Assembly (NCBI GenBank): GCA_003707115.1
Contig: PPNB01000024.1
Location: forward strand, 1-64,000
Direction of reading: 5' to 3'
Length of the DNA: 64,000 nt
Source: Tortispora ganteri
Taxonomy: Eukaryota
Below the pieces are notes generated by a model, which was given only the letters and a program-made list of their open reading frames with translations, was not told the origin of the DNA and did not search any database. Shown piece after piece: positions 1-64,000 of this stretch. The position numbers and the translations under genes were made by a program. Each line of letters opens with the position of its first letter. Position 1 is the first letter of the stretch.

Positions 1-593
1 AAACTCCACTAAATAATCTACTATCCTTCCACTATGTCTAGCACAGTTTTAGGGCATGTTTCTACTGCATTTGGCGCGGCTTGTGGCTTCTAATTAGGAG
101 AATCGCGAAAATCGTGTGCAAATGGTGGAATGGCAAAAAACACCAAGGCTACACCCTTGGTAAATTTTCAGATTTCGCGATAATCTTGATTTTTCTAAAA
201 TGGTCATTATAGCGGCCCAAACGCCACCAAAACACTCAAATATCGTTCCATTATGCATATAATACCTTTAAGAAGTGTTTCTATAGCTGGTGACAGTTTA
301 CTGTGAAAACCGTGAAAATCGTGAAAATCTTGAAAATCGCAAAAAACACTAAGGCTATAGCCTTGGTAAATTTTCAGATTTCACGAAAATCTTGATTTTT
401 TAGAAATTGCTCTTAAAGCCTCTAAAACGTCAATAAATACTCAAATAACCGAACATTATGCTTAGAATACCTTCAGAGCCTCTTCTAGGCCTTTCACGCG
501 GCTCATGATAGTTTGCCAATAAAACTGAGCAAATCGCAATACTCGTAAATGTCACCAAGACCACTACATCGACTTTGAGAAACACGCCATCTA
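1..593. repeat. Long direct repeat copy A (left end cut by the window)
   Basis: Aligns with 2541-3136 at about 96% by manual count (about 24 differences, 13 in the first 110 bp); contains an internal ~70-bp duplication (~133-200 vs ~339-406) and 9-bp GTGAAAATC repeats. Confidence 0.95.
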
Positions 594-914
594 GGGCAAA
601 GAAACTACATTGCTTTTTAGTCTTGAAGATAGGAAGATGCACCTCTCCGTGGGTCTTGCAGCAACTCCTGTACTATTTGATCGTCGATGGTCTTGTCGGT
701 CGACTTCTGATGAATCTCGAAGATTCTGGCTGGTTCCAGGGCGATAGCACTGGCACGCATGTACACGCGTCCGATGGCTGTTGTGTCAAGAGCCCAATGG
801 TTAATCTTATTATTCCTAGACGCTGTTAACCTTCGATTGAGCGCATCCTGTGTAAATTGTTCGCGTGGGTTGCTCAATGTATACGGTCGTCGACCGTAAG
901 TGGAGTAAGCCTAG
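590..914 (+). mobile_element. Possible non-autonomous Helitron-like element
   Basis: A|TC at 589/590; palindrome TACGGTCG-T-CGACCGTA 882-898, a 12-nt spacer, then CTAG (911-914)|T; no Rep/helicase ORF. Confidence 0.35.
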
Positions 915-1125
915 TGAAGGAGAGCGAACAGCGCCCCCTATTGGCTAGAAATATCACGTGCAAACACCTGTACCCTTGAATAAAGTTTTTTTAGGACTGA
1001 AGAAAGATGTCGAGCAATGCATCCTATTGGCTATATATCAGGTGATATACCCTATACCCTGGATTAAAGTTGCAAAAAATCGCTGAAAGGCCAAAATAAC
1101 CCTGAACCCTTCCCGAGAAAACGGG

Positions 1126-1784
1126 AAACCCTAACCTGATTTTCAAGACTTCTGATTGGATATCCGTAAACTTTAACCTTATTTATGCATTAGAGCTTCT
1201 GATTGGTCAATTCCAAACTTTAACCTTATTTTGTACCATAGCTTCTGATTGGTCGATCTAAAAGCTTAACCTTCGATCTAAAACTTTAACCTTCGATCGG
1301 ATCGATACCCTCTGATTGGTCGATCCAAAAGCTTAACCTTCGATCTAAAACTTTAACCTTCGATCGGATCGATTGCCTCTTATTGGTCGATCTAAAAGCT
1401 TAACCTTCGATCTAAAACTTTAACCTTCGATCGGATCGATTGCCTCTTATTGGTCGATCTAAAACTTTAACCTTCGATCGGATCGATCGTCTCTTATTGG
1501 TCGATTTAAAAGCTTAACCTTCGATCGGATCGATCGCTTCTGATTGGTCGATCTAAAAGCTTAACCTTCGATCGGATCGATCGTCTCTTATTGGTCGATT
1601 TAAAAGCTTAACCTTCGATCGGATCGATCGCTTCTGATTGGTCGATCCAAAAGCTTAACCTTCGATCGGATCGATCGTCTCTGATTGGTCAATTTAAACC
1701 AAACCTTAATTGTAAAATAAAGCTTCTTATTGGCTGCTTCATTACCCTAACCTGATTATAAAATTAGGCCTTCTGATTGGTCAA
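1126..1784. repeat. Minisatellite, about 13 units of 47 bp (67 bp where a 20-bp subunit is doubled)
   Basis: Consensus CTTCTGATTGG-TCGATCTA-AAAGCTTAACCTT-CGATCGGATCGATCG; homogeneous central units, diverged outer units. Confidence 0.95.
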
Positions 1785-2540
1785 TATTGTTTCAAACTCT
1801 AATTTTTTGAATAAACTGTGCAGCTAATTGATTGGCTAATATAAGGTTTATATTGCCTAATCGGGATATATTGCCTCGGCTCAAAACCTTAATCGCTAAA
1901 GATCGTCAACCACTATAGCAATATATCTCTGTAATACTGTATGGTTTCACTGCGCACTGAAGATGCAGTAGTTGTAGCATAAAATCACTGTCTTCGGCTA
2001 AAGTATTCGCAACACTCCATTTGGCGTAGCCTGAAGATCTATAATATCTTCTGCTTTGTCTCACTGCATGCTCTCAACGTGAAGTGCTAGGTGCTCAGTA
2101 GGCGAAAAGATGCGCAGCTTTAAAATGCTACAAACCCAAGTAATAATGTGTTTCCAGCAATTTTATTGCCACTAAATAAAACCGATCAGTGGTGCTAGTA
2201 GTTTGAAACTATTTTCACGTTGGTGAATGCCGTTTCGCCGGCATTGGAACCGAATCAATAAAATCGACGATGTATGCCTTCAGGATCGGCAAGCAGTGCA
2301 GAAATTAGAATTGCATCTTCATTGCAGGTTAACATGCAACATCACAAAATAAGCTTCATTCAAATAGTAGGAGCATAAATAATCACAGCTTCGATTGCTT
2401 TTCGACGGTATTCACGACTGTTTTGGACAGCATTACAAGAATATCAAACTTATCCAAAAGTGCCATGGTTGTTGGCAAGGGGAATTATAGGGCAGGCTAT
2501 ATATGTTCCTTCAACCTGCCACAGCAGTATATAACCATTA

Positions 2541-3136
2541 AAACTCCACTAAATAATCGATTATTCTTCGACTATCTTTATCACAGTTTTAGGGCATGTT
2601 TCTACAGCATTTGGCACGGTTTGTGGTTTCTAATTAGCAGAATCGCGAGAATCGTGTGCAAATGGTGGAATGGCAAAAAACACCAAGGCTACACCCTTGG
2701 TAAATTTTCGGATTTCGCGATAATCTTGATTTTTCTAAAAGTGCTCATTATAGCGGCCCAACCGCCACCAAAATACTCAAATATCGTTCCATTATGCATA
2801 CAATACCTTTAAGAAGTGTTTCTATAGCTGGTGACAGTTTACTGTGAAAACCGTGAAAATCGTGAAAATCTCGAAAATCGCAAAAAACACTAAGGCTATA
2901 GCCTTGGTAAATTTTCAGATTTCACGAAAATCTTGATTTTTTAGAAATTGCTCTTAAAGCGTCTAAAACGTCAGTAAATACTCAAATAACCGAACATTAT
3001 GCTTAGAATACCTTCAGAGCCTCTTCTAGGCCTTTCACGCGGCTCATGATAGTTTGCCAATAAAACTGAGCAAATCGCAATACTCGTAAATGTCACCAAG
3101 ACCACACTACATCGACTTTGAGAAACACGCTATCTA
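2541..3136. repeat. Long direct repeat copy B
   Basis: Same sequence as 1-593 at an offset of 2540; homology ends at CACGC(C/T)ATCTA. Confidence 0.95.
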
Positions 3137-3503
3137 TCGATAGGCTAGATCATTATCTGCTATTTTTCTCTGACTTAGTATTGGCTGTCTTGCCTTAACT
3201 CAGATACCTTCACTTCGGCTTCCATACTTTACTTTTGGTAGTCTCAATTTCTCTCTGTGTGGTTTCTGGTCCTTCGCTTGGTACCTAAGCTGCTTGAGTG
3301 CATCTGTGACTTTGTTGGTACGCGTTAAGTTCATTAGACTGTTGCAAACTTATGCTAAACTCGCCGCCCTAATACAGTAACTCCCAAATTTGCAGGGTCC
3401 CGGGTGAAATGAAATCAACATGCCTTAGCATTTGCAGATTCAACCCATCACACAGCCCAATACACTAAAAGGAACCGATCTCGGTGCTCTTAAATGCCTA
3501 TCA

Positions 3504-4613
3504 ATGAAAGAGAGACGTCTTAATGGACCGAAATATGCCCCGATAACTGTACCGGCTTCGCGACGTTTACAAACACTGACTGTATTCTGCCATGTAGCTG
3601 CGTTATGGTTATCAACATCTATCTTCTTCCTGTGCTGCGCTATTCCATTGTTCTGGCCCTTCATTATTGCCTATCTCTTTTATCTGCGGTTTGAGCGATC
3701 GTACTCTGATGGATCTGGCAAGCGCTGTGAATGGATTCGCCATTCCCGCCTCGGGAAATGGTTCTGCGATTTCTTTCCTCTAACTCTCATAAGAACCGCC
3801 CCTTTGACACCCACATATAACTGGTCAAGGGTGCCTCACTCCCGGTTCTGGCCATGGGTCACACTGCCTAAAGCTCCAGAAGATAAGCCAAGATACGTAT
3901 TTGGAATTCACCCGCATGGAATAATTGCTTTGTCGATTTTCGGCGTTCTTTCAAGCGAGGGCCGCGGTTGGTCTAAGCTCTTCCCGGGAATACCTACGTC
4001 ATTACTTACTCTGGACTCCAATTTTAGAGTGCCCTTTTACAGGGACTATCTGCAGGCCTTTGGCCTTTCGTCAGTTTCTAAGCAATCATGTTTGAACTTG
4101 CTCAAACGAGGCTCATCTATCTGTATAGTTGTCGGCGGCGCGCAGGAATCATTGCTTGCCCATCCTGGTCAAATGGAAATCATCCTTAGAAAGAGAAAAG
4201 GATTCGTCAAAATTGCAATGTCGCAACCTAATGTCCATCTAGTGCCTATTCTTGCATTTGGAGAAAATGATCTTTATGACCAAGTAGAAAATGATCCTGA
4301 GTCTAAGCTCTACCGTCTGCAGACTTTCCTCAAGAGCAAGCTCGGTTTTGCCGTGCCCCTGATGTATGGACGAGGAGTCTTCAACTATGACTTTGGCCTT
4401 CTTCCTTACAGACGGCCCGTGAAGGTTGTCGTGGGTAACCCTATCACCGTACCGTATCTTCCCGACCATCCTGTGAGTGAGATAGAACGCATTCATGGTC
4501 TCTACGTCGACGAACTCATGCGCATATGGAACGAACACAAAGATTCTTATATTGAGGAAGCATCTACTTATCTAGGTCCCAAATCCAGCATGAGTTTGGA
4601 AATTATTGAATAA
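3504..4613 (+). CDS. DGA1: Diacylglycerol O-acyltransferase (DGAT2 family)
   Basis: RRLQT, HPHG, VVGGAQESL, RKGFVK, FGENDLY and GRGVFNYDFG motifs; first in-frame ATG at 3504. Confidence 0.95.
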   Translation: MKERRLNGPKYAPITVPASRRLQTLTVFCHVAALWLSTSIFFLCCAIPLFWPFIIAYLFYLRFERSYSDGSGKRCEWIRHSRLGKWFCDFFPLTLIRTAPLTPTYNWSRVPHSRFWPWVTLPKAPEDKPRYVFGIHPHGIIALSIFGVLSSEGRGWSKLFPGIPTSLLTLDSNFRVPFYRDYLQAFGLSSVSKQSCLNLLKRGSSICIVVGGAQESLLAHPGQMEIILRKRKGFVKIAMSQPNVHLVPILAFGENDLYDQVENDPESKLYRLQTFLKSKLGFAVPLMYGRGVFNYDFGLLPYRRPVKVVVGNPITVPYLPDHPVSEIERIHGLYVDELMRIWNEHKDSYIEEASTYLGPKSSMSLEIIE

Positions 4614-4750
4614 ATATTAGTTGCTGGCATTCATTTATATGCCCTGCGCTATGATAAACCATTTCAGTACAAAGTCGCAGGACTTGACCAGTTCGTGGGT
4701 CCTCGTATACCAGGTTGCTCGTAGTTAGTATGTGGCCCACGGCTCTGTAT

Positions 4751-5467
4751 CTAAGCCTTATGTACTTCACGAATCATGGCATATAGCTTGCATATCTCAC
4801 CGTTATCGTCACAGACCATTTCTTTTACTACTTCAAATCCCATCTTCCTGTAGATGGTGACGTTGGGATCCCATTTCGAAGACTCCAAGTAGCATCGAAT
4901 ACCGCTCTTATCAGCAATATCAAGGACATATTTGACAAGCTTCTTACCGATTCCCTTGCCCTGTTCTGCAGGGTCCACTACGACAATATTTAGAAACCAC
5001 ACGCCTTTGTCGTCGTGTGCGAGGACCTCATCGTGTGTCTCCCGCTGAACCTTCTTCCAAATGTTGTATCGACGTACATTTAGCCCTGCGTATCCAAAGC
5101 GCATATTCATCCAGACTTGCTGAAACCAGACTTTCCACGAAGATGAATAGGCCCAGAAGCGATCAGAATAGCTCTGCTTTTTCGGGACAGGAGCCATCCA
5201 CAGAGCTACACCGACCACCTTCCCATCCTCCTCGGCGACGAGGGGACAGCCGTATTCTATTAGCCACCGGAGACGAATAGACAAGGACTCTAGATTTCGT
5301 ACTAAGAGTCCTGGCTGAAAGTCGTAAAGCCAAATAGCATACGGGTCACCCTTAGACTCTGGAGCCTTTGGATCATTGAATACCGCTGAAGGGAAGAAAG
5401 TACGCTGAATAGCGCGTGCAGCATAAGGGATGTCGGCTTCCTCAAGTCTTCTAATGCTTATGGTCAT
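4751..5467 (-). CDS. GNAT-family acetyltransferase
   Basis: VVGVALW; motif A VDPAEQGKGIGKKL; YLESS..NVTIYRKMGF; ATG at 5467. Confidence 0.9.
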   Translation of the reverse strand: MTISIRRLEEADIPYAARAIQRTFFPSAVFNDPKAPESKGDPYAIWLYDFQPGLLVRNLESLSIRLRWLIEYGCPLVAEEDGKVVGVALWMAPVPKKQSYSDRFWAYSSSWKVWFQQVWMNMRFGYAGLNVRRYNIWKKVQRETHDEVLAHDDKGVWFLNIVVVDPAEQGKGIGKKLVKYVLDIADKSGIRCYLESSKWDPNVTIYRKMGFEVVKEMVCDDNGEICKLYAMIREVHKA

Positions 5468-5750
5468 CGGGTTTCTCCCTACTGTAGTGCAAATAATAGA
5501 ATCGCAGCACCCAAAAGCGGGCAACTAGGCTTATAAATTGGTAGAGGATTTAAATTGAGATTTCTCGCTCGATAAGGAGAATCCAGATCTATTTAGTGCC
5601 AATTCGTTTAACTTTAGTTAGCAAACTATATTTTGCATTCTTTCATGATAATTCGCCAATCATAAGGCTAGGAAAAACTTAAATTTCCGATCATCGACAG
5701 TGATCGCTGCTAGTTTATATGAATCTGCAGCCAGTTATTTTCCCAATTCT

Positions 5751-7184
5751 TCATCTTCTTTCCATTTCTGCAATCCGTTCTTCTAGTTCTCGAGTTTTTT
5801 CGATCATTTCATGCCACTGTCTCCGTGGAACGACTATTAGTTCTTCGTAAGGTTCGTATCTGCTATCGCGTAAACTATACGCGCGTGCACTTTCTATTCG
5901 TCGCATATCGCCGCTGATTCTCGCTGAGTGGTTAGAGCGTCGCCTTGTCGTCCCCTGTGCTACGGTGGAGTGATAGTCATTATGGTAGCGTGTTCCGCTG
6001 TCCAGATGTATGCGCTTGCGACGATAGTCATCCGTATTCTTACGCGGGGTAGGCAAGGAGAGTCTGGCCTTTGTGCTTCGTGAGTAATGGTGAGCAGGCG
6101 AGCCGTCATTTAAGCTTCGACTGCTTTCAGGCGATCGTAGGTGTCTCAAGTGCCTTTTTCTTGAACGTTCTTCTTCGTAGTAGGTGCCAATGAAATTCTT
6201 GTCTCTGCCGTTTTTCGCGTAGTATTCCTCATAGTCGTCCTCGTAGTCGTCCTCATCATAGTGGCGATCATTGTAATGACTGTGGTAGTTGCTGGCTGAG
6301 CGGTCAGATGAAGATGCCTCGCAAAAAGCGTCTCTGTCTCCGTATATGTCGTCATCTGGTGTCCTATCTTTATATTGTACATTATCATTGCGCATTTCCG
6401 CATCCTCGTAGTAGTTTCCTGAATCATGATTCCCTGGAGATTGCCTTGTTCCACGTGACCGCTGCGGCGAGCTGATCAACCTATGCATTCTCCTGTCTGC
6501 GTACGACGACAGAACATCCGTAGAGGCTTCACGGCGCAAGATGTTGTGCTCGCTTTGTAGATGAGAATAGGGGCTGTGGTTGAAGCTGTGTGGCCGCGAT
6601 GGAGACAAAGGACCACGACGATCTGCGGGAAAGGAGGTGTAGTCTTGATCCTTCAGGCGCGTCGTGCTGCCTTTGCATCTGCCTTTGCTCGGTTTCGAAA
6701 GAGGTAGGCGGTGTATGTCTGAGTCATCCTGATAAGCAACCTCACTGTGAGTAGATGCGGGTTCGTTGCGTGCAGAGTGGGAGTATTTTCCTAGGGTGTC
6801 GATCATATCTTCTGAATACGCCTGTTCCGATGTGTAGGAGCTGTATGATGAGGCAGATTCCTGCAAGCTATGATGGTTATTTTCAATTAATGCATCTTCG
6901 CCAGATTGGTAGGGCTCATTCGTGGGAGAGTGGTTATTACGGTCTGGAGATTGGTCCGGTTGATCCGCCGTCACGGGTTCTGCGTATGAGTCGTATCCAG
7001 AATGCATAGCACGTATATGTCTATTCATCGAGTCCTTTCTGGCAAATCCGCGCAAACACACGTGACATGTGAACTGCGGCTGATTTGAGTGCGAGGCCAG
7101 ATGACGTTGCAGGTCGTACGGTCTTGTAAACGAGACGTTGCAGACATCACATAAGACATCTTTCGGTTTCGCTGTGTCGGCCAT
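5751..7184 (-). CDS. C2H2 zinc-finger transcription factor (two N-terminal fingers)
   Basis: CDVC..FTRPYDLQRHLASH and CHVC..FARKDSMNRHIRAMH; low-complexity body; C-terminal coiled coil. Confidence 0.9.
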   Translation of the reverse strand: MADTAKPKDVLCDVCNVSFTRPYDLQRHLASHSNQPQFTCHVCLRGFARKDSMNRHIRAMHSGYDSYAEPVTADQPDQSPDRNNHSPTNEPYQSGEDALIENNHHSLQESASSYSSYTSEQAYSEDMIDTLGKYSHSARNEPASTHSEVAYQDDSDIHRLPLSKPSKGRCKGSTTRLKDQDYTSFPADRRGPLSPSRPHSFNHSPYSHLQSEHNILRREASTDVLSSYADRRMHRLISSPQRSRGTRQSPGNHDSGNYYEDAEMRNDNVQYKDRTPDDDIYGDRDAFCEASSSDRSASNYHSHYNDRHYDEDDYEDDYEEYYAKNGRDKNFIGTYYEEERSRKRHLRHLRSPESSRSLNDGSPAHHYSRSTKARLSLPTPRKNTDDYRRKRIHLDSGTRYHNDYHSTVAQGTTRRRSNHSARISGDMRRIESARAYSLRDSRYEPYEELIVVPRRQWHEMIEKTRELEERIAEMERR

Positions 7185-7452
7185 CTCCGTTTATTTTTCA
7201 TGTGCCTGAAAACTAACTGAGGGGTGATTGTGTTAACAACTGATTCGATGTTCCAGTCAAAATGCGCAGAAACCTGTGCCACGGAAAGTGTGTGTCCCAG
7301 GGAAAGCTTGAGATTGGGTACTAGGTGTAGTTTATTGACGCGCTGGCGTATTGACATTTATTGAAGGTTTGCTTAAGGAACAACTAATGCTCTCTTTATT
7401 TATTGCATCCAATAATATTAGTAGCGCTTTTATTCACAGCGGTAGAGACTGT

Positions 7453-8667
7453 CTATCTAAAGTAGTGCGTAGGTACAAAAGGCATCTTCGACACGACGGC
7501 CGGGAACCGTTTCTTTCTGATTTCCAGTTCAACTTCCGTTCCAGAGGTGTGGAAACCCTTCTTAACGTAACCCATAGCAATGTTTTTCTGGAGTGTAGGA
7601 GACGGAAGCCCCGAAGTCACTTCTCCAATAGGTTCGGCGTCAGGACCAGCACCAGCGGTAAAAATCTTAGCGTGTCCGCGTGCAGGTGGTCCACGTCCAA
7701 TGGATACAATTCCAACGCGGCGTTTCGCCGCTGATTTGTCAGCAATCTGCTTCAACACAACTTCAGAACCTCGAAAATCATTTCTCGGCGCAGATCGACG
7801 ACCCTTGGCAACAACCCAGGTCAGACTCGCTTCGATAGGTGTGGTCTCTTCAGAAATGTCAGATCCGTAGAGGCACATACCGGCTTCGAGTCTGAGAGAG
7901 TCACGCGCAGCTAAGCCGGCGGGCTGTACAATTCCTCCACCCTTTGCCGACATTAGCGCGTCTGCCAGCTCTGCGGTGCGTTCCGCCGGGGCCGCAATCT
8001 CAAACCCGTCCTCGCCCGTATACCCTCCCCGACTGGTGCGGCATCCAGGGATTCCAGCAATTGTCAGGAGCTGATTACAACCAAATTTCAATGTGTTAAG
8101 ATCAAATTGCGTAAGAGACTTCAACACCTCAGCCGACTTTGGGCCTTGCAGAGCTACAAGGCCGTCATCCAGGACCTTGTGCTTGACCTGAGAGAATTCA
8201 GTGTCGATAGCTTGCTTGAAGTAGGCTAGATCGCCTTCACGGCATCCAGCATTAGTAACCACGTAGTACTCTGATTCATCTAACTTTGTCACAATCGTGT
8301 CGTCGACAATTCCGCCCTCATTGTTCAGTAGGACCGTCAAGGAGCCTGTGCCAGGAGCCATGGCTGTGAGGTCAATCGGGGTCAGTCGCTCCAGCATGGC
8401 CTTGGCCTCTGACCCAGAGAAAATGTGCTGCACCATGTGGCTAACATCAAAAAGACCAGAACTTGTACGTACCCAATTGTGTGACTCGATATGGCTCTGA
8501 ATCTTAGGATAGACTATAGGCATCGAGAAACCCGCGAATGGCGCCATAGTCGCGCCCTTCTCGATATGCCAATTGTACAGCGGTGTCTTTCCCTCGGCCC
8601 CATTCGCTGAGGCAAACCACCTGACACTTGTAGGTATCTTTGCGTGATTCTTGATAAGTCGACTCAT
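7453..8667 (-). CDS. GCV1: Glycine cleavage T protein (aminomethyltransferase), mitochondrial
   Basis: KTPLY, GLFDVSHM, GYTGEDGFEI, GLAARDSLRLEAGMCLYG, MPFVP. Confidence 0.97.
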   Translation of the reverse strand: MSRLIKNHAKIPTSVRWFASANGAEGKTPLYNWHIEKGATMAPFAGFSMPIVYPKIQSHIESHNWVRTSSGLFDVSHMVQHIFSGSEAKAMLERLTPIDLTAMAPGTGSLTVLLNNEGGIVDDTIVTKLDESEYYVVTNAGCREGDLAYFKQAIDTEFSQVKHKVLDDGLVALQGPKSAEVLKSLTQFDLNTLKFGCNQLLTIAGIPGCRTSRGGYTGEDGFEIAAPAERTAELADALMSAKGGGIVQPAGLAARDSLRLEAGMCLYGSDISEETTPIEASLTWVVAKGRRSAPRNDFRGSEVVLKQIADKSAAKRRVGIVSIGRGPPARGHAKIFTAGAGPDAEPIGEVTSGLPSPTLQKNIAMGYVKKGFHTSGTEVELEIRKKRFPAVVSKMPFVPTHYFR

Positions 8668-8934
8668 CGTGCAAACAAATTAATTGCAAAATAAAAAAAG
8701 ACGCTCTTGTGCTAAAAATAAGTGAGGAAAATCTCAGTATTAACTTAAGCTTTGCTTGTCTAAAACTCTAATTTGTTGCAATGACATATGGAGGCATTCG
8801 AGTGCTACTACACAAAAAGCCGCTAAATAGTACAGTTCCTAGCATGCTGGTGCTTGAAATAGCAGAATACTATATATTAAATGATTATTGTATGCAATCT
8901 GGTAAAGAAGAAGTAATTGTGGGGTGGCACTGAT

Positions 8935-9966
8935 TTACTCTTGCTGCTCGTCATCCTCGTATTGAACTGGTGGGAGACTGGGTCGGGCACTTGATCTAGC
9001 CCGAGACTGCACTCGGTTAACAACTTTGGAGACTGAAGATGCAGAAGATCTGCGCCAAAAAGAGGGTCTCGAGGAAGATCGAGCTGATCTGGGCGTCTCG
9101 GGTGCTTCGGATCCGCGTCGCTGACGTTCTTTGTACTTGATTGTTTCGCGGTTGATGATATCCTCAACATCCCGCTGAATGTCCGCAAACGAGTCGTATG
9201 GAATATAAGGCAGATTGTTCTTTATGCAGTATTGTTCCAGAAGAAGACCTCTGCGCGCAAATAAGACATCGGCTTCACGTGCCGCTGGAAGGTCAGACAC
9301 ACCATCGCCAATGAATATAATAAGAGGGCTCTCTTCGATTCCTAGCTCTTCGTAGGTGGGTCCAGAGGGATCGTTGGCATCAGCCTCCCTGATCTCTTCT
9401 GTAGTATGTTCACGAAACTCCTGGATAGATTGTGCCTTATCGTGGCCGAGCTCTGTGTCGTGTCTCCATATCGGTTTCCATTGGTACTTTTTCTCGCCGT
9501 CCTCTTCTGCCACTTGTACGATGTCGGCGTCGTTGGAGATGATACCTATCTGGCTAGACATTTCCTTCCCTAGAAACTCGTCCAGCACGTGGCGCAATAA
9601 TGGCTTGATTCCAGCAGAAATCACGTTAAACGGAATGTTATTATCGAAACAATATTGCACAAAATTAACAAACCCATCGTCCATCACCAGATACTTCTGC
9701 ATGGTTTCAAATCCCTGCTCTAGTGGGATATCTAGAGATGCCCATAACTCCTCACTGACCGATCTAAAGGATCTTTCGCCCGTACCAATCTGTGAATCAA
9801 GCTTCTTCCTGGTATCAACACCACATCCGTGATGATCAAAAAGAATGTGTCCAGTATCTTGCAAAAATATGGTGCCATCAAAGTCTGAAAAAACTGCTAC
9901 ATGCCTCCTATCCACTTCTTCGTCCAAGTTTGGAGCAGCTATCGATGCTGAACGTTGTGATGTCAT
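8935..9966 (-). CDS. HAD-superfamily phosphatase (MtnX/Pyp1-like)
   Basis: DFDGT, VISAG, GHDK, FIGDGVSD motifs; probable start ATG 9966 (ORF open to 10143). Confidence 0.88.
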   Translation of the reverse strand: MTSQRSASIAAPNLDEEVDRRHVAVFSDFDGTIFLQDTGHILFDHHGCGVDTRKKLDSQIGTGERSFRSVSEELWASLDIPLEQGFETMQKYLVMDDGFVNFVQYCFDNNIPFNVISAGIKPLLRHVLDEFLGKEMSSQIGIISNDADIVQVAEEDGEKKYQWKPIWRHDTELGHDKAQSIQEFREHTTEEIREADANDPSGPTYEELGIEESPLIIFIGDGVSDLPAAREADVLFARRGLLLEQYCIKNNLPYIPYDSFADIQRDVEDIINRETIKYKERQRRGSEAPETPRSARSSSRPSFWRRSSASSVSKVVNRVQSRARSSARPSLPPVQYEDDEQQE

Positions 9967-10337
9967 TTTCTCAGTAATTTTTCCAGAAAAAATTGTCTTC
10001 AAATTCCTAATTGTACTCTTATTATATAGACAGACTATATATTCACACAGTGAGACTATATCGTTACTCTTACGTTTCGAAAATGCACTGGTTTTCACCT
10101 GAGTATTGTCGCTCTCTAGGAGATTTGGGCCAGTAGTATCCATAGGTTTCTAGAACTCTTAACTGTGCTGCGGCTATTAAGGTTTACAGCGAAGTAATGT
10201 ATTTTCCAAGGCAGTTGGAAAATACGCTACGCCTCATATTATTTAACGGGGGCCTATCTTGCATTAATAATATTTAGTCATATATATGCAGGGCAGATAG
10301 TACATATTGCGGCGGCCTTTTTAGAACATTGAACCAC

Positions 10338-12731
10338 TTATGGGAGCATCAGGGCCAGTCCGCCGATCGCAAAGCATATGATGGTCAGGAACACAACGTA
10401 CACCAGACCCTGATGCCACCAGGATGGGGTTTCAGATCTTTCCAGGAAGAGCACCATAGCTGCAAATCCTAATACAACTGAAAACGCCAAACCAATAGCT
10501 ACTGCTATTGTCTCGCTTAACGTTTCAAGTCCACCAACCATTATGCCAGCCACGATCGACAACACAGTGATAGACATAAAAAATAACGTGCTGTAAACGA
10601 ATGTCAGCATTTCGTCTCTTCGTGCAAGCGCATGGCTGTTGTTGTAGTCTATATGATATTGAGATTCGTATACTCCTGCATCTGACAGCGGATCGATATC
10701 ATCTACGGAATTCGTGTCGGTCGAAACGGCTCCGTAATGCCCCTCTGGAGAGGAACGCGAAAACAGTGTGCTTTCCTCATCGTAGTCGGTACTGTCCCAT
10801 CTGAAGTCTCTGAAATGTGTCTTATTCTTCCTTTTCGGGTTAATCCACAGAATAAGTCGGTTAATTGTGTCCAGGACCTGAGAAGTAAACGAGTTTGCAG
10901 CGCCAGCAACTCCAAAACTGTAGTCAGAAAAATCGTCAATTGGAATTGTAAACTTCCCCCTGTTTTCGTCAAAAGCATCTCCATCCTCGGGATCGTCAAA
11001 CTCGTTCCAGTACCTAACAATTGGCTGATTCTGCTTCAAAGAGTCACGCGTGATCGCAGATCCAGTGTCGCTCGCAGAGCCAGGACTGCTGCCATGTGAA
11101 TCATAGTGATCCTGAGATGAACGTGGTACCTTCAGAGAACCATTAAGACATTGGTCTGAGTTTTGTCGAGACAGCTTGTGGCTCTCTTTGTATCTTTTTA
11201 GTCTCTGTGAGGTTCCCACTTCGGGATATGTCACTTTAGGTTCTGACGGTGTTTGCCTGATGTCTGTGTCAACTAATGATATCCACGCGGGTGCCTTAAT
11301 GAGCGCGTTTGCGTAATAAATAGCCACCGTGTGTACAAATAAAGAAAATTCGGAAACTTTCTTTACTAGGTGCGATTGCGTAAGTTGTTCGTCAATCCAG
11401 ACAGGCTTCCGTCCCGTCCATTTTATTTCGAGGACTGCATTAGGGAATTCTGTGCTTTCCAAAGGACTGTTGTGAAGACAGTTTTTATCCTCTCCGTTCA
11501 ATTTTTCGCAGACTATATTTGTATTCAGTGCAGCCCATGTCTTAGAAGCGAATGACGCCGATTGCTCCGCGTTCACTTCAGTATCGCTGTGAAATCTAGT
11601 GCGAGTAGTTCTGACTGCAGAGATAGGTGAAATGTTACGAGAAGCGATCCAGTCAACAGCAAGTTTGGCCTCATAAGAATCATTCAGCTGTGTGATTTTT
11701 TGTCGTTCTTCAGGTATGAACATGTTTTTGGCCTGTTTAGCGGGGATAACAGCTACTACAGAGTACCTGATTCCTCCTACTGGGGCAAACACAATCGACT
11801 CTTCGGACTCTGGTTCAGTTTGTTGCATGTCTTTGTCGCTAGCGTCGTCCTCGTCCTCACCACCTTCAGCGTCATATTTATCACATGGGTTGCCAATAAA
11901 CTGAGGAAATATAATTTGAGGAGGCTCGGATCTGTCTTGGACTGAGATTAGCTTTTTAGGGTCCTCTATGTATACTATGCGAGATTGGAACGCAGATAAT
12001 TTGGACGCGTGTGGAGTAGACGCGTAATTGATGCCCTGAGAAGACACTAAAGTCAAGTTATTCAGCAGAATAAGCTCTACTTCAAGTACGTGATCTGGGT
12101 GCACCCAGAATGAGATCGAACCGGAAGGAGGGTCTTTGAGGGCGGATATCTCGAATGTGACATCTCGAGGGAAAGAGGTATTTATAGAAGTGATTGGTTT
12201 TAGGTCCGGTGTTCGAAGCGCATCAAAAAGCATTGAAACTTCAAGGAAGTTTGCAGTGAGGTCCTTGCGAGCGAATGATTTGGAATCTTCCAAGATTGGC
12301 AGGAACTTCTTAATGAGCTCATTTGATTTCGACCACTTCTTGTGCTTTTTGAGAAGTTTTCTAAACCCTGTCAACTGGACACCTATAAATCTGCTTAACT
12401 TTTGCAATTCCTGTGATATCGATATGATTTCGGAATCCAGACGGGCAGCCCTCACGGAGTGTCCTTCGATCGCTGGCGGGTTAGTGCTAGAATTGATAAT
12501 CTTAGTGCACTTATTGATTCTGGAATCGATCTCTTTCGACTTCAACTGCACAAACATATTAATTGTCTCTAATTGCGCCTTCATGGCCTGAAATACATCA
12601 TCAACAGTTACAGTTGAGGGCTTCGACGACGAAGTAGCTTTCTTTATCAGATCTTTGATTTCTTCATAATCTAAATCATAAGCCCACCATTCGGGCACAG
12701 ATCTGGCATGTATAGCCTGGCCGTATTTCAT
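10338..12731 (-). CDS. VTC5: SPX-domain vacuolar transporter chaperone regulatory subunit
   Basis: N-terminal SPX (MKYG..SVPEW..YEEIK; GFRKLLKKHKK), degenerate VTC domain (FPNAVLEIKW), RYWNEFD, three C-terminal TM helices. Confidence 0.8.
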   Translation of the reverse strand: MKYGQAIHARSVPEWWAYDLDYEEIKDLIKKATSSSKPSTVTVDDVFQAMKAQLETINMFVQLKSKEIDSRINKCTKIINSSTNPPAIEGHSVRAARLDSEIISISQELQKLSRFIGVQLTGFRKLLKKHKKWSKSNELIKKFLPILEDSKSFARKDLTANFLEVSMLFDALRTPDLKPITSINTSFPRDVTFEISALKDPPSGSISFWVHPDHVLEVELILLNNLTLVSSQGINYASTPHASKLSAFQSRIVYIEDPKKLISVQDRSEPPQIIFPQFIGNPCDKYDAEGGEDEDDASDKDMQQTEPESEESIVFAPVGGIRYSVVAVIPAKQAKNMFIPEERQKITQLNDSYEAKLAVDWIASRNISPISAVRTTRTRFHSDTEVNAEQSASFASKTWAALNTNIVCEKLNGEDKNCLHNSPLESTEFPNAVLEIKWTGRKPVWIDEQLTQSHLVKKVSEFSLFVHTVAIYYANALIKAPAWISLVDTDIRQTPSEPKVTYPEVGTSQRLKRYKESHKLSRQNSDQCLNGSLKVPRSSQDHYDSHGSSPGSASDTGSAITRDSLKQNQPIVRYWNEFDDPEDGDAFDENRGKFTIPIDDFSDYSFGVAGAANSFTSQVLDTINRLILWINPKRKNKTHFRDFRWDSTDYDEESTLFSRSSPEGHYGAVSTDTNSVDDIDPLSDAGVYESQYHIDYNNSHALARRDEMLTFVYSTLFFMSITVLSIVAGIMVGGLETLSETIAVAIGLAFSVVLGFAAMVLFLERSETPSWWHQGLVYVVFLTIICFAIGGLALMLP

Positions 12732-13208
12732 GACCTATTTTAGCAAAATGTTTGCTTTTTAAATTTATCTAATGTTTCTTCTCCTTCGAGAACGACTAAA
12801 CTTGCACTGAAACAGTATGAATCAATGCAATGGCTATACGATAAGCACGTGTCAAGGGAAAATGTGTTTAAATGAACGGAATCTTGCAACGAAAACAGCT
12901 GCCAAAGAACGATCACTGATATACCACTAAATAACAATAGTGCGAATAAACAGTTCAATACCTTCCGGCTTAAATAAATAGATTGAATATAAATAAGAAG
13001 AGGTAGAAAACGTGGTCTAAGCTTTACACCAAAAGCTTACGGAGGTAGGTTATAACGGCTTGCAGGAATCAGTGAAAAAGTTAATTTGTACGGCCGGGTT
13101 AAACCCTATACCCTGCTACAGTAAAAAGTGTTACTCGCCGTACTGGTTTTTCTTGCTCGATTGAGAAGCGCAGACGTCTAGAAGATTAGTCATTCCCGCG
13201 CTGCAAGC

Positions 13209-14957
13209 ATGCCTACGTCTATTGGAGATGTTGATGAGTTGATACAGGCACTCAGTAATAGCCAGTCAATTGATGAGTCTGTAAAGGATGTCACCTCAAA
13301 GGTTACAAAGTCCTTGCTGGACTCCGTCGTTACATCGTACTCTGTGCTAGATCAGCTATATGTAAATGATCTCGATGCCGAGCAGGTATGGGAACAAGTG
13401 CGTATGGTTGTTGAAGGTGCTGTGCGAAAGGCACCTAAAGTCACAGTTGAGGAACCTGACGAATTTGAGGTCTCAGATGAAGAATCGATCCATGATGACG
13501 AAGACGAGTTGTCTGAAACCAGCGAGGCCGGCGACAGTGAGGTCGATGCGGAAAATAAAGAAGAATTAGAAGATCTCAGTGAGCAGTCGGGCTCGGAATC
13601 TGGACAAGACTCTATTGCTGATGATACGTCGGATTACAAAAAGGACCGGTTTGGTTTGAACGACGGATTCTTTTCAATAGACGAATTTAACAAAGCAACT
13701 TTGGAAGCTGAAAGACAGGATCAGGAGGCGTTTGGATCTAACGACGAACTTTACGATGATAACGACGATTATGACGACGATGATGATATAAAATACGAGG
13801 ATTTCTTCGCTCCTCCAAAGGCTACTGGTGCGAACAGAAAAAAACAGAAGACTAAATCCGTCCAATTTGCTGACAGTGAGGATAGCGCTTTCGAAGGTCT
13901 TACTACTGAAGTGACACTAGATCAGCACGAGCATGTAATGCAGAGTTCTCTTGCGGACTTGTTTGATAGTGAATCCGAGAGAGAAGACGATGTCCCTGAT
14001 AATGACAGAACCGTATCAAGGTATCAAAGAAGTCAGAATGCCTTGCTTGATGAAATACGACGGCTGGAACGCGAGAATGTTGCCGAAAAGGATTGGCAGC
14101 TTCGTGGTGAAGTCAAAGGACGAGATCGACCTCTGAATGCACTTGTTGATGAAGACCTTGAATTCGAAAGAGGTGCTAAACCTGTGCCTGTCATTTCTCA
14201 GGAAGTTACTGACTCGTTAGAAGATATGATTCGCAAACGAATTTCTAACAGCCAGTTTGACGATATTGCTAGGCGCATACCAGATTCTGTTCCTGAGTTC
14301 AACGGAAGTCGTCGAGTTGAAGTTTCCGAATCTAAATCAGAAAAGTCTCTTGCAGAAGTCTATGAGGATGACTACAAAAGACGAGTGGATCCCGAACAAT
14401 ATACAGACCCTGTTGACAACAAACTTAAGCAAGAGCATGCAGAGATTGAGCAACTTTTCAATGACATTGTGTACAAACTTGATGCGTTATCATCTTGGAA
14501 CTTCACGCCAAAGGCGCCTTCCGCAAATATCAGCATTGTTTCGAACGTCGATACTATCCAGATGGAGGATGCTCAACCGTCTACATTTGCATCAGAGCAT
14601 GCGTTGGCTCCGCACGAGGTCTACAATCCACAGGAGGAGAATTCTTCGAAGGATACTATTATACGTCGTTCAAACTTGCCCTCGAGCCGTGCCGAGCTCA
14701 CAAAAGAAGAGCGTAAAAGGCTCCGAAGACAAGTTAAAGAGAAACAGAGTCGTGTGGCATATGCCAAAGCCGAGAAACGGCGAGCACAGGCTCAGATTGC
14801 TGAGCAGCGTGGAATCACTAACAAAGCAAGCATTGCTGAAACCCTTAAACGCGGGAACGTGACGGTGATTGGTAAATCAGGTGAGAAACGCACAATTGAC
14901 GGCAAGGCTAAGCATAAGGAAGGAAGAAAACCCTTGGGATCAGGATTCAAATTGTGA
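13209..14957 (+). CDS. MPP10: U3 snoRNP / SSU processome component Mpp10
   Basis: LDAEQVWEQ, GLNDGFFSIDEFN, WQLRGEVK..DRPLNAL, LDALSSWNFTPK. Confidence 0.95.
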   Translation: MPTSIGDVDELIQALSNSQSIDESVKDVTSKVTKSLLDSVVTSYSVLDQLYVNDLDAEQVWEQVRMVVEGAVRKAPKVTVEEPDEFEVSDEESIHDDEDELSETSEAGDSEVDAENKEELEDLSEQSGSESGQDSIADDTSDYKKDRFGLNDGFFSIDEFNKATLEAERQDQEAFGSNDELYDDNDDYDDDDDIKYEDFFAPPKATGANRKKQKTKSVQFADSEDSAFEGLTTEVTLDQHEHVMQSSLADLFDSESEREDDVPDNDRTVSRYQRSQNALLDEIRRLERENVAEKDWQLRGEVKGRDRPLNALVDEDLEFERGAKPVPVISQEVTDSLEDMIRKRISNSQFDDIARRIPDSVPEFNGSRRVEVSESKSEKSLAEVYEDDYKRRVDPEQYTDPVDNKLKQEHAEIEQLFNDIVYKLDALSSWNFTPKAPSANISIVSNVDTIQMEDAQPSTFASEHALAPHEVYNPQEENSSKDTIIRRSNLPSSRAELTKEERKRLRRQVKEKQSRVAYAKAEKRRAQAQIAEQRGITNKASIAETLKRGNVTVIGKSGEKRTIDGKAKHKEGRKPLGSGFKL

Positions 14958-15382
14958 ACTACGCTAGTTGCATTCTGTCTAGTAGTGAGCAGTCTATTGC
15001 TTGTCCATAAAAGAGTCTACTCTGTATAAAAAATGAGACTGATAGGACTACGGAGCGGAACCGCTGGAAGTCTTTCTGCGGACTCTCGTTATTTCGGTTC
15101 CTAGAATACTTTAAGGATTCACCCCCCAGGTTGGGATAGGTTACCGCTTTTAATTGGCTGTATTCACGGAAGGATTCGGGGGATCTAGTTTCAGGTGTTT
15201 GGCAACTTTAATTTTTGCGGGGAAGACGTCAAAGTCGTGTGATATTTAGAGAAAGTAAGGGTCGCCGACGGTTCCGATTCATAACGAACACTAATTATAT
15301 AAAATGAGCAGTTTAATTGCTGCTATTCTTTCATTTAAGTCTTTTCTCAGAGAACCTGAAGGTAGAAATTAGCCTGTAAAAA

Positions 15383-16003
15383 ATGCCTTTAACATTATCA
15401 TACTTGCATTCCAAAGACATACATGAGAAGACAGCCATGCTTATAGGCACGAATAAAGAGCACCTAGACAAAGCCATTGACTCAGTAGTGGCCGCGAATC
15501 AATTTGTGAGGGTCTACGTTGTAGCACCTGTTGAGCTAACTAACATTTACAAAGATGACAAACGAGTGATTTCACTCGATGTGAACCTGAAGAGCCCGAG
15601 TGCCTGTGCATTGCGTGCAGCCGACGTTGTCCAATATATCCCACGGCTTGACTTAATAGTATGCTGTGTGGAGTCGAGACATTATGCGCCGGGCATCGAA
15701 TACTTGATCACTGACATCCTGCCTTTGGCAGATCAATCTGCAGGCAAGTATGGTTCATGCGAGATCATCATTGACCGTACCGCCACTCCCCTACTCGAAT
15801 CACCGTCTTCGACGTCTATTAGCTCGATTGATAGCTACCAGCCACGACATGAGAACGAGTTTCAGCTTGAGTTCAGGATCCGCGCGGCTATTCATCGTTC
15901 CTGTACCAATCCCGTTTCTTTGATATCCAAGTCGATGGATGCCATGGATCATCCACAAACCACGCATCACAAAATTTCCGAAACTGCCAGTGTTTTGGTT
16001 TGA
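15383..16003 (+). CDS. Hypothetical protein, possibly a degenerate SDR-like Rossmann fold
   Basis: 206-aa ATG ORF, TATAAAA ~85 bp upstream; LDVNLKS and PRLDLIVCC resemble SDR strands, but cofactor and catalytic motifs are absent. Confidence 0.6.
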   Translation: MPLTLSYLHSKDIHEKTAMLIGTNKEHLDKAIDSVVAANQFVRVYVVAPVELTNIYKDDKRVISLDVNLKSPSACALRAADVVQYIPRLDLIVCCVESRHYAPGIEYLITDILPLADQSAGKYGSCEIIIDRTATPLLESPSSTSISSIDSYQPRHENEFQLEFRIRAAIHRSCTNPVSLISKSMDAMDHPQTTHHKISETASVLV

Positions 16004-16247
16004 ACCTTTTTTAACGCTATAGTAATAATGCCACCATTCTATTTACACTAATTTTTGTCTTTCGTTATAGATCAATAGTTGCTAATTGTTATATTTATTA
16101 TAGTATCATAGTAATAAATTAACGAAACTGTTTAATGAAATTACATAGAGTATGGTGCCAATAGAACTAATGTGTGAACTTATTGGAGAATTGTTTTTCC
16201 CAATTTCCACCCAACAGACACATGTGAATACCATATTCGATTGCCCC

Positions 16248-16823
16248 ATGAACCATAGTAAAGACGATTTAAACGGCAAAAGTGGTAAAGAAACACCACT
16301 GGAACGAGAAAATTCAGACGAAGATGATTTGCTAAGCACTAATTCGTCCGAAATACCGCGTCGAATACCTACACACCACGACAAACTATGGGCAGAACTA
16401 GATATGCTGACTGAACTAGACGCGCAGGCGGAACAGGTGATCGCCGAGGGTAGCTTCTTCGGAAAGAAACACAGCGATGTAATAGACGTCTTAGAGAAGG
16501 CACAGTTAAATTTTAGGGAAGTTCTCTCTAGAACAGAGGAGCAGCTGCAGGAACAGCTTCGTACCTCTAGAAGCAACATGAACAGCCTGCGCGAGCCCGT
16601 AGAACCTTACACGGCAAAACCCGCCACAGAACCCAACTCAAATGACTCACCGGAGATAGAAAACTCGGACCAAATACGTTCTGTACTCTTTGATAAGGAA
16701 ACGACCCGCGTAGTAGAGTCCGCTGTCGATCAGGTAATCGCAGCACTCAAGGAGACTAGCCAGGTTATGCAATCGTACGAAGAGCAGGCTAAAGATATAT
16801 GGAACGATCCTACAACCGAATGA
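16248..16823 (+). CDS. Fungal hypothetical coiled-coil protein (possibly DUF5315-like)
   Basis: DKLWAELDML..GSFF..H..L..AQ block; probable start 16248 (ORF open from 16152). Confidence 0.6.
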   Translation: MNHSKDDLNGKSGKETPLERENSDEDDLLSTNSSEIPRRIPTHHDKLWAELDMLTELDAQAEQVIAEGSFFGKKHSDVIDVLEKAQLNFREVLSRTEEQLQEQLRTSRSNMNSLREPVEPYTAKPATEPNSNDSPEIENSDQIRSVLFDKETTRVVESAVDQVIAALKETSQVMQSYEEQAKDIWNDPTTE

Positions 16824-16869
16824 ATAACATAAACACAATGAGTGGCCACTTACTATACTAAACTAAGCG

Positions 16870-17964
16870 TCACGGACAGTCCGGTGACGGAGAGGTCTCG
16901 ACCGACGTAGGAACGTCAGACTGTTTCCGTCTGCGACGCCTCTGCCGGGCCACCCATCCGGAAACTCCTTTAGACACATTCTCCAAGAGGTTGGCTCCAG
17001 TGTACCGCGAGACAAAGTCGTTCACAATGTCCGACGGAGACCCAGGAATTGACTCCTCTTGAAAATCAGAGACCGGAGTAGCAGAGTCATTATCAAGGCT
17101 GCGACTGCTGCTCGAAGGAAGAGAAGACCTCAAACCGCGAGACCTTTTAGACGCTTTCTCCGCTTCCAGCACAACATCTTCGAGCTCGCTCGCTTTGCGT
17201 TTGCGCAAAGTTTGGTTAGACTGCCGTGGTGACAGCCGATTCAGTATACCGCCAGCCAAGTGCTTGTGCTGGAAGGCATCTAGCCAATCACCAAAGCTCT
17301 TTTTCAACTCGAGCTCGTTCTTTTTCAACCACGATATATTCAGTTCCTGTCGTGTGGCACCGCGAGCAAAGTTTCGCATTAGATACTTGTCGTAATCACG
17401 AATGATTTTAGTAATGATATCGGACGTGGACACGCCCTCTGTCCTTTGCGTAGCGAGGAACTGTCCTTTCTTCTTGATTGGCTCATAAATGTCCGGATTG
17501 TCGCCCGTAACATATGGAAGATCGTCGTGCGCAACATAGTCGATCTTATTTTTCTCAAGGAACTCGGGCGTCACTATCCACGGTGCGTTCTCAATCACCT
17601 CGTCTACCCATCGGCAGTGTCGCAAAGACTCCGCGCGCTGTTCTGCCGTGAGGACAGTCAACCCTTTCCTTTTATGCGTCTCAACGTCGCTCGGCAGGCC
17701 TACTACTAGTACAGCGTTAGGAAACGCCTTCTTTGCTTGCTCCAGCTGCTTCATGTGCCCAAGATGAAACAGATCAAAGACGCCATCCGCGTATACTCTT
17801 ACCGGCCGATCCGATGCGGGCGCATTCATAGTGTATCCAGTGGGAACATATTTGGCATATGGAGAATCAGAATCCTTCGTAATCACCCCATTTGAGATTT
17901 CGCCCTTCGACGCTTTCTTCTTTGCAGCCTCCTTTTTTACTTTTTTGTTCTCGCTTCTAGCCAT
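16870..17964 (-). CDS. PCT1: Choline-phosphate cytidylyltransferase
   Basis: [40 protein letters not shown]; possible 5'UTR intron 18040-17984 (GTGGGT..GCTGAC..TAG). Confidence 0.97.
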
Positions 17965-18578
17965 ATCCAACTAAACACAACACCTATTCTGTCAGCAATG
18001 GTCTTCAATCTAAAACAACAAGGTCAATTACTCTACCCACCGATTTTGTCGCTATCGAGACTCTGCAATTAGGGGCAAGTCGCAGGTTCAGTCGGGCCCA
18101 GGCAGTCAAGTCGCAAAGAAAGGCTGCTTGGGCTGCCGGGGATAGGAGTTGCAAATCACGTGACAATCAACATGTGGGTGTTTTTAACGCCTTGTGTAGG
18201 CTTTTCTCTCGCGGTATTTTCTCTAGTGCAGCACTATAAAACCTAGTCCAGAAATACAGAACTGTGAAATTGGGCTGTTAATACGTTTATCTATTATATG
18301 AAACAGCGTCCAGATGCACGTTCGATACCTGCGTCATGATCGCCGCCTTCGTTGTTTGCGTGTACCGCAGTCTGCAAAGCTAGTTCACCCTAGACCCTAT
18401 CAAGCACTCCGTTAGAGTCTTGTTAATACCCCCTATACGACCACGGATATTCTTCAAGCCGTCGAGCTGTTGACCGTATTGAGACGTTAAGTAAGCAGAT
18501 ATTCTGGCAGATAATCTCGGAATACTTTGAAACATTTGGAACGCTCTTAACTGATCAGCTGCGTCAGATCTTTAAGAC

Positions 18579-21019
18579 ATGGCAGAGGTACAAATTTACA
18601 AAGCCATCTATTCAGGTGTAAGTATACATACATAAGCGGTGCTTTTCTGGTAGGAATATTTGCCGCCCAGAGCAGGGTTGGCGCTCCAGATATAGGCATC
18701 AGAGTCTTCGGCAGTGAGTAGTGACCTGCTGTATGCGGCAAAATGCCAAATTCACATGTACTAACATGAAATTAGGTGCCTGTGTACGAGATAATGGTGA
18801 ATAATGTAGCCGTCATGCGACGGCGCGCAGATGGCTGGTGTAACGCTACACAGATCTTAAAGATCGCAAATTTTGACAAGCCACAGCGGACGAGAATCTT
18901 GGAACGCGAAGTTCAAATAGGACAGCACGAAAAGGTCCAAGGCGGATACGGCAAGTACCAGGGCACCTGGATACCGATAGACCGGTCAATTGAACTGGCC
19001 ACTAAGTACAAGGTTTTTGATGCTATGAAACCTATACTGGAATACGAGCCCACTGCGGAGTCTCCCCCACTTGCTCCTAAACACGTCTCTGCGGCCAAAC
19101 GGGAAGGATCAACCCGCGGCAGGGGACGTGGACGTGGGCGTGGTGGCTCTACTGGTTCTACGCGCGGCGGCAGGAAGAGCTCGAAATCTACTCCTGCCCC
19201 GGCCTCCTCACATTTTCCGTCATTAGTTGCTGCTGCGTCAATGGCAGATAGCGAAATTGATTCAGCGTCAGTTTCGTCAATATCCTCTATTTCAGAAGGC
19301 GATAACGATCCAACGCGTCCCTTTCACTTCCCTCCTCCAGCTTACGGCCATTCTCCGAGTGGCCCGCTGTCTCCGCGAACCGATTATGCGAACAAATTGC
19401 TTGACTACTTTATGACTGCCGATGACTCGAGCATCCCTGAATTCTTGCTGAACCCTCCAAAAGACTTTAATATCAACCAAGTGATAGACGATGAAGGTCA
19501 TACTGCCTTCCACTGGGCCTGCGCAATGGGTCATGTAAATGTAATGCGAGTGCTAATAAATGCCGGCGCAGATATTAGGGCTACCAACAACTCCGGACAA
19601 ACTCCTTTAGTACGCGCAATCATGTTCACGAATAATTACGATTGGCGCACGTTCCCGCAAGTACTCGATCTCCTAATAGAGACAGTCTTCATGCTTGACA
19701 GGTATAGACAGAACATATTTCATCACATTGCTACGACAACATGCCTTAAGTCCAAATGTGCCGCTGCTCTGTATTACAGCGAGGTAACTCTTACAAAGTT
19801 TGCGTTAATACAGTCTGATCAAATGACTGGCAGCGTTCAAAACATGAGTTCAGACGCTCTCAACTTGTTACAGTCACAGGATCTGGACGGAGACACTCCG
19901 CTGACTATTGCTGCACGCAATGGTGCCAGGCCCTTAGTAAAGTGTTTCCTAGCCTACAATTGTGATCCTACGATTCCTAATACTCAAGGCCACACAGCTC
20001 AAGATTATATCACAGAACACGAGAATAACAGACGATTACTCCATGCAGCGAGAAATAATTACACACGTGCACAACACGGTGCATACCCTGAAGTTGTTTG
20101 GCCCGACATCAGTAAGAGTTCATCATCACCGCCCATGGCGTTGCTGCATAAGCAACACCACCTCGATGAAAACGTGAATGGCTCATATGACCACCAGCTC
20201 GCTGCTACAGTGCCAGTACCTCACCTATCCGAGACTGCTATTCATGCGTCGCAGGAGTTTTTGCCAACGATGGCCGAGCACCTCGAAGCTCTTGCGAAAG
20301 CGTATGACGCAGAATTGGAGGACAAAGAGGCCGACCACTCGCAAGCGCAACTGCTGGTTGAGTCTATGAGAGAAGAGATGGCTGCCTGCGAGGCTTCAAT
20401 AAAAGATGTGCTGAATTGGGAAAAAGACAGCGACGAACCTAAAGCCAGAAACAACAGTCTAGAGACGATTAAAGAACAGGCCGAGATTCCAGATGGCGAT
20501 ACGAGCGGTGCAAACGACAGCGATAGGCAGAATGATAAAAGTAACCAAAGTGACTCTTTGAATTCTCAGAGCACAGAACGGATTAATATTCTGGTAGCGA
20601 ATGCATCCCAGGTGCTGGAATCGAAGTCGCGAGCTGTGGAAGAGCTGATGAAGACGAGAAGCAAGCAGCTGCGCAAGCTACTCGAACGGACACAAGCCCG
20701 CGACCTTGCGGAGATTGTTCAAAACGAAGAAATGAAAATGCACGATGAGATTGAGTGCGCTATGACCAATGGCGACAAAGAGACTCAGCAAGGAGAACGC
20801 GAAGCGCTAATTTCGGAGCTATACGCGCTGCAGGAGGAGCGTCAGCAGTCTCTTGGAGACATTGTTGAGTTGTGGTCGAATGCCGGTGTTGGTGAGAAGA
20901 TGACAGACTATAGACGTCTTATTTCACTGTCCTGTGGGGTCAAGCCTGACGATATCGATTGGCTGCTGGACGGGATAATGCAAGCGCTGTCCGGAGAAAC
21001 TGAAGAGCTGCGGTTCTAA
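18579..21019 (+). CDS. MBP1: APSES/ankyrin G1/S transcription factor (MBF/SBF DNA-binding subunit); exons 18579-18617 and 18776-21019
   Basis: Intron 18618-18775 GTAAGT..TACTAAC..TAG restores MAEVQIYKAIYSGVPVYE; NATQILK, HEKVQGGYGKYQGTW, ankyrin repeats. Mbp1 versus Swi4 assignment is by resemblance only. Confidence 0.88.
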
Positions 21020-21818
21020 GTAAATCCTGCTTATTTAGAGATCAGTGTGGATACGAGGTTGCTAGGCTCAATACATAATGAATGCATGGGCTACCGCAGA
21101 AGCGTAGCCTTGCCTTAACGTCTAAATCAATTGCCCACACATGAGTTAAAGCGTGGGGGGCCGAGGGGGAGTGGAGGAAGTAGGCGCCGAAGTGGTCGGC
21201 TAAAACCTTAATTGGACATTAAGGCATAGCATAGCGGAATTGTAAATGTATAGATGTCACCCCAGTATTCCATGCAGTCATACTGCTATTCTGGTAATCA
21301 AAATATTGAATTAGACGTACTCTACAGTAGCTATTGTAGATGTCTCAAGTCAATTAGCCATGGGAATAACATTACATAAGGCAAAAAGTACTATTGGCTC
21401 ATGTGCACATCCAGATCACCGAAACCTACTCTACCTAACAGGAAATTCCCAATACCTTATCAGTAATAAAGTTTATAGATCCGAACCTGGACTCTCTAAT
21501 CATGTAATCGGAGTTCATCGGCAAATACCTCGGTTACTTTTCATAGAGTCATTTAATTTTTTGATTTTACCACAACTTCATTGTTTAGTTCACGAAAAGA
21601 CATTTTTAAGACGCCGATACAGCTGGTTTAGCGCCATAAATTGCTCTAACTGCGGGTTTATTGATGCTACACTCACATTGAAACCCCGATCTGCGAAATA
21701 ACTCATTGTGACCATCCCACACATCTATACGTCCGTTGATCCGCCAGAATTTTAAAGCGCAATCTGTATCGCCGATCTACAACACCGTCCTTCTGCTGAA
21801 ACGACGACATCATTTACC

Positions 21819-22844
21819 ATGCACGAAAAATATGCAGGTGACCTCGTGCATGGTCCGCACAGCCGACAGCGTGGACCTTCAAGGCCTACCCTCAAATCGG
21901 CTATACTCAGCCACCTCAGCGCTAAAAAACCTGTGGTTCGTGACATAGACCGCTCTGTCAGTTGCGAAATGCCCGAACTGGAATTAACTATTTCGTCTGC
22001 ATCAGATTCAGAGGTCCAGCACATTGAAACAGTCTCTAGTCCTGTCACAGTATCTATCGGCGACGTCATCCCACAGGACTTCTCGTCTCGCTACGAGCCA
22101 GGGATACGCGGATTGCACAAGAACGGCCACCGTCCTTTTGCCCTCGCATCCACGCTTCTTCCTGACTGGTCTCTTAATGACCTGCGCGCGCTGCTTATTG
22201 TTTATGAACTCAAGTCAGAATGGAAGGGTACTGTCCCGCGGCTCGCGGACTCAGACCTGAAGGTCCAGTACATCCCTCTAACAGTTACAGACGAAGAGTT
22301 CATAGAGGCGCTAAACTCATCAGATCTCTATAGGGAATGCAACTTCAGCCAGGAACTGCGTCTCTCTATGGCGAAGCATGCCGTCGAAAGCATCGGCCGT
22401 CATGCCTGCACGACCCCGCTCACAGTCCCGCAATGGTTCTACGCGATCGAAAACTATCTCCTCAACTTAGCCTGCGAAGCACAGTCTCGAATAGACTACC
22501 AAATAGCCATAAACAAGCTTCTCAGGGAACGACGTTCGCCTGTCGCCTCGCTTCGCCGTGACAGATCCTCTACATACACCACCAGCCAAGGTCAATCCAT
22601 CTCAGGCAACACCACTTCTATTTTAGGACCGGTCGATGAAAGCTCAGGCGATTATTTATTGAGGAAAGTGCTCATGAATCGCGCTCTAAGGGTACATCGA
22701 AAAAGCAGTGGCGACCTTGAAACAGCGCGTCTGATCTCTGACGAGGAGAAAATTACAATATGGAAGAACATACAGGCTGCGCTAAACAAACGTTTGGAAT
22801 CACTTTGGAGAAAAGACACTGATTTACAAATAATGTCGCTATAA
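21819..22844 (+). CDS. STD1: Glucose-signalling co-repressor, Std1/Mth1 family
   Basis: LPDWSLNDLRALLIV, QW..IENYLLNLACEAQSRIDY, LLRKVL, EEKITIW blocks; GTGGGG Mig1/CreA-like site at ~21153. Confidence 0.8.
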   Translation: MHEKYAGDLVHGPHSRQRGPSRPTLKSAILSHLSAKKPVVRDIDRSVSCEMPELELTISSASDSEVQHIETVSSPVTVSIGDVIPQDFSSRYEPGIRGLHKNGHRPFALASTLLPDWSLNDLRALLIVYELKSEWKGTVPRLADSDLKVQYIPLTVTDEEFIEALNSSDLYRECNFSQELRLSMAKHAVESIGRHACTTPLTVPQWFYAIENYLLNLACEAQSRIDYQIAINKLLRERRSPVASLRRDRSSTYTTSQGQSISGNTTSILGPVDESSGDYLLRKVLMNRALRVHRKSSGDLETARLISDEEKITIWKNIQAALNKRLESLWRKDTDLQIMSL

Positions 22845-23042
22845 TCAAGAGCAACGCCAGTCACAGATTCTTTTACCTATAAATGACACATATGTACGAT
22901 CTTCATCATAATCTCTTGTTGAACCAGATCGTCCACACTCAGGCGGTACCTGTCGCCACGGTTTTATTCTAACTACTCAAAGGTCAATATGATATATATA
23001 ATTACTGGATTAATACGTAAGTCAATGCTCAGAATCACGTAT

Positions 23043-24593
23043 CTACTTCTTGGGTCCGTACAGCTCAGCGAGATTCTTTCTTTGGATCTTTCCAGTCGCA
23101 GTTTTCGGAATAGCTTCCTCGATGAAGATCACTTTTGGGATTTTGAATTTAGACAAAGTGTGAGAAAGCTCATCCTGTATGGATTCTTGAGTAGCAGCGG
23201 GGTCCGCTAACACAACCACAGCATATACTTCTTGACCGTATAGCTCGTCGGGAACGCCAAAGCATGCTGCCTCTGCAATGCTCGGCAGAGACAGCATAGC
23301 AGAATCAACTTCTATAGGTGAGATCTTCTCGCCACCGCGGTTGATAAGTTCCTTAATGCGTCCAGTGATGAAAATGTATCCGTCTTCATCCTTCTTGCCC
23401 TGGTCGCCCGTACGGAAGAACTCACGGGACGTAAACGACTCCGTATTCGCCTTGGGGTTGTTCAGATAGCCGTTAGTCACATTCTCACCACGAATACAAA
23501 TTTCGCCGTCTTGTCCAACAGGAAGCTCGTCACCGTTGTTATCAAGAATACGGACGTCGACACCTCGGCCAAGTCCCACCGAACCTGGCTTGCGAGTGCC
23601 CGGAGGCAGCGAGTTCGAGGTCATCTGGTGTGACGCCTCAGTCATAGCATACGCTTCAATGACAGGAGCCTTGAATTTGGTTTCAAGCTCTCTTAATGTG
23701 CTAGGAGCAAGCGAGGAGGAGCACGAGCGAATGAACCGTATAGAAGGCAACGGATCGGGGACCTCGCCTTTAAGCAGGATCTGGTGCATGGTAGGTACAG
23801 CAGTATACCAATTTGCACCATACTTCACAAAGTCCCGCCAGAAGGCAGTAGCAGAAAATTTGGGGGGAATTACTACCGTGCCTCCGGTGCTGAGGGGTGC
23901 CAGAAGAGCGCACATTAGGCCGTGTACGTGGAAGAGGGGCATGACCAGGTACCCTGTGTCTGATTTTGAAAGGCTGTATGTGCCTGCAATATTGCGTGTA
24001 GAAGCCGTGAGATTTCTCTGCGTCAACGGCACAGCTTTTGGACGACCGGTTGTTCCAGAAGTATGAAGAACGAGAGCGACATCGTCAAATTGCGGAGCCT
24101 CGTCGACCTTTATGCGCACAATACCATCTGAATCTGCCTGGACATCAAGAGGAGAGACAGACTCAAAGCCGGATCCGATGTTGACAAAGAAGGTTCCATT
24201 TTCCCATTTGACTTCAGCGACCTTGCAGTTATGGCTGCGAGCAGCCTGCACAGCAGCCGAGTCAGTGGCAATGGCGCCAGCAGGGACCAGGAGCAGCTTG
24301 GAGCCGAGGTCGCTTATATAGAATTCGTTTTCTGCAACCTTATAGGCAGGATTGAGTGGTGCAGAAATGTACCTAGCCGAAGCTACCGCGATGAACGCAA
24401 TGGCAATTTCGAGACCGTTCGGAAGTGAAATCGAGATGGCATCTTGCGGTTGTAAGAATGGCAGTGAGCGCAAGTACGCGGTCAGCCCACTGACGGCATC
24501 TATAAATTGCTTATATGACAATTGAGGTCCACCTGGAACAATGATGCTAGTCGCGGAGGATTCGCCAGAAATCAGTGAGGGAAATGTAGACAT
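23043..24593 (-). CDS. PCS60: Oxalate--CoA ligase / acyl-CoA synthetase
   Basis: LHTSGTTGRPK, PLFHVHGL, FIRSCSS, EAYAMTEASHQM, GGEKISP, PKTATGKIQR. Confidence 0.93.
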   Translation of the reverse strand: MSTFPSLISGESSATSIIVPGGPQLSYKQFIDAVSGLTAYLRSLPFLQPQDAISISLPNGLEIAIAFIAVASARYISAPLNPAYKVAENEFYISDLGSKLLLVPAGAIATDSAAVQAARSHNCKVAEVKWENGTFFVNIGSGFESVSPLDVQADSDGIVRIKVDEAPQFDDVALVLHTSGTTGRPKAVPLTQRNLTASTRNIAGTYSLSKSDTGYLVMPLFHVHGLMCALLAPLSTGGTVVIPPKFSATAFWRDFVKYGANWYTAVPTMHQILLKGEVPDPLPSIRFIRSCSSSLAPSTLRELETKFKAPVIEAYAMTEASHQMTSNSLPPGTRKPGSVGLGRGVDVRILDNNGDELPVGQDGEICIRGENVTNGYLNNPKANTESFTSREFFRTGDQGKKDEDGYIFITGRIKELINRGGEKISPIEVDSAMLSLPSIAEAACFGVPDELYGQEVYAVVVLADPAATQESIQDELSHTLSKFKIPKVIFIEEAIPKTATGKIQRKNLAELYGPKK

Positions 24594-24931
24594 TGTGCGA
24601 TCGGGGATGGTAAATATGGAATCACTTAGTGCGCAAAGGCAGTTATCGTAGACTTTATATGGGGAAAAATGTAGTACTTTTGAATTAGTGACAGCTTAAT
24701 AGATATCTAAGAAATAACATACCACTATAAAGAGAAGAGGTGCTATGGTAAAGAAAATCTGCGCAAGTACAGAGTGATCTCCGCATTATATAATGGAAGC
24801 ACACCATCGCCGAAGAATCTTATTTGCAATCATACCATAGCAACGGTAACGTCATTTGGAAGATGGAACGTAGTGTGAGCTAGTGGCAGTTAGACAAGAG
24901 TCACGCTCACGGGTTCAGTACGGGAGGCGAA

Positions 24932-25684
24932 ATGGAGTATGAAACACTTGTATGGACATGCGTTCTTGCATCTATACTTGGTATGTACACAGTAGCGTGG
25001 ATGGTGTTTTTAGTGCCTCCACGGAAGGGAGTGGCTCCAGAGCCATTAGAGAACGGTGAATCAAGTGCTATCCAGCGGCAGCCGAAAGCCGCATTAGTGG
25101 TGCTCGGGTCTGGTGGCCATACAGGCGAGATTGTCAGGGCGCTGCAGTTCTGGAACCCCGAGAAATACGCATTCCGAACATACGTACACGCTAGAGATGA
25201 TCACATATCTCCTTTAAAGGTCGCCGAGATCGAAGGGAAAGGACAGATCGCAACAAAGAAGGGCAAGTCAACTAAGAGCAGCAGGACCTTGCGAAATAGT
25301 AATAAAGACAAATCCTGCAAAGATTCTTCTGCGGTTCGCGTCGTGCCGGTCACTCGAGCGCGGTCGGTAGGACAAAGCTGGTTGACGACGCCTTTTACTG
25401 CTTTCAAATGCGGACTCGATACAATAAGAGCGCTGCGACCGCTACCTGATGTGATAGTGTGCAACGGGCCGGGTACGGCAATTATAGTGGCGCTTACGGG
25501 CCGTCTTCTTGGTACTATACTGTTTAAACATGTTGGAATCGTCTACATCGAGTCGTTTGCGCGTGTAGAGAACCTGTCACTATCTGGCAGAATAATACGA
25601 CCATTCTCGGACAAAACTCTTGTACAATGGCCGCAGCTGCTTGAAAAATACAGCGGGATTGAGTATATAGGGCTACTGGTATGA
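24932..25684 (+). CDS. ALG14: UDP-GlcNAc transferase subunit Alg14
   Basis: N-terminal TM, VLGSGGHTGE, RARSVGQSW, NGPGT, YIESFARV, VQWPQL. Confidence 0.95.
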   Translation: MEYETLVWTCVLASILGMYTVAWMVFLVPPRKGVAPEPLENGESSAIQRQPKAALVVLGSGGHTGEIVRALQFWNPEKYAFRTYVHARDDHISPLKVAEIEGKGQIATKKGKSTKSSRTLRNSNKDKSCKDSSAVRVVPVTRARSVGQSWLTTPFTAFKCGLDTIRALRPLPDVIVCNGPGTAIIVALTGRLLGTILFKHVGIVYIESFARVENLSLSGRIIRPFSDKTLVQWPQLLEKYSGIEYIGLLV

Positions 25685-25798
25685 CGTTATATAGGCGGAT
25701 GGCGGGATTAGAAACTCGGATTCTAATACTGATACGAAAACACAATGAGTATCTTGACAATGACATTATTTTTATGGTAAATCTGTAATCAATAGAAG

Positions 25799-26737
25799 CT
25801 ATGACTTTTTTTGTGCGTCCAGCTGCTGTAGTCTTTCCTGCAATAAAGCAATTGTTTCTGAGCTCATCTCTGCAGCAGCTGCAGGAGTCTGTGCATTTAG
25901 TCGGCGTTTCTCGGAGTCAGTAAGAGGCATTTGAACGCCCTTCTTGGTCCGTAATCCCTGTTTAGCAGCCTTTTTCATTTCAATTTTATGCTTTTGGATG
26001 TCATCTCTAATGCGATTTCGCGAATACGGATTGCGAATACTGTAAACAACGTCTAATGGAAACGGAGGATCTATGAGGGAGGAGTAGGTGACCGACCGGT
26101 CGTGAGCGTCGGCTTCAAGCGCCTCCATTTCTCCAGCCTCGAGTGGCTCTTCAGGAGTAGGCCATGGTATTTCGAGACCTGGGGCCCCGGGAACCAGACG
26201 TGTGTACATGTAGCGACCGTACCTGGGATCGAACTTCTTCTCACCGAGCTGCACTTCGGCCACAGCCATTCTTTTTGAAGTACCGTCTTCCTGTGGAATA
26301 CGTGCCACTAGCCGCAAAAACTCAAATCCAATAGGGACTGGAGCTTCACCGAGGAAGCGGCCGGATGATTTCTCTGTCCATGTGAACTTAGGGTTAATGA
26401 CTTTAAAAGACGGACTGAGGTTTTCGACGAGGGCGGCGTTGAGCTCGTCAGCTATCATGAGCACTTTACCGACTTTGCCTTTATTAGGACCATCGGTTAG
26501 CTGCACCATATCGCCTTCAGCGAGCCACTTTTCGTGGTCAGGTAGCGAGTAGTCCTTTTCGGGGTCCGGCGGACATAACGGAGTCGTTCGCTGGATAGTC
26601 GACGCAGCCTCGAGGTTGTTCGACAGTTCAGATTGTCTGTACCTGTGAGCCCACGCAGTCACTTTATCTTGAAAAAGAGCCTCATATCTCGTCAAATATG
26701 TCTTAGTATGGCGAGGAATCCTCGCTGCACCGCGCAT
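25799..26737 (-). CDS. MRPL40: Mitochondrial ribosomal protein uL24m
   Basis: KOW motif GDMVQLTDGPNKGKVGKV, R.VPG..EIPWP, PPFP; probable start 26737. Confidence 0.78.
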   Translation of the reverse strand: MRGAARIPRHTKTYLTRYEALFQDKVTAWAHRYRQSELSNNLEAASTIQRTTPLCPPDPEKDYSLPDHEKWLAEGDMVQLTDGPNKGKVGKVLMIADELNAALVENLSPSFKVINPKFTWTEKSSGRFLGEAPVPIGFEFLRLVARIPQEDGTSKRMAVAEVQLGEKKFDPRYGRYMYTRLVPGAPGLEIPWPTPEEPLEAGEMEALEADAHDRSVTYSSLIDPPFPLDVVYSIRNPYSRNRIRDDIQKHKIEMKKAAKQGLRTKKGVQMPLTDSEKRRLNAQTPAAAAEMSSETIALLQERLQQLDAQKKS

Positions 26738-26909
26738 GTTAGTTTTGTCAAGGGAAAGTGAAAAGTTTAGGTCGTTTTGGCTGGGACTCATTTACACTAG
26801 CGATGTCGTTTCTACAATATCCGAATCGCCAACTACTGTCTAAAAGTTAACAGATTTTAGTATATTATAGTATTTTATCGTTTTTCTATAAATTAGATTT
26901 TGTGTTATT

Positions 26910-27169
26910 ATGGGAGAGATGACGGTGGAGGCGATTACTATCAACCGATGGATCACTATTGACCTGACCCCACTAGATGACGAAGAAACATCTACTGAGG
27001 TCACGCCTTGTAATTCGATCGAACAAACTGATCAAACAACCACAAATTATCCAGCTACAACCTACATCCATGGTATTATGCAGCATTAACGCAAAGCGTA
27101 CTATAACGCACTGCGCAATATGCACAGACCACACAATATACTAACATAGCGTTGATTGTCGTAGCATAA
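26910..27169 (+). CDS. Candidate spliced microprotein, 60 aa (exons 26910-27072, 27150-27169)
   Basis: TATAAA at 26887, ATG ORF, GTATTA donor at 27073, TACTAAC 27139-27145, TAG ending at 27149. Confidence 0.45.
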
Positions 27170-27180
27170 TAGCAAAACTT

Positions 27181-27618
27181 TTATGAGCGCGGCTTCTCCT
27201 TCTTCTCTTTCCACAAGGCTAGTAGTGAAACACCTGAGACTTTAACTACTTTAAAGCGGACACCCGGGATATCACCCTTAGCCTTGCCCTTGCGACCGAA
27301 ACCAGCGAGCAAAACTTCGTCGTTCTCGTCAACAAAGTTCAAGCAACCGTCATTAGGAACGAAAGCAGTGACCTTTTTGCCGTTCTTGATGAGCTGTACA
27401 CGAACAGCTTTACGAATAGCAGAATTGGGCTGCTTGGCCATAACACCAACTTTCTCGAGCACAATGCCCTTAGCGTGAGAAGATCCTCCAAAGGGAGAAG
27501 ACTTGTATTCAGTGCCTAAAGCACGCTTTTTGTAGCTCTTGTCAGCCCATCGGTTTTCACGACGGTTGCTTCTCAATTTACGAGCGGCGTTCAATCCTCT
27601 TGGCTTGCCCTTTCCCAT
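27181..27618 (-). CDS. RPS23: 40S ribosomal protein uS12/S23
   Basis: [34 protein letters not shown]; uninterrupted CDS. Confidence 0.99.
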
Positions 27619-27883
27619 GGTTAATGTATGAGTGCAAAGAAAGTATGCGTATGTCTAACCTGATAATGAAGTGTGAGTCCTCTTGGGAGTACTGCCGCGC
27701 ATAATTTAAGCCGTCACGACTGCCCTACTTTTCCTTAACAACAAAACATACCCTAAAACTTTATTTACTGCGGAAAACCTTGATACATGTCAATTTAGTG
27801 CACCATATCAGCTACATAAAGGTTCCTAATAGACTGCTCCAGCGGCATATTTCCCTGCTAATTTGCCTTGAGCTTATTTTAAG

Positions 27884-28444
27884 ATGCTATCGAGTACTTT
27901 GTTTATATTTGTCACTCTGATACCGTTTGTACGGGCGCTAATTCCCACAATCTCCTACCTTGTCGCTGAGCTGCTAGCCGTGCTGCTATACAGAGACCAA
28001 GAAGCGCCATTAAGAAACACTAAAAGAGAATATGTAACAGTTCACAGGCAGAGGCTGAATACTTCGGCACAAGATGAGTTTTCCAAATGGGCAAAACTCA
28101 ACAGACGAGAAGACAGCTTGAAGTCAAAAATCGAAGAGCTCTCTAAAGCGGCGCATGAGCGTCGAGAAACAATCAAGCTAAAAGTATCGCGATCTCTGTC
28201 AATAGGATTGCGTTTGGTATCTGCATACCTAACTATTAAATATCGTAAAGAGCCGTTGTTCTACATTCCGACAGGCTACATCCCTGGTGTAATTGGCTGG
28301 TTTCTGTCGTTCGGCGGATCGCCGCGGGGGTCGGTGTCGCTAATGGTATGGTCTTCTGTAATGTCTTATGTGCTCGGCGACTTTAAAAGCATTATGGACC
28401 TGTACAGCACCAGAGCAATTGAAAATATTGCTAAACCAGCCTAA
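27884..28444 (+). CDS. GET1: GET insertase subunit Get1/WRB
   Basis: TSAQDEFSKWAKLNR coiled coil, PLFYIP, PRGSVSL.VW. Confidence 0.92.
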   Translation: MLSSTLFIFVTLIPFVRALIPTISYLVAELLAVLLYRDQEAPLRNTKREYVTVHRQRLNTSAQDEFSKWAKLNRREDSLKSKIEELSKAAHERRETIKLKVSRSLSIGLRLVSAYLTIKYRKEPLFYIPTGYIPGVIGWFLSFGGSPRGSVSLMVWSSVMSYVLGDFKSIMDLYSTRAIENIAKPA

Positions 28445-28583
28445 TTGTCTACAAGTACTGCTATTTATAGCACCTAGCATGTATATGTGCGCGTGTAGAA
28501 AAGGTCATAAATCAGAATGGGGTCAGAGGAATTCGCGAACGGTACCTGCTACTCATTACTAACAGAATGTACCAGGCAGTTTT

Positions 28584-29300
28584 CTAATACTGGTAGTCAA
28601 TATTGAGTTTCGTTAGCAGCTTGTTTTTCTTCTTCTGACGATCAACAGCTTTCTGCTTGCGATGGGACTCCTGTTCTTCTGTGGGGTTGTCGTTCTTCTG
28701 TTTCGCTATTTTAGCCCACGGAATGGCTTTAAATTTTCTATTTGCTCCGTCGAATAGCTGAGGATGGATTTGTGAAACAGACAGTTGAATGACTTTGAGA
28801 ATATGGCCAAACAACAGGTAGTTATTCATTGTGTCGGCAACAATTTCGGCGACCTCAGGTTCTTCGAATTCTATATATGCATAATGTTTGCTGCGGCCGG
28901 TACGCTTGTTCCTGGACAACCGTAGACGTTTAACAGTTCCAAACTGGCCGAAATATCCTTTCATTTCATCTTCATAGAAACCGTGAGGTATTCTGCCAAC
29001 ATACACGACTGCTGTCTTTTGATCCTTGACTAACTCAGATGATTTCTCTTTTGATTTCGTCTTTTTGGATGCCAGTTCCGGAATTTTGGGCAGTTCTCTG
29101 GTCGTCTTAACGTCTTCTTCTTCGTCGCTGCTAGCAAACACGTCCTTGTCGCTGTCGTTAGCGTCTTGTTCGTCATCGGTACTGTCGAAGACATTCTGCT
29201 CGTCGCTTGATTCAACGTCACTGAAACCCTGGAACTCATCGTCCTCAACCTCAATTTCAGGCTCAGTTTTTGCGTTCTTTTTGGATCTTCGAGCACTCAT
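28584..29300 (-). CDS. NOP15: Pre-60S RRM protein Nop15/NIFK
   Basis: VYVGRIPHGFYE, RLSRNKRTGRSKHYAYIEF, TMNNYLLFGH. Confidence 0.95.
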   Translation of the reverse strand: MSARRSKKNAKTEPEIEVEDDEFQGFSDVESSDEQNVFDSTDDEQDANDSDKDVFASSDEEEDVKTTRELPKIPELASKKTKSKEKSSELVKDQKTAVVYVGRIPHGFYEDEMKGYFGQFGTVKRLRLSRNKRTGRSKHYAYIEFEEPEVAEIVADTMNNYLLFGHILKVIQLSVSQIHPQLFDGANRKFKAIPWAKIAKQKNDNPTEEQESHRKQKAVDRQKKKNKLLTKLNIDYQY

Positions 29301-29433
29301 TCTTACGTCTTCTTTGCAATCGTTTTAGCTCTTTCTGTGCCGCTGAACTCCCGTGCTGTCGACTTCTACGATTTTTTCGTCGTGAGTTTACCAGGACATC
29401 AAAATTTGTAGCAAACTTTAATTTTACACCCAA

Positions 29434-29441
29434 CTCATCTC
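29434..29441 (-). promoter_or_regulatory. PAC-type element upstream of NOP15
   Basis: CTCATCTC (GAGATGAG) ~135 bp upstream of a ribosome-biogenesis gene. Confidence 0.55.
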
Positions 29442-29580
29442 ACATATGCACCCAGCAGCGAGCGCCAGCATAGATATTACTATTGTTACAATTCGTCAAA
29501 ATTTAGCACGTGTTCCAGATGTCTTTTACCCTCAGAAGTCATTATATGTCATTCACAGTAATAATAGCTGGATTTGCGTA

Positions 29581-30432
29581 TCATCGGAAAGGACGCCCAT
29601 CGTAGACCTCAGCGTCGACGGACGTGCCCTGGTAGACCTCAGAGTCCCGCAGCCCTTCAGACAGAAACCGCACTAGATGGTTCGGTAGGGCGCCGTTCCG
29701 CCGTTGTCTCCGTCTGAGGTTCGATAGCACCAATCGTGGAGACTCGGCGCCAGAGTTTCCCAACAGAATAGAGTGTAGACTGACAGGAATGTCTGCGAGA
29801 TCTGCCCGCGTGAGGGGCAGCAACGGCGACCAGGTCGAGGTCCTAGTGAGCATGTTGTCGTCCATAAGGTTGTCGGCATCTTCGTCGTCAATGTCGATGT
29901 CAGCATGATCTTCGTCATCTTCATCATCTTCGTCAATCTCGTCCTCGTTTTCAATATTGGATCCAGAGTCGATGCCGTTGTCTGAGGGCACGCGGTGTTC
30001 CGGCTCCATATACCGTCCGTGGCGTTTTGACATGTCGAGCAGGCTCGCCGCTTTCTTTTCCGAATGCAATACCGACTGCGTAAGCCCTTCCAGCCACTCG
30101 CTCTCTCTTATCTCTGTGGAGTCGACAAGCCGCGCACACTCGGCGCCTGAGGCATCAAAGTCCAGCACGTACAGCGCAGGCGCAGGTCTTCGCTTCAGTG
30201 TCTTGAATCTTGAAGTGGTAGATGTCGATGTAAGCACAGTAGAGTTTGCCGCAGTAATTGAAGCGACAATTGTTGAATTAGTCGCAGGCTTGTGATCAGA
30301 CGAGTGCCGGCCGCGCCGACCGCTAGCGCCGATGTTCGCAGACGATCGTGGTGCAGTTCGTTTCATTATAGACCACTCTTTGAGCAAATTCGTAGACGTC
30401 CTAGTTTTGTATTCTGTTATAGGAAGCCCCAT
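29581..30432 (-). CDS. Hypothetical protein with acidic tract and basic NLS-like patches
   Basis: 283-aa ATG ORF; D/E run; RRRQRR; family not recognised; start may be 30366. Confidence 0.7.
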   Translation of the reverse strand: MGLPITEYKTRTSTNLLKEWSIMKRTAPRSSANIGASGRRGRHSSDHKPATNSTIVASITAANSTVLTSTSTTSRFKTLKRRPAPALYVLDFDASGAECARLVDSTEIRESEWLEGLTQSVLHSEKKAASLLDMSKRHGRYMEPEHRVPSDNGIDSGSNIENEDEIDEDDEDDEDHADIDIDDEDADNLMDDNMLTRTSTWSPLLPLTRADLADIPVSLHSILLGNSGAESPRLVLSNLRRRQRRNGALPNHLVRFLSEGLRDSEVYQGTSVDAEVYDGRPFR

Positions 30433-30754
30433 TTTTGTCTTTAGTCGGTATCTTTATTGTATCTACAGCACGATCTTTTCCCGGTCAAATGCCTCTTAAA
30501 TCTTGAAACTATCGTGGATAGTTTAATAAATGAAGAAAACAAAGAGTTGGTTGGCTGGCTTTCAACCTTTCACAAACAAGAGAATACCGCGCGAGCCCGA
30601 GACTTTTCCCTCCCAGTTAACATGGGCTCATAGCAACCAGCGCGGCATCGCTCACATTAAGCTACCCTATAATGTCACTGCACATGCGATACTTGTTTTT
30701 CGACAATCAGAACCGCTAAAATCCATATAACCGTTGGCACTGCTCACCGTAATC

Positions 30755-31684
30755 ATGTTGCAGCTGCATAATAATTCAGTTGGTGTGATCATTGCTTTCG
30801 CGCTCTTCCTGCTACCACTCCTCAAACCTGCAACAGTCTTCTGCTATCGCCTACTCTTCCTATACAAGAAATGCAGCTTGAAGCGACGCAAGCCACTAGG
30901 ATTCTCTCTGAAAATATGCCTTATAAACACCATAGGATTTATCGTAATAATGTTTATGCCCCCTAAGCACACAAAATTTGACAAATCACTCTATCCGGCC
31001 GTGGAATCAGCATATGCATACACCATATTAGGCCCTGACGCGCTGACCTGCGACTGGTGCAACCCTGAGTCGCCACGGTTCATAGGCGTCTCCTTCGCTT
31101 ATTTCCTGTATATGATTCCCTATATCGTTATGCCCCATATTGTCTTGACGTTCCTGGTCATGTTACTGACCTCCAAAACCTTCGCAAGCCGCGCTGCTTA
31201 CCTGTTCCGGCTCAATTGCGTCTACGTGACTTTCGGAGCAGGGCTCGTCGACTTGTTTGTAACCTACTACATTTGGTCATCTAGCGATATCGTTCCAGAG
31301 CAGTTAAAATACCCGACACTGCAGATCCCATTCTCTATGAACATCGCACGAACAGCTTACTTCGTTGTCACCGGTGGCTTCATAGTGGGCCTAGTATACC
31401 TCCTCGAGTCAATGATCCTCAGTCCAGTCTCACTGGCACCAGGCAATTCTCGCGTCATAAACTCCAGAGCACAGGCCTTACACAAGGCTCTGGAGGACAT
31501 TGTATCAAATTCAAGATCCACAGGAATAATACACGAGGCTATCCGATCGGACAGAGTTCTTTACAATCATTTCACCAAGTATTATTTGTCTCACATTAAT
31601 CCATTACCTGAAACGTTATGCGATCCACAAGACCCAATAGCACTCGAAGCTGAACGAATAGCTAAAACGGTGACTGAACTGTGA
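30755..31684 (+). CDS. Hypothetical multi-pass membrane protein with a CxxC motif
   Basis: Several hydrophobic helices; GPDALTCDWC; first ATG at 30755. Confidence 0.75.
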   Translation: MLQLHNNSVGVIIAFALFLLPLLKPATVFCYRLLFLYKKCSLKRRKPLGFSLKICLINTIGFIVIMFMPPKHTKFDKSLYPAVESAYAYTILGPDALTCDWCNPESPRFIGVSFAYFLYMIPYIVMPHIVLTFLVMLLTSKTFASRAAYLFRLNCVYVTFGAGLVDLFVTYYIWSSSDIVPEQLKYPTLQIPFSMNIARTAYFVVTGGFIVGLVYLLESMILSPVSLAPGNSRVINSRAQALHKALEDIVSNSRSTGIIHEAIRSDRVLYNHFTKYYLSHINPLPETLCDPQDPIALEAERIAKTVTEL

Positions 31685-31753
31685 AACTTGCATATACAAC
31701 TAAAAAGAAAAATGACGAAAACTAAGAAATAGAAATCATTACTATCGAAGAGC

Positions 31754-32647
31754 CTATAATTTCGCTTCCATACTCTTCACTGACGCGGCAAGATCTATGG
31801 CTTGTCCGGTAGCCACAAACTCATCTGCTAAATACCTATCCTTTCGACTCTCGAACTGCTTGATAATCTGCTCAGTTTTGTCTCTATCTGAAATAGTATG
31901 CTTTAATTTGTTCAGAACTGATTTCTGTTCGATCCACGCAATCCCCTGCAGAAGGCTGTCGGCATAGTCGTCCATTTTGACTTTTGATTTAGCCAGACTC
32001 GCGAACGTCTCTTTGAGCCCCGGGTGCCAAGTTATTGTACTCTTTGGAGATGCTAATATTTCTCGGCAAATGCCCACCCTCAGTTTTTTTAGTTCTCTGT
32101 ACCTGGCGCTCTCGGTCATATTTGCATTTCTGAGATGTACCGGGGTCCAGAAGTTTGACGTCCGGCTCGGAACTAGCGATACCACTTCTGCTGAGGGTGA
32201 GTAGGAATATGCCATTGCGTGTAGCATTGCTTCCACAGTACCTACTTTCAATGTCCATTCCAGCACAGACGACGATCCGCCTGATCGATGTCGCTGTCGC
32301 TCTATGAGGATAGTCCCGGCCCCATTGGCCATCTTTGTGAAGGTGCTGCCTACGATCTTAGCCAGCTGAGTAAGATCCTGAAAGATATCTATACCAGAAT
32401 CGACCCCGGATGCTATTAGATCATACTTTTGCCACGCCGACACATGCACAGAGTGCACATTTCCCTCGCTGTCAAGGGAAGGCTCTAGCTGGCACACAGC
32501 GAGGTTCCGCACTCCCACATCTATCGAAAGTATTGATCTTGATATAGGCGAGTAGTCAGTAGTGATTCTTGATAACAACGCCGATTTTGTACCACTTTGC
32601 AATATTCCTGCCGCCTTTGCGGCGTGTTTCAGCGTATGTAGGTTCAT
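31754..32647 (-). CDS. CCE1: Mitochondrial Holliday-junction resolvase (Ydc2/Cce1) with SAP domain
   Basis: SAP-like LKHAAKAAGILQSGTKSALLSRI, ILSIDVGVRNLA, ILIERQRHRS, KMDDYADSLLQ. Confidence 0.9.
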   Translation of the reverse strand: MNLHTLKHAAKAAGILQSGTKSALLSRITTDYSPISRSILSIDVGVRNLAVCQLEPSLDSEGNVHSVHVSAWQKYDLIASGVDSGIDIFQDLTQLAKIVGSTFTKMANGAGTILIERQRHRSGGSSSVLEWTLKVGTVEAMLHAMAYSYSPSAEVVSLVPSRTSNFWTPVHLRNANMTESARYRELKKLRVGICREILASPKSTITWHPGLKETFASLAKSKVKMDDYADSLLQGIAWIEQKSVLNKLKHTISDRDKTEQIIKQFESRKDRYLADEFVATGQAIDLAASVKSMEAKL

Positions 32648-32942
32648 GTTTATTCAGCAAGTCATAATTAAGGGCTAATTAGGCAATGTGTTTACAACAC
32701 TTAAGTCCTGTAAAGTCTAACTTTGACCAATCACAAGGCTTTAGGACAATCACTGACGTGACCGTTGCTATGCAAAATGTGCGAGGTTCCCTAGACATAC
32801 AGAGCCCGTTGCAATGACAGGGCTCTTTGCGCTGGTCGAGGCTATACTAGCAGCAATTGCGTCACCATGAATGGTCAAACACGGTATGTATGTAGCGCAA
32901 TGTATTTGCCGGTTATGTACTTGAAAGATAGTAAGTTTGGCT

Positions 32943-32949
32943 TTAGTAA
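32943..32949. promoter_or_regulatory. Yap1 response element upstream of GLR1
   Basis: TTAGTAA (reverse complement TTACTAA) ~200 bp before the ATG; GLR1 is an established Yap1 target. Confidence 0.6.
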
Positions 32950-33144
32950 TTGTGCACAGCGCAAACTGCGGACAAATCCGTGTGCCCAAAGGCCGACAAA
33001 TTTAACGTTTTGACTTTTTTGTTAAACCACTACATATACAGTTATTTGTGAATAAGCAATCGAGCCATCCCTGATAATATAAAAGCTGGCATTACTAGAC
33101 GCCACCGCTAAGAGAAATATCTGCTTTTAATCGCAGTTACTTAC

Positions 33145-34566
33145 ATGCAAAGACTGAGTCAATTGTCTAAACAAATGTCCAATAAATTTGATTTGGTAGT
33201 CATAGGCGGAGGATCTGGTGGTTTAGCCACTGCCCGACGAGCTTCAGGCGTTTATGGCGCCCGCACCGCTATCGTTGAGTATGGACCTATAGGGGGAACC
33301 TGCGTGAACGTTGGCTGCGTGCCGAAGAAAGTCATGTGGTCTGCTGCCGCTATGGCCGAAAGCATCAAACAGGCTCCTGGCTACGGCTTCGATGTTACGT
33401 CAAAACCTTTCAACTGGCCCGAGTTTGTCGCAAAGCGCACCGCATATATCCACCGCCTGAACGGAATATACTTCAAAAACCTCGAAAACGACAAGGTCAC
33501 CTATTTTCAAGGAAAGGGCAATGTCAGGAAAGAAGATGACTTATTTTTGGTCGATGTTCACCAGGAGGATGGCTCCATTTCTACGATCAAGGCCGATCAC
33601 GTCGTCATCGCTACTGGAAGCTATCCTATTCTTCCGAAAACTCCAGGTGCGGAGTTAGGTATTACATCGAACGGGTTTTTCGAACTCACAGAGCAGCCTA
33701 AGACCGTACTTGTCGTGGGTGCCGGCTACATTGGCGTAGAGCTATCGGGCGTGTTACACGCACTCGGGTCAGAGACTCACTTGATGATCCGCGGTAACAC
33801 TGTTCTTCGCAGCTTTGACGACATAATCCAGACTACGATCACTGAGACATACGAGAAAGAAGGAATAAAGATACATTCTGAGGTTACTGAACCTATCGCA
33901 CTCAGCAAACTCGATTCCGGCAAAACGCTCGTTAGCTATGTGGACAAGGACAAAAAGCCATCCACCCTCGAAGTAGAGAAAGTCATTTGGGCTGTTGGAC
34001 GTGCACCGCACACCAAGTCGATCGGATTAGAAGAGATAGGCGTCAAGATGGATGACACCGGGTACATTGAGGTTGACAAATACCAGAACACGTCTGTGCC
34101 CAACCTGTATGCGATAGGCGACGCCGTCAAGCTGGTGCATTTGACACCTGTAGCTATTGCTGCAGGGCGCAGACTAGCGGACCGTGTTTTTGGAGGTGTA
34201 AAGGACCGATACCTGGATTACGACAACATTCCTTCAGCTATATTTTCGCACCCCGAAGCAGGATCGATCGGCCTGTCGGAAAAGGCCGCCGTCGAGAAGT
34301 TCGGTCAGGACAAGGTGAAAGTGTACAAGACCAAATTCAGCGGAATGTATTATGCTGTTCTGGAAGAAAAAATCCCTACTGCTTACAAGATGGTCTGCGT
34401 CGGGCCCGAAGAGAAAGTGGTTGGTCTCCATTTGGTAGGCGATGCTTCAGCAGAGCTCATTCAAGGATTTGGCGTCGCCGTTAAGATGGGCGCGACGAAG
34501 GAAGATTTCGACAATACTGTCGCTGTTCACCCTACGAGTGCCGAAGAGGTAGTTACTCTAAAATAG
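33145..34566 (+). CDS. GLR1: Glutathione reductase
   Basis: GGGSGG, GGTCVNVGCVPKK, GAGYIG, HPTSAEE; second in-frame ATG at 33175. Confidence 0.98.
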   Translation: MQRLSQLSKQMSNKFDLVVIGGGSGGLATARRASGVYGARTAIVEYGPIGGTCVNVGCVPKKVMWSAAAMAESIKQAPGYGFDVTSKPFNWPEFVAKRTAYIHRLNGIYFKNLENDKVTYFQGKGNVRKEDDLFLVDVHQEDGSISTIKADHVVIATGSYPILPKTPGAELGITSNGFFELTEQPKTVLVVGAGYIGVELSGVLHALGSETHLMIRGNTVLRSFDDIIQTTITETYEKEGIKIHSEVTEPIALSKLDSGKTLVSYVDKDKKPSTLEVEKVIWAVGRAPHTKSIGLEEIGVKMDDTGYIEVDKYQNTSVPNLYAIGDAVKLVHLTPVAIAAGRRLADRVFGGVKDRYLDYDNIPSAIFSHPEAGSIGLSEKAAVEKFGQDKVKVYKTKFSGMYYAVLEEKIPTAYKMVCVGPEEKVVGLHLVGDASAELIQGFGVAVKMGATKEDFDNTVAVHPTSAEEVVTLK

Positions 34567-34717
34567 ATGTATTTCTATAGTTCCATTGGGTAAATGTTGT
34601 AATTGTCATTTGGCGTTTATCATTGCCGGGGGGCACTTATTCGCGTGCAAATGCTGCATGAACCACACAGCTTGTGAAAATGTTAGCTTAGCCCTCTAGC
34701 AGTAACTCAGACGCTGC

Positions 34718-34903
34718 TCAGCTGCCAGCCTGGGCTTTCTTTTTCTCTTCAGCTGCTTTCTGTTTGGCACGCATCACTTCAGCAGTGCTTTCTTTTTGCG
34801 AGAGCAGACTTTGTCCGCTACTTTTCTTCTTCCCCTTATTAAGCGCTGCTTGCTTCTTAGCGTTCTTTTCACGGTCCTTCTCTCGTTGATTACCTCGAGT
34901 CAT
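34718..34903 (-). CDS. SERF/4F5 family small basic protein
   Basis: MTRGNQREKDREKN..AEVMRAKQKAA; 5'UTR intron 34979-34915 (GTATGT..CTGAT..CAG). Confidence 0.92.
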   Translation of the reverse strand: MTRGNQREKDREKNAKKQAALNKGKKKSSGQSLLSQKESTAEVMRAKQKAAEEKKKAQAGS

Positions 34904-35395
34904 TGCACGGCGTTCTGCGAAGATTCAATCAGAGAATAGTCTAGTCCATCGCTCAGTTGCTGCATAGCATTAAACATACGCTAGAAACTCAAAAAGAGTG
35001 TAATTGGCATGGCAACAATGTACAATCAATCACGTGATATAGTGATTGCACTTTAGTTTGACTACGACACTCGGTGTAGGCAGTCATAACTTCGCGATGG
35101 ACATTTCTGTTTACGGCAGTGTTCCTGAGAAAGAATGAATAGTGACATGTGTTACTAGCTAGTATATAGAACGTGTTTTAAATCCCGCCTTTTCTTTTCA
35201 CATATATGCCTAGTATAAGCCTACTATGAGCGAATAGAATGGCACGGACTGACTGAGAATATATCCCGCTGTCACAGGTAAACACGCTTCAGTATGGTTA
35301 TCTATTAGATAGTTAATAGGCGGTACGAGCGAAGATGCAGATAAGAGACTGAACGACAGCTCTGGCGAGATTTATTCGTCGCTGAGCTCTAGTGA

Positions 35396-35884
35396 CGCGT
35401 CACTACACAATATTGCAGACCGCGATTCCTGTACGCGATAGCAACAACGTCTACGCATCTCAGCAACGCAGTGACTGCTGCAATAAACTTATGTTATACC
35501 GATAAAGGAGTTCAGAATATGCATCAAACGTATACAGACAATGTGCAAAGACTTATGTGAGTACTAGCCGACTCACCTTCTATCTCTTCTCTTCTTCCTG
35601 ACATCAATCTAGCGTAAGTAGCGCAGTTCCCGTCGGTTTTGTGAAGAGCTCAGATACTGTTACCCTTAAACTTGGAAGTTTATCGATATCTTTCAACGTT
35701 GCATCAGAGTGGTAAAGTAATTTGTAACGAGCTCAGGTTTGTTGAAGAAAACGCGAAAGTATGCTGAGCAGCTCGAATATTGGCTTGTCGCATCTGAGAT
35801 TACAAGGTTTATATGGGTTTAGCCAGACTAGAGGAATCTCATAAAAACCGAGTGGCAGCGTTAATGAGACAAGCATTTGTTTAA
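35396..35884 (+). other. Cryptic intron-rich gene or pseudogene (structure unresolved)
   Basis: Intron-like 35557-35612 (GTGAGT..CTGAC..TAG), 35614-35678 (GTAAGT..AAG) and 35759-35806 (GTATGC..AAG) joining open frames. Confidence 0.35.
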
Positions 35885-36391
35885 CGAATGTGCCCATGGA
35901 TAAATGATCTGGGGTGATGGAAGCGTGATTTATCAACCTTAATCTGATGTGATTGGAGCACCAGTACTTAGTCTCACAACCCCGCAAATATCATGCTAAG
36001 GGTAGTTTTGAGATGAATAAACTTTTAAAGGACTACAAATTGATGATGTGAAACGCTTATTCTGCGGCTGAAAAAAGTGTTTTGAACGCTTTCTGCGGCG
36101 TTGTTTTAAGATATCCTTTGACTGGAATAAGGTTTCAGTCTTAGCCATATTGCGAGTTGATTCCGATTTCTTTCAAAGAGTATACACTGTGAGCTGACAT
36201 GCCTTATGCGATGTATTGATTGCTTACTATGCTTTTTCCGGACAATGTCTCATAGTGGTCTTTGAAACCTGAAGCGGTTTTCAATTGCGTAAGTTGAAAC
36301 TGTTTAACATATATATATATATATGAGGTCAAAAGTATTTGACCAGAGATATTGACAGAAACAGTTTAGCGGTACTATTGCACAGACAGAC

Positions 36392-36916
36392 ATGGGATTT
36401 TGGATCAAACTTTTACGACCGCTAGTTGTGGGCACGATTCTACTGGAAGGTGCATGCATGGTTGTGTATGGTGCGCTGGAGTTTGTGGCGATGAAGGACA
36501 CTGCATGGCACTTATGCAATGGGATTGTTGCGATTATAAACAGCTTTATTGCGCTGTACGCTATGATTTCAGAGTGTGGGATGCTTCTACCGATGGCCCG
36601 GAGATGGTGTGCACGATGGACGCCGTTCCTCTCGTCGGTGGTGCCTTACAACACCGGTCTAGTGGGGATTGCGTTGACGATGACGTATCTATCATTACAA
36701 TTATTGTCGTACACTGCAATTTACCAGTTTACGGACGAGCTGGTGAATATATTCGGACACGATTTCAACAACGACACGGTCGCGAATTGGTTCCTTACGA
36801 GTGCTTGTATTGGGCTATTTTTCTCGACTGTTTACGTAGTTCTAACTGTATTCAAGCCGCATGTGCGCGAAGAATGGTCGAACAACAAACAGTATATACA
36901 GAAATCGGTGGTATAA
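36392..36916 (+). CDS. Hypothetical membrane protein, about four TM helices
   Basis: 174-aa ATG ORF with four hydrophobic segments; (TA)n tract upstream, AT-rich region downstream. Confidence 0.7.
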   Translation: MGFWIKLLRPLVVGTILLEGACMVVYGALEFVAMKDTAWHLCNGIVAIINSFIALYAMISECGMLLPMARRWCARWTPFLSSVVPYNTGLVGIALTMTYLSLQLLSYTAIYQFTDELVNIFGHDFNNDTVANWFLTSACIGLFFSTVYVVLTVFKPHVREEWSNNKQYIQKSVV

Positions 36917-37337
36917 GTAAATATACTTAAATGAAAATAATTATATAAGTATTTATAGATACGTATAAATACATATAAATACATATAGTATATATACACA
37001 CTATGTAGGCTCGAGCGTTTCGCATTACGAACATAGAGGTCCGATTCAATAAGCAAGAGCCGAAAATAAAATACAAAAATATTTCATTTTTTTATTAATC
37101 TTGACTCCGCTTTGAATATACGCCGAATTTTTAATAAAATTCTCAGCGCATATCTTCGAAGAAGTCTAAAGGAGAAAAAGTAAGTCTGGCGGACAAAGTT
37201 TTTTTACTGTTTGCATACTACTGGCGAACCCTGATAAATATGTTTTAAAAAAAATTCCAATTTATCCTTCTTACTATATAATTAAAAAAACCCATATCGA
37301 GTAAACGTCCCAGAAAAATAATTCATAATGCAGTCAG

Positions 37338-39017
37338 TCATTTACGATACAGTCGTCGAAACACTGTCCAGTTGTACACGGCTAGTTGCGCTAGGCGTAA
37401 CGAGATGTTTCCTAGGCTCCATGCCGGCTCGTTAGTATTGGCAATTGTACTCCAGTTAGCAGGTAAACCTGACCCGGACTTCGTATTATCACCAAAACTA
37501 TGTAGATTCTCCAAAGTCTGCTTCAGAATGCGCTTCAAAATAGTATCTTCAAACTTCTGATATAGCTTGCTGCTCGGATGGAGGTTGCGATAAACCCAGT
37601 CGTTAACAAACTCCGTGGTCGCTCGAGGACCATCCACAATTTTCGCAATCTCTTTACGGTGAAACCTATGTCCTTCAGACAAAAGGTCAATTAGAATGTC
37701 TTTATTAGCAGCAGAGCTGCCAAAAAGTTGAGCAGCCTCATACGCAATCTCAGATAGCACATAACATCGAACGTCTCGGCGCAGTTCTTTGATCCTCGCA
37801 ACGTCTAAACTCAATGATAACGGAATATCTGAAAAAGATTTCATATTGTCTGGAGTATAGCGTAAGAAGTCAATAACACCACGAGAAACTGTAAATGGAC
37901 CAAAACTCTTGTCGTCCGGCTCAACAGATACACCGCACTTGTTCGCAGCAAGACATTTTTTATAAAACACAGCATAACCCTCAGTCGCGTCCGCAGATAA
38001 CCGGACTGTGAAATAGTCCTCTTCAAACTGTGTTACGGCCTCTAATAAGACAGGCCGTAAAATATGTAGAGTATGATTTGCAGCGTCTAGTTTCATGATC
38101 TCCAGAATTGAATAAAGCATCTCGAAAACGTCAACGAGCTTTCGAGTGTCTGGAACTAGTACACTGTGTGCTTCCCGCGAAGTTTTCACAATGGTATCCA
38201 AAAGTTCATCTCTTAAAGGTGCGCAATGCTGTTTGCAACGGGAAACAATATCCTCCACAAAGCTGTGAAAATCGAAACTTCGATACTGCAGTTGATTTAT
38301 GCAGTTCCGTGCCTGTTCCAAAGCAGGGTCATTTGGTGGAATTGAGTGACCACTCATGTACCTGTTCAAAGATGCGAATGTGCCGTTCTGAAGGCCCACT
38401 ATGTAATCGCTGTCAACAATGGAATGAAATATCTCAAAAAATGTGATCAGTGATATAGGGATCCTTGTTTGCAAGAAAAGAGACAACGGGCGTTTGGATA
38501 CTGATACTGAAGCTAAATCATAGCTTAATACAGAGTCATAGCTGTCCACAAAAATACAATCGTCAACCACAGCTTCCCAGAAAGCCCTAGTATGTTTTTG
38601 CTTTGCAGCATTATCGGCTGGGCGAAACCTAAGACCGGAATCAAAGGCCAGATCATGTCTTACTTGAGGGTTAAAGAACATACTTCGAGTGTCAAGCTCT
38701 GACAAGGAATCAACTGAAATAGGAGGAGCAGCAGGAGCACAAGGGTTTCTTAGCGGGAATGTGGACGAGCCGTTGACGTACCGGGACCATAGATCATCGT
38801 CATTGCAGACGGATGTGCTTTGGATGAGCTTAGATACATTTCGCTGAACTTTTTGTGAGTCACTAGTAAGTTCGGCAGACGCGCGTCTTTTCAAAGAGAT
38901 ATGCGACTGACAATTTGATGTAGTGGTGGAAGAGGAAGATGTAACAGGTAGAGTGTCGGCGGAATGCGAGCATGATACTTTTTGCTCGCAAGAATCCAAT
39001 GGTATGCAGGGCGACAT
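37338..39017 (-). CDS. SOK1: T-complex 11 (Tcp11) domain protein Sok1
   Basis: SLSELD..NPQVRHDLAFDSGLRFRP, CKQHCAPLRD, LEIMKLDAANH; probable ATG at 39017. Confidence 0.85.
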   Translation of the reverse strand: MSPCIPLDSCEQKVSCSHSADTLPVTSSSSTTTSNCQSHISLKRRASAELTSDSQKVQRNVSKLIQSTSVCNDDDLWSRYVNGSSTFPLRNPCAPAAPPISVDSLSELDTRSMFFNPQVRHDLAFDSGLRFRPADNAAKQKHTRAFWEAVVDDCIFVDSYDSVLSYDLASVSVSKRPLSLFLQTRIPISLITFFEIFHSIVDSDYIVGLQNGTFASLNRYMSGHSIPPNDPALEQARNCINQLQYRSFDFHSFVEDIVSRCKQHCAPLRDELLDTIVKTSREAHSVLVPDTRKLVDVFEMLYSILEIMKLDAANHTLHILRPVLLEAVTQFEEDYFTVRLSADATEGYAVFYKKCLAANKCGVSVEPDDKSFGPFTVSRGVIDFLRYTPDNMKSFSDIPLSLSLDVARIKELRRDVRCYVLSEIAYEAAQLFGSSAANKDILIDLLSEGHRFHRKEIAKIVDGPRATTEFVNDWVYRNLHPSSKLYQKFEDTILKRILKQTLENLHSFGDNTKSGSGLPANWSTIANTNEPAWSLGNISLRLAQLAVYNWTVFRRLYRK

Positions 39018-42000
39018 GATGGGAAAATAACTGAAATCAGAAAGTAAAGCAGATATATATATGGAAATCCAAGAATAGTCACAAATTGACTGAAAGATAA
39101 AAGAAGACTCAATAAGCAAAGAAAGCGGGTTTGAACTTATGCGGTCAAGTCAGATCCTAAATTCTCACAGATACAAAGTTCAAAGAGAATAAAGTTTGAA
39201 AGGAATATAATAAAGTCAACCCGCAATATGTCCGTTTAATAAAAGGGCTGTATTGATAAAATTGATTTGCACAGAGTAGAGGCAAACTAAGTCGAAATAA
39301 AGCAGGGGTTGAGTATTTATGTGGTAGTTAAAGTAGTATAAGTGTCCTAAATCCGTTTAGAGAAAAATAGAGGGGAAAACGCAGACTAGTTAAGGACGGG
39401 GAAAAAAAATCGATCTAATGAAGCACCAATATGCTAAAATGGGAGCGATTCTCTTTTTTGACTATTTGACTAGCTAACAAGTCACTATGATACTATTTTC
39501 CGAACTTGGGTCTATTATTGACTTCTAGCGTACGTAGTCAAGCCGCTAAAATGAGGAATTATTAAGGCGGCCTAGAGAAAAGAGAGGTAAGTGAACCCTT
39601 GAGCGGCAGCGATCAGATCCAACAATCAACAACTGTGATATACTTCTAGTAAAATGGAATAAGGAATGTGCTCAAAGAAAACTCCTTGGTATTTAAATTA
39701 ATTATATATGATCTTCGAGCCCGCAAATAGAGGTGCAAGTATATATAGTCTATTTATATATATGACTAAATTAATCACATGAATTTTTTTCCTTTGACTA
39801 ATTTCCTCTGTCCCCCCTTTTAATGGTGGGTAAGGTGGGGGTTAAAAGAGGGAAATCCCGGCACAGAAACAGCTCCGGCGCTCATTGTCTAAGCCTAAAT
39901 GCGGAAAACGTCAGAAGTTTGCCCTTTCCGTCGAAAAACTAAATTTACTGTCAGCCAAACTTAAATTATAAAAACTATTTTTCGGTAATTTCCTATTCCT
40001 TCAAATACCCTAAACTTCCTTACCGTTTCGCGCTATTACAACACACCTAATACGCCAAATGATATCGTAATTAAGACGCCTGCAACTACGCTTTAGGGTG
40101 AATCGGGCGGGTACTCCGATAAATCGATTAACGAGATTACCGCCTATCGCTCATCTATCGCTTGATGCCAAAAAACCATTTTCGCTGGACCGGAAAATTA
40201 CATCATCCGTCGATTTCGAACTCAGTCCTGGAAGGTGGCTCGAAGATCCTTTACCCACTTTGATAGATCTTTATGGCATATTAGTAAAAGCCGTTTTTCA
40301 CATTTTAATCACACTCGTTCCGGCTAGTATATCATGTGATCGGAATACTGTCCCGTGTCACAGTCTCTCTTCTCGGCATCCAATCTCTTATCCCGTTCCG
40401 CTCTTTCTTCTTTCATGTCACAAAAACCCGTTTGATCGGTTCTTCATTGACCCGTATTATTCTTTTGAACAACACATTTATCTATCATCGGAGTTCATAC
40501 ATCCTGGATTTTACATTACTTCTTTCGATCTAAGTTTCTTCTTGTTTAACGCACGGACTTCTCTCTTCCACTTGATGGGACTAAAAACTTTATTCCGAAT
40601 TCGGCTTAAAACTATATTCTAGATTTCATTGTATTAACCTTATTAGGCATATAGTGCCGCCCCATGCCTACCCCGGTTTTTAGTGCTGACACTTGGACGT
40701 AGCCTCCACTACCCATTTTCGGCGATAGCTATGCTTACTATCATGTGTGATAGCGCATATGTTTCCCGCTATCCGTGTACCTTACAAGTGCTCTCCGCAT
40801 ACCCTGCTACACGCATCACTATTCCTGCTTATCATTGCCCGCTCTCGGCCTGGTTCTTACATCACTCTCCCCGCTGATACCCGACACGAATACCAAAGCC
40901 TTTTATTGCTACAGGTTCTCATTGAGTACGTCTTAGGTGGACTTTGTTCCTCATTACGATCCGCCGGTTTTTAATCTTCGGCTAAGGCTTTGGCCTGTTT
41001 CATTTCCGCCTCACTTTAAACCCGCCTCGGCCGGCTTCACCGCCCACAGACATTGCGGGACACTCCATTACCGGGCTAATGAATCCAGGATCTAATTCAT
41101 CACATATCTAGTATTTAGTGCTTCAATTTGCCTCTTTTAGGGCGATATCTTAATGTACTTTCCTGCGCACGGAGTATCCGCAACGTTGTAGTGCGCGCGA
41201 TCCATGGAAAGTAATATGCTTCGTCTAGAAAACCTAATCTTAAATAAGCGTTTATGACAGTTAGATATTTACTGGCTACGAAGCCGGGGCCAACAACACA
41301 TATCCCCTGTAAAGTCTCGACTAAGCATGCGTATTGAGCTTGAATACTGTTCTGTTTACATGCAGTCTGTTGTTGAAAAAGAGTAGTATTTTCGCACTAA
41401 ACCCTCCGATGACAGATAGTATTGCTAGCCTTTAGGTCAATATAGCTATTTCCTTATTCAAGGTATTTAACTTTTAAACTTACCCGCGATTATCCGATTA
41501 GGTAAGTGGTCTTCGCAGGAGAAGTTTATTGTTCTCTATAGAATAACGCTAAATTAACTATATTTGCCTTCTAGAATTCTGGTTTAAGCACTAGAACTCG
41601 TATAATCGTTCTTCGCGAACTGATCATACATGCCATTTTTTCTGCTTTTGTGCTATTAGCTCAAATTTGTGCACCGCATTCCTTGAGAAAAAACCTTTCA
41701 TTAGCGACACAATACCGTGATCAATTCCTGTATATGTGTGTTCCTTTAAGGCCCACAAAGGTTGGATGTCGGATTTATCCGGGCGCAACGGTAAACTTTA
41801 AATTAATTCGGCGTTTGCAACTGCCGCACGCTGACAAATTTTGGTGCTAATCTACAGATAGATATGATACAAAGGTTATTATTACACACAATTTTGCCAC
41901 ATTATCGCTTGAAATACCACAATATAAACAAGATCGCATAAAGCTGCAGGGTACAAAGTGTGGCGTTGTTCGTAAGCCTGTTGTAGCAGGACTATAGACA

Positions 42001-43564
42001 CCCGGCCTAAAAGCTGTTCGTACGGCCCTGTCTATTGTTTTTCCGGGTGTTCCAGACAAAATAGTTATTCTAAAACCAGCATGTAGCTATACTGCTAAAC
42101 TGCGCCTGAATATTTCTGATCGGCATCCGGCATCGAACACAAGAAAAAAAAAACTCTCTTTTCTCCCTTATCTTCCGCTATTATCGATATTCTGGTGCCG
42201 TTCGCCCACTACATTGCGTGGAACTTTGATCGCGATGGTTTCGGCATGATTAAACCTTAATAGGCCTTGACCAACCTCTTGGATCCGGTTGCGTTCCTTA
42301 CGCATGTGCATCACTCACTTACTGGTGTACCAATATCCAATATTACTATAACGTGGTCTTTGTGTGTTTTTGGGGTATCTCATTCAATGCTATCCTGTCT
42401 ACGCTGTACCAGTTAAGCCAAATGTAAAACCTGATCACGTTCGGTCATTATTCATCCTACCAACATTATTCCGCGATCACACTAAAATATCATAAATAGA
42501 GTTCCTAGTGTAGTTTACACATGCGCCAAAAAAAAGGCCATCTACTGGATCTTTGGCGCCGATCGATCGACATGCCATGATCGCAACGCCCGTCGTGGCG
42601 ATAGCGAACGGTCGAACGGAAAATCTTCGGCGCTGGATCATGTATATACTGATGAATCTCTGTGACTTTTAAGGCTGCCTTAAACGTTACTGTTAAACAA
42701 CTTAACTGTTATATCTGATGCCATACTATCTAAATCGTCATCTCTTGTCGGCACATTTCAGCACTATTTTGTTGTCTAAATTCTACATTCTCTAACATTG
42801 CAACTTTTAATAATCTCACTTTCTGCGATCCAGGCCTCTCCAACTGCCATTACATCATCTCCATCCTATTCCTTAGGCCTCGCAAGATTCTTGACTCTTT
42901 CACGCCCACATTTTTGCTACTCAACCCGTAGAGAACTTGAATCATTAATCGCACAATTGATCCAGCCCGCAGAACCCTAAAAATAAATATTCTCCATTTG
43001 CACACAGCTCTGCAATTCCAGTGCTTATACTACACACAGACCCTACTTGCCCTATATTGCCATATAGCAACCATACACACTCTAATGGTACTATCGGCGT
43101 TTGCATATGGACCCACCTTCCCCGGCCCCAATTCTACGCGACTACCCGGCAGTTCCTGTCACCGCTGTTCCAGCTCCCTGTCACCATCATTTTGAAAGTC
43201 ATACAGACCGGAAACTTTTGCGATTATTGAGGATCACACATCAGATCGCCGCATTCGCCCTTGATTTCCTTGCACACGGCCTGTTACCGCGCCGCCTTAC
43301 ACGTGAACCCGCTGCTCCGAACAAAGATCTCTTTCCAAGCCTTTGTAGAAAAGCTTTCTCTTACAGAGTGCCCACAACAACTCTGCTATTCTCACTGATC
43401 CAACTGCATTTACTGTAGTATCTGCCTTACAGACTCATCTGACCCAGTCACTTTGGTCCAATTAAAGTCAACCGGATTCTACCTTTAATTGCTCAATCCC
43501 GTTCCCTTGTACCTTCTATTCGCTAGACCTCTTATCATACATCGTCACATACATAACACTGAAT

Positions 43565-44854
43565 ATGGTGCTTGGACTGGACTCACGAATCTCACCGTCC
43601 GTAACACTGGATCGCTTGAAACGACACAAGTTTGTCTGGAGCGACATGCAGTACGTCGTTGACGGCCTGTTCCTCCTTGCTGCATTGATCATATCAAAAC
43701 AACCCCCGATACTATTTCGCTTGTGCATAGCTTTCCTTCTTATTCTTTCGTTTATCATACCGGCTTTATCGCAGTTCTTCTTCAACGCGCTTCCCATATT
43801 CACTTGGTTATTGTGGTTCTACTGTATGCAGTTCATCCCCGGCACTCACAGACCACCAATATCCGTCCGCATTCTTCCTGCTTTAGAAACTATACTCTAC
43901 GGTGGGAACCTTTCTTCAATGCTTAGCCAGTATACGCACCCGATCCTAGACGTACTTGCATGGATCCCCTACGGCATCATACATTTCGGCAGTCCCTTTG
44001 TCACAGCGGGCCTGATTTTTCTATTCGCCCCCCCTAAATCTCTTCCAGTATATGCAGCTGCTTTTGGCTACATGAACCTCATTGGCGTGACTATCCAGCT
44101 ACTCTTTCCGGCCGCTCCACCATGGTATAAATTAAGAAACGGCCTGGCACCTGCCGACTATTCTATGCCAGGTTCGCCTGGCGGTCTTGCGCGAATAGAC
44201 AAACTCTTGGGTGTCGACCTTTATACTTCCACTTTCACTTCTGCGCCAGTAGTTTTTGGCGCATTCCCATCTCTTCATTCTGGCTGCGCTACTATCCAGG
44301 TGCTGTTCTTGTGCCATCTCTTCCCGAAACTGTCGTCTATATTTATCAGCTACCTACTTTGGATATGGTGGTCCACAATGTACCTGACACATCATTACTT
44401 TATCGATCTCATTGGTGGTGCTCTGCTTTCATGCGCTGTTTACTACTTTTATCGTAACTCGTTGCCCCAAATCTCGCCTGATAAAATGTTTAGATGGCAG
44501 TATGATGCAATGGATGACACTCTGCTGCTTATGTATTCGCGCCGCAAGAGAAAAGTCACTGGTCCAAGTTCAAACAGCGGCCGCTATGTGCCTCTCGAAG
44601 ACGTGGAAGGATTTGAAGAGTACGAGCTGCAGAATAAACCAAATGGTGTGAATCGACCACGTGTCTCTACTACTGCTGGGGACGGCGATACCACCTCTGA
44701 ACTTGCGCATCCACTGGTGCGATCGAACATCCCTATCGGTGGTTTTGGCACTGCTTCTTCGGACGATGTTCCTGACACCCCTGGAACTGCCTCATCGGCT
44801 CACAGAACGTACAGCAACCCTGTCTCTAGACACGCGTCACCTGTCGTGAGGTAA
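43565..44854 (+). CDS. AUR1: Inositol phosphorylceramide synthase
   Basis: LPALETILYG, PAAPPWY, GGLARID, FGAFPSLHSG, TMYLTHHYFIDL. Confidence 0.97.
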   Translation: MVLGLDSRISPSVTLDRLKRHKFVWSDMQYVVDGLFLLAALIISKQPPILFRLCIAFLLILSFIIPALSQFFFNALPIFTWLLWFYCMQFIPGTHRPPISVRILPALETILYGGNLSSMLSQYTHPILDVLAWIPYGIIHFGSPFVTAGLIFLFAPPKSLPVYAAAFGYMNLIGVTIQLLFPAAPPWYKLRNGLAPADYSMPGSPGGLARIDKLLGVDLYTSTFTSAPVVFGAFPSLHSGCATIQVLFLCHLFPKLSSIFISYLLWIWWSTMYLTHHYFIDLIGGALLSCAVYYFYRNSLPQISPDKMFRWQYDAMDDTLLLMYSRRKRKVTGPSSNSGRYVPLEDVEGFEEYELQNKPNGVNRPRVSTTAGDGDTTSELAHPLVRSNIPIGGFGTASSDDVPDTPGTASSAHRTYSNPVSRHASPVVR

Positions 44855-45250
44855 TATCATATTAACGCCGACGTTGTATATTACATTTAATATGGCCGCC
44901 CAACATTCGTGATTTGTGGCGGCAATTACATTCTTTAATGACTTACAACCAATAATTTAGTTGAGTGAATATTCGCTTACAAACATACGTAAGGATTAAA
45001 AGGGCAAAATTTCTTAATAGATAAGAAAATAACGAGATAAGAACTAGAAACAAACAAGCGAGCATAGTAGCCGCTCTTCTTTTTTAAATTTCTTACAGAA
45101 TGCATTGCAAACCTGTTGCTTCGGCTCTACATGTTAGCGGTCCTCACAGAGGCCACAGTAGCACTGCAACATTGCATTGCCTATGCAATAAACGAAAGAC
45201 AGGTCCACAAGCACGCTATAAGACAACGACAGGCAGAAGTTAGACGGAGT

Positions 45251-46183
45251 TTAGACTTCATTAGTATAAACTTCGCCGCTGCAGTCAAGACAGTAGTATA
45301 CACCGTTGACAGCTGAAGCGCGAATACTAGCCCACTCGCTTTTTGCGGGGATTCTGAGACAATCAGGTCGAGAGCATCTAGCTCCGGTTTTCTTGTATCG
45401 TAGGCCGCAGGAGTTGCAGAGTTGACCTACGGAGTTATTCCAAGAAGGTCTCCAGCAAGGTGACGATACAGTTTTGCAGGAGATGCAGGCGCGACGTCGT
45501 GGACGGTCAGATGTGTCCGAAGAGTCCACGGGAGAAGATACAGAGGCAGCGCCGCCGCCGTTGCCTGCATGAGGAGGAGAATTTGAGGCTGAAGAGAAGG
45601 CCGAGGAAGAGGAAGAAGTGACGGCGACTGAGGTGTGACGTCTGCCTAATTTTTGGGACTGGCTGTGGTTGTGGTTGTGATTGTGGCTATGGTTGTGGTG
45701 ATGGTGATGAGGATCGTGCTTGCCAGTAGCGGAAGCATAGGTTGAGGAGGCGTGGAGAGGCGTGGAGTCATGGGGATCGTAATTTTGGAAAGTTTCATCG
45801 TAGGAAGACGGATGCTGTGATTTGCATGTTTTCCTTGATTTGCGCGGGCTCGTTCTGTGTCTCTCTTCCGAGGAGACAGAGAGCGAGTAGGCAGCTGCGG
45901 CAGCTGCGGCAGGGGAGGATCGGCTAGAGATGACGGAGCAGAGTTCTTTGCGCCACACAGAAGCGTAGGGGCAGGTATCTGCGTAAAGTAAGCTGCAAGA
46001 AGGATTTTGGTACTCAACCGAGGATAGTCTGCGGATAGCATAGCCTGGATCGGAGACGTGATCGGACTCGAAGGACCTGGCGGAGGAATCCGAAGCAGAA
46101 TCAGAAATATCAGGTTCGAGTAAAGGGATATCGAACGAAGAGGCAACCTTTGGGGCGGTCAAGTCTGGTTGTATTATAGACAT
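45251..46183 (-). CDS. ASH1: Ash1-type GATA zinc-finger transcription factor
   Basis: CISC..SPCWRPSW..QLCNSCGLRYKKTGARC..CLRIP is the Ash1-type finger; first ATG at 46183; His/Asn repeat. Confidence 0.8.
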   Translation of the reverse strand: MSIIQPDLTAPKVASSFDIPLLEPDISDSASDSSARSFESDHVSDPGYAIRRLSSVEYQNPSCSLLYADTCPYASVWRKELCSVISSRSSPAAAAAAAYSLSVSSEERHRTSPRKSRKTCKSQHPSSYDETFQNYDPHDSTPLHASSTYASATGKHDPHHHHHNHSHNHNHNHSQSQKLGRRHTSVAVTSSSSSAFSSASNSPPHAGNGGGAASVSSPVDSSDTSDRPRRRACISCKTVSSPCWRPSWNNSVGQLCNSCGLRYKKTGARCSRPDCLRIPAKSEWASIRASAVNGVYYCLDCSGEVYTNEV

Positions 46184-47399
46184 GTTAGACTGATCAAGGT
46201 ACACGTGAGTCTTCTGGCGGGTCAAGCTGAGAACGGGGCAGCAGCAAACGTTGGGTTCTCACTTTAGGGTGTCTTGAAAGACAATTGAGTAAATAACGCA
46301 AACAATTTGAATCAAAGAATTTAATTTCTCGGATTCGACAGAGATCTTTTAGTGTTGTCCGGGTTGCGGTCGGGGTGAAGGCGGACAGACAGACAGACAA
46401 AGCTCTAGCGATTTACCGGGGAAAATACAATCGGAGGGAAACGTCAAATTGTAGCGTAGGATGAAGCTATGAGATCTGACGTGTAAAGTCAATTGTTTGA
46501 TTTGCTAATAGATCGAAAAGACGATTAAGTAAGATCAAACACAAATAATGACAAAATGACAACTGTTTGCGACAAAATTGACTAGTTATGTTAAATGGTG
46601 CGTTGCGTTGCGTGAGGGTTATAGGTGTGCGTTTTGGGTTACCGCCCCGGGGGAAACAGAGGGGGGAAAACAGGCCAAAACACTATCTTTGAAAGAGCGT
46701 TCTCGAGGGTTTACCGGTAGTAAACTTAAAATATGGCATTATTTAAAATTTAGAATCTCATAGAAAAAGTCCAGACGAATGCTTTAATTTATTCCGATTG
46801 CGCCAGTTGTGTCTATATTCGTATTTTATATTATTATAAAGGCATTACCGCAAAAATTGGTAGCGCTCTCTGGATTCGATCGGGGCCTCTGACACCCGCT
46901 GTTGCCCTAACGTATAGTGTGAGTCGCGTTGCTAGGGCTCTTTTCGTGTCCGTGACTGGTAAATAGTTGCAAATCTCACTATTTTAACACAAACTCTATT
47001 CTTCACCATATTTCCACCGCTGCCATGCTCTACACCAATAGCAATTGACGATCTGATAACAAATTCAGTTAAACCCTATGCGAAGGTTTGACACAGCACC
47101 GGGTAATGTAGTTTAATTGCGAAACAGATTACTTCTGCGGATTTCATGTAATTCGCATAGCCGCAAGGTATCTAGGCTCCTGGTGGTCAGTGACCCTTGT
47201 TCATAGAGTCCTTGCTACACCTAGTAATTTTAACGGAATGCACCACTACCACTTTTGAAGCAGCAGATACACTGTGCGTAAATCGATATGTGGTATTTTG
47301 CTCTGTTGTTATGCAGCCCGTGGGGCCGGTAAAGTTGACCGACCCCTTTGAGAGTTCTGCGACATTAGAACTCTATTCTTCTTTGATACGCACGCCATT

Positions 47400-48143
47400 A
47401 TGGATTCCAATCCTATTGGCATCAAAGTTCACCAGCTAAGTCGCCCCGTTAATGACTTGGACACGCTGGCATTACAACTACCTGAATCTTTCGGCCGAGT
47501 TTATGTGGGAGAGCAGTTCCCTATTGTGTTGGCTTGCACCTACACCGATCCGGCAATCGCCCTACGATCTGTGACTGCGTCAGTGTCGTCTCCACCGGGG
47601 TTGAATCCGATCGAAATACGGCTCGCGCAGCGCACATCACAGAACTTCACTTACATTGCGCTTGGAAAGACAGAGATACGCAGTGCTGGCTTGCATGCCC
47701 TAACGGTGACGGCTCAGTACACTGTGGGTGCCGACACTACCACCAAATCAATACGTAAGGTGTACAAGTTCACTGCACAGCATTGCATAAGTATTACAAC
47801 GTCAGTAGTTCCTTCGCGCGCAAACAGCTATTTTGTTTTGACACGTATTGAGAATGTGCTCGATACAGGAACGCCACTGAGCATTGACTGCGTTGATCTG
47901 ACATATGATCAACGGTCCGCGGCGTCGGGACCGGGACCATGGGCAGTAACGGCAGCACCTACAATATTACCGAAGGCAAAAATACCTGCAGAAAAGGTAA
48001 TATTGATGCCTGGATCCGTGTACCAGTACATCCACGAGGCTGTGCCGTCGTCGGACGGGTGTCTGGGCAAGGTGGTGTCTGGATGGCATCGCGATCATCT
48101 TGGGGAACGCGGCTGGCTTACTTCTGCGGACATTTACGTCTAA
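47400..48143 (+). CDS. TRAPPC13 (DUF974)-like protein, short form
   Basis: IKVHQLSRP, LQLPESFGRVYVGEQF, GLHAL, IRKVYKF, GERGWLTS. Confidence 0.75.
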   Translation: MDSNPIGIKVHQLSRPVNDLDTLALQLPESFGRVYVGEQFPIVLACTYTDPAIALRSVTASVSSPPGLNPIEIRLAQRTSQNFTYIALGKTEIRSAGLHALTVTAQYTVGADTTTKSIRKVYKFTAQHCISITTSVVPSRANSYFVLTRIENVLDTGTPLSIDCVDLTYDQRSAASGPGPWAVTAAPTILPKAKIPAEKVILMPGSVYQYIHEAVPSSDGCLGKVVSGWHRDHLGERGWLTSADIYV

Positions 48144-48289
48144 TTTTGCATCAATTGGCTTATAAATGTTTTTAATGGCGATATACAGCGAGAATTGCGT
48201 GGATTGCTGCTACGCATCCAGAGTGAAAGGTCTAAAGCCGGGATGCGCTGTGCACCAACACCACCCATCATTCGACTTGACACCCTGCG

Positions 48290-48519
48290 ATGGGTCTGAA
48301 AATCCACGGAAGACTGGTAAGTTCCACTTTTAAGTGTATAAACATGCACACAAATACTAATATAAGCGTTTGCTAGGACCACTGATCGTAATGATTATAC
48401 CTATGGGCATACATTTTGGGTACCAGCGGCGGCAGGCGCAGATCGAAGAGTCACGGAGAAACGTCAATAGCGCCCAGCCTGCGGGCCCAGCTGTGGACGA
48501 TACTTCTACCACTAATTAA
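48290..48519 (+). CDS. Candidate spliced single-pass membrane microprotein, 59 aa (exons 48290-48316, 48367-48519)
   Basis: Intron 48317-48366 GTAAGT..TACTAAT..AAG; product MGLKIHGRLRLLGPLIVMIIPMGIHFGYQRRQAQIEESRRNVNSAQPAGPAVDDTSTTN. Confidence 0.6.
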
Positions 48520-48571
48520 CAGCTACAAATGTTCTCTAATGTTTTTGACTAAATACGTTGCAAAATATTTC

Positions 48572-49693
48572 TCATAGATTCCGTAAGTGAAGAGATGTAA
48601 ACTCGTAAGTCATCAATGTGATTGCGCTGGCTGGCACGACGCGGAGGAAGTTGGTCATAAGACCCGCGTAGAACCCGCGCCAGCCTTGCTGTCTATATAT
48701 TGTCGCCAAAACGTTCATGAATTTGGGTCCCTGCAGCGAATTGTCTTTGCCAGTATTGAGCGCGATTTGCATTGACGTTCTGACAACTTCGTGCGGGTAT
48801 GTCACCATCGAAGCACCCATCTTCGACAGCGACGAAGCTACCATGACCTTTCCCATATAGTTAGCGACGGTCGACTCTTCGCGATGCGCTTCATCAGCAC
48901 CGAGAACGCTCTTGAGCACCTCATACAGTGGGAACTGTAGCGCGACGTGAGTCAAGCCGAACAAAGCAGGTCCGATCCCCGAGTAGAACGCTTTCAGACC
49001 TTCTTGTCTATACATTGTACGGAAAGCATCTAGTGTGGACGTGTACTTAAATGTAGAAGAGCCAATTCCCTGTGACATCAACCGCGTCTTGACAACCCAG
49101 ATCGGGTTCGTTACCAGCGTCGAAGAACCGCCCGCACCTACCGCAGAGAGGATGTTGATTAGGTAGCCTTCCTTTTGCTCCGGGCTAGGCGGATCAGCAC
49201 CAGCGCTGGCGGTCGTGTGAGTGCTCGCGAAGATGCCACGAAGACTCACTTTGAGCTGCTCATATATGGGGAAATAGACCATCCATGTGGGCACGTAGCC
49301 GAATATGATGGGCCCCAGGCCGCGATAGAAGCCCTTGAACCCGGAACTTGTCCATATGTCGTGGACGATTGTCGCGATCGAAGGGCGATGCACGCTGTGT
49401 GTCAAAATTCCCGTGGCCTGCTGTCTTGTCTTGATCACATCTAATGGGCAGACAGCGATTCCGGATACCATGCCAGCGACGGCTCCCGATACCGCATTCT
49501 GCAGTTCTACAGGTATATAGTGTATGGTATGCTGTTCGACTGCTGAGTTCGCTAGATATGGGGGGAAGACGGCAGATGTACAATCTGAGGCGGCAAATAG
49601 CCTGCTATCAGGCAAATTTTCGGTGCTGATTTCGTTACTTATAATGCTATTAGCGTTGTTGCCGCTGTTGTGGTGCCGGAAGTCGGTGCTCAT
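48572..49693 (-). CDS. YIA6: Mitochondrial carrier, NAD+ transporter (Ndt1/Ndt2 type)
   Basis: Three carrier repeats CPLDVIKTR, NPIWVVKTRLM, YPHEVVRT; GYVPTWMVYF, HVALQFPLYE. Confidence 0.85.
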   Translation of the reverse strand: MSTDFRHHNSGNNANSIISNEISTENLPDSRLFAASDCTSAVFPPYLANSAVEQHTIHYIPVELQNAVSGAVAGMVSGIAVCPLDVIKTRQQATGILTHSVHRPSIATIVHDIWTSSGFKGFYRGLGPIIFGYVPTWMVYFPIYEQLKVSLRGIFASTHTTASAGADPPSPEQKEGYLINILSAVGAGGSSTLVTNPIWVVKTRLMSQGIGSSTFKYTSTLDAFRTMYRQEGLKAFYSGIGPALFGLTHVALQFPLYEVLKSVLGADEAHREESTVANYMGKVMVASSLSKMGASMVTYPHEVVRTSMQIALNTGKDNSLQGPKFMNVLATIYRQQGWRGFYAGLMTNFLRVVPASAITLMTYEFTSLHLRNL

Positions 49694-49963
49694 CGCTGAA
49701 TAAGAACGGCGATTGGCGCTGCAACACCGCCACTAGACGGCGACTGGCTCTATTTTTTTGGCGCTAAAAACCTTATTTCGCTGCGTGATCCGAGCAGCCA
49801 GTTTATTAAAAAAAAATAATTTCACTTGTCGAATTAAAGAGAATTCGTGTAAAAACAAATTGTGCTCCCTGATAAGTGAAAGTGCGAGGTGAAAATAGTA
49901 CACCCTGCTGTGTTGTGCCTGTTGGGAGTCCCAACTGTTACGCCCGAGGAAAGAGTGCAACAT

Positions 49964-49988
49964 TAACCGATCAGTAACTGATCGGTTA
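49964..49988. promoter_or_regulatory. Perfect 25-bp palindrome upstream of the NAD+ carrier gene
   Basis: TAACCGATCAGT-A-ACTGATCGGTTA; regulatory role is inferred. Confidence 0.55.
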
Positions 49989-50053
49989 CCCAAAAAATGC
50001 CTTGATCTACCTGTAAACGTCTTTATATACACGCTCATAGCAAAAGAGAAGGA

Positions 50054-52246
50054 TCAATCCCGTTCAAACATCGCTGCAATGTCTTCAAGTGTCGCACCAA
50101 CGCTTTCAATATCACCATATCGCACACACATACCGTCATACGCTACAATCGCTTCTGGTACCCGCTTGTCGTCGTCGATCGTTAACAACCATTCGTACCG
50201 ACTGCCTTTAAGTGTGTCTGGCAGTTGATTCTTTAAGTTGCATGCCAAAGTGTGACCTTCATTGCCGTGTCCGGCTTTAGGGTACCGTTGCGAGATATGC
50301 GTTAATACTATCCTCTTCGCTCCCATAGCCGTACCAACTAGCAGTGATTCCGACTGCGTGCTGTGCATTTTCTCGGATGCATCTTCATGTAGATCATCAC
50401 CATGCGTTGCCTCATGCACCAGAAGGTCAATTCCTCTGCAAATATTTACAAACTTTTCGTTAGGCCTTGTGTCCCCAGAGTACCCCACAGAGAATGTATC
50501 AGTTTCGCCGATCCGCAGCACTACTTTCATGCTGTACGCCATCGCAGGATGAATCGCCTTCACCGCACAGATCTCTTTGATCCGCGAATCTTTGTCTTCA
50601 TAAAGCTCATTCAATACTGACTTCATGTCACTCGAAAATCTCGTCACCGTATCCTCCTGAGGAAGGTCTTCCTCTACGTACTCTTCGTGCATCTCAGCTA
50701 TTACTTTCTGCCGTTTCACTGCGTTCGTATCCATATTGTCCACCCGTACTTGGTTGTACATGTCTAAAAACCGCACGCGCTCCAGATCCAGCGGGTCGAT
50801 CGCGCTCCATTCCTCGATCACCGACGCTATTCGTTTGGGCCCCACTATATACAGTTTGCGGTCTTCTGCCGCTGCCTTGGTCCATTGCGCAATCATGCGT
50901 ATGATTCCCAGGTGATGGTCCGCGTGAAGATGTGAAATAAATATAACGCGTATAGACGCGATAACAGATCGAGCTCTTGAGCCATACAACCGTGCCAGTT
51001 GTATGCATGTAGCTTCGCCGCAGTCGAACAATACGGCGTGGTGCGCAGATGTGCGTATCAGCGTTCCTGACACGTTCCGGTACTTCGACGGGAACGACGA
51101 TCCCGTACCGAGAGTCACAATCTGCACGTCGTCTATACCGCCTGCCGGGTCCCTTAACGCGTCTGTTTTGCAGGGCGACTGTGTCACGTCCAAGACGGTA
51201 TCGTCGTTTGCCCATGTAGTTGTCTGATTGATGCTCAACTGCGGCAGTACTGACATTTCCATGCCAGCCGCCAGCACCCCGACATGCCTGTACTTATCGC
51301 GAAACCATGCAGCGGCGTGGTTTTCATCGTCAGACGGCCATAAATGAGGCGCCGAAAACAGGCGTGGAGCGACCTCTGCGCATTTCTGAAGCGCAGCGGC
51401 CGCAGATGTCGCTGAGAAATAGTCTTTGCATAGGTGTACGTGCGACACAAACAACTTACAACCCTCAAACAGGCGGATTAGCTGTGCGAGTGCGTCAGAA
51501 CGTAAATCAACGGCTTTACCGAGCGATAAAATAACCACAGTGTCTCGTTGCTCGTCAGATTGACTCTGCGCGCCAGGATGTAAAGGGGCTGCCCAGGCTA
51601 CATTTAGCGCTTTGGAGACCAAACAGTCGTTCGACAGCTCCAGAAAGAACAAACGCGGTCCAGGTTTAGCCGGCTCGTTGACGTCATCTGACTTGACAGT
51701 CTTCCCGTTGTCGAGCTGGATATCTTGACCTGCAGCCAGGACCTTGTACATTCTCCTGTCTGTGACGCCAAGGGCTTGAGCATGCTGCGGCAAAAACCGG
51801 CCCCGCATGTCTGCAAACTGCACCGTATACGAGGCCGAGTTGTCAAGCATAATTGTACGGATAGAAAGCATGTCGTCTGCATACGTATCAGCAAAACTGA
51901 ACTGTACTGTGCCAGATCGGAGAACGAAGTGCCGCCATATGCGGATCATCGCTCTCAGACTCGGCAGATGGCCCAACAGTGCCACTTGTTTGTTTTTAGA
52001 TAATTCTGATAACGTAATTCCTAGTCCTGGAAGACCTCCTAAATTGTTTATAGATACATTTCCAGCGACTGCAGCTACTTTTAGTGTGTCTTTAAACCGA
52101 AACTTGTGCTGGATAAGTGTCCGCTGCAGACCTTCGCCAAAGTTGCCAATAACGTACCTGTTACGATTTCCCGTAAACAATAGTATTGATGACGAAGAGA
52201 ATTCTGCCTCTGACGGCGTTGCCAGCACATTCAATTGCGCTAGCAT
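50054..52246 (-). CDS. TRZ1: tRNase Z, long form
   Basis: GEGLQR, TLGTGSSFPSKYRNV, DCGE, ISHLHADHHLG, YSGDTRP, HEAT, LTHISQRYPK. Confidence 0.95.
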   Translation of the reverse strand: MLAQLNVLATPSEAEFSSSSILLFTGNRNRYVIGNFGEGLQRTLIQHKFRFKDTLKVAAVAGNVSINNLGGLPGLGITLSELSKNKQVALLGHLPSLRAMIRIWRHFVLRSGTVQFSFADTYADDMLSIRTIMLDNSASYTVQFADMRGRFLPQHAQALGVTDRRMYKVLAAGQDIQLDNGKTVKSDDVNEPAKPGPRLFFLELSNDCLVSKALNVAWAAPLHPGAQSQSDEQRDTVVILSLGKAVDLRSDALAQLIRLFEGCKLFVSHVHLCKDYFSATSAAAALQKCAEVAPRLFSAPHLWPSDDENHAAAWFRDKYRHVGVLAAGMEMSVLPQLSINQTTTWANDDTVLDVTQSPCKTDALRDPAGGIDDVQIVTLGTGSSFPSKYRNVSGTLIRTSAHHAVLFDCGEATCIQLARLYGSRARSVIASIRVIFISHLHADHHLGIIRMIAQWTKAAAEDRKLYIVGPKRIASVIEEWSAIDPLDLERVRFLDMYNQVRVDNMDTNAVKRQKVIAEMHEEYVEEDLPQEDTVTRFSSDMKSVLNELYEDKDSRIKEICAVKAIHPAMAYSMKVVLRIGETDTFSVGYSGDTRPNEKFVNICRGIDLLVHEATHGDDLHEDASEKMHSTQSESLLVGTAMGAKRIVLTHISQRYPKAGHGNEGHTLACNLKNQLPDTLKGSRYEWLLTIDDDKRVPEAIVAYDGMCVRYGDIESVGATLEDIAAMFERD

Positions 52247-52421
52247 CCGCCTAATTGTACCTCTAGTCTGCGAAACCGTGATTTATTGTCGGATACTGAA
52301 AATTCCTCTGCACGAGCGTATTGGGACTATCTGCATATACTACTTCTACGCTCAATCAAATCCAACCATAAAATATTTCCCCGTTTTAATCATTATATAC
52401 TGAAATATCAAACCAACCGCT

Positions 52422-53519
52422 CTAATATCTAAGAAGTTTCACTCCAAGCCGCTTGTAGATCTCTTCAGCGGCCTTGAGCGCCTCATCCCAAACACCTTCG
52501 GCGTCTTTAGGTCCATCCTTCTGCTCATTGTCCGACGGCTTCGGTTCAACGCGAACTTCAATGACTACAGTACCTTCTTGTTGCTGAGGCTTCTCATCCA
52601 GTCCGAGTGGTAAGTCGTGATCGACTAAAGTCTCAAACACATCGGCCTCAGCAAGTGGCCAGTCGCCAAAGGACAACTGCCCAAAATTATCCCGCTGTGA
52701 CATGTCGTTAACGCATTCTGATGAACTAGACACAGCACCATCAGACTGCTGCAGTAAAAAGTTGTCGGAATACGGTGACGCATACGTTCTAGCAAGAATA
52801 ACTGGGGCCAAACTGCTCGGTACCAAATTCTCGATCCTGAAATCCATGTTCGCAAGTGACGCGCCATCAGACTCGGGTGAACTCGAACCTGATAAACCGT
52901 TATCTAACTCAGGAGCGAGCAGCTCCGGACTGTAGTCATAAAGTGCATCGTTGCCAGTGCTGAATAGTGCAACAGAAGCAGAGTTGTTGTTGCTGTTGTT
53001 GTTGGAGAATTCTTGCTCCCACGGATCGGGGATCTCCGAAGACACAATTCTAACCTGCTCTTCTTGACCGCCTAAGCTGTTGGCCTCCGAAGATGAAAAT
53101 GCACTAAGGGTATGCGATGATAAAGGTGCTAAATTGCTAACAATTTGTGGTGAGTGTGTCGCGTTTGTTTGCGATCCTGTTTCTGATGGTGATGCAAAAG
53201 GCACAGCGAGCTCGGCCGCAGCAACTGAAGAAGAGTTCCTTAACTGAGAATTCTCAATACGCAATCGCGCAATTTCTTGCTTTAATTCGATGATTTCCTG
53301 ATCGCGGTCAGCAATCTTCTCTTCAAGCGTCTGGGTGTAGATTCTGCGTCGCATGCGGAAATGTCGCGCAGACACTTTGTTTCTTAGACGACGTCGCTCT
53401 GAGGGGCTAAGTTTCTTGCCAGCTTCAGATGCCAGAAGCTTCTCGTCCTCATCAAGTTGACCTTTGTAAAACGTATTATGGAGATTCAGGCCTGAATCGG
53501 GACTCTCATTCACAGACAT
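52422..53519 (-). CDS. bZIP transcription factor
   Basis: GKKLSPSERRRLRNKVSARHFRMRR followed by a leucine zipper. Confidence 0.9.
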   Translation of the reverse strand: MSVNESPDSGLNLHNTFYKGQLDEDEKLLASEAGKKLSPSERRRLRNKVSARHFRMRRRIYTQTLEEKIADRDQEIIELKQEIARLRIENSQLRNSSSVAAAELAVPFASPSETGSQTNATHSPQIVSNLAPLSSHTLSAFSSSEANSLGGQEEQVRIVSSEIPDPWEQEFSNNNSNNNSASVALFSTGNDALYDYSPELLAPELDNGLSGSSSPESDGASLANMDFRIENLVPSSLAPVILARTYASPYSDNFLLQQSDGAVSSSSECVNDMSQRDNFGQLSFGDWPLAEADVFETLVDHDLPLGLDEKPQQQEGTVVIEVRVEPKPSDNEQKDGPKDAEGVWDEALKAAEEIYKRLGVKLLRY

Positions 53520-54144
53520 TTAGCTAGTTGTGGACAGTGATTGGTTTGGTGGAGTAGTGCTGAAAACGTAAGTCTCTCAAAAAACTCCCACTTCTTTATA
53601 TGGGATTAAGCAAAAGCAAACAGTCCGATAAAACCAGAATTTAAGGTTTTTCATTAGCCATTCAGCTTTACTGGGACGCGTGTACGCACCAAGTAATTGT
53701 GCGGCCCTAACCTTGCCCACTCTGTTAATTAAGCTTCAATCTCCGAACATTCTCCTAGGCGGGTTAGATTCGTCGGTCGCCGAATCGGTCTGGATCTTAT
53801 TCAATAGACGTTCAGTTTACAGTATGCAACCATGAGGTATAGTCAATGAGCGATATGAGAACCGCAATTCTCTAAGGAATGCATGGAAACAATTGTCGTG
53901 GTATGATGGGGCAAGGTTGAGTTAGAGCTTCGCAATCGCTGTAGCACTCTTCATCATGCTCCTTATAGTGCCCTCATAAATTTATTGTATAATCTGGTAC
54001 TTTAGAGGACCATTTAGTATGCGACCCTAGTTTCCGCGTGACATAGCAAAAGACAAATAGGTAAGTGTTTGAGCTGCTTGGGACAAGTTAGGTGCCATGT
54101 TGTCATATGATCCACGTAAGTGGTAATAGAAGCGGTAGTGTGAT

Positions 54145-55101
54145 CTATGACGCGGCCGGTATCCTTGATTTGCGCTTAGCAGCGTAGAGTTTCTCTATGC
54201 CTTCAGCAACAAGATCGGTGTTGTATTCGACTAAAGCAAGCTTTTGAGCGCTTTCACGACGCATTAAGTACACAAGAGAGAGTCCGCGGATCATTTGTCG
54301 AAGGTAGAGGACGACACCGTTGTTCAGAATAGAAGTGCAGAGCATAGGCCGGCCTGCATCTGGGCCAGAAGAGTCGTAAAGGTTGTCGAGATCGACGGCA
54401 ACATCTATGAAATCTGAGCAAACTTCATAGGTTTGTATATCGACAGGACTAGAATCTGTAGCAATATACATTTTAGATTTGACGTCGAACAAGAAGGCCT
54501 TATCTATGCCTGAGTGTTGGCAGAGAAGATTGAGCATGTTTTCTAATTGTGGGAGTTCAGGTGTGAGTTTTTGGATGACAAGGCTCAGCGCTTCGTAGAT
54601 AGAATGGTCAAAGATGCTTGTGAGATGGAAGGAGAGCGATACCTGATTTTCGATATCGGCGTCGATAAGCTCATCATTTACTCTCTGTTCGATGTCCCTG
54701 CGGGTGTCGAGACGGAAGTCGTCGGATAGCCCGTCGACCTTGTGAATGAATACTTCTACCTGGAGACCTGGACGATGCTCTGCGACGTATTCGAGGATGC
54801 CCTGGAGATTAGCAAGTGCATGCAGATACTCATCCTGGGCATCAATCACGTAAATAAGGGCGTCAACTTCTTGGAAAAGCCTGTCTGTTTCGGGTGTGGG
54901 CTCGAACATGTTCAATTGGCCAGGCAATTCCTGGAATGTTATGTCGGTGAACGATTCGAGCTGGACGGATGTGGTGGTAGAGGTCGCTTCGATGTAGAGA
55001 GTGTCAAGCGGCTGCATGTCATAAAATACTACTTTTCTAATAGACGATTTTCCGGACCTTCTGAGGCCCATTATAAATACTGTGGGGTTGGCGGGCGACA
55101 T
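54145..55101 (-). CDS. GTR2: Rag GTPase RagC/D
   Basis: MGLRRSGKSSI, ELPGQ, YVIDAQD, FIHKVDGL, LTSIFDHSIYEA, YIATDSSPVD. Confidence 0.95.
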   Translation of the reverse strand: MSPANPTVFIMGLRRSGKSSIRKVVFYDMQPLDTLYIEATSTTTSVQLESFTDITFQELPGQLNMFEPTPETDRLFQEVDALIYVIDAQDEYLHALANLQGILEYVAEHRPGLQVEVFIHKVDGLSDDFRLDTRRDIEQRVNDELIDADIENQVSLSFHLTSIFDHSIYEALSLVIQKLTPELPQLENMLNLLCQHSGIDKAFLFDVKSKMYIATDSSPVDIQTYEVCSDFIDVAVDLDNLYDSSGPDAGRPMLCTSILNNGVVLYLRQMIRGLSLVYLMRRESAQKLALVEYNTDLVAEGIEKLYAAKRKSRIPAAS

Positions 55102-55256
55102 TGTGGTAGATGGTAACGTAGGGCTAATCAAAGTGCAGAAGAAGGATTGGTCGAATGGACCAGTGGTTGTCAGGGGTGGGGTGTACGGGCAGCTAAGCGA
55201 GGTACCGCATTATAAACCTGCACGGGGTCCCCAGCGGGAGGGCACCATTCAGATGG

Positions 55257-55760
55257 TCATACGGCCTGATTCAGCTGGTCCAGCGTCGCCTGGAGGCCGA
55301 ATTTTGTAAACTTTTCCATATTTGCATGTCGATCTTTGCTACCTGTCTTCTCGACAAGCGCTATCTCGCAGTTCGGGCCGACAATGCCTATAAACACCGT
55401 ACCGGGTTCAACATCTGAGTAGTGGTCCTTTGTTGGCCCTGCTGCGCCTACTTCGGCTATAGCCCATGAAGACCCGAGTTCTATTTGAAGATTACGTGCG
55501 AGCCGCAGGACGACCTCCTTGGATGGTCCGTTGTAGCTCTTGATATCTTTTTCGGACCAACCCGAGAGTTTGAGTCGGCTTTCTAGTGAGTATACAAGTG
55601 TGCCACCACAGTAGTATTCTGATGCACCCGCTACCGACAGCAGCGCTGCGGAGATAAGACCGCCGCACGCACCTTCACATGCCGCAATAGTTTCCTTTCT
55701 ATCACGTAAGATATGCGCAATGGCCGCCGCCAGCTCCTGGATGTCTGCGGGGGGAAACAT
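55257..55760 (-). CDS. CinA C-terminal/PncC-like protein
   Basis: ETIAACEGACGGLISA, VAGASEYY.GG, VGAAGP, PGTVFIG. Confidence 0.85.
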   Translation of the reverse strand: MFPPADIQELAAAIAHILRDRKETIAACEGACGGLISAALLSVAGASEYYCGGTLVYSLESRLKLSGWSEKDIKSYNGPSKEVVLRLARNLQIELGSSWAIAEVGAAGPTKDHYSDVEPGTVFIGIVGPNCEIALVEKTGSKDRHANMEKFTKFGLQATLDQLNQAV

Positions 55761-55825
55761 CACTAGTGAGGAGTATAAGTCACTTTCTAAACCTTACCCA
55801 CCGCTCTAAACCAGCTTTGACATTC

Positions 55826-56776
55826 ATGACCGCCACTGCCAGCAAGTATAAGCTCGTTAAAAAGCTCGGTGAAGGCACTTACGCCGTCGTCTATAAAGCG
55901 ACGGATATGCAAAATAACACTTACGCCGTCAAGCGGATCAAACTGGGCGAGTTCAAAGACGGTATTGACATCTCCGCTATCCGCGAACTCAAGTTCCTCC
56001 AGGAAATCCGCCACGTCAACGTTATCGCACTCTATGATGTTTACTCTGACAAAGAAACGCTCAATCTTGTTTTGGAATTCCTTGTTTCTGATCTCGAACA
56101 TATAATTAAAGACAAGTCCCTAATCTTTCAGACCGCAGACATCAAGGCCTGGATGCTAATGAGCCTCCGTGGTCTCCATCACTGCCACAGATCATACATA
56201 ATGCACAGAGACCTAAAGCCCAGTAACTTGCTCATCGCAGCAGACGGTAACATTAAAATTGCAGATTTTGGCCTCGCAAGAGTAGCTGCATACCCACAAG
56301 AGTACCTCACACCAACTGTCGTTACTCGCTGGTACAGGGCCCCAGAGCTCCTTCTCGGGTCCCGCCATTACACTGAGTCCGTCGATATTTGGGCTATGGG
56401 CGCTATATTTGCTGAACTCATGCTCAGAACTCCCTATATTCCGGGCGCTTCTGATTTTGATCAGGTCGAGCTCACTTTCAGAGTCCTCGGAACACCCACA
56501 GAAGAAATATGGCCCGGCGTCTCCTCCCTGCCCCAGTACCACGAACTAATGACAAAAATCACACAAAGATATCCTGTACCACCACCGAGTGAAATTTCCT
56601 TGCGTTTCATGGCAGCATCTAATGCCGCCTTGAATTTGCTCAATTCAATGCTCGAGTACGACCCTGCAAAACGTCCAACAACTGAATCAGCGCTCCTGAG
56701 CCCTTATTTCCTCGAAGAACTACCCAGACCTACAAAACCACAGAATCTCCCCAAACCGCCTTCTTTCTCTTCATGA
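55826..56776 (+). CDS. KIN28: TFIIH CTD kinase CDK7
   Basis: GEGTYAVVY, DGIDISAIRELK, HRDLKPSN, DFGLAR, VVTRWYRAPEL; first ATG at 55826. Confidence 0.93.
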   Translation: MTATASKYKLVKKLGEGTYAVVYKATDMQNNTYAVKRIKLGEFKDGIDISAIRELKFLQEIRHVNVIALYDVYSDKETLNLVLEFLVSDLEHIIKDKSLIFQTADIKAWMLMSLRGLHHCHRSYIMHRDLKPSNLLIAADGNIKIADFGLARVAAYPQEYLTPTVVTRWYRAPELLLGSRHYTESVDIWAMGAIFAELMLRTPYIPGASDFDQVELTFRVLGTPTEEIWPGVSSLPQYHELMTKITQRYPVPPPSEISLRFMAASNAALNLLNSMLEYDPAKRPTTESALLSPYFLEELPRPTKPQNLPKPPSFSS

Positions 56777-56808
56777 TCGCATTAATTATTTCTCTTTTAT
56801 GATTAATC

Positions 56809-58605
56809 TTAGTAGGTATCGCTCTCACGCTCCCCTTCTTTGATCGGCTTATACTCTGAATTTATACTGCTCGCAGTGATCTCGTTCAGCACTCTTCCAC
56901 CAGACCGGTTGGACTTATTAAGGTGTAATGAACTCATAGACATGTATTTTCGCAGTTTCTGCTTGTTTTCGGATACGCCACTCGCATCGATCTCATCGCT
57001 CGGTCTCTTGCTCGGTGATGGCGGCGATATCAGACCTTCTAGCAGCGTTTCTCTTCTGCGCCCAGCTTGCTTGAGCGCAGAAAGCATAACATCTTTATCC
57101 TCTACTGTCCGTTTTAGCTTGTCGATCTCTTCCTTTTGCAGACGCACGATCTCGAAAAGATTCTCGCGTTCTTCGGAGTACCCGCTACTAACAACTCCCA
57201 TCTTATTCATTCGTTCCAACTCTTCACGCAAGCTCACAATAACATCGTTTTGCCGCTTAACCAAATCATCTAGCTCAGGATCAGGTCTCACATGACTAGC
57301 TGCAACAGCTGCTACCTTAGTCTCTTGTAGTTCCTGTCGCAGCTTGTGAATCTCTGCTTTTAGGCTCTCTATAATCTTCGCCGCTGCTGGACTGATATCG
57401 TCACTCTCTTTTTCCTGCTTAATGGCATTAACCTTGATCTTCTTAGCTCTCGACGCAAACCTTAGGGTGTTTACTGTCTCTGTATAGAACGCATCTCCAA
57501 ACGCGACTGTGCATAAAATTGCGACCTTAGAGTTACCCGAAAGTGCAGGCTGGAGTAGTCTAGTCAATTTTGAGTCTCTGTAAGGAATATGCACGGGCGA
57601 CCCGCCGTATACATTTGAAGCGTTCGCAAGCTTCGACACTACTGTTCCCAGCGCCAATAGGGACCTATTGATATAAGCGCCCTCCTTGCGCCGTTCAACA
57701 GACGATGTAGCGCGCTCGCTACCTGCCAGGTCACATAAGTTCAGTGTTGCAGAGGTATTGACTGACTCAACAGTAAGCTGCAGCACCGCGTGTGATCTGG
57801 ATGAATGCGTATTGAAATCTGTGCCTTCAGTTCGCCTACAAGAATTTCCTCTGGATATTAGCGCCAACATTTGTTCTTCTGTTCCCACTTCGATCTCTTC
57901 TACATTTAGCAACTTGACACCGTTTCCTAGATCTTGCAGCCGTATTTCTTCAGGCGGCGTCTCTGCGTTTAGAAGATCACGGAACATTTCATTATATATT
58001 TCGACATATGAAGCCTTTAAGGTCATGAGCTTTTCAGGGTATTTGATTTTCTCGTCGAACAGAGTTTTAACAGCCTGTGATATGATCCCTGGTTCTTTGT
58101 CGGTGCCTTGTATCGAATAGGTCTTTCCTGACCCTGTCATGCCATAGGCCAAGATCGTGCCATTGTACCCTTCGATGGCGGCAGCAACAATATCATGGAT
58201 TATCAACGAGTAGATTTGTTTTGTGGGCGTCGATCCACCGAACACGTGGTCGAACGCTACGGGCCCGAACTCCTTCCCACGGATCGCATTACCGATTATC
58301 TCCCAGTTCGCTGGCTCATAAACGCTAGCAGTTGACGCCGAGGAAATAGTTGACGATCTTGAGCCCTGCCGATTATGTACATTGGAAACAGCTTTGCTGT
58401 ACCTACTTTCCTCGGTGGCGGGTCGTGCGCGTATTGCTACAGTCACTGTTGTTTGTGTATCGGCTGGTCTGCGTACCGGATTAATGCACTGATTGCTAGG
58501 CCGGAACGGTGGCACGTCGGGGTCTGCCATATGCGGTCTGCAAAACAGAGGCATAGATGGAGGACGTTTAAGTGTTCTTCTAACGGGAGATTGGTTTCTG
58601 TTCAT
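56809..58605 (-). CDS. KIP2: Kinesin, Kip2/Tea2 type
   Basis: AYGMTGSGKT, SSRSHAV, LCDLAGSERA..ERRKEGAYIN, HIPYRDSKLTRLLQ, coiled-coil tail; start 58605 or 58734. Confidence 0.85.
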   Translation of the reverse strand: MNRNQSPVRRTLKRPPSMPLFCRPHMADPDVPPFRPSNQCINPVRRPADTQTTVTVAIRARPATEESRYSKAVSNVHNRQGSRSSTISSASTASVYEPANWEIIGNAIRGKEFGPVAFDHVFGGSTPTKQIYSLIIHDIVAAAIEGYNGTILAYGMTGSGKTYSIQGTDKEPGIISQAVKTLFDEKIKYPEKLMTLKASYVEIYNEMFRDLLNAETPPEEIRLQDLGNGVKLLNVEEIEVGTEEQMLALISRGNSCRRTEGTDFNTHSSRSHAVLQLTVESVNTSATLNLCDLAGSERATSSVERRKEGAYINRSLLALGTVVSKLANASNVYGGSPVHIPYRDSKLTRLLQPALSGNSKVAILCTVAFGDAFYTETVNTLRFASRAKKIKVNAIKQEKESDDISPAAAKIIESLKAEIHKLRQELQETKVAAVAASHVRPDPELDDLVKRQNDVIVSLREELERMNKMGVVSSGYSEERENLFEIVRLQKEEIDKLKRTVEDKDVMLSALKQAGRRRETLLEGLISPPSPSKRPSDEIDASGVSENKQKLRKYMSMSSLHLNKSNRSGGRVLNEITASSINSEYKPIKEGERESDTY

Positions 58606-59655
58606 GATAATTAATACAGAATGATGTTGTTTGCAAGGGTTAAGTGTTTGGAGTGGTGTTGATTTTTGTCCCAATTGGGGAAAAATCACCCCAGCAACCG
58701 ATAACCACTTTCGATCTTCATCAGCGGTAATCATAGCAGGAGTAGAAGCGGATGGCAGGAGGGTTTTGACATTTTGTTTAGCATTATTAAATCAGATCGA
58801 CGAGTGAATTTAATATAAATAGCGATCTGCTTGGATATGTGCTGGCACGGGGTGGTTGCGTTTGGGTTAGAATAAGGTTCAATTGACTTGTCCTGAGAGT
58901 TCTGGCAGCGATGGCCGAGTACGGTCATGCATAGTTTCTATTAGATGCCTTGTACTGATGAGATAATCGATAATGCGAACCAGGACGTGTTTTTTGGCAT
59001 TGCGAAATAAATAGGCAATCGATTGAGTAGTTTTTAGGCCTTATGCCGTTAATATCGATGTACGCGCAACTAGATGGCTAGGAGTGCCTTGCAGCTGCCG
59101 TCAGAAGAGGAATTGATATAGACTGAAAATATAGGTTTTCTCTAGGGGATGAAAATCTTCTCACAGGTTTTTCAATGCATAGAGAGCTTTTTCTGGACAC
59201 TAATGAGGATTTCTTTTATGCAGGGATGACGACAAAGAGAGCTGTGTAAAGCGATAGAGTTTCAAACCTTAATTGTGTCACGAAACTGGGGGATGATGGC
59301 AGGTACAGGGATGGAAGATACAGGGATGAACAAGTACTGCATTTGGTTAGTGCTCTACATACTATATGTGTTGATTCGAGTGTAGAAAGATGCGCAAATA
59401 GTTGCGAGTAGTTTCAGCGCTGAAGTCAACGTATAGCTGACCATGGAGGACTGTTGGACGAATTGCCTTGGACTGTACAGGCACGATTGATTGAGACGCA
59501 TCCATAGGAGAGTAAGTAATACCAAAAGCCCCTATTCAAATAGACTAGTGTCTAAATGCTATAATTGGCTATATTTACCTATGAAAGGAAACACTAGAAA
59601 CAAGAGTGCCGCTTATGTATAGACTAATAAGTAAGCTTAGACAGAATGTATAAAG

Positions 59656-59666
59656 ACGCGCGCGAA
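59656..59666. promoter_or_regulatory. MCB/SCB-like element in the KIP2-AXL2 divergent promoter
   Basis: ACGCGCGCGAA; AXL2 is a G1/S-expressed gene in model yeasts. Confidence 0.45.
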
Positions 59667-60033
59667 TATAAATAGAGCTTATTTTCAATTTAAGGCCGTA
59701 ATAGGCAAAATAGTAACTTTAATTCATCCCTTCGTTGCAATAATTACCTAATCGAGTCTATAAAGTACGGCTGTTTAGGTTACATATAGTGTTCCTTGCA
59801 CGTCTGTACCAACTGCCCTATTTCTTGTCTTTCCAAGGGGTCAGATTTTTCTTCTACAGCTTTTCTTTCTTATCTCTTTGCACTTTGTTGGTCCTGCAGC
59901 ACCTACTTTCTTACTCTACATCTCTCTGAAACGAAGTTTTTTCACTGTACCACTTCTCTAACTGTACACTGCACACACCACTCTGTCCCCCTGTGAGTAC
60001 ATCTGGCCGCATCGTCTTGCCCCCTTGTTTATC

Positions 60034-62829
60034 ATGGCCATATCGTACATACATATCTATATACTGCTGGCACTTGCTGTACAGACGCTAGCTACAGTGT
60101 CTCTATCATACGCCTTCAATTCGCAGCTGCCGCTTATTGCACGGCCCGGCGAGCCCTACGAGTTCGTTATTGCTAGTTCTACCTACCAGACAGACGCGAC
60201 CGACCTTGTTTACGGTCTCTCTGGCGGACCTGACTGGCTGAACTTCAACAATTCAACACTCACACTCAGTGGGACACCGCCAGCTATTGATGTCGCAAAC
60301 GAGACCGTCCTTTTCGGCCTCACGGGATCAGACTCTGCTGGCGGGTTCCTCAACTCCACTTCTTACATAATTCTGTCAGCCAGTGAAGCTCCCGCAGTCA
60401 GAGACTCTGTCTCGAACCAACTTCACACTTTTGGCAACACTGACGGCTCTAACGGGCTCGTATATAACCCCGGAGAAGACTTCAGTATCTACTTCTCCAC
60501 AGACACCTTCGGTCAGCCCTCTTCTGCGCAGGATTCATCACTGCCTATAGTCGACTACTACGGCATCAGTTCTGACAATACGCCGCTACCGCCCTGGATC
60601 AAGTTTGACAGTAGCAACCTCACCTTTACAGGCACAACACCGCAGGTCAACTCAGAAATTGCTCCAGCTGAACGGTACGGTTTCAAGCTCATTGCCACAG
60701 ATATCCGCGGCTTTAGCGCAGTCTACCAGACCTTTTACCTGGCTATCGGCGCACACAGCTTGTACGTAAACCTTTCTGATGCTCAGATCACTGTTAATGC
60801 TACAGCTAAGGACCAGTTCTCGTACGAAATCCCACTCACGGCGTTTGTCCTTGACGGTAAGCAGATCGAGGCCGCTAACATTTCCAAAATGACATGTAAT
60901 GCTACCGGATGGCTCTCGTTCGACGAATCTACCTTCACACTGTCGGGAACCCCCGAGACCGCCAGTGACTCGCAGACAAATATCCAGGTCACGCTTTACG
61001 ACACATTTGGCGACACCGCCTCGCTCAGCCTTAATGTGCAGGTCATCGGTAGCATCTTCTTGTCGCCGATCCCAACCTGGAACGTCACTGCAGGCACTGC
61101 TGTCAACTATACGCTGCCAGACAGCCTTCTATCGCAGTCCAACAGTGCAGTAGATATCACAGCCACATACAATCCAAGCAGTGTCGGCGACTGGCTCACC
61201 TACGATCAAAATACTCGCACTTTTAGTGGTACAGTGCCTTCTGATTTTACGAGTGCCACAATCACGTTGACTGCGAAAATTGGCGACGATTCAGATACAA
61301 CAGAGTTTATTATTCAGTCGGCGACGACATTTGCGACAACTACATCGTCTTCGGCGTCGCCTACTGCGTCGTCTACCGCTACTGGCAGAACCAGTAGCAC
61401 GGCGTCCACGTTGCCCACAGCCTCTGACGACAAGAAAGACGGCGATAGTTCGTCAAAGACTATCGCCATTGCGTGCGGTGTGGCTATTCCGCTTGCTGCG
61501 ATTGCGATCGCTGCACTGCTGTTCTTTTTCTGCTGTCGACGTCGCCGCCAGAAAACAGACGAGGAGAACAATGGCGACGGCTACGAGAAAAAGCCTACGT
61601 CGCCATATGGTCCGCCGACATTCCCGGACCCAGAAGACGAGGGCGATCTCATGTACGAAAAGAAGTTTGGTGACAACGACAACAATCGGTTCTCGTCAAT
61701 AGACATGTTCCAGGTCGGCGACGACGGCAAGGTGTACTCGATGATGGACACGAGCATTCCGAGCCACCGTTTGTCCATTAACGGGCTTGTGAACTCAGAC
61801 TCGCAGAATGGTATTTCTGGATCAGCAGCTGCAGCAGCTGCAGCTGCAGGAATAGTGGCTTCTGCCCCTGTACCTGACCCGCGTGGACCGCCGGGCCACA
61901 GCCAGCCGCGACGGTCGTGGCGCGACACCACGACATCCAGCAATTACGACGGCAACAATAACAGAGACAGCATGAACTCACTAGCTACAGTAGCAACGAA
62001 TGAGCTGTTCTCTGTACGGCTTGTCGACGAAGGTGAAGAAGGCGCCGACTCCAGACGCAGTTCAGGCAATTTCGTGCCGGCAGGCGGACCTGGACGGTCG
62101 CGGTCATCGATCATGAAGCTGGGCAAACCTTTTGACGGTATCCAGGAGGAGGACGAGGAGGAACAGGATATAACTATGGGTAGCAGTTCTTATGGAAGGC
62201 CGACGGGTTCATCATTCGGCAGTCAAGCGTTCACTGCGCAATCCCAGTTTTCATCAGAAGGCGCATCTAGCGTCCAGGATCAGAACGAGGAATGGGCCAC
62301 TGAAACGAGTTCCGCGTTTGACGACTACCAAAGCATTGGCACATATACGACGTCTGCATCAGACGAAGGCACGCGACACGGTCAAGCGATTCCGACGTTT
62401 GATACGGTGTCGGATTCGCTGCACCATTCTAACTCGCGCGGCACAAACAGCACGGCGCGTACATCTGGGGTGTTTGAGGTGACGACCGATGAGGACGGCG
62501 AGGCCGTCTGGCGACGACGTGAGTCGAACTTCGAGACTCCGCGCGCGCCACATGCTGACTGGAACGCCGCGTCGGCTCACAGCCAAACGGTTGCAAGTCC
62601 CGGCGCGTCTACGCTCGTAGGAGCAGGTGTAGAAGTTTCACCGCTACCGCGCAGCATTAACTCGTTCACGCGCCGCACCAGCGAGACCGCAGACAATGTT
62701 CATGCTGATGACAGAAGTATAGACAGAGCTCAGTTATTCGATCCAGAGGTTCGAGGCCGGACTTCACATGACAGCCCTTCTCATGGTAAATTCCGAAGGT
62801 CAGTATCTGCAGAAATGGCGTTTATTTGA
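60034..62829 (+). CDS. AXL2: Axial budding landmark, type I membrane glycoprotein
   Basis: Signal peptide, FNSQLPLIAR, four cadherin-like repeats (WL.F....LSGTP), S/T stalk, TM AIACGVAIPL, RRRR. Confidence 0.92.
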   Translation: MAISYIHIYILLALAVQTLATVSLSYAFNSQLPLIARPGEPYEFVIASSTYQTDATDLVYGLSGGPDWLNFNNSTLTLSGTPPAIDVANETVLFGLTGSDSAGGFLNSTSYIILSASEAPAVRDSVSNQLHTFGNTDGSNGLVYNPGEDFSIYFSTDTFGQPSSAQDSSLPIVDYYGISSDNTPLPPWIKFDSSNLTFTGTTPQVNSEIAPAERYGFKLIATDIRGFSAVYQTFYLAIGAHSLYVNLSDAQITVNATAKDQFSYEIPLTAFVLDGKQIEAANISKMTCNATGWLSFDESTFTLSGTPETASDSQTNIQVTLYDTFGDTASLSLNVQVIGSIFLSPIPTWNVTAGTAVNYTLPDSLLSQSNSAVDITATYNPSSVGDWLTYDQNTRTFSGTVPSDFTSATITLTAKIGDDSDTTEFIIQSATTFATTTSSSASPTASSTATGRTSSTASTLPTASDDKKDGDSSSKTIAIACGVAIPLAAIAIAALLFFFCCRRRRQKTDEENNGDGYEKKPTSPYGPPTFPDPEDEGDLMYEKKFGDNDNNRFSSIDMFQVGDDGKVYSMMDTSIPSHRLSINGLVNSDSQNGISGSAAAAAAAAGIVASAPVPDPRGPPGHSQPRRSWRDTTTSSNYDGNNNRDSMNSLATVATNELFSVRLVDEGEEGADSRRSSGNFVPAGGPGRSRSSIMKLGKPFDGIQEEDEEEQDITMGSSSYGRPTGSSFGSQAFTAQSQFSSEGASSVQDQNEEWATETSSAFDDYQSIGTYTTSASDEGTRHGQAIPTFDTVSDSLHHSNSRGTNSTARTSGVFEVTTDEDGEAVWRRRESNFETPRAPHADWNAASAHSQTVASPGASTLVGAGVEVSPLPRSINSFTRRTSETADNVHADDRSIDRAQLFDPEVRGRTSHDSPSHGKFRRSVSAEMAFI

Positions 62830-63035
62830 GTTTTTAAAGAACGCTGTTTACTATGTCGTATATGATCCAAGTTCCTCTTATTACCTCGATTCACCTTTCC
62901 CTACACGTTCTTCTTTGCTTATGACCCCACAATTCGTTTTATTTCTTTCAGCTATTTTATTTTAATAACAACCTCATTTGTTTCTGTTCACTGTAATTTT
63001 GGATACTAGTGGAAAACTACTAGGCCCTCTTGCTC

Positions 63036-63086
63036 CACTTTGCCCACCTTGCCCACTTTCACTTTCACTTTCACCTTCACCTTCAC
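63036..63086. repeat. CACTTT/CACCTT microsatellite just before the KEX1 ATG
   Basis: About five tandem hexamers preceded by two 9-mer variants. Confidence 0.8.
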
Positions 63087-63094
63087 GTAGCGCT

Positions 63095-64000
63095 ATGCTG
63101 GCCCCGCTACTCTCGTTCGCGACACTCTTTGCCGCCAAAGCCTTTGCGGTTACTGCTGACAACTATGTAGTGCATAGTCTACCTAATCTTCCAGACGATG
63201 TTGAGCTGCCGGTGATGCACGCAGGTCTTCTTGAACTTGCCGGTGATGGCGATCCTCATATGTTCTTCTGGCGCGTCCAGAGCTCGAAGTCCACAAATAA
63301 GACAGTCATATGGCTAAACGGTGGTCCAGGATGCTCGTCTATGGATGGAATGTTTTTGGAAATTGGCCCGTTTCGTGCTGTCGATGGCGATTCCAGTGGC
63401 GGCGATTCTGACCCTGATCCGCGTCTCATCCCCAACCCAGGCGCTTGGAACGAATACGCTAACATCCTTTTCATAGACAGCCCTGTGGGGACGGGATTTT
63501 CGTATGCAGACCGTGACCGTTATGACCACGAGATATACGAGGTTGCAGACGATATTGTCTCTTTTCTCGACAGTTACTTCGCACTGTTTCCTGCTGATCG
63601 CGACAGTGACCTTTACGTAGCCGGCGAGTCCTTTGCCGGCACATATATTCCCTATATCGCTCGCGCAATGCTCGATCACGGCTTGAAAAATCTCAAGGGC
63701 CTCCTTATGGGAAACCCGTATACGGATCCCCCGCGTCACTTTTTTGCCTACGCAGAAATGGCATTCGAGAGTGGCCTCATACAGCAGAACTCCCCGCAGG
63801 CCAAGACCGTCAACGATGCTATCACCCGCTGCACGCAAGAACTCACAAAATACGGCGTTCACATAGTCGTCCCCGCATGTGAGTCCATCCTTGACACTGT
63901 TCTCTCGCTCTCGAAACCCTCCAAGAGCACATGCGTCAATATGTATGACATACGCCTCCAAGACTCCTACCCGGCTTGTGGCATCCACTGGCCACCTGCG
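63095..64000 (+). CDS. KEX1: Serine carboxypeptidase S10, Kex1 type (3' end outside the window; absent from the ORF track)
   Basis: Signal peptide [60 protein letters not shown]. Confidence 0.85.

Follow-up and report, generated by a model that had tools for sequence, protein, structure and literature searches.

The window, that is, the whole stretch of 64,000 nucleotides (64 kb) of Tortispora ganteri DNA analyzed here, opens inside a repeat that ends at position 3136. The first gene past the repeat, on the plus strand at 3504..4613, encodes a DGAT2-type diacylglycerol acyltransferase (PF03982, E 2.5e-79) and starts 368 bp from it, and clearly core genes are found from 7.5 kb (GCV1, 91% identical to its T. 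caseinolytica counterpart) and from 13 kb (Mpp10). The original prediction, according to which essential-type genes directly adjoin the repeat, is loose in view of these positions. Nothing similar to the repeat was found by similarity search in the remaining 60.9 kb of the window, where no tandem repeat with a score of at least 80 was detected either.

Bases 1 to 593 recur at 2541 to 3136, with 95.8% identity in an alignment of 596 columns, which bears out the original prediction of at least 593 bp repeated 2540 bp downstream. The period is 2540-2543 bp, and the size of the unit is about 2.54 kb. As the window start falls inside the repeat, the repeat length of 593 bp is a lower bound: the module copy at 1..593 (copy 1) is truncated by the window start and has its true left end outside the window, and the copy at 2541..3136 (copy 2) is the innermost, edge copy, with homology stopping at 3136. 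Between the two copies, 25 positions are changed, 22 by substitution and three by indels; 13 of the 25 lie inside bases 1-110, so that divergence amounts to 11.8% over 1-110 versus 2.5% over 111-593. The claimed clustering of differences in the first 110 bp is hence correct, and this uneven distribution is compatible with the partial homogenisation that had been suggested from it.

The internal architecture of the unit is nested, with repeats inside repeats. Copy 1 contains two subrepeats of about 207 bp each at 96..512, namely type a (96-304) and type b (305-512), and copy 2 carries the equivalent pair at 2636-3053. Identity between the two types is 77% (98-268 against 305-473), and the mean column identity of the four-way alignment is 83%. 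Subrepeat a is predicted to fold into an imperfect palindrome of about 76 bp (104..179), with equivalents at approximately 311-385, 2644-2719 and 2852-2926; none of its 22 predicted pairs is broken in any of the four copies, one pair is changed on both sides between types a and b (CG to TA), and the DNA fold exceeds that of shuffled sequences with z-scores of -2.8 and -3.2. Moreover, TRF reported 4.1 copies of the 9-bp iteration GTGAAAATC on the plus strand at 303..339, seen again at 2844-2880, and 9 of the window's 18 plus-strand occurrences of GAAAATC are located inside 1-3136. Swi4/Mbp1-type CRCGAAA boxes in the subrepeats were considered and rejected, with 5 in 1-3136 compared with 22 window-wide, mostly copies of one another.

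A segment that is single-copy within each unit (594..939, with slightly higher G+C) is followed by an array of 16 units of about 47 bp, all on the plus strand (940..1835, from TRF and box positions), spaced by 45-47 bp, or by 67 bp where a 20-bp insert is present. Every one of these units carries the boxes TTAACCT and (C)TGATTGG(TC), the latter being CTGATTGG, a CCAAT box. The window has eight occurrences of CTGATTGG, all of them on the plus strand between 1152 and 1773, and 16 of the 17 plus-strand ATTGG motifs of 1-3136 fall at 940-1831. The array has a homogeneous core at 1149-1698, and its outer units are decayed and the most diverged. The core corresponds to the minisatellite noticed previously, detected by TRF with periods of 47, 67 and 94 bp and scores of up to 507; its hairpins are unremarkable (DNA fold z -1.2). 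Directly to the left of it, at 1098..1134 on the plus strand, lies a degenerate TTAGGG-type C-strand tract with three AACCCT motifs in 40 bp, a cluster found once in the window and produced in one of 300 block shuffles. The unit tail (1836..2540) has no internal repeats, and the G+C content of the unit, 38-42%, is only slightly under that of the surroundings.

Regarding hairpins, each of the ~207-bp subrepeats has one with a T-run after it, in agreement with the hairpin-terminated segment described earlier. A bacterial-style terminator scan returned 12 terminator-like sites versus 3.2 +/- 1.6 in shuffles, but ten of these 12 belong to three sequences that occur repeatedly, and the excess vanishes once the repeat copies are collapsed to the five distinct sequences present overall. 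The region proposed to be rich in short palindromes lies in the unit tail; both named palindromes exist there (2226-2245 and ~2322), but at chance level, with fold z-scores of -1.0 and -0.3 and equally good folds in 30 and 69 of 200 shuffles, respectively, so that the proposed richness is not above chance.

The unit encodes no recognisable protein or RNA. None of its 24 stop-to-stop open reading frames (ORFs) of at least 45 aa had a Pfam match better than E 0.2. The most gene-like one, of 97 aa on the minus strand (620-910, within the single-copy segment), had no Pfam match and no relatives at E<=0.001 among 1,835,955,588 protein representatives, and its codon score was 0.07, compared with 0.13 +/- 0.06 in real genes. 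Rfam searches gave no match at gathering score across the 64 kb and none at E<=1 within 1-3500, and no tRNA was found in the unit. These results confirm the earlier view of a non-coding unit lacking an LTR-retrotransposon, transposase or rRNA signature. An array of Pol III small-RNA genes or SINEs was also considered and rejected, given that the only B-box-like match in 1-3136 has one mismatch and sits inside the minisatellite; window-wide, such matches (13, versus 10.0 +/- 3.1 expected) are not above chance. In addition, neither of two exact-pattern scans of metagenome contigs retrieved any locus, and a blastn search with 1-3136 as query found no match among 72,556 plasmid records.

To evaluate copy number, word depths were taken from contigs of a near-identical genome, available from two runs and mapped onto 8 kb. 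The two runs have nearly equal depths and are probably a single data set, and they were therefore counted as one source; as summed depths are not copy numbers, depths of single contigs were used, which are still rough. A unique contig running from 3308 (its start falls at 3290-3308) has a depth of 84.4 and served as reference. In comparison, contigs on the unit reach depths of 2062 (1-109), 2049 (251-506), 452 (819-1046), 342 (1115-1270) and 612 (1920-2080, approximately 7 times the unique depth), so that single contigs on pieces of the unit exceed the depth of the unique neighbouring DNA by factors of 3.5-24. The flank beside the array (3137..3307) has a depth of 180-390, that is, approximately 2-4.6 times the reference, with most values at 3-4 times, and this 170-bp segment is common to about 3-4 loci. 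Taken together, the excess over the unit and over the flank indicates a real multi-locus repeat family and not a duplication artefact of the assembly, a possibility that the original prediction had raised, and we consider it very likely that the unit belongs to a true multi-copy non-coding family. The interior of the unit shows lower and uneven depth (5-7 times per variant). Depth over the 1-506 module is roughly double that of the remaining unit, and in some copies, represented by two contigs with a loose end, what follows base 506 is another sequence; the family is thus a mosaic and not a simple array. Over 1-109, three differences are listed between the variant of depth 2062 and copy 1, as against 13 between copies 2 and 1 over bases 1-110, a contrast that speaks for decay at the edge, as does the divergence of the outer units of the 47-bp array. 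That high-depth contig stops at approximately base 1 of the window, which points to a branching of the read graph there, and the assembly contig most likely ends inside the repeat family.

The tandem order of the unit rests on the assembly and on one 162-nt contig (2493-2654, one mismatch, depth 299) that spans the tail-to-head joint at 2540/2541. It could be argued that the family is real but that the path of 1.2 units is a mosaic assembled from variants of different loci: no fewer than twelve variant contigs fall on the unit, 134 and 128 of the 322 and 305 contigs mapped on the 8 kb in the two runs fit two places, and at 3166 the sole mapped contig differs from the window. The jump in divergence at base 110 is also what a switch between variants would give. 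Yet the joint is crossed by a contig with a single mismatch, and over 251-506 the two copies are closer to each other (4 differences) than to the majority variant (6), as suits neighbouring copies, which makes a mosaic path improbable.

Two direct repeats, each of 593 bp or more, around 1.9 kb of non-coding DNA, with a terminal module at about twice the interior depth and a second context after base 506, would also be the picture left by a non-autonomous LTR-type element (LARD- or TRIM-like) or another decayed mobile element, in which 1-593 and 2541-3136 are the LTRs and many solo copies lie elsewhere. The details of the sequence make this quite improbable. The visible ends lack TG/CA (copy 2 starts with AAACTCC and both copies end in ATCTA), a test limited to the bases inside the window, to the left of which the real boundary may be situated. 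With the left boundary of the repeat uncertain, no TGG is seen in the sequence after 593, GGGCAAAGAAAC, where a primer binding site would lie, and that before 2541, ending in TATATAACCATTA, is not purine-rich as a polypurine tract would be. Pfam recognized no remnant of gag, pol, a transposase or a helicase in any of the 24 ORFs. Moreover, the supposed LTR itself consists of two tandem 207-bp subrepeats, and the alternative junction at 506 falls within the module instead of at its end. Nothing indicates the rolling-circle amplification that had been put forward as an option, and a Helitron or other rolling-circle element was rejected: no Rep or helicase was found with Pfam, and the ~40 bp preceding 593 and 3136 contain no hairpin. 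In the CTRR end test, the 3' ends read CTAG in copy 1 and CTAT in copy 2.

Arrays of rDNA frequently break assemblies, and the repeat might be a piece or derivative of an rDNA intergenic spacer at the border of such an array. Nested subrepeats of the spacer type and hairpin plus T-run motifs would fit, and the approximately 24-fold depth of the 1-506 module is within the range of a small yeast rDNA array. Nevertheless, no 5S, 5.8S, SSU or LSU rRNA match was obtained across the 64 kb, a period of 2.54 kb is too short for an rDNA unit, and the interior depths are lower and uneven, at 5-7 times per variant, all of which renders a spacer origin very improbable.

We favour the interpretation, with a probability of roughly 0.5, that 1-3136 is the inner margin, decayed in part, of a nested satellite array with a 2.54-kb higher-order unit, most likely telomere-associated. 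The array probably extends leftwards. For its telomere-associated position taken separately, we would put the chances just short of even. The AACCCT tract lies on the plus strand, the orientation that would be expected with a TTAGGG-type telomere to the left, and the ancestral state in early-branching budding yeasts has been proposed to be a TTAGGG-like repeat (PMC7857110). The sharing of the flank by about 3-4 loci would also fit this position. Counting against it, no telomere repeat array is visible in the window, and the putative telomere motif of Trigonopsis vinaria, the only one published for the family, has no match there with one mismatch allowed. In addition, the array stops at unit position 593 and not at the AACCCT tract, and the tract is thus not a unit joint, unlike in Y' arrays. 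In the well-known Saccharomyces subtelomeres, core genes lie farther from the repeats than the 0.4-13 kb seen here, and this distance is no less compatible with an array of interstitial or centromeric type.

The same type of array could indeed lie inside chromosomes, as an interstitial element similar to the C. albicans MRS or as a centromere-associated satellite. Genes from 0.4 kb off the repeat and the lack of a visible telomere array agree with this, the flank shared by about 3-4 loci could represent one per chromosome, and the architecture resembles that of RPS, which is described (PMC6896093) as a ~2-kb tandem unit found at several loci and containing 80-170-bp subrepeats, each with an A-run and a short inverted repeat. 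Both are non-coding tandem units of budding yeasts built from nested subrepeats, here of 207 and 47-94 bp in a unit of 2.54 kb. However, no sequence relation to RPS was observed: COM29, with its SfiI site, has no match at up to three mismatches, and RB2- or HOK-type flanks were not seen. Moreover, the G+C content of the unit is only slightly below that of its surroundings, and the TTAGGG-type tract is oriented as for a left chromosome end. While the MRS is chromosome-internal, such a placement is only a candidate for the Tortispora unit, and we regard it as rather unlikely. A bolder version, in which the unit would be a centromere-associated or karyotype-shaping satellite present at about 3-4 loci, one on each chromosome, with the 16 CCAAT/Y-box units and the palindromic 207-bp subrepeats as protein-loading platforms, seems improbable. 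The S. pombe centromeric dg/dh repeats, as generally known, are likewise non-coding tandem repeats on the kb scale in a fungus with a small genome, once per chromosome region, but the Tortispora units are shorter, and nothing in them points to a centromere position, an RNAi link or flanking inverted symmetry.

Returning to the telomere-associated edge, close parallels are the Y' arrays and the X-element STR repeats with TTAGGG (Tbf1) sites, which are telomere-associated sequences of S. cerevisiae. By their familiar features, these would share with the Tortispora unit a multi-locus distribution, kb-scale tandem units, short repeats with TTAGGG-like sites, homogenisation and decayed proximal edges; unlike them, the Tortispora unit lacks the Y' helicase ORF and has its telomere-like tract inside the unit instead of at the end of the array. 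The arrays would adjoin telomeres and be common to several chromosome ends, as are telomere-associated sequences of other eukaryotes. Their uniformity may be maintained by unequal exchange and gene conversion, processes that would be inefficient at array edges. That both visible copies represent minor variants, and that the innermost one has diverged further in its first 110 bp, would follow from such weak homogenisation at the edge. The oriented CCAAT/TTAACCT box arrays and the palindromic subrepeats, if they have any role, may act as protein-binding platforms in boundary or chromatin function, and not as genes.

Overall, the sequence family is new, but its type, satellite-like chromosome filler, is known. 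Literature searches on chromosome ends, centromeres and satellites of Tortispora and the Trigonopsidaceae yielded passing mentions only. Should the arrays be centromeric or interstitial, the known range of budding-yeast chromosome architecture would be widened, and the once-per-chromosome satellite would amount to a regional centromere of satellite type, or to an element like the MRS, in an early-branching budding-yeast lineage in which none has been described. If they are subtelomeric, as seems most likely to us, they would be routine chromosome-end filler, of use mainly in finishing assemblies and in finding the telomere repeat of Tortispora. The unit provides a probe for mapping where assemblies of the compact Tortispora and Trigonopsidaceae genomes break.

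Pairwise alignment of the two visible module copies of the 2.54-kb repeat unit, copy 1 at 1-593 and copy 2 at 2541-3136, gave 95.8% identity over 596 columns, in agreement with the original prediction that at least 593 bp recur at about 2540 bp. The repeat period is 2540-2543 bp, and the 593 bp represent only the visible part of the module, as the window start falls inside the repeat. Base by base, the copies show 25 differences (22 substitutions and 3 indel positions), concentrated in the first 110 bp as had been proposed: 13 are found in 1-110 (11.8% divergence) and 12 in 111-593 (2.5% divergence). No sequence similar to 1-3400 was found in the rest of the 64-kb window, whose remaining 60.9 kb also lacks tandem repeats scoring at least 80. 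At the junction between array and flank, a perfect 10-bp palindrome, CTATCGATAG, occupies 3134-3143, and copy-copy homology stops within it.

The unit is itself built of nested repeats. Each module copy contains two subrepeats of about 207 bp, types a and b, which are 77% alike by BLAST, and type b starts with four iterations of the 9-bp GTGAAAATC. An imperfect palindrome of about 76 bp is present in every 207-bp subrepeat (DNA folding z-scores of -2.8 and -3.2); its 22 predicted pairs are all retained in 4/4 copies, with one pair altered on both sides, from CG to TA, between types a and b. Such pair retention may hint at constraint, if faintly, since the independent subrepeat types number only two. 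The short palindromes at 2226-2245 and around 2322, singled out earlier, fold no better than shuffles (z = -1.0 and -0.3). A segment of about 350 bp without internal repeats (594-939) is followed, at 940-1835, by 16 arrayed units that are all on the plus strand; their spacing is 45-47 bp, rising to 67 bp wherever a 20-bp stretch is duplicated. The boxes TTAACCT and (C)TGATTGG(TC) are conserved in every unit, and the window has no CTGATTGG octamer outside this array, which contains all eight; we take this octamer to be the reverse of a CCAAT box, a putative 'Y box' bound by NF-Y/Hap2-3-5. The homogeneous core is located at 1149-1698 (TRF score up to 507), with decay strongest in the outer units. 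Moreover, in a degenerate AACCCT tract at 1098-1134, three hexamers are packed into 40 bp; of 300 block shuffles, 1 produced such clustering. Internal repeats are absent from the final 700 bp of the unit.

The unit is non-coding, as judged from several scans. No Rfam family reached its gathering score and no tRNA gene was detected across the window, 64 kb of gene-dense yeast DNA; in 1-3500, no Rfam family was found at E ≤ 1. None of the 24 stop-to-stop ORFs of at least 45 aa in 1-3400 matched a Pfam family with an E value better than 0.2. The most gene-like of them, 97 aa at 620-910 on the minus strand, has a codon score of 0.07, versus 0.13 ± 0.06 for the window's genes, and no match among 1.84 billion representative proteins. 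B boxes showed no excess over chance, and the 12 terminator-like sites (versus 3.2 ± 1.6) represent only 5 distinct sequences after collapsing repeat copies.

Copy number was evaluated with two public runs containing 53% of sampled words of 1-3200, whose contigs (approximately 9.5 Mb in total) were compared with 1-8000. The runs have near-identical depths and were treated as one source, possibly the same data set deposited twice. Their long unique contig, starting at 3290-3308 with a word depth of 84.4, shows 4 differences from the window over 4693 bases in 3308-8000 (at 5066, 5354, 5508 and 6659), and therefore the runs come from a near-identical, not the same, genome. Single contigs reached depths of 2062 at 1-109 and 2049 at 251-506 (1947 in the second run), both about 24x unique, 452 at 819-1046 (5.4x), 342 at 1115-1270 (4x), 612 at 1920-2080 (7x) and 299 at 2493-2654 (3.5x), the last spanning the tail-to-head joint 2540/2541 with 1 mismatch. 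Per-bin summed depths were 12-60x unique depth, sums that are not copy numbers and that in minisatellite bins are inflated by the minisatellite itself. The flank at 3137-3307 showed depths of 180-390, roughly 2-4.6x unique. In addition, two contigs continue into different sequence past base 506, and the depth-2062 contig terminates at approximately window base 1, revealing a branch in the read graph where the window begins. Taken together, contig depths, flank depth and the alternative junction indicate a heterogeneous family with genuinely multiple copies, in which the edge copy together with its flank is present at a few loci, and in which the module at 1-506 has about double the abundance of the remaining unit and is found in a further context as well. 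The assembly duplication artefact considered in the original prediction is set aside by contigs on the unit at 3.5 to about 24x unique depth. It is possible, given how many variants of the unit there are and how abruptly divergence changes at base 110, that the exact path through the contig is a mosaic stitched from variants.

In 1-109, the majority variant and copy 1 show 3 listed differences, and copy 2, the innermost, differs from copy 1 at 13. Over 251-506, either window copy has about 6-7 differences from the majority, versus 4 between the copies; being closer to each other than to the majority, the visible copies are minor variants related to each other, and divergence over the first part is greater in the innermost. 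Such a pattern would be predicted for the border of an array kept homogeneous by unequal exchange and conversion, where the visible copies would lie.

Module copies could also be the terminal repeats of an LTR-type element, but TG...CA is missing from the visible repeat ends, neither a primer binding site nor a purine tract was seen, no gag/pol remnant was found in 24/24 ORFs of 1-3400, and the alternative junction at 506 falls within the module. Derivation from an rDNA spacer is opposed by a period that is too short and by the lack of any rRNA match across 64 kb; the earlier reading of no visible LTR ends, transposase or rRNA was supported. A plasmid or foreign origin gained no support: neither 72,556 plasmid records nor metagenome contigs yielded a match.

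Ordinary genes are densely packed from 3.5 kb onwards, and therefore the repeat adjoins normal gene-dense DNA. A DGAT2-type acyltransferase at 3504 is followed by a GNAT acetyltransferase, a C2H2 zinc-finger protein, GCV1, a HAD hydrolase, a VTC-domain protein and Mpp10 (13.2 kb), and then by Alg14, tRNase Z, Gtr1, a kinesin and others. The claim that the repeat directly abuts essential-type genes was put loosely: the first gene is not obviously essential, essentiality being judged from S. cerevisiae. In a gap-free alignment, the aminomethyltransferase at 7453-8667 shows 91% identity to the protein of Tortispora caseinolytica NRRL Y-17796 (next best, 54%); the window therefore belongs to a Tortispora species distinct from that strain, within the Trigonopsidaceae. 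Three ORFs of 206-309 aa, at 15383-16000 (+), 29584-30432 (-) and 30755-31681 (+), have no Pfam family at E ≤ 0.01. No ORF of at least 150 aa is present in the 4.4 kb between 39100 and 43500, where G+C ranges from 36 to 43%, GC skew has strongly negative values (-0.21 to -0.31) and the eight stop-to-stop ORFs of 81-183 aa have no Pfam match; a long intergenic region, a gene in decay and a gene rich in introns are all candidate explanations. A Swi4/Mbp1-like KilA-N/APSES and ankyrin protein is encoded at 18794-21016 (+). The subrepeats contain a few CRCGAAA boxes, presumably of the type bound by such factors; box counts gave no support to a link between the two.

Regarding chromosomal position, a telomere-associated array is most likely, with a probability of roughly 0.45. 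The strand of the AACCCT tract is the one predicted for a TTAGGG-type telomere to the left, the flank is common to a few loci, and the window start is probably the contig end. TTAGGG-like telomere repeats are described for early-branching budding yeasts in the accessible part of PMC7857110, where a putative 11-mer of Trigonopsis vinaria is the sole Trigonopsidaceae entry and Tortispora is not among the entries; that 11-mer has no match in the window. Nevertheless, no telomere array is seen in the window, the repeat array stops at unit position 593 and not at the telomere-like tract, and core genes begin almost at once beyond the array. The main alternative, an internal array that is centromeric or resembles the Candida albicans major repeat sequence (MRS), is a less likely possibility. 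The MRS, as outlined in PMC6896093, has tandem RPS units of about 2 kb with 80-170-bp subrepeats at nine loci, a close architectural parallel to the nested tandem organisation found here. The likeness is one of design and not of descent, because COM29, the RPS common motif, is absent from the window. No report on repeats of the genus was found in the literature searched, subscription journals being outside its scope, and the accessible parts of PMC6692504 and PMC10833146 mention Tortispora solely for mating type and spore shape.

Overall, the nested tandem repeat at 1-3136 is genuine, non-coding and present in multiple copies. Its sequence family is new, and what the window shows is the decayed inner edge of the repeat. 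The repeat itself is a known kind of chromosome filler, of modest interest unless mapping reveals a centromeric or interstitial role.
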